Assembly: GCA_024626585.2 (NCBI GenBank)
Contig: JANKJI020000002.1
Span: forward strand, 271,250,313 to 271,277,642
DNA from: Ginkgo biloba
Taxonomy: Eukaryota > Plantae > Ginkgophyta
Length of the DNA: 27,330 nt
Direction of reading: 5' to 3'
This document shows positions 1-27,330 of the stretch, one piece after another (positions within the stretch are counted from its first letter, which is position 1; the number at the start of each line of letters is the position of its first letter). The position numbers and the translations under genes were made by a program. The notes under the pieces were generated by a model. It worked only from the letters and a program-made list of their open reading frames with translations. It did not search any database and was not told where the DNA came from.

Positions 1-748
1 CTCGAGGAAAAGCGATGCAAAAAGCAGAAGGAGACAATCATTAGTGGAAACTCTGATAGGCGCGCGAATGTGTGGTTGATGATAACTTAAAATCGATAAT
101 GATATCCTTTGGAGTAATGACAGCTAGTCTAGTGCGTTAGGAGTCGACTTATAAATGAAAGCAGCCAATCCATTGATGGGTACTACTTTTATGAAAGTTA
201 TTTTATTCTAGTCTGATGAGAAGCGCATATTTCTGAATCTGTTCGGTGCCAAATCGTGCGCTGCGCTGTCCATTTACTTTAGGAGTTCGTTTTAAGGGCC
301 TCATTCAATATTGTTTCAAGTGAAAGCTAAAGTAATATAGTATTTTTTTTTTTTAATAAATTTGCACAGAAAAGCCTTTTGCCTTATCCATTGGATAGTA
401 AATAGCATGTTTATAGTCGCTGTTGCAGCCTGTCGCCCATCGGCCTTTCGCCTTTTTAACGATTTTTACCACCACCTTTTTTTAATTATATATTCTATTT
501 TTTCAATTGTCTGTCGGTTATATATTTGTACAAATGAATAGCTGAGAAATTGTTTTTATACGGACACTCTAATACATCTCCTTGCACTTGAGAGCTATTT
601 AAATCGTTTTACTTTCTTGATTAAACTCCCAGCGTGGTAAAGAAGTCGATAGTTTGCAACGGATAAGAGATGGCGTTTCTAAAATGGTTTTTAGTGTTTG
701 CAATGATGTTGCATGTTACTCTCTCCTTCATTGAGCCGACGATGTCCA

Positions 749-1356
749 ATGGCTGCGCTAAACGGATTCTGTCCAAGAACAAAGGTATCGCCGCGTTTTC
801 TGCTTTTATATATTGTGTTTGATTTCGAGAGAGTCGAGAATAAATCGTATATAACATGCATGAGAGTCACATTTGGAAATTGTTTTTATTTATATAACAT
901 CCCTCTAGAATCTAGATATAGAGTAGCTACTCAAGGACGTGCATCTTAATTTTAATATATTGAGATTGGTTAGAATTCTAGCAATACTCTACTATATTGG
1001 TTCAGCTGTGACGAAGCCTTTATACAAATACGCTTTTCATTCTGTGAGCAGACATTAATATATAAATTGAATATATTACCCGAAAAACTTGTACACGATA
1101 ATTTTGATAGTAGCTATTTGTTGTGTACACGATAATTACTGGCTTTTTCGGCGCAGCTTTGAGCTTGGGAGTGAAAGTGGACGCCGTGGACCAGTATCAT
1201 GAACGAATTGATGAAGTTAGCCTACGACCGACAAGTGGAAATGGAATTGGACGACCAAAATCGTTCAGACAAAGAAATATGAAACCCAAAATGCACTGCA
1301 AAAGACAGATTCCTGGAGGACCTGATCCTCAACACCACGCCGGCAAGGGAAATTAA
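749..1356 (+). CDS. CLE: CLE (CLAVATA3/ESR-related) peptide precursor; proposed exons 749..784 + 1114..1356 (92 aa)
   Basis: The ORF ends ...KRQIPGGPDPQHHAGKGN*. RQIPGGPDPQHH (1303..1338) fits the 12-aa R-type CLE motif (cf. Arabidopsis CLE2 RLSPGGPDPQHH, CLE5/6 RVSPGGPDPQHH). The hydrophobic stretch LFVVYTIITGFFGAALS resembles a signal-peptide h-region. Exon 1 (ATG749, AAG|GTATCG donor at 785, phase 0) is inferred. The CLE identity of 1114..1356 is much more certain than the 5' exon. Confidence 0.8.
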
Positions 1357-2206
1357 ATCTATGAAAGCTGTTCAACAGCACAGCGCGAGAAGATGCTACC
1401 ACAAATAATTCAGTACACTTTGCAACTTGTTACAAATAATCTGGCCCAATGGTCCTTTTGAATACTAGCTTATAAATAAACATCAAACTTACACAAAATC
1501 ACGGTGATTTTGTGTTCAAGTCCGCAATGAATGTAATGCTTTCTGACAAGTTAATGGACATCTACATAGCAACAGCTTTTAGTGGCCATTAGAATGTTTG
1601 CAGTTAGTATATACAGACTTTAAAACATATGCGAATGTTGACGTTGTAACAGATGCAGTTCAGCTAGTTATAAAATTAATAAATTCTCTAGAACTCTTGT
1701 TCATTCTCTAGTTTATCTCGTTGGATTGCTCGGTGCGCTTCTTGTTTGAGATCCATTCCAATCTTTTTGTATTATTAGAATATGGCCTCTAATTTTAAAG
1801 TAGCCCAAGTAATTTTTTTTCTCAACTTTCGTGTGCGTGCTAAATAAGACAAATTATGAATAGCATTCCCGGCTGGCAGATTATACCTCCAAGCTTCGGG
1901 CCTACACATCTTTTTTTGCCCCGAAGCTTCAAAAGCCGCGGACGACGAGAATCGGAGAAGTCTGCGACTCCAAATAAAATTAAGAATTCTAAATATCTGT
2001 CGAATTAACGTCATCTGGACGGCCTATGCTAGATTTTAATTGCGACTATTCAGAAACGACATGAGCCAGTTTTCTATGGGCGTTGATAACAAATGATTTT
2101 TCTTCACGGGCGTTCGAAACTTTTTCACCTTCCATAACCATTGGCCGAGATTCAAGTTTAAAGACGACCTTCCCAAGTTCCATCCAATGTTTAAGAATAA
2201 AAATTC

Positions 2207-2843
2207 ATGAAAGTAGTTTTCAACGATGTGAGTGCAGATGCAAATTTTCCATTCCTTATTTAGGAGGGCGACCCTCTAATATTTAAAAAATAAAAACTGT
2301 CCCCGAGAGAATGAGAGAAGTTATCGATGATGTAATTCTTTCACTACATACATGATAACTTTACAAGCTTATTTTTGTACTAACACCAAAATTCACATTT
2401 ATTCCTCTTTTAAATTGAGTAGTAGAACATTTTATTTTTCTTTTTATCATATTTTTTTTCAAAATTTATTTTCATTTATTAGTGTGGGGTTGAATCATAG
2501 CTCCCATAAATACGAGCCAGAAATGAAAGTAGTTTTCAATGATGTGAATGCATATGTAATTTTTTCATTCCTTATTTACAACGGTGGCCCTCCAATATTT
2601 AAAAAATAAAAATTGTCCCCAAAAGAAGAAGTTATCAACAATGTGTGTTGACATAATTTTTTTAATAAATACATGATATTTTACAAGCTTATTTTTGTAT
2701 TAATTCCAAAATTTACATTTACTCATCTTTGAAAATTGGGTAGTAGAACTTTTCTTTTTCTTTTTTTCATGTTTTTTTTTTCAATATTTATTTTCATTAT
2801 GCTTATGGCGCTAAATCATAGCTCCCATAAATAGGATCAAGAA
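2207..2843. repeat. Diverged tandem duplication with a unit of about 316 bp (2207..2522, 2523..2843); the end of copy 2 and its flank recur at about 3058..3160
   Basis: Both copies begin ATGAAAGTAGTTTTCAA and share TAATATTTAAAAAATAAAAA-like, TTTACAAGCTTATTTTTGTA and AATCATAGCTCCCATAAATA blocks. Confidence 0.9.
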
Positions 2844-3849
2844 TGGGTCATTATTGTTACACCACAAGTTGACCATAGATGAAAAGAATATATTTTATTC
2901 AATTTATGGATTAATTCGATCTATTTTTTAGACTTTAGTTCNNNNNNNNNNNNNNNNNNNNNNNNNNNNNNNNNNNNNNNNNNNNNNNNNNNNNNNNNNN
3001 NNNNNNNNNNNNNNNNNNNNNNNNNNNNNNNNNNNNNNNNNATCAAACCACTAAAGTCTAAATCATAGCTCCCATAAATACAAGCAAGAATGGATCATGA
3101 TGAAAAGGACATGTTTTATTCAATTTGTAGATTAATTTGATCTATTTTTTAGACTTTAGTGGTTTGATAATGATGCCATTTTGACAGTTTATGTGGTTCC
3201 ACCTCTTTCAAAAGACAAGGAAATACAAAAGTTAATGTGGACAATGATTATATCTATCTTTATAAAAAAATATAATGAACCTCCCATTCACAAAACAAAT
3301 ATCTATTTTAGAATTTTCATAAAAATCTATTTACAAAACAAAATCACATGACTAGAAGGGATTCACAACCATGCATAGAGAAGGAAATAAGTGCAAGTAC
3401 ATAATAAGCTTATAAAAGGCTAAGTTGGTTGTCTTTCTTCATTAGTTGGAGGATTAGTCCATCTAGATTGTTGCCATCCTTATGATTTTGTTGCTATTAG
3501 ACAACTCAAGGGTATTGAACCTTCCCCATCCCTACACTATTCTATTTCTTAAAGTTGACACATCGAGGAATGAGTTTCAAAATCAACTCTTAAACACTTT
3601 GAGTTGAGAAGGCTTACAAAAGATAACACTCATATGGATTGAGTTGAATGGTCTTAAGTGGAGTGGTGTGGACGTCAATATAATATTGATACAACCTACG
3701 CAAAGGCTACCTCATAATAATGGAGTTCCTCCATGGACACCTCTACATCTTTCCCATTCATCCTTAAGGCCTCTACCTTATGGAAGTTTTGATGGGTAAT
3801 GTACAAGTGCATGTTAGCAACTAGACTACCGAAGAATGCAAATGATATT

Positions 3850-4378
3850 TGAAATAGGTGTTATAGAATATTCACCTCTAGAATATGGTTGTTAAGAGAG
3901 ACTTACATCTACACAAAGAGATCAAAAGTCAACTAATTCACAATTATGGAGATGACACTTATTATCAAATTACTAGAAAAAATAAGAATTATTTCTAAGA
4001 ACCCATATGATCCAAAGACTTCCAATCTAAACAAGATGCCAACTTTTCTTAAAACCTATGTCCATAGCTTCGTTCTCTTCAAGTATATCCAATTACCACA
4101 ATTAGTCTCTATATGAAAATAAAGTGGAAACAACATTAATAATTTTTTAGTAAGACAAACTAAAAGGGAATCTCCAAAAATATATGGAGAGTTAACTCTT
4201 ATATATCTTGACATAAAGAATAGGATAAAGGATGGCCAATTTTTTCCAACCTTACACCAAGAAGTAGACCATTTTGTAGAAGAAGCTACATCAACTTTCT
4301 TTTCTTGATTGTTGTTTTAACACCCTAAAAAACTTGAATCTTATAATACCATGATGATTGATTACCATTGATGGAGGA
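3850..4378 (-). mobile_element. Possible highly decayed Ty3/gypsy integrase C-terminal (GPY/F) region
   Basis: Minus-strand translation gives GNWIYLK...FGSYGFLE, resembling GDWVYLK...YGPYxILE. It has many stops and frameshifts. Confidence 0.3.
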
Positions 4379-5779
4379 NNNNNNNNNNNNNNNNNNNNNN
4401 NNNNNNNNNNNNNNNNNNNNNNNNNNNNNNNNNNNNNNNNNNNNNNNNNNNNNNNNNNNNNNNNNNNNNNNNNNNNNNCTAAAATTTCACCTGTAATTGA
4501 GATTCCTCCTACATAAGATAATTGCAATAGTAAAAACATGATTACCCCCTTGGAGACTGATCAAACGCTTCTACATATAACTCTATAAAACCTCCAACAC
4601 CAAGCGGGTACATTATAATAAGGGGTCTTACTCGTTTATTTGATCTTTCAATAGTTCACATATTCACTTGCACACAAGACACCCCTTCACACAATCATTC
4701 ATACATTCGAGGTATGTCGGGGATTAGCCTTTTGCCTCCTAATTATTTGGGCCAACCGTTCTAGTTGAACTGGATGGAGAAGTCTTTTCTTTGGATTAGA
4801 TGTTTCTTTTTTTATTTTAACTCCACCAGCATACTTGTGGATTCCATTCTATTTTTTTTCCTTACTTCCATTTTTGCATAAGTTTTTGTGGGTCATTTTT
4901 CCCACATGCAGTTGCCTTATTTCTCTTACTTTCTCCATGTGTTGGATTTATAACCTTACTAGTGTTCCCATACATGCTAGTGCCACACTTTACTCTCTAC
5001 ACTAGGAACCATGTCATCATTCCATAGCATGTGGAATGATGGAATGGTCCCAATGGCTATGTTATTTTTGGAATTCATTTTCACATATTCTAACCTCTAA
5101 TGAATCCCTACTTTTGAGTTATTCTTATTATCCCCCTAGTTGAAGGCCTCACCATCTTGTTCACTAGTATCTCCTTTCCTCATCCATGATGAGTCAACTT
5201 CTCCCTTTTTTATCCCCTTCACTCACTCATTTTATTTTGCAATTACTTACAATTGATGTAGGTTTACATCCTCTTAGGTCATTCTTCCTAAGTTCTTCAT
5301 CGAGGATGTATAATCCCAACTCAATCACCAAATGTTACATATAAAGACCCCACTTACCCTTTGTTGAAAGTCCCAAGGGTGACAACTAGAGCATACGATA
5401 GATAAGGATGACCTATCTTATTTACTCCAAAGTATGGAATGGTGTCATGATGGGGTCAAGAGTGAGGGGCCGAGTGGCCCTCCACTTTAGTAGGGGCGAT
5501 TCCCTTTAAGAATCATAAAGTGATAGAAAATAATATATAAAAGGGGAAAAGATCCCAAAATGGAACCTGTTATGCANNNNNNNNNNNNNNNNNNNNNNNN
5601 NNNNNNNNNNNNNNNNNNNNNNNNNNNNNNNNNNNNNNNNNNNNNNNNNNNNNNNNNNNNNNNNNNNNNNNNNNNNAGTTTGTATGTGTTTTTATAGTTT
5701 TACACACACTTTTTATAGTTAGTTTTTAATTATAGAAAACTATATAAATTTGTATAATGTGGCATACCCACTTTCTTTA

Positions 5780-6360
5780 AAATATATTATATCTTTAAGT
5801 ATTATGAATTGATTAGATTTTTAAATTCCTATCCATCAAGGGTAGCAATGCGGTAGGCTTCATTCTATAAATCTTTGAGAATGATGACTGGGCCTAACCA
5901 TTTTTGGATGAACGTTCCTTTTTTATCAAATAAGTAATCCAATTTCAAGACCTTGTCTCCTACTAGGAATTTTTTATACTTCACCTTTTTCTCGTAGATG
6001 ATATGACTCTAATTTTTATAGTCCTCTAAGTGTTGGCAGGTGAGGAGTCTCTTTTCATAGAGTTTCTCAAATTCTGTTAGTTGAGAGGCTTTAAGTCCTT
6101 CGTAATCCATCCAATTTTGAGTTGAAATTTTGAGAGAAGGAATCTCAATTTCGAGGGGGGGAATGTATTTTTTCCCATAAACTAGTGAGAAGGGAGTCAT
6201 CCCAGTAGGAGTTTGGATGGAAGTTTGGTATGCCCACAAAGAAGAAAATATTTTCAAATTCCATGATAAATGGATTGGTTAATGGTTCACTTCAAGACAT
6301 GGACCAAGGTCTTATTAAAATCCTCAGATTACCTATTGGATTGAAGGTAGTATAGAGTGT
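5780..6360 (-). mobile_element. Ty3/gypsy (Tat/Ogre-like) integrase remnant
   Basis: Translation gives YYLQSNR*SEDFNKTLVHVLK (cf. YYPQGNGQAEAxNKT) and LWAYQTSIQTPTGMTPFSLVYG..PPLEIEIPSLK, then KKVKYKKFLVGDKVLK...KWLGPVII...AYRIATLDG...YLK (GPY/F module). In-frame stops are present. Confidence 0.92.
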
Positions 6361-7419
6361 AATTTTGATCTGGATTTTAATTTTGATCTGGATTTTAATT
6401 TAGATTACCTATTGGATTATCATAATAAAGTTTAGTAAGTTTTTTTATTTCATGTGGTGATGTAGTGGCCCAAATTTAAGGATATTAGTTCTAAGAAAAT
6501 TTCTAAGTCAATGTTAATCGAAGGCTCAATTTCCATGTGGTTCCCTTATTTGAAGTGGTTAAGTGCAAGTGGCAATTCTACTTTTGTGTAAGGTGAAGGG
6601 AGATCAGATTGCCCATCTTCAAAGATGGGGCAAGAATAAAGCATAAGGATGTGATGGACGTTTGAAGCTCATGAATCATTCAAAACATGATTAGGGTCAT
6701 TCAAAAATGGTTGTTGATTAACCAGTGAATGATTGGTGGAGAGGCACCTACGCATATGTTTGTAGGTAGTGGAGTTATAACATCTAATAGGTTTGGGCCC
6801 CATCACACGAATAGGAAAGGGACAAATTTTTCTCTAGGGAACTAACTAGGATGTTGCTCTTAGTTGGATTAGATATATTTGATGTTTGACTTAGTTGGTC
6901 AATCTTATGTTGATTTGCATTGATAAAAAATGATGGTTTATCATGTTTTAATTGGTCCTCATCTAGGACAAGAAGATACATCAAAGGATAAATGGCTTGT
7001 GGAATATGAAGAAGAGGGGAAGGACTAAACTTCCTATGCTATCGAATGGAAAGTTAAGATCTTTCTTGGGAAAGGATAATATCTAGAGGAGGAGTATTGG
7101 TCCCTCATAGATTATTAATGACAAGATGATTAGGGGGATCTTTCTCATCTTGTGGAATAATAGATGCCACAGAAATTTTGTTAATATGATAAACTTGGGA
7201 CATTCGAATTAGATTATCTTCTTTGAGGGAAGTATCTAAATAACTAAGGGTAGAATCCTTGATAAACAAGTATTGACCAAAACCAAGTGGGACAAAGTCC
7301 TTAGTCACTTCTTCATTATTATCACCTTCATTAGAGGCAATATTAACTAATGGAATTATTAGGGTTGAAGTTGTTTACTTTAAGAAAGTTTGAATTCTTT
7401 TTACATTATGAAGGTGGCT

Positions 7420-7972
7420 GAGATGAAAGAATTAACTTTCTCCAAATAGCGATGAGACTGCGGCTTGTATTTTGTGAATCCAGGTCCTTCCTAAAAGGAT
7501 ATTATAATTTAACTCTTGATTCAAAACTATTAATTTAACCATAACAATATTTTCATTAAGAAAAATGGGAAGGGACATCTGGCCTAAAGGCATTTTTTAA
7601 TATTTATCATATCCTTTATAAACCAAAGTGGTAGGGTAAAGATTGCCAAGACCTAGCTATTCAAAGATACATATGGACATGACATTAATCAAAGACCCAA
7701 TGGTCGACAATACANNNNNNNNNNNNNNNNNNNNNNNNNNNNNNNNNNNNNNTGGGGAAGCTAGATTGGCCTTCTATAATTCTATAGGTGCAAGCTCAAT
7801 TCGATCAAACACAAAAATGTCACGTCAAATATCTAGGATGGAGATGAATAATGTAGTGAGAAAGGCCTCTCTTTATTCGGGATAATTTTTTAGTATGTCC
7901 ATTAAATACATGCTAGAATAAATTGAATACAATTCATCAATAAATGAGTAATTATTCCCTTGAGTGATTTGG
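7420..7972 (-). mobile_element. Ty3/gypsy (Tat/Ogre-like) gag-protease linker and aspartic protease remnant, same element as the 5780..6360 integrase
   Basis: Translation gives GSLINVMS...PTTLVYKGYD...PLGQMSLP...YNILLGRTWIHKIQAAVSSL (retropepsin-like). Upstream YSFIDEL...MYLMDILKNYPE*REAFL resembles the Tat/Ogre linker. Confidence 0.85.
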
Positions 7973-9207
7973 NNNNNNNNNNNNNNNNNNNNNNNNNNNN
8001 NNNNNNNNNNNNNNNNNNNNNNNNNNNNNNNNNNNNNNNNNNNNNNNNNNNNNNNNNNNNNNNNNNNNNNNNCATGAAGTGAAATAGATGGTATCATACA
8101 TCAAAGAGATTTTTATTTTTCATGCCTATAATTGAGGTATGTCAAAATTATAGAGTAGGGGAGAATGAAATAAAGGAAAGTCCAATATTATTAGAAAAGT
8201 ATAAATCGATTAAACTAATAAGAGTGGATCCTAATATAAAGGTAAGGTAAGGTAGGAAGTTATTCTAACTACCATATATCATCCACAAGGATTTATGGAT
8301 AAAGAAATGTCATATGAAATAAATGTTCCATGAAGGAAACTTGTTGTTAAAGAGAAAGAGAAAGATAATATGGAGTATCTCAAGCCAAAATTTAAGAAGG
8401 AAGTGATGTAAGGTTACTTGTATTTTATTTAGTGGAAGCATATTATGGTAATTATATATGGGTCATCTCTAATCAATTATGTCCATGTATGATTTTTTCA
8501 TAATTCTCTATAGATTTCTACCTATCATACTATAGTATTTACATAATTAGGTTCTCAAAATATTCTACTTTTAGACTCCTCTTTCATGCACTACAAATTT
8601 CCCTTAATGCACCATACCTTTTCCTGTATGCCATTGTTGGTTTTCCCTAAAACATCATAATTTTTTCTTGTAATAGGAAGTATGAAGAAAGATATGATCA
8701 TATGATTGATCATGACATATGGATACATGCAAAGTAACTAAACATAAAAAGATAATTTGAAAGGTAGATTTGGAGAGAATAAATTATGATTTCTTATTAA
8801 TCAAATATCTCTTATAAAATCCAAGAGAAGAATCTCTTATAATACGGTTTGTGCATAAGTGTAAGAATATGCATGCACATGCATGAATAAGTTTATCTAC
8901 AAGAATAAATATCTCATGGCCTATACCTTCTTATATATCTAGGCTAGGTCTAAAGATAATCTCTATCCAAATATATCCATGTCATACATTCTTCGATAAT
9001 TAGGACTTGTTATCAATGAAAGGATTCCTCTTGTATACATAAGAATGTTTCTAATTTAGGAGAAAATAAAATATAATAAAAAATCCTAGTATAAATAGGG
9101 AAAGTATATGACACATTTTCTCTTTTCTCATAAGCTCTCTTATGAATTATGGTCATGTGACCTATAAAGGGTGCCAAGCCTATGATCTCTTAGTTAGTAC
9201 ATATATG

Positions 9208-9645
9208 TGCACCCAATGGCATATCACTTGATCCCCCTATATAAATTAGTGGTCCATGTTACTTGTTACTCCCTAAGTGGTAATACCCACTCCTATGCGG
9301 ATGTATCTAATCTACTATTTATTTTTTTATGGTATTACCTTCTTCTTTATCCCATTACAAAAAAATATACATGGGGATCCTTTGATTAGGATGGTAAAGT
9401 ATAATTATGATTCCATGGTGAATACTTGATAGTAAAATTCTTATTCCCCTTAGGCACCTTATGAAAATTCCTTATTTTGTATAAAATAACATCTTGATCA
9501 TACAAGTATGGGATCCCAAAGACTAAAATAACACAATCAATCATAAATACATCACATGTAAACTTATTAATAAAGAAATATGTAATAAAAATTTTTACCT
9601 TACACTAATCAATTATTATAAACTTAGATTATTTATCCAACCAAC
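9208..9645 (-). mobile_element. Ty3/gypsy aspartic protease remnant (copy 1; same family as 21179..21760)
   Basis: Near-colinear DNA match to 21179..21648. It encodes WLDK...CKV...VTCDV...LGIPYLYDQD-type motifs. Confidence 0.8.
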
Positions 9646-11099
9646 NNNNNNNNNNNNNNNNNNNNNNNNNNNNNNNNNNNNNNNNNNNNNNNNNNNNNNN
9701 NNNNNNNNNNNNNNNNNNNNNNNNNNNNNNNNNNNNNNNNNNNNNGCAATTTCTTGCTTGGGATACGTGGCCTCCGATTTTAGTCTTTAGAGGAGGGATT
9801 GCTTGTGAGTACTCCATTTCTCCTTGGTAAGTCTTTTTATATTATTGGTCTCATTACTCATCCTTCTGACCAAGGACTGAGTGGGAAGCAGTATTATGTG
9901 CTATTAAGAAAAATATTCTTAATAGTGCATGAACCAGGGTTGTCATAGATTATTTTCTTATAAATAAGTGATACACCCTGATTTTTTTTATGATTGTTCT
10001 TTGAAATACAATCCCTTTAAGGGATGTATATATAGGAAGAGAAATGACCAATTGATGCAACTGAATATAGCTATTTTAAGAAAATGTAAGTTGTGGAGGG
10101 TTTTTAGGGGACCTCTCAATTTGATTTTAGTGAGGATCTAGTGTATTCTATAGAGAAGGTCCTCTCTCCCAACTCAAATAAAATTCGATTGGCCTAATAG
10201 TTGAGAGGTACAGGGATACTCCCTATAGTACCTCAACATATGTATGGTGTGTGTTAGTGCTTCATGTATGCAAAAAAGAGTTATGAGATGTATTATAAAT
10301 AATTAAATAAATAGGTAAACCCGTCCCCTTTTTATTAATTTCACATTTGAAACATAATTTTAAAAGATATANNNNNNNNNNNNNNNNNNNNNNNNNNNNN
10401 NNNNNNNNNNNNNGCAAAATTCAGTATGAAATGCAGTTTAGTTCAACTTTATTTCTTTATTTTAGAGGAACAAGACAAAGCGTGTCCTAAAAAAGATTTT
10501 CAAGATTGAAAACCCCATAGAACACATCAAGAGAATACAAGGATATATCTAAGGCATGAAGGACCATATTCTTATCAAAGAATACAAATGAGGTCAGTGA
10601 AATGACCTAGAGGGTGTTTCATAATGAGNNNNNNNNNNNNNNNNNNNNNNNNNNNNNNNNNNNNNNNNNNNNNNNNNNNNNNNNNNNNNNNNNNNNNNNN
10701 NNNNNNNNNNNNNNNNNNNNNNNNATAAGGTATCTTTCGTATTACCCAAATATTATCTATGCCATTATAAAAATGGAGGGGCACCCAACTAGGGTCAGAG
10801 GAGAGTTGTACCCTATCATCCTCTTCTCAGAAGAAACATGGCACAATGCACTCAAAAGGCTTCAAAAAACCTCGTAAATAAATAAAACCTAATTTATGAG
10901 TTAAATCAAATCTAAATCTTGATAGTGAGTAAGGAATACCCTTCCTAAAATGATAAAAACCACCAAGGAAAAAGGATTCAAATAGTATTTTGACCAGANN
11001 NNNNNNNNNNNNNNNNNNNNNNNNNNNNNNNNNNNNNNNNNNNNNNNNNNNNNNNNNNNNNNNNNNNNNNNNNNNNNNNNNNNNNNNNNNNNNNNNNNC

Positions 11100-13135
11100 C
11101 AGGTAATTATGGGAATATTTTAGATGTCTACAATCACTATATTTCTATATAAAAGGCAAGGGTTTCATCCCTAGATCGTAGGTCTTAGCCTTGCGAAAGT
11201 ACTAACTGAAGAGTTTAACCATCGCTTAAAATTTTGACATAGAATAGGCAAGTAAATGATGAAACCATTTTAAAGATTTCCTCTTGAGAGAACAAGGGAA
11301 CATTTATTATAAATTTATTTTGAGCAAGTCTTAGAATAATCATCGATGTTTGCAGTAGGTTCACTCCTTGGGCAACCAAAAAAATGAGGAAACTCAAGAA
11401 GAGGATATGGAAATACCACCAATTGGATTATGTTACTTAAAGGGGTTGACATGTAATAAGTATAAGACTTCTTAAGAGGAGATATAGGTTTCACGAACAT
11501 ACTCTAGCTTATAGGATGAGGAGGAGGTATCACAACTATAGATGAACTTGTGATAAACGTGTAAGGTGGTTTAAGAACATAGTGGAGGTTGGGCATATTA
11601 AACCAAACTTAGGACCTACTTAAAAAGTTGTGTGAATGATGGAACAATGGGATATGAAGGCCCAAATTCATATGTAGGAAAGAAAAAAGGATATGGATAA
11701 GGATATTGATATGGGCTCCTGAATAATTGATCAAAGTGTTGAAATAATAGGGATGTGGCCAAGGGGGTTTGTTGCATCCCAGAAGAAACAAACGACCTTA
11801 TAATAGGATGGGATGAGCCCACAAGAACCCCAAGGTAAGGTGATACTAAACTAAAAGGGGTTACATTTAGCACTATAGGCAGTTGAACTATATGTGGAAT
11901 TTATCAAGAGGTACCTATATGTGGAGTTGATTGAGAGGGACCCATATATTTATTAAAAATGAGCATGGGATGCAGGTGGTGTAGAGCCACCTCGGATGTG
12001 GATCCCAATCAATATGGGATATGCTTCATAAGGAATGAAGAGTAACCATTGGAATCAACACTAGGAAACAAATATGGTCCCTCCACCTTATTATAGTGAG
12101 GTAGATTAACTGCCAAGGAAGAATGGGTGTCCACCTCAAAATGAGGGAATGCATGAGGAAACTCAAAAGACATAATCGGTGTATTAGGTTTAGAATGATG
12201 ACCTCTCGTGGGAGCTTGTAAGTGAGTAGGATTCTTAGAGGGTAGGACCTAAAGTATGCGTGACTAACAAACCTCATAGTTAAGGGGATTAGTATGTGGG
12301 TGAGACTCCATAGTGACAAGTGTCAAAGTGAGGATATTTATGTAAAATAAAAATTAAAAAGGTGAAGGGGATAGAATACCCTTCACTAAGATATCCTAAG
12401 AAAGTTCAACTAGGCAATTCATTGTAAATTATAGGAAGTATAAAAATAGGAAGATCTTGACTAAAATAGACAAGCAACTATGATAATCATCACTTGACTA
12501 CCTTACAAAATATGCGAGTAATACCTAAGATTCTAAGCTACCACACCCAAAATTAAGGTACTACACTGTTGAGGTGGTTTCCCCTAACATGTGTCATAAC
12601 CCAACCATAAAATTCTAATATAAACTTAAAGTAAAACTCTTAGGTGTTGGAGGAAGTAGAGACTCTAGTGCCCCTAGGGATAATGAGGATTCCTATGGGC
12701 CTCATAAAGGGATATTAGTGATGTGTGAACATCACTAATGATCCTTAGAGGACATGAATAGAGCCATCTTAGGCCACCAACATGAGCAACAAATTCTACA
12801 CTCCCTAGATGTATCTCATACCTTTTCTCCCAGGAATCACCCAAAGGAACAAGGTTCAGTAACAATTTCATAAGGATTTATAAAAATGGGTCCCCAAAAG
12901 GGAGAAAAGAAACACCTAACAATACCCTTCCTCAATAGTATTCATCTCTAATTGGCTAGGGGAAGAAAAACTAAAGGGTCCCTACTAGAATAGGGGGACT
13001 TAGTCCTAATAATGCAATACCAAGATTCAAATTTTAGATTTAACACCAAAGAACTTAGGATATACCTATAGACTTGAGTAAGACCTAATGTAGAATAAGG
13101 GAAATGGAAAGGTAGAGGTAGACTGTGACCTTGAC
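11100..13135 (-). mobile_element. Decayed internal region (5' leader/gag/protease) of a Tat/Ogre-like LTR retrotransposon
   Basis: It lies downstream of a PBS-like motif at 13136..13152. TLINYSGAHINIL at about 11.7 kb resembles the LIDSGAxINIL protease active-site motif. The region is CpG-depleted. Boundaries are approximate. Confidence 0.45.
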
Positions 13136-13152
13136 TCCCTAGTAAGTCACCA
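13136..13152 (-). other. Degenerate primer-binding site (Ogre/Tat-type TGGCGAC..CTGGGGA)
   Basis: The minus strand reads TGGTGACTTACTAGGGA, preceded by a short T spacer and a decayed LTR end (plus-strand TATA at 13157, expected TGTA). Several differences are transitions of the deamination type. Confidence 0.5.
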
Positions 13153-15108
13153 AAAATATACGAAAGAGTATGGTTTCCCTCAGTGTGTAATCTAATGGGT
13201 CGACCCAATCATAGATAAGGGTAATTACACCCTATACACACTGTAATGCACGTGATCATGTGCAATTGTGTGCAAAAAAAAATGTAAGTCAACATGAATG
13301 AATGCAAAATAGATAAAACTTACAACATATGCTTGCAAAAAATAAAGTTATTTACTCTAATTCAAAGCATTCTTTCATTTCAATAGTCAATACGCCACAC
13401 ATTGGCCTTCACAAATGTATACACAACATAATTATTTATGTTCTCTCCATGTCAAAAGATCTAAACCTTTCCTCTTTCTTTCCCTTTTTTATTTTCAATG
13501 AATTCAAATATGTAAACAAGCAAAAGACACCCAAAACCCAAACAATCTTAATTTAGGATAGGAAATAGAGATTACACTAACAATATGGAAGCAAGAAATA
13601 ATTCTTCTAAAGAGATCTGGAAAAGAATGGTTTGACCCAAAAGAGACAATAAAGGGAGAAAATAATCCTTATATGAAAGGGGAGCCTCAATTGCAATGCG
13701 AGTGTATCATAAAAGAGGCCGAAGGGGTTAGCTAAAAATTAGATTGAAAAATCTATTTTTTAGGCACAACTTAAATGTCAAAATGAAATAAATAGGAGTG
13801 ACCTTTCCTTTTGCTTTTTTATACCAATGAAAAATAGATTGAAATGAAATTATAAAATTGAAATATAATCTTGGAAGGGCATGCGATTGTGTCAAGAATA
13901 GAGAAAGAGGTGACCATGAAGATAGTTTCTCTTTTCTAAGTGGACTTTGTTGACAAATAAGGATAGCAATGGGGGATGAAATTCGGTGAGTAATTATATT
14001 ACATTCCAATGAATTTGTAATGGGGACACCTACCGGTTACTGAAGGAAACCCTAACCAGGACCCTAATAGGAAAATATTTATAGAATGGAAGGATGAAAA
14101 CCAAAAATAGTAGAGAATTCAAGTTCTAGCTCAAATTTAAATTTAACTACTTTTCATATTCCAATTTTATTTTAAACTAAGAAAAGAGCACAAATTGAAT
14201 TTAAAATGATCAAACCTCAGTTTATGAGAAAATGGCATATTGTAAGTTGATCAAACAAGCTCAAAAAGTCCTATCGATCCTCCTGTGGGCTTCCTCCTTT
14301 ACTTTGAATCTAGCATCACAATCCAAAGGTGGAGATACGACCATCAAGCTCATGGAAATCCTTCAACATGCTAGTTAAAGTATTTGACAAAATTATGAAC
14401 AAGAGTTCAAGGAAAGAATAAAGGACTTCACAACATAAATAGACCTAGGAGAGATTACAACAAGATAGGAAACACAAAATTGAGGAAGAGTAGAGGGTAG
14501 GGGATAGAAAATTAGTCAAAAACTACTATAATAGAGCCTATGGATGTGCTTCCAAAGAAATTTTGAAAATATAACCTTACATGAACCAATTGCCTCTTTT
14601 TGAAAATATAACTCATTAGACTCGTACAAATAATTATATATCCAAGCTGTTGAAATTAGAAATTGGTAAAATGAACAAGGAACCACACAAATTGATTGGG
14701 TTTGCCAGAGTACATTGGTGAAATTGCTGCACAAATGTTGTTTCAATAATGTTGGAGTGGTAGTTTTCCATATATTACTTAGATGATTGGCATTTCATAT
14801 ATTTATAATTAGATTTTATGTAGTAATTAATTATAAGATATTACATAGTGGTAGAAGAGATCAAAATGGCACTTTTATCACTATTTTTGTATATATTGTA
14901 ACTCACATTGTACTTAATAACAAACAAAGGCATTCTTTATGTATCATTTATGTGTATACATTTTGTAACTACCTTGTGTTTTATTGAACAGTCATTTTAA
15001 AATTTATTTTTACGTTATCACATATATTGTACAACATTTCCAATGAATGTGCGACTGTGAGTTAAATAAAAAGAAATAAGATAGGAGTCAGAAAATCATA
15101 ACGTGGCT

Positions 15109-15192
15109 ATTTATTATAAATGTTGGAGCAGAGTAGAATTGCCACGTCGAATTTATTATAAATGTTGGAGTAGAGGAGAATTGCCACGTCGA
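15109..15192. repeat. 42-bp tandem repeat x2, each unit with TTATAAAT and GCCACGTC
   Basis: ATTTATTATAAATGTTGGAG(C/T)AGAG(T/G)AGAATTGCCACGTCGA at 15109..15150 and 15151..15192, with 2 mismatches. Confidence 0.95.
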
Positions 15193-15272
15193 CATTTTAT
15201 CATGGATGTGTTTGATTTGATGGCACATAACATATCAATCACAAGGGAGATGAGTGTGCGTGTTTCCACATC

Positions 15273-15346
15273 TGCGCCCTTCAACTTGCAACACGCGGCA
15301 CCGTGCAGTTGGCACCGGTGCCGCGTTCTGCAAGTTGAAGGCCGCA
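15273..15346. other. 74-nt GC-rich inverted repeat / hairpin
   Basis: TGCGCCCTTCAACTTGCA pairs with TGCAAGTTGAAGGCCGCA (1 mismatch). ACGCGGCACCG pairs with CGGTGCCGCGT. A 2x2 internal loop separates the two helices and the terminal loop is short. Confidence 0.9.
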
Positions 15347-15611
15347 TAGTTCTGTAAGTTTGACTACGCTGTGATTCCTTGGGGATATGCAGAGGTGGAG
15401 GTGGAGGTGGAAGTGGTAGCAGAACTTACCAAATGAGAGAGCTAGAGCAACCAGCCAAAGTATATCGGATCGGAGGAGTCGGACCCACCTAAACCTAGGC
15501 AAATTGCAAATACAATATCACGCTTTTTCATAAATATAGAACATGTCAGCCTTTCCATAAATGAAAAATCGGAATTTTATACGCTTTTTCATAAATATAG
15601 AACATATAAGC

Positions 15612-15666
15612 ACCCGCCAATTTTGAATCAAAAATTTCAATTTTCAATTTTTTTGCTTTGGCGGGT
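15612..15666. promoter_or_regulatory. Inverted pair of E2F-consensus sites (WTTSSCGS) upstream of the H3-like gene
   Basis: CCGCCAAT at 15614..15621 (ATTGGCGG on the minus strand) and TTTGGCGG at 15657..15664, about 105-155 bp upstream of ATG15770. Confidence 0.55.
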
Positions 15667-15769
15667 AGCTTTTTTGTATTTATACACACTTTTGCATTCG
15701 TGTATTCACACCTCTTTGGCAGTCGGCATTTGTATTCGTGTATTGACACCTCTTTGGCAGTCGTCAGTC

Positions 15770-16292
15770 ATGGCACCAGTTCCCGCTAAAAAACAGTCCA
15801 GGAGACATTGGGCCGCAGCGTATTTATATACTATTCCTTCTTTTTTGTTTTTTTGGCAATTAATGGCATTTGTTATTTAAGTGGCACTGACAATGCTCTG
15901 ATTTTCTTTGTTTTTTTTTTTTATTATTATATGCAGAGAAGTTAAATATTACCGAAATACCACACATAGGCTGATTCCCGCCCTCCCCTTTCGGAGGATT
16001 GTGAGGGAAATTGCACATGTAAGTTTAAATATGACAGTTAGTTATTGCAAATGAAATTGTTTTTGTTTTTGTTTTTTATTGATAATGTTGTGATAATTGT
16101 GTCTCTATGCAGCCTCACATTCGATTCAGTGCTGATGCGTTTGAGGCTCTGCAAGAAATTGCAGAGTGTTATTTGGTAAATTATTTTGAGGGGGCCGAGC
16201 ATCTCCAAAAACATGCTAGAAGGAATACTTTAACCGTAGAGGATACCAGATGCTTACGATTTCTTATAAGCTTAATTAAGTCTGATCTTTAG
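15770..16292 (+). CDS. Divergent histone H3/CENH3-like protein, 103 aa; exons 15770..15819, 15937..16018, 16113..16292
   Basis: Spliced translation: MAPVPAKKQSRRHWAAAEVKYYRNTTHRLIPALPFRRIVREIAHPHIRFSADAFEALQEIAECYLVNYFEGAEHLQKHARRNTLTVEDTRCLRFLISLIKSDL*. H3 histone-fold motifs LIxxLPFxRxVREI, RF, ALQExAExYLVxxFE and HARRxTxxxxD are present. The two T-rich GT-AG introns (15820..15936 phase 2; 16019..16112 phase 0, GTAAGT...TGCAG) keep the frame open. Confidence 0.88.
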
Positions 16293-16458
16293 TATTGTAT
16301 TTGTCCCTCTTTTTTATTATGTAAATTTTTGTTTAAGGAGACGTACGTTCCATACTGCAAAATAAATAAAATATATCTCATTTTTTATGCCAAGGATATG
16401 ATTTATTTAGTTTGGTGAGAGCATGTTGCAGAGATCTTTATATGAATATATCATTGCT

Positions 16459-17155
16459 TTGGGGTTGTGTTCTGTAATGGTCATTTATATGAAGAATGGT
16501 CTGCAGCTTTAATGAATGAAATATTTGTTACTAGTAATTCAAATTTCTTTCTTGTGTTGTGTTGTGTGAGTATGAATCAAAAATACAAATTATATTTTTA
16601 TTGATTTCGCAAATTATATTTTCTTTCTAGTATCTTAGTCCATTAGGCCATAGACTATCCTTGAAAATATAATCCACCTATGCACTAGTAGGAAAAAACT
16701 AAATGACTGCAGTCCACTTGGCATTGATTGATCGCCCGAAACAGACAGCAATTACTTACATTTCTTTCTAAACATAGTTATTTACATACAGCAATTATTT
16801 ACATTTCTTTCTAAACACAAATTACTTATATTATTTCATTGGCGTTGTGTTGTGTAATGGTCATTTATATGGACAATAGTCTGAAGCTTTAATTACGAGT
16901 AATTCAAATTTAAGTCTTTTAAATTTAATTCTTTGTGTTTGTGTTATGTGAGTATGAATCAAAAATACAAATTAGATTTTTATAGATTTTGAANNNNNNN
17001 NNNNNNNNAGTATCTTAGGCCATAGCCTATCCTTGAAAATATAGTCCACCTATGTACTAGTGGGAAAAACTAAATGACTGCAGTTCACTTGCCATTGATT
17101 GATCGCGCGAGACAGACAGCAATTACATACATTTCTTTCTAAACATAGTTATTTA
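16459..17155. repeat. Tandem duplication with a period of about 380 bp (16459..~16784 and 16839..~17155)
   Basis: Shared blocks include TGTAATGGTCATTTATATG, GTGAGTATGAATCAAAAATACAAATTA, CTATCCTTGAAAATATA, AAAAACTAAATGACTGCAGT and CATTGATTGATCGC. Confidence 0.92.
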
Positions 17156-18536
17156 TGCATTCTAGAAAAAGACAAATTTTGGGGTGTTACAAAGTAGATT
17201 ATTAATAGAAAATGTCTCTATTCTAACATTTCTTTCTTGTCTCGTAATTACAAGGTAGATTTTATCAGGGAAAGTGAGAATGAGAATGAAGCACCTGGTA
17301 TTCAAACTGACTTCAACTTTTATTAAGATGATATCATTGGTAGGCTGTAGATTCGGCAATTAACAGAATTCGATAGTTACTATAGACAGTGGGTCATATC
17401 CCTTGTTTTAAAATTTCATTAAATATTCAACAAAGAGAAAGAGACTCGTAGAAGTCAACTCAGGATTTAAAGGCCTTAATAAGTGTAAGAAATTAATAAT
17501 CAGTGAAGATAATGTAAATGTCATTTGAAATCATTGAAGAAAACAAGACTAGTTACAGATTTCATGAAGAATGTAAACATTTTTTTAATCTTTGTTTAAT
17601 ATAGTGAAGATTGCCAAGATTGATGAAAATTTGAAGAAATGTCCTTTAGAAAAAGCTTGTTCTTACTCATTTTAATTATCTATGGCATGACAATTGGTGT
17701 TTTGTGTATTGTAATGGAGCTTGTTCTTATTGATGTTAATTATTTATGGTGAATTGTGGTAGGAAGTTTTTTAGCCATTTATTTTGATTTGTTTTAATCT
17801 ATTATTTCATAAGGGGATGATAAGAGGAGAAGACAATTATAAATAAAACATTGATTCCATTGGGAAAGAGTCACGTATAAGTCTACATCATTAAGCCTTT
17901 GTATAGATGAATTGAATTTGATTTGTACTATTCACTTACATGCAATTTTTATAATTCTTATAAATCTTGATTAGAATTCTCAAAAAGAAGTAGAGAATTG
18001 TTAGAATCTCATGGATTTAAGTGTTCAAGAGAGTAGTGGGAAGTCATTTTATTTAGCCATTCAATGATAATCAAGCCCAAATCCTTCAATCTTTCACTTT
18101 TTAAAATACGATTTTCACTTATGCTCATCTTTTTATTTGTATAGTTTATATAACACATTGTTATAATTATCTATCCTTGCAAAATCATTCTAAAGACTCA
18201 AAATTCAAATTAGAATGTCCTATAATATAATAGTCTCCTACATGTTTTAATACATTACAAAATACACAATAAATAAGATATGCAATCTTAACCCTTGTTT
18301 CAAATTACATCCTCATAATAAATTTGGATCTATTTGAGCTTTAATTTGTAGTGGTGCAAGTGATGGTGTAGTTCTTTCCACTTTCACTCTTTTCTCTTGC
18401 TTTTGCTACTATGTTTTCTAAATAGTGCTACAAAAAACGAATATACTTATTTGTTCAACTTGAGAGTTCACATTCTTGAAAACTTTAAAAATCTTTTGTT
18501 AAATATCTCTCATTTTGACATGGGGATGTTAAAATA

Positions 18537-18585
18537 TGTGTGTGTGTGTGTGTGTGAGATGATGATGGTCATGATGATGATGATA
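18537..18585. repeat. Compound microsatellite: (TG)10 followed by imperfect (ATG)n
   Basis: Read directly from the sequence. Confidence 0.9.
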
Positions 18586-18910
18586 ATCAGGAAAAAACTT
18601 AAGGGTGAATTATACCCAATTGGCAGATTTAAAAAAAAAATAAAATTGTATTTGGCAATTTTTAACATTAGATTATAAATGTTATATAGCCTTAGTAACA
18701 TTGAAAAATTAATAGTATAAATATAGATTAGCCAATAGATATAAACAAGAGGAGGACAAATTAGCCATTGGTTGAAGAAGGGCACCAAAATTATTTGCGA
18801 AATCGCCCGANNNNNNNNNNNNNNNNNNNNNNNNNNNNNNNNNNNNNNNNNNNNNNNNNNNNNNNNNNNNNNNNNNNNNNNNNNNNNNNNNNNNNNNNNN
18901 NNNNNNNNNN

Positions 18911-19620
18911 AAGCATAATTGTGCTTCACGAACCCATCAATAAGGACCTGACAATCAATCACTACACCAATCAAAGATGCCAAAGTTTGATGGCAAAGGA
19001 AAATGAGCAAAATTTTGTTCTTGGAGTGAAGTAGAAAGGTATTTTCAAGCATTTTAAACTAATTCTTGGTCAATTCTCTTTAGAGTAGGCAATTAGTATA
19101 TGTCGAGAAGGCATTGATCAACAAGTCCATACTCGAGAGAAGATGGTTATACTAATGACAAATGATTAAAATGAACCTTAGAAACAATTGGACAAGTTCA
19201 AGCAAACTACTTCGCTGGAAGATTATAGTCAAAAGTCGAAAGCTTAGTTGGTTTGGATGTTATGACTAATTTTATAAGTAGAAATCCACCATTTCGTCAA
19301 AGGATTGAACATGACCCTCAACCAAATTGTATCTCTACCTAACCTCGAGACAATGAAAGAAGCTATGAACAAGGGCCTTGCAACAACAAACATTACATGA
19401 AGAGCTCGATATAGGAGAGAAGAGCAAGGATCAAGGTTCATGAAAAAGAAATTCAAAGGCCAAGAATACCTAAGGAAAAATTCCAATGCAAGAAATTCAA
19501 CCAATTAAGGAACAAGCCAAATGATAGGCAAAGGGGAACTTCTATCTTTCCAAAATCAACAAAGAAGACAAGGATTACAAGTTCGAAGGAAATTTATACT
19601 TTAAGATCATCAAGACATGG
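18911..19620 (+). mobile_element. Ty3/gypsy gag (Retrotrans_gag-like) remnant
   Basis: LDKFKQTTSLEDYSQK (cf. LxxLKQTGSVxEY) and HFVKGLNMTLNQIVSLPNLETMKEAMNKG (cf. FVxGL...PxTLxEA), with stops and frameshifts. Confidence 0.65.
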
Positions 19621-21178
19621 ATTGCCCTCAAAACTGAATAAGAAAAGTGAACAAGGGGTTCTAACTTCTCACATGTTGTCCAGGGAGTGTTAGTTGCATT
19701 GTGGAGATCCAAGAGTTTTTTTTGTTTGGGGGGGTGTGGGGAGTAGAGTCTAGTTGGGGAGTGGTAGTCCTTAGGGTTACTTCACAATGGGGAGATTTTG
19801 CATTTGCACTCACTTGAAGATCTTGGTGAGATTGCGTGCACCTCATCTCTTCCATGTAATAATTTTTTCTTATTTGGCATTTTTTGGTGGACTGCAAGGA
19901 GTCATGACAAACCCACATAGGCTACAATAAGTAAAGAAGGGTCGCATGACACTACCAGACCATGCAACGAGTAAGGGAGGGTTGCAGACACACAAGGACA
20001 AGATGGGATACCAACACATAAGGAATAAGGTCAAAGGGATGCACTGGCAGCTATAGGGGCAAAGAAAGATACTAGGAGAGATTAGTAGAGGGGCATAATG
20101 ATGTAAGGACATAGGAAAAACATATAGATATTTAAGGGAGAACGAGGAAACAACTGGAGAAGGAGGGAAAATGCCCAGGCTATAGAAAAGTAGGAAAAAC
20201 CATACAAAAATAGAAAAAAATCACCATGTTACTCTTTTGGAAATGAATTTATAGAGGTATTTTTGACTCCATGTGAACCGTGGAATGGAAATTCACCAAA
20301 AATGATGAATAAAACTTGAATACTATAAGAAATCATGCATGAAACCACAAAAAAAAATATTTTATTCATAGAAAAATTACAATTTCACCATGGTTCAAAT
20401 TATAAAATGGACAAAGATGGCTCCCAATGAGTCAAACAAACAGTGTTATGTAGAAACTATAATAGGAAAGGTTTCATAGATTTGGAAACCAACCAGCAAT
20501 AAAAAAATTTCCCTCTCTTCTAAAAACTGCCAACTGGGGACAACTCCTTCTCATATAAAACTAAAGATCCATCCTATTGTAAGTTTAACAATGCTTCCCA
20601 CAAACTCTTCTCTCCTATTTCTCAACATAAAATCAAAAAGTTATCCTCCTCCCTACAGCTACTCCCTCTACCAAAAATATTATTCTCCACCAAAGAAAAT
20701 TGGATCCACTCCCAAACACATTCACCACCCTTCAACTCCACACCATCCACTTCCTCCTTCAAGCAAGCTCCCCATTAAAGGTGATGGGACTTTAATTGAA
20801 GACAAAGTGAGGTGCCTTGCAAGGGTGTCCATGATACCATAATAACAAAGCCAACAAAAATAATAAAACCCTCAATAAGGCGGCTCCATATAATTTAAGC
20901 CATACCAACCTCATTAATAAAATTATGATAATAATAAACTATTTTACACAAAGGTTTCTCTAATAAAAAGAATGCAACTAAATAATACCAATTTCTAACA
21001 TAAAAAAGGGCACCTAGCCCAATGAATTGGATATCTATAACAAGAGAAAAAAAATACATGTCCACAAGGATAACCAAGNNNNNNNNNNNNNNNNNNNNNN
21101 NNNNNNNNNNNNNNNNNNNNNNNNNNNNNNNNNNNNNNNNNNNNNNNNNNNNNNNNNNNNNNNNNNNNNNNNNNNNNN

Positions 21179-22314
21179 GCACCTAATGGAATATCACTTT
21201 ATCCCCTCTTAAAAATTAGTGGTCCATGTTACTTGTTACTTCCTAAGTTGGTAATGTGTATAAATTTATATTTAGGATGATGCCTCATAATACCCTCTCC
21301 TATGTGGCTGTATCTGATCTACTATTTATTTTTTTATGGTATTACCTTCTTCTTTATCCTACTACAAAAAACTATACATGGGGATCCTTTGATTGGGATG
21401 GTAGAGTATAAGTATGATTCCATGGTGAATACTTGATAGTAAAATGTTTATTCCCCTCAGGCACCTTATGACAATTCCTTATTTTGTATAAAATAACATC
21501 TTGATCATACAAGTATGGGATCCCAAGGAGCATACTAGCATAATCAATTTGAATAACATAACATGTAACTTCATCAATAAAGGAATGTATAATGGAAAAT
21601 ATTACCTTGCATTGATCAATCATTATGAAATTATACACTTTATCCAACCAATAAATCTCATAGAGTTCTATATGAAGGAATGTTTCAAGTTTAAAATACT
21701 TGACTAAGGACTATGTAAGTAAGATCTCTTGGTTGCATGTGTTGAATAAGATAGATATAATTTATTTCTTGAATTAGATTATTACATGAAATAACTCTTT
21801 ATACTACTTAACCATCAATGGGATTACCTTCACAAATAAATTTATGTAGAGATCTAGCTAGTATCTAATGAATATCCAATATTGGTATATTTTTCTCTTG
21901 TTCTTATTGAATGGTAAATATTTTGGTGTTATTCTTAGACTAGCAGTTATCATAAACATAACATTTAACTTTGAAAAAACTATAATAATCCTTTATATCA
22001 TATCCTCTTATGCCCTTAATTATGTATTTTCTATTAGGAAGGTGATTTTACCTCCTATTTCTTCTCCTCCTTTTATAAAATCTTTCTCCTAGCCCTTGTC
22101 TCAATATTTTGAGAAAATTATAAACTTTATCAAAGGTGAGAATTTCAAATAGTTTAAACTCATGTTGAATATTGGTGTATAGTCCTCTTATTAACTTCAA
22201 GACTATTTTATATTTATCTTCTTATACATTAAGCTTGATTTCTAACTTGTGAAAAGCATATATATATTATTCCATATTTTGGTTCTTTTCTTATTTTAAT
22301 TGTTAACACCTTTT
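21179..22314 (-). mobile_element. Ty3/gypsy gag-protease remnant (copy 2)
   Basis: Translation gives LFNTCNQEILLT*SLVKYFKLETFLH..YEIYWLDK...DQCKVIFSI..FIDEVTCYVIQIDYASMLLGIPYLYDQD (retropepsin). The upstream part is presumed gag by position only. Confidence 0.8.
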
Positions 22315-22999
22315 NNNNNNNNNNNNNNNNNNNNNNNNNNNNNNNNNNNNNNNNNNNNNNNNNNNNNNNNNNNNNNNNNNNNNNNNNNNNNNNNNNNNNN
22401 NNNNNNNNNNNNNNAAGTCACAACTTAGGAGATTCGTTAACTAGATATAACCATACTACTAATTTGAATTTTTCTAGTATGTAATTTGCTCAGGCTAAGC
22501 AAATCCTTGATCTTGATCCAGGTAATAAAAGGCTAGAAATTGGAAATACCACTCAAGAGGAGTTTGCACTCAAACCCTGTCTATTAGAGATAATAAACTA
22601 GCATGTGCCCTCTAGTGGGATAAGTGTGATTATCTCACTAGATTTTATTAGACATCATGCTTTGATTAATATTGATTCTACTAGTAAGATAGTTCAAGTA
22701 AGTGTTACCAAGCCAAAGGCCTCAAAATCTAAAGCATANNNNNNNNNNNNNNNNNNNNNNNNNGATAGGAGACTTATTGAATGCTCAACACACCCCACCT
22801 TGGTTCAGAGGTGAGGGCCCCCTTTTTTCTTTTTGATTATATCAACTTAGAACATTCCTCCCCCTTTTCTCCTTTTTTTTCTCCCTTTCCCTCTTCTGTT
22901 AAAGGGCCCATGTTAAGATCTATCTGTCCATCACTCTACGTATTCTTCCCCGCATAAAAGGTTTCCTTGGTTTACCAAGCTTACAAAGACCCTTAGAAT

Positions 23000-23539
23000 A
23001 ATTAAGGTGCCTTGAGTTTGCCTCCCTCCTACAACGAAGTCACTTCTATCAGATAACTAGGTGCAAGTGTGAAGAAAATGTATTTCATGGGTTGTGCGTT
23101 GGAATGTATGCGCAGGTATGAGAAGGTGTAAGATTTAGCCACGCAGAGGGCCTGCATTCCATCACCCTACGGGAGGACTCTTGGGATAAACTGCAAAGAG
23201 TCTTGAGAAAAAGAACTCTCGGGGTCCTAATCACCTGGGATTAAGACACGTGTCGATATCTCAGAGGGGCGGGAGGCCTGGTACCAACAAGTGGATACAC
23301 ATCCTAGATAGAAAGAAGCTGGAGAATTCAGAGATACGATAGGCAGACACATGTCTCGCCCCTCAAGAAAATCCCCTTGAAAAGATCGAAATAATAAAAC
23401 CTCAAGAGCTCAGGAATTCAACTAAATCCAGACAGGTGTTCAATCCTCGCTAGCCAAGGATCTTGAGCCACATTCACCAAAGAATTTGAGAGCAAGTATG
23501 GGCCTTCTGGGCATGATGGATAGCCAAGTTTCTACTTTT
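23000..23539 (-). mobile_element. Possible L1 LINE ORF1 (DUF4283/zinc-knuckle region) remnant
   Basis: The minus strand gives TPVWI*L and SRMCIHLLVPGLP, resembling PVWIxL and ARICVxxDLxxPLP. It is heavily frameshifted. Confidence 0.35.
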
Positions 23540-25180
23540 NNNNNNNNNNNNNNNNNNNNNNNNNNNNNNNNNNNNNNNNNNNNNNNNNNNNNNNNNNNNN
23601 NNNNNNNNNNNNNNNNNNNNNNNNNNNNNNNNNNNNNNNAAGAGAGAAAGTGATGGAGTCAGAGAAAGAATTCATAAATATTTATTTATGAAATCAATAT
23701 TTAATACATATTAAAATTAAATAAATATTTATAAAATACATATTTAATACATATATGACCTCTTAAATATTAAATATTTAAGATATCAGATATTGAATAC
23801 ATATTACAACAGCATCAAGAATTATCAACCAAGAACATAGAAGTGATTGAGGAAAAAATTGAAGGAAGTTAGTTATCCAACTTTATGTAATGGATTCCAC
23901 ATCCCTAATAAAAAAATTGGTTTGGAGAGAAGGGATAAAATAGATAAAGAAGAAGAAAAAGTGGTTCCATAAAAAAGCATCACTGGTGAGGAGATTTGCT
24001 AGTTTTTCCCATTTTCATTTTCCTCTCTTGTCTTGTGTATTGTACTATTAATGTGATTTTCCTTGCTCTCATCAATTGATAATGAAGACAAGTCATACAA
24101 AATATTTATATATACCATCATGGTTTATTCTAAATCTTTCTTCTTTTTTTTAAATTTTGGGTATTTTAATGAAATGATCATGGTCACATCATTGTCAATT
24201 TTTAGGTTCCAATACTTGCAATCTAGACATTTGTTTGAATAAAGTTGAACATGTTTGTCATCTCCTTGATTTCCTAGAGAATTGATATATGTGTTAATGA
24301 ATTGATCATTTTTGGTTCATTAATGCTTTGAAACAGTATATAAGATGAAATATTATTTTTGATTATCTATCATTGTTGGTAATTAGTTATAAATTCTATT
24401 AGATGTTTATTATTGGTAAATTTGATTTCAAGTGATATGTCGAGTGTTGTTGGTATGTGATTAGAATAAATTTATCACTCTTATAAGACTAAAGTGCATT
24501 CATATGTACTTATTTAATTTGTTCCTTGTGCTAAATGATAGTTTTTGGAGAATTGATTTAAGTGGGTCATATAACAATTAGATATAAGTAATAATGATCT
24601 TTCAAGTTCCTTCTTCGAGTGCTACTAGAGTTTGTTACTTGTGAGGATGTTTCTTTGTTTGCAAATATAGTTTCACCTTTACATTCCTTTGAGCATTATT
24701 GGAGTGTATTAGAGATAATACCACAATATCATATTCCACTAAGGATATCTAATGCTATTGGATTTTCAACACCAGAGTAATAATGGCCCAAAATTTTTAA
24801 ATACCTAAAGTACCTCCTTTATGTCATTTAGATGGATCCTTAAGAGGGTGTCTGAAACATATAAGTTTTCCTTATGTTTTCACTCCTCACCATCACCATA
24901 TAATCTCTCTCTATTATCATTCATTTGGAAATATTGATAGAAAATTATTCTATCCCTTACTTTCCATTTCCCTTCCCTATTTCATAAGTTCCATTTTTCA
25001 TTTAATCAAAACAAATCACTATGTATAGTGTGAATAATTATTGTAAATATTACCTCCTTTTTCCTTTTTGTAATATTATANNNNNNNNNNNNNNNNNNNN
25101 NNNNNNNNNNNNNNNNNNNNNNNNNNNNNNNNNNNNNNNNNNNNNNNNNNNNNNNNNNNNNNNNNNNNNNNNNNNNNNNN

Positions 25181-25600
25181 ACACCAATATAATTCACTTT
25201 ATGTTGTGCCTTCTCAAACTAGAATATCCTATAATCCACCTCCTTGGTATCACTAATAACATCAATCACCATTATCAATTCCATAAGCTCCTCAAGATTT
25301 TTAACCTCCCTTAAAGAACTCCATTCAATTTGTTCCTTAATCACTTGCCTGTCATCCAATGAATCCAAATCCATCTCCTTATCACCTTTATTAAAGATGA
25401 AATCATGAGTCACATGCACCTTTCTGGTTATAACTTCAAGAAATGGTAATATTTTCTTTCCTCTAAATATCCCATTAGGATACACTTTAAACTCGTATTA
25501 TCAAAACTCTATCAGTTCTCCTTTAGGATATGCATGTACTTAATACACCCAAAACTTTTAGAATTTTACTATTATTGCAAAGATAATAACTCTATCATTC
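25181..25600 (-). mobile_element. Ty1/copia post-integrase (SH3-like) remnant
   Basis: FGCIKYMHILKEN**SFDNTSLKCILMGY and ITRKVHVTHDFIFNK match VFGCxAYxHVPKExRxKLDxKSxKCIFLGY...TKKVxVSRDVxFxE. Confidence 0.8.
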
Positions 25601-25959
25601 GATGAATTAGAGGGTCTACTACTTTAGCAGGAGAATATACTAAAAGATCATAATATGGGAGTCACCTAGAGTGTTCACTGCCAAATTTAAGGGGAAGAAA
25701 CCATTTTTCCTAAGTAATAATAGGAACATCCCTCTTGAACACAATGTTTAACAGGAGAGTTCAAAGGGATAGTTCAACTGAAGTTTTGGCACTATGATAA
25801 ACTTGGGAATCTAAGGAAGGACTATCAATTATTATTGAAATGGTAGCAATAATAGAAGTAACTACAGTCAAAGAAGGGACAATAAGGCCATTATTCAAGA
25901 GCTTTATCATGTATGGAAGATGAGAAGGGAAAGAAATTATTTATAGATTCTCAAATATA

Positions 25960-26189
25960 GTAGGATGATGCTTGGTATATAGACTCTAGAGAAACTAGAC
26001 ACATGAAAGGAAGATTAAAATGGTTTAAACACATATGGGATGTCAAAGGTTAGAAAATTAAATAGGGTGATGACATAGTTTTAAAGGTAGAAGTTATTGG
26101 ACAGGTACCCATCACTACCTCAAAGGGAGAGAAGGGATCATATCTAGATGATGTGCTTTATGTACCTAAATTAAAGGAAAATATGATCA
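25960..26189 (+). mobile_element. Ty1/copia protease remnant
   Basis: AWYIDSRETRHM...GDDIVLKVEVIGQVPI...LDDVLYVPKLKENMI matches WYLDSGASxHM...DVLYVPxLKKNLIS. Confidence 0.85.
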
Positions 26190-26869
26190 NNNNNNNNNNN
26201 NNNNNNNNNNNNNNNNNNNNNNNNNNNNNNNNNNNNNNNNNNNNNNNNNNNNNNNNNNNNNNNNNNNNNNNNNNNNNNNNNNNNNNNNNTAATGAGGATT
26301 GTGCTATGCTAGTCTTCAGTTTATGTAGTTATTTGGTTTCTCACGTTTATAAGAGATTTCCAGAAGTGCTCATGCAATCTGCAACCCAGGGTGAATTTAG
26401 TTACTATAACCGTACGATACTTATTTTATCTCTTGAATGCATTAGATTAATTTAGGCTAATGTTGTATTAATCATCCATGGCTTATGAAATTAAGGTTCT
26501 GTTATTCACATCAAAATTTTTGTAATAGTATAATTCTTTTCTTATCAAGAGTTCATTAGTTCCTACCTAGAATAAATATGGATTTGAGTGCATACTATTT
26601 TCTACATGTTATGTTTTAGTTCGATTTCTATCTCTTACTGCCTTACCTTGCTCTCTCATTTTAAGTTTTTTTTAGATCTTATCACACTTTGTTAAGGCCA
26701 TTGTGAATATCCATCAGATAGGGAAGGTCCACCTATAGGTAGAAAACTCACATTGTTCCCCAGATTATATGACTATAATTTTCCATACCTTGGGCTCTAT
26801 TTCCAGCAAGAGTCCTAAAACGTGTGGGTGGAGGCACATGAACATCTCTTTTCTTTCACTTGATTATCA

Positions 26870-27330
26870 ATATTGTAAGGTGTGCACAAAACACTGATCA
26901 ACAGATTGGACATAATGAATCTAGTTATTTAAATCTTTATCCTGAGAAGTGCCTTAGATCATTGCATCAAGGCAAGAAGAAAAAGAAGGAGAAAAAATCA
27001 AAGGATTTAGTTGATACTTTAGATGATCCAAATCTTACCATAGTTATTATCAACACTAAGGATGAGAGTAAGGATAAGGAAGGAATCTTCACCATTAAGT
27101 TATAGATTAAGCATGTAAAATTGATAGTTATTTTATATAGTGGTATCCAAAATAACCTCATCTATTCTATAGTTATGAAGGATTTAGGATTGGATTTAAA
27201 GGATCATCCTCATCATTATGAGCTTGGTGGCATAAGTTGGGAGTCTTTTGATAAATTTACCCATCAATGTACCTTTAATTATGCTATTACCAAGAACTTT
27301 GTTGAAGAAATGTCTAATGATATAGTGCTC
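26870..27330 (+). mobile_element. Ty3/gypsy gag zinc-knuckle and protease remnant, running off the window end
   Basis: A degenerate knuckle (C...GHNESSYLNLYPE) is followed by ILYSGIQNNLI..VMKDLGL..HPHHYELG...QCTFNYAITKNFVEEMSNDIV. Confidence 0.8.

What the first reader, a model, noticed from the sequence alone, without database searches (positions are those of the whole stretch)
15770..16292. Hidden three-exon gene for a tail-less, highly divergent histone H3 variant
Seen: an open 103-aa spliced frame with phase-compatible GT-AG introns amid DNA where the recognisable TE coding remnants are broken. Only 17 residues precede the E50-equivalent, versus 49 in mature H3, so K4, K9, K14 and K27 have no counterpart; MAPVPAKK resembles the SAP...KK (28-37) segment. 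By my alignment the core lysines are also gone (K56>N, K64>A, K79 in the deleted loop, K115>R, K122>E), while structural residues F67, R72, R83, F84, E97, Y99, H113, R116, T118 and D123 are kept. Inference: a nearly modification-free H3 variant (germline-specific, anti-silencing or chaperone-decoy), distinct from H3.1/H3.3 and typical CENH3. Caveat: a longer N-terminus from upstream exons spliced to the AG at 15760 (in frame, adding SSV before the Met) cannot be excluded.
Basis: partly seen in the sequence, partly recalled or inferred. Interest (0 to 1): 0.85.

Follow-up and report, generated by a model that had tools for sequence, protein, structure and literature searches.

The report
Tail-less, H3.3-derived plant histone variant
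A land-plant genome carries a spliced, transcribed gene for a 103-residue histone H3 relative that has lost most of the tail where chromatin marks are normally written but kept its structural core, so it may be a new, loosely wrapping histone variant; the protein and its role have not yet been shown.

Summary
The three-exon, 103-codon gene is real. Intron 2 is spliced in assembled transcripts of three studies and intron 1 in two; contigs run unspliced through the AG at 15760, so no upstream tail exon is seen (contigs cannot prove a start). Its two introns match plant H3.3 introns 2 and 3 (R49 phase 2; K79|T80), not angiosperm CENH3 introns, so it is most likely an H3.3 duplicate that lost the first exon. 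The fold is 43% identical to H3.3, but retained residues sit at constrained sites (23/31 against 12.8 under neutral decay), and the locus is not CpG-depleted, unlike its transposon flanks. That points to selection on a protein. DNA-end residues 49, 53 and 56 are neutral, loop 1 is three residues short, and chaperone-selecting residues 87-90 are changed. Best reading: a low-abundance variant making loose, largely unmarkable nucleosomes. Tissue, protein and chromatin incorporation are untested. No orthologue was found. 'Nearly modification-free' is overstated (five lysines remain), and the claimed tail resemblance is not significant. It is a new, extreme member of the plant H3-like class. The scan noted it only on this same DNA.

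The parts
15677..15684 (+). TATA-like box about 45 nt upstream of the 5'-most transcript contig
   Evidence: contig starts 15729 and 15734; function inferred
15729..15769 (+). observed part of the 5' UTR, unspliced across the AG at 15759-15760; no ATG between 15600 and 15769
   Evidence: (X13 record 1, X15 record 6)
15770..15819 (+). coding exon 1: start codon (G at -3 and +4), 16 codons + 2 nt; short basic N-terminus and start of alphaN
15820..15936 (+). intron 1, 117 nt, GT..AG, phase 2 in the R49-equivalent codon (plant H3.3 intron 2); partly retained
15937..16018 (+). exon 2, 82 nt (91 nt in H3.3): H3 positions 50-76, alphaN-alpha1; D77-F78-K79 missing
16019..16112 (+). intron 2, 94 nt, GT..AG, phase 0 before the T80-equivalent (plant H3.3 intron 3)
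   Evidence: joint in X13, X15 and X18
16113..16292 (+). exon 3: H3 positions 80-138, loop 1 end, alpha2, loop 2 and a lengthened hydrophobic alpha3; stop codon
16293..16366 (+). 3' UTR (seen to 16355) and AATAAA at 16361
15000..17250 (.). island without CpG depletion (o/e 0.5-1.0) around the gene, inside CpG-depleted transposon DNA (0.1-0.3)

Best explanation
A DNA-level duplicate of a plant H3.3 gene lost its first coding exon and most of the second, began at a new start codon about 33 residues into the H3 sequence, and then diverged fast while selection kept the histone fold. SHOWN: gene structure, splicing, H3.3 intron positions, constrained-site conservation, low-level transcription. INFERRED: the protein pairs with H4 (the alpha1, alpha2 and loop 2 core is kept, including L61, I62, F67, R83, F84, L92, Y99, F104, R116 and T118). 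It can still close an H3-H3' bundle (H113 and D123 kept; 110, 126, 127 and 130 remain hydrophobic but are changed, so self-pairing may be favoured). It enters chromatin in a restricted cell type through a non-standard chaperone route (87-90 is neither the H3.1 nor the H3.3 motif; K122E, Q125R and R129F alter the surface that I recall binds ASF1). The resulting nucleosomes would have loose DNA ends, because positions 49, 53 and 56 are all neutral and net charge is about +6 against +20. They could not carry K4, K9, K14 or K27 marks. It would thus act as a mark-erasing or chromatin-loosening replacement histone, as proposed for reproductive H3 variants. About 0.8 that it is a selected H3.3-derived coding gene; about 0.45 for the whole nucleosomal mechanism.
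For: Splicing in 3 studies and read-through of AG 15760. Intron positions identical to H3.3 of Vigna, Arabidopsis lyrata and Taraxacum and unlike CENH3 of Arabidopsis and Trifolium. 23 of 31 highly constrained sites kept against 12.8 in 20,000 neutral simulations (none reached it), and only 3.7% of those stayed free of stops. Exon 3 alone against plant CENH3 conservation: 0 of 5000; exon 2 alone p 0.03-0.14. Exons are GC-richer than introns, and the locus is not CpG-depleted. Loss of R49/R53-type contacts loosens DNA ends in tested nucleosomes (PMC4365049; PMC8855299). The mouse variant H3mm18 shares a neutral 53, I124T and an aromatic 129, and still enters chromatin at low efficiency. K27-immune H3.10 and H3.15 are plant precedents (PMC8566409, PMC10426802).
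Against: No protein, tissue or localisation data. Expression is low (contig depth 3-10), intron 1 is often retained, and one polyA run gave 0 reads in 1,174 million letters. No orthologue was found, so dN/dS could not be computed. Several constrained sites did change (A95I, D106G, L109H, V117N, L126C, R129F), and the three-residue deletion at the end of alpha1 may prevent a normal nucleosome. Lily gcH3 and leH3, which have fold deletions, are judged probably non-functional (PMC3380720). The conservation signal could reflect past rather than present selection.
Confidence: 0.45

Rival explanations
1. A functional but non-nucleosomal histone-fold protein. It dimerises with H4 or another histone-fold partner and acts as a chaperone sink or as a subunit of another complex; the long hydrophobic alpha3 is a new binding surface.
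For: Selection on the fold core but loss of DNA-end, tail and chaperone-code residues. Exon 3 is net acidic (-2). Alpha3 is predicted to be 17 residues long with a hydrophobic end. The loop 2/alpha3 motif has moved toward generic histone folds (weak CENP-T, TAF and CENP-S Pfam hits). Non-nucleosomal roles were suggested for lily gcH3 and leH3.
Against: The DNA-contacting arginines R69, R72, R83, R116 and T118 and the H113-D123 pair are all kept, which nucleosome-like DNA binding would need. A predicted alphaN segment is retained.
Confidence: 0.25
2. A once-functional variant now relaxed from selection: a transcribed pseudogene whose frame is not yet broken.
For: Low expression, intron 1 retention leading to an early stop, a weak intron 1 donor, the only coding difference seen is non-synonymous, no orthologue found, and changed residues are no more conservative than neutral (mean BLOSUM p 0.33). 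TE-associated gene duplication and pseudogenes, including a TE-captured histone H3, are reported in gymnosperm genomes (PMC13477047).
Against: Open frame and four intact splice sites at 57% divergence (3.7% stop-free under neutrality, before counting frameshifts); non-random retention of constrained sites; start context, TATA-like box, polyA signal; promoter not CpG-depleted; words held by 8 small runs in 7 studies.
Confidence: 0.17
3. A CENH3 paralogue, or an H3.3 derivative that converged on a centromeric role.
For: At sites where plant CENH3 and H3.3 differ, it follows CENH3 at 7 (R63P, K64A, T80P, S86A, K115R, I119L, I130L), H3.3 at 4 and neither at 10. Q68 and T107 are replaced, R49 is lost and the C-terminus is hydrophobic. 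The exon-3 tree cannot reject a place beside CENH3 (p-AU 0.15).
Against: Loop 1 is three residues shorter, whereas CENH3 has a longer one (PMC4770206). F84 is kept. The tail is short, not long. None of the three CENH3 fold introns (L70|V71, E94|A95, M120) is present, while two H3.3 positions are. Unrelated divergent H3s show the same CENH3-like residues. Gymnosperm CENH3 gene structures were not available to test.
Confidence: 0.1
4. A member of an old, deeply conserved divergent-H3 family shared with microbial eukaryotes (P0042, P0022, P0024), or a TE- or virus-borne histone.
For: Those proteins share a striking loop 2/alpha3 motif with exon 3 (13 of 20 identical by eye, against 6 for H3), and exon 3 groups with them and P0007 in one tree (96/97).
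Against: All are long branches. Their genes have a long lysine-rich tail exon, other intron positions and a long C-terminal exon, and overall identity is 36-39%. No relative in viral or metagenome contigs. No terminal repeats enclose the gene.
Confidence: 0.03

Closest known systems
Plant histone H3.3 (Arabidopsis HTR4/5/8 type)
   Same: Introns at R49 phase 2 and before T80; histone fold; polyA-type, intron-bearing replacement-gene layout.
   Different: First intron, first exon and about 32 tail residues absent; 43% fold identity; H87D and L90E; D77-K79 deleted.
Plant 'H3-like' class (Cui et al. 2015, PMC4357034)
   Same: Defined by absence or degeneration of the N-terminal part, deviation at 31/41/87/90, with or without introns.
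   Different: A catch-all class. This member has transcript and selection evidence and is very divergent in the fold; no sequence-level relative was found.
Lilium generative-cell H3 variants gH3, gcH3, leH3
   Same: Lineage-specific, highly divergent plant H3s; gcH3 and leH3 have fold deletions (PMC3380720).
   Different: Their sequences were not compared here; male-germline expression is not shown for this gene; separate origin presumed.
Arabidopsis H3.10 (sperm) and H3.15 (wound/callus)
   Same: Atypical H3 variants that escape K27 methylation; H3.10 keeps the H3.3-type H87 and L90.
   Different: By my recollection they keep a full-length tail and a near-canonical fold; this protein deletes the tail outright.
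Mouse H3mm18
   Same: H3.3-related variant with neutral 53, I124T and aromatic 129; unstable nucleosomes with disordered DNA ends.
   Different: Animal and convergent; H3mm18 loses R72 and R83, which are kept here.
Plant CENH3
   Same: Divergent N-terminus; R63P, K64A, K115R, I119L; Q68 and T107 replaced.
   Different: Loop 1 shorter not longer, F84 kept, short tail, different introns.

Membership tests
Histone H3 family | H3-type histone fold with alphaN | tested here: met
   Pfam PF00125 above cut-off for exon 3; exon 2 matches H3 50-75; AF2 model of exon 3 superposes on H3 and CENP-A chains
Plant H3.3 | Introns at the conserved H3.3 positions | tested here: met
   2 of 3 positions match; the third lies in the missing tail
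Plant H3.3 | T31-Y41-H87-L90 signature | tested here: not met
   H87D and L90E; 31 and 41 not alignable
Plant H3.3 | Conserved 135-residue sequence with full tail | tested here: not met
   103 aa; 34 of 79 fold positions identical
Plant H3.1 | Intronless gene with A31-F41-S87-A90 | tested here: not met
   two spliced introns; D87 and E90
CENH3 | Loop 1 longer than in canonical H3 | tested here: not met
   three residues shorter (criterion in PMC4770206)
CENH3 | Non-canonical, usually extended N-terminal tail | tested here: inconclusive
   non-canonical but only 17 residues before E50
CENH3 | Plant CENH3 fold residues (W84; Q68, T107 and K115 replaced) | tested here: inconclusive
   F84 kept; 7 CENH3-like, 4 H3.3-like and 10 other residues
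CENH3 | Angiosperm CENH3 fold introns (L70|V71, E94|A95, M120) | tested here: not met
   none present; gymnosperm and fern CENH3 not tested
CENH3 | Phylogenetic grouping with CENH3 | tested here: inconclusive
   exon-3 branch saturated
CENH3 | Centromere localisation | not testable with these tools
   needs a tag or antibody
Plant H3-like class | Absent or degenerate N-terminus, off-consensus at 31/41/87/90 | tested here: met
Generative-cell or sperm H3 variants | Male-germline-specific expression and chromatin incorporation | not testable with these tools
   sample names are coded
TE-captured or viral histone | Enclosed by terminal repeats, multicopy, or with viral relatives | tested here: not met
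   no enclosing repeats, one copy in the window, no viral hit, not CpG-depleted; genome-wide copy number not tested

The most novel reading that the evidence does not exclude
A naturally tail-less H3 variant, kept by selection in a gymnosperm-like plant, that forms its own homotypic (H3*-H4)2 nucleosomes in a specific cell type such as the male germline. It would erase K4, K9, K27 and possibly K36 memory simply by having no tail, rather than by point substitution as in H3.10 or H3.15.
Probability: 0.3. Interest if true: 0.85.

Novelty: new variant of a known kind. Interest (0 to 1): 0.55.

Why it matters
H3 is among the most conserved proteins known, and its tail carries the main epigenetic marks. 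The functional plant variants I found described change a few residues. A selected, expressed H3 that lacks about 32 tail residues, has a shortened loop 1 and has neutral DNA-end contacts would be a natural test of what a nucleosome can do without an H3 tail. It would also give a candidate for epigenetic resetting in non-flowering seed plants: in cycad sperm the most sperm-specific histone reported was an H2A, not an H3 (PMC12849711). If it proves non-nucleosomal, it still shows how a core histone can be co-opted.

Tried and rejected
Upstream tail exon: no H3 1-23 or 1-49 similarity above background in six frames of the window; a short frame at 15433-15492 with a faint tail-like look has no RNA depth. 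The idea that AG 15760 is the dead acceptor of H3.3 intron 1 fits the frame and distance, but neither protein nor DNA alignment supports it; left unproven. Orthologue searches were blank: exon 3 by word index (33-103 aa only), by phmmer on 1.84 billion representatives (best identities 33-57%), with a 137-aa scaffold alignment to widen the length range, in the Atlas (generic histone clusters, at most 0.89), and in viral and metagenome contigs. Exon 2 was too short for the locus scan. Trees on exon 3 alone were dominated by long-branch effects: with other divergent H3s both canonical and CENH3 placements were rejected, without them neither was. Rosa H3.3-signature genes and the Closterium H3 fetched for intron mapping were intronless. 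Rfam found nothing in the window. Literature searches found no description of such a variant in gymnosperms, but the library lacks most subscription papers. The species was not identified. Following the operators' rule, the joined 103-aa protein was not searched, folded or placed in a tree; all searches went exon by exon. In one local simulation the positions of exons 2 and 3 were pooled for counting, and the test was repeated per exon.

Full report
Observation. The model is exact. Exon 1 is 15770-15819, intron 1 15820-15936 (GT..AG, phase 2), exon 2 15937-16018, intron 2 16019-16112 (GT..AG, phase 0) and exon 3 16113-16292, together 103 codons without a stop. Exon 3 passes the Pfam Histone cut-off (39.8 bits, E 6e-10), exon 2 matches the same family weakly, and both match H3 and CENP-A chains in the PDB. 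An AlphaFold model of exon 3 alone gives alpha2 (7-34) and a long alpha3 (42-58) at pLDDT 95 and superposes on H3 and CENP-A (TM about 0.8-0.9, Foldseek E above 0.001); the model leans on an alignment of H3 relatives.

Transcription. Twenty public runs from 12 studies of one organism hold the stretch. Eight small runs from seven studies hold 36-61% of its words, about what exons alone would give. Three were laid. Intron 2 is cut out exactly in X13, X15 and X18, and intron 1 in X13 and X15, which shows these are RNA. Contigs that retain intron 1 also occur at similar depth (3-3.4 against 3.9-6.8); retention ends the frame after 36 codons. The 5'-most contigs begin at 15729 and 15734 and pass the AG at 15760 unspliced. 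X13 and X15 have no partly fitting record and no depth upstream to 13200. There is no ATG between 15600 and 15769, a TATA-like box lies at 15677, and AATAAA lies at 16361 just beyond the last contig base. So the short N-terminus is the only form seen, though contigs cannot prove a start. One polyA run from the same study as X13 gave no read in the 6% read, which suggests low or tissue-limited expression but is not a controlled test. All three RNA runs carry G at 16207 (Q111R).

Origin. The window is plant DNA: a broken frame at 6009-6257, which I read as a retroelement integrase piece, lies nearest to Atlas clusters whose few named members are Streptophyta, and other scan notes call the genome gymnosperm-like (unchecked beyond this). 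I mapped introns on real loci. H3.3 genes of Vigna, Arabidopsis lyrata and Taraxacum have introns at K23|A24, in R49 (phase 2) and at K79|T80. The window gene has the second and third exactly, and its middle exon is 82 nt instead of 91, which accounts for the loss of D77-F78-K79. CENH3 genes of Arabidopsis and Trifolium have fold introns at L70|V71, E94|A95 and M120, none of which is present. The R49 position alone is older (a Coccomyxa H3-like gene has it), so it is the pair that points to H3.3. Gymnosperm CENH3 structure was not available. Protein trees on exon 3 are saturated and cannot place the gene. Residues are a mosaic: 7 CENH3-like, 4 H3.3-like and 10 unique at diagnostic sites, but CENH3-like residues also appear in unrelated divergent H3s, so I give the introns more weight. 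Exon 1 shows no significant similarity to the H3 tail; whether its two lysines are K36 and K37 is open.

Selection. Without an orthologue, dN/dS is not available. As a substitute, an H3.3 coding sequence was mutated neutrally down to the observed identity (34 of 79). Only 3.7% of runs stayed stop-free, and they kept on average 12.8 of 31 highly constrained sites, against 23 observed (0 of 20,000). The reference set there had been retrieved partly with exon 3, so I repeated the test per exon and with named plant CENH3s only: exon 3 0 of 5000, exon 2 p 0.14 (0.03 with the full set). Identity by codon position is 41, 50 and 24 of 79, but third positions would be saturated anyway. Exons are GC-richer than introns, and 15.0-17.2 kb is not CpG-depleted, whereas the flanks are (0.1-0.3), so the locus has probably escaped methylation for a long time. 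Selection on a folded protein is therefore likely, though it could have ended recently.

Mechanism. The H4-facing core, the inner DNA contacts (R69, R72, R83, R116, T118) and the H113-D123 pair are kept. The tail, the DNA-end contacts 49, 53 and 56 (A, Y, N; partly offset by K52 and R55), R63-K64, the chaperone-selecting 87-90 segment and much of the alpha3 surface are changed. Net charge falls to about +6 from +20, and 5 lysines remain of 14. Published work shows that R49 and R53 hold nucleosome DNA ends (PMC4365049), and that H3mm18, with neutral 53, I124T and aromatic 129, forms unstable nucleosomes (PMC8855299). HIRA reads H87 and L90 in plants (PMC10426802). I therefore infer a low-abundance replacement histone that makes loose nucleosomes unable to carry K4, K9, K14 or K27 marks (0.45). 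Rivals are a non-nucleosomal H4-binding or decoy protein (0.25), a relaxed transcribed pseudogene (0.17), a centromeric role (0.10) and an old or mobile family (0.03). Translation, H4 binding, chromatin entry and tissue are all inferred.

Comparison and novelty. It belongs to the H3 family and fits the plant 'H3-like' class as defined in PMC4357034. It descends from H3.3 but fails the H3.3 signature, and it fails the CENH3 loop 1 and intron tests. It would work like lily generative-cell H3s, Arabidopsis H3.10 and H3.15 or mouse H3mm18, but membership in any germline class could not be tested; lily variants with fold deletions are thought probably non-functional (PMC3380720). No close relative was found in any collection searched, and no paper found describes it. 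Verdict: a real gene and a new, extreme variant of a known kind; interest 0.55.

Noticed in passing
window 15273-15346: Near-perfect palindrome about 420 nt upstream of the start codon (31-bp arms, -56 kcal/mol, z -8). Its left arm also occurs, about 90% alike, in other contigs of run X18 (one at depth 165), so it is a repeated element. No Rfam match.
   Followed up: partly
window 15109-15197: Two 42-bp tandem copies, each with TATAAA and a CCACGTC core that recalls the plant histone-promoter hexamer or G-box (from memory).
   Followed up: no
window 15691-15766: Two 38-bp tandem copies spanning the presumed start site and 5' UTR; this duplicates the AG (15722 and 15760). An X18 contig matches 15676-15724 with 4 differences and then runs on unlike, hinting at a related sequence elsewhere.
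   Followed up: no
window 16447-17155: Tandem duplication of about 375 bp just downstream of the gene, across a 15-N gap.
   Followed up: no
window 16207 and 15874: A>G (Q111R) in all three RNA runs, and T>A in intron 1 in two; several DNA runs hold 0.96 of the words, which fits one variant site.
   Followed up: partly
window 1123-1230: Short frame that looks from memory like a piece of an OSCA/CSC1 channel gene, in a second region without CpG depletion (1-2300, o/e 1.08); no Pfam hit.
   Followed up: partly
window 6009-6257 (-), 11100-13200, 9209-9580 and 21179-21587: Broken retroelement-like remnants and a 300-370 bp repeat present twice 12 kb apart; 17 assembly gaps in the window.
   Followed up: no
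L001 2611-3541; L011 3593-4757 (P0042, P0022, P0024, P0047): A family of very divergent, intron-bearing H3-like genes from microbial-eukaryote metagenomes, with a long lysine-rich N-terminal exon and a long charged C-terminal exon, each head-to-head with a large gene of no known family. They share a loop 2/alpha3 motif with the window protein.
   Followed up: partly
L003 501-908 and 4104-4514: Two tandem Rosa chinensis genes with the H3.3 signature but no introns, an exception to the rule that plant H3.3 genes have introns.
   Followed up: no
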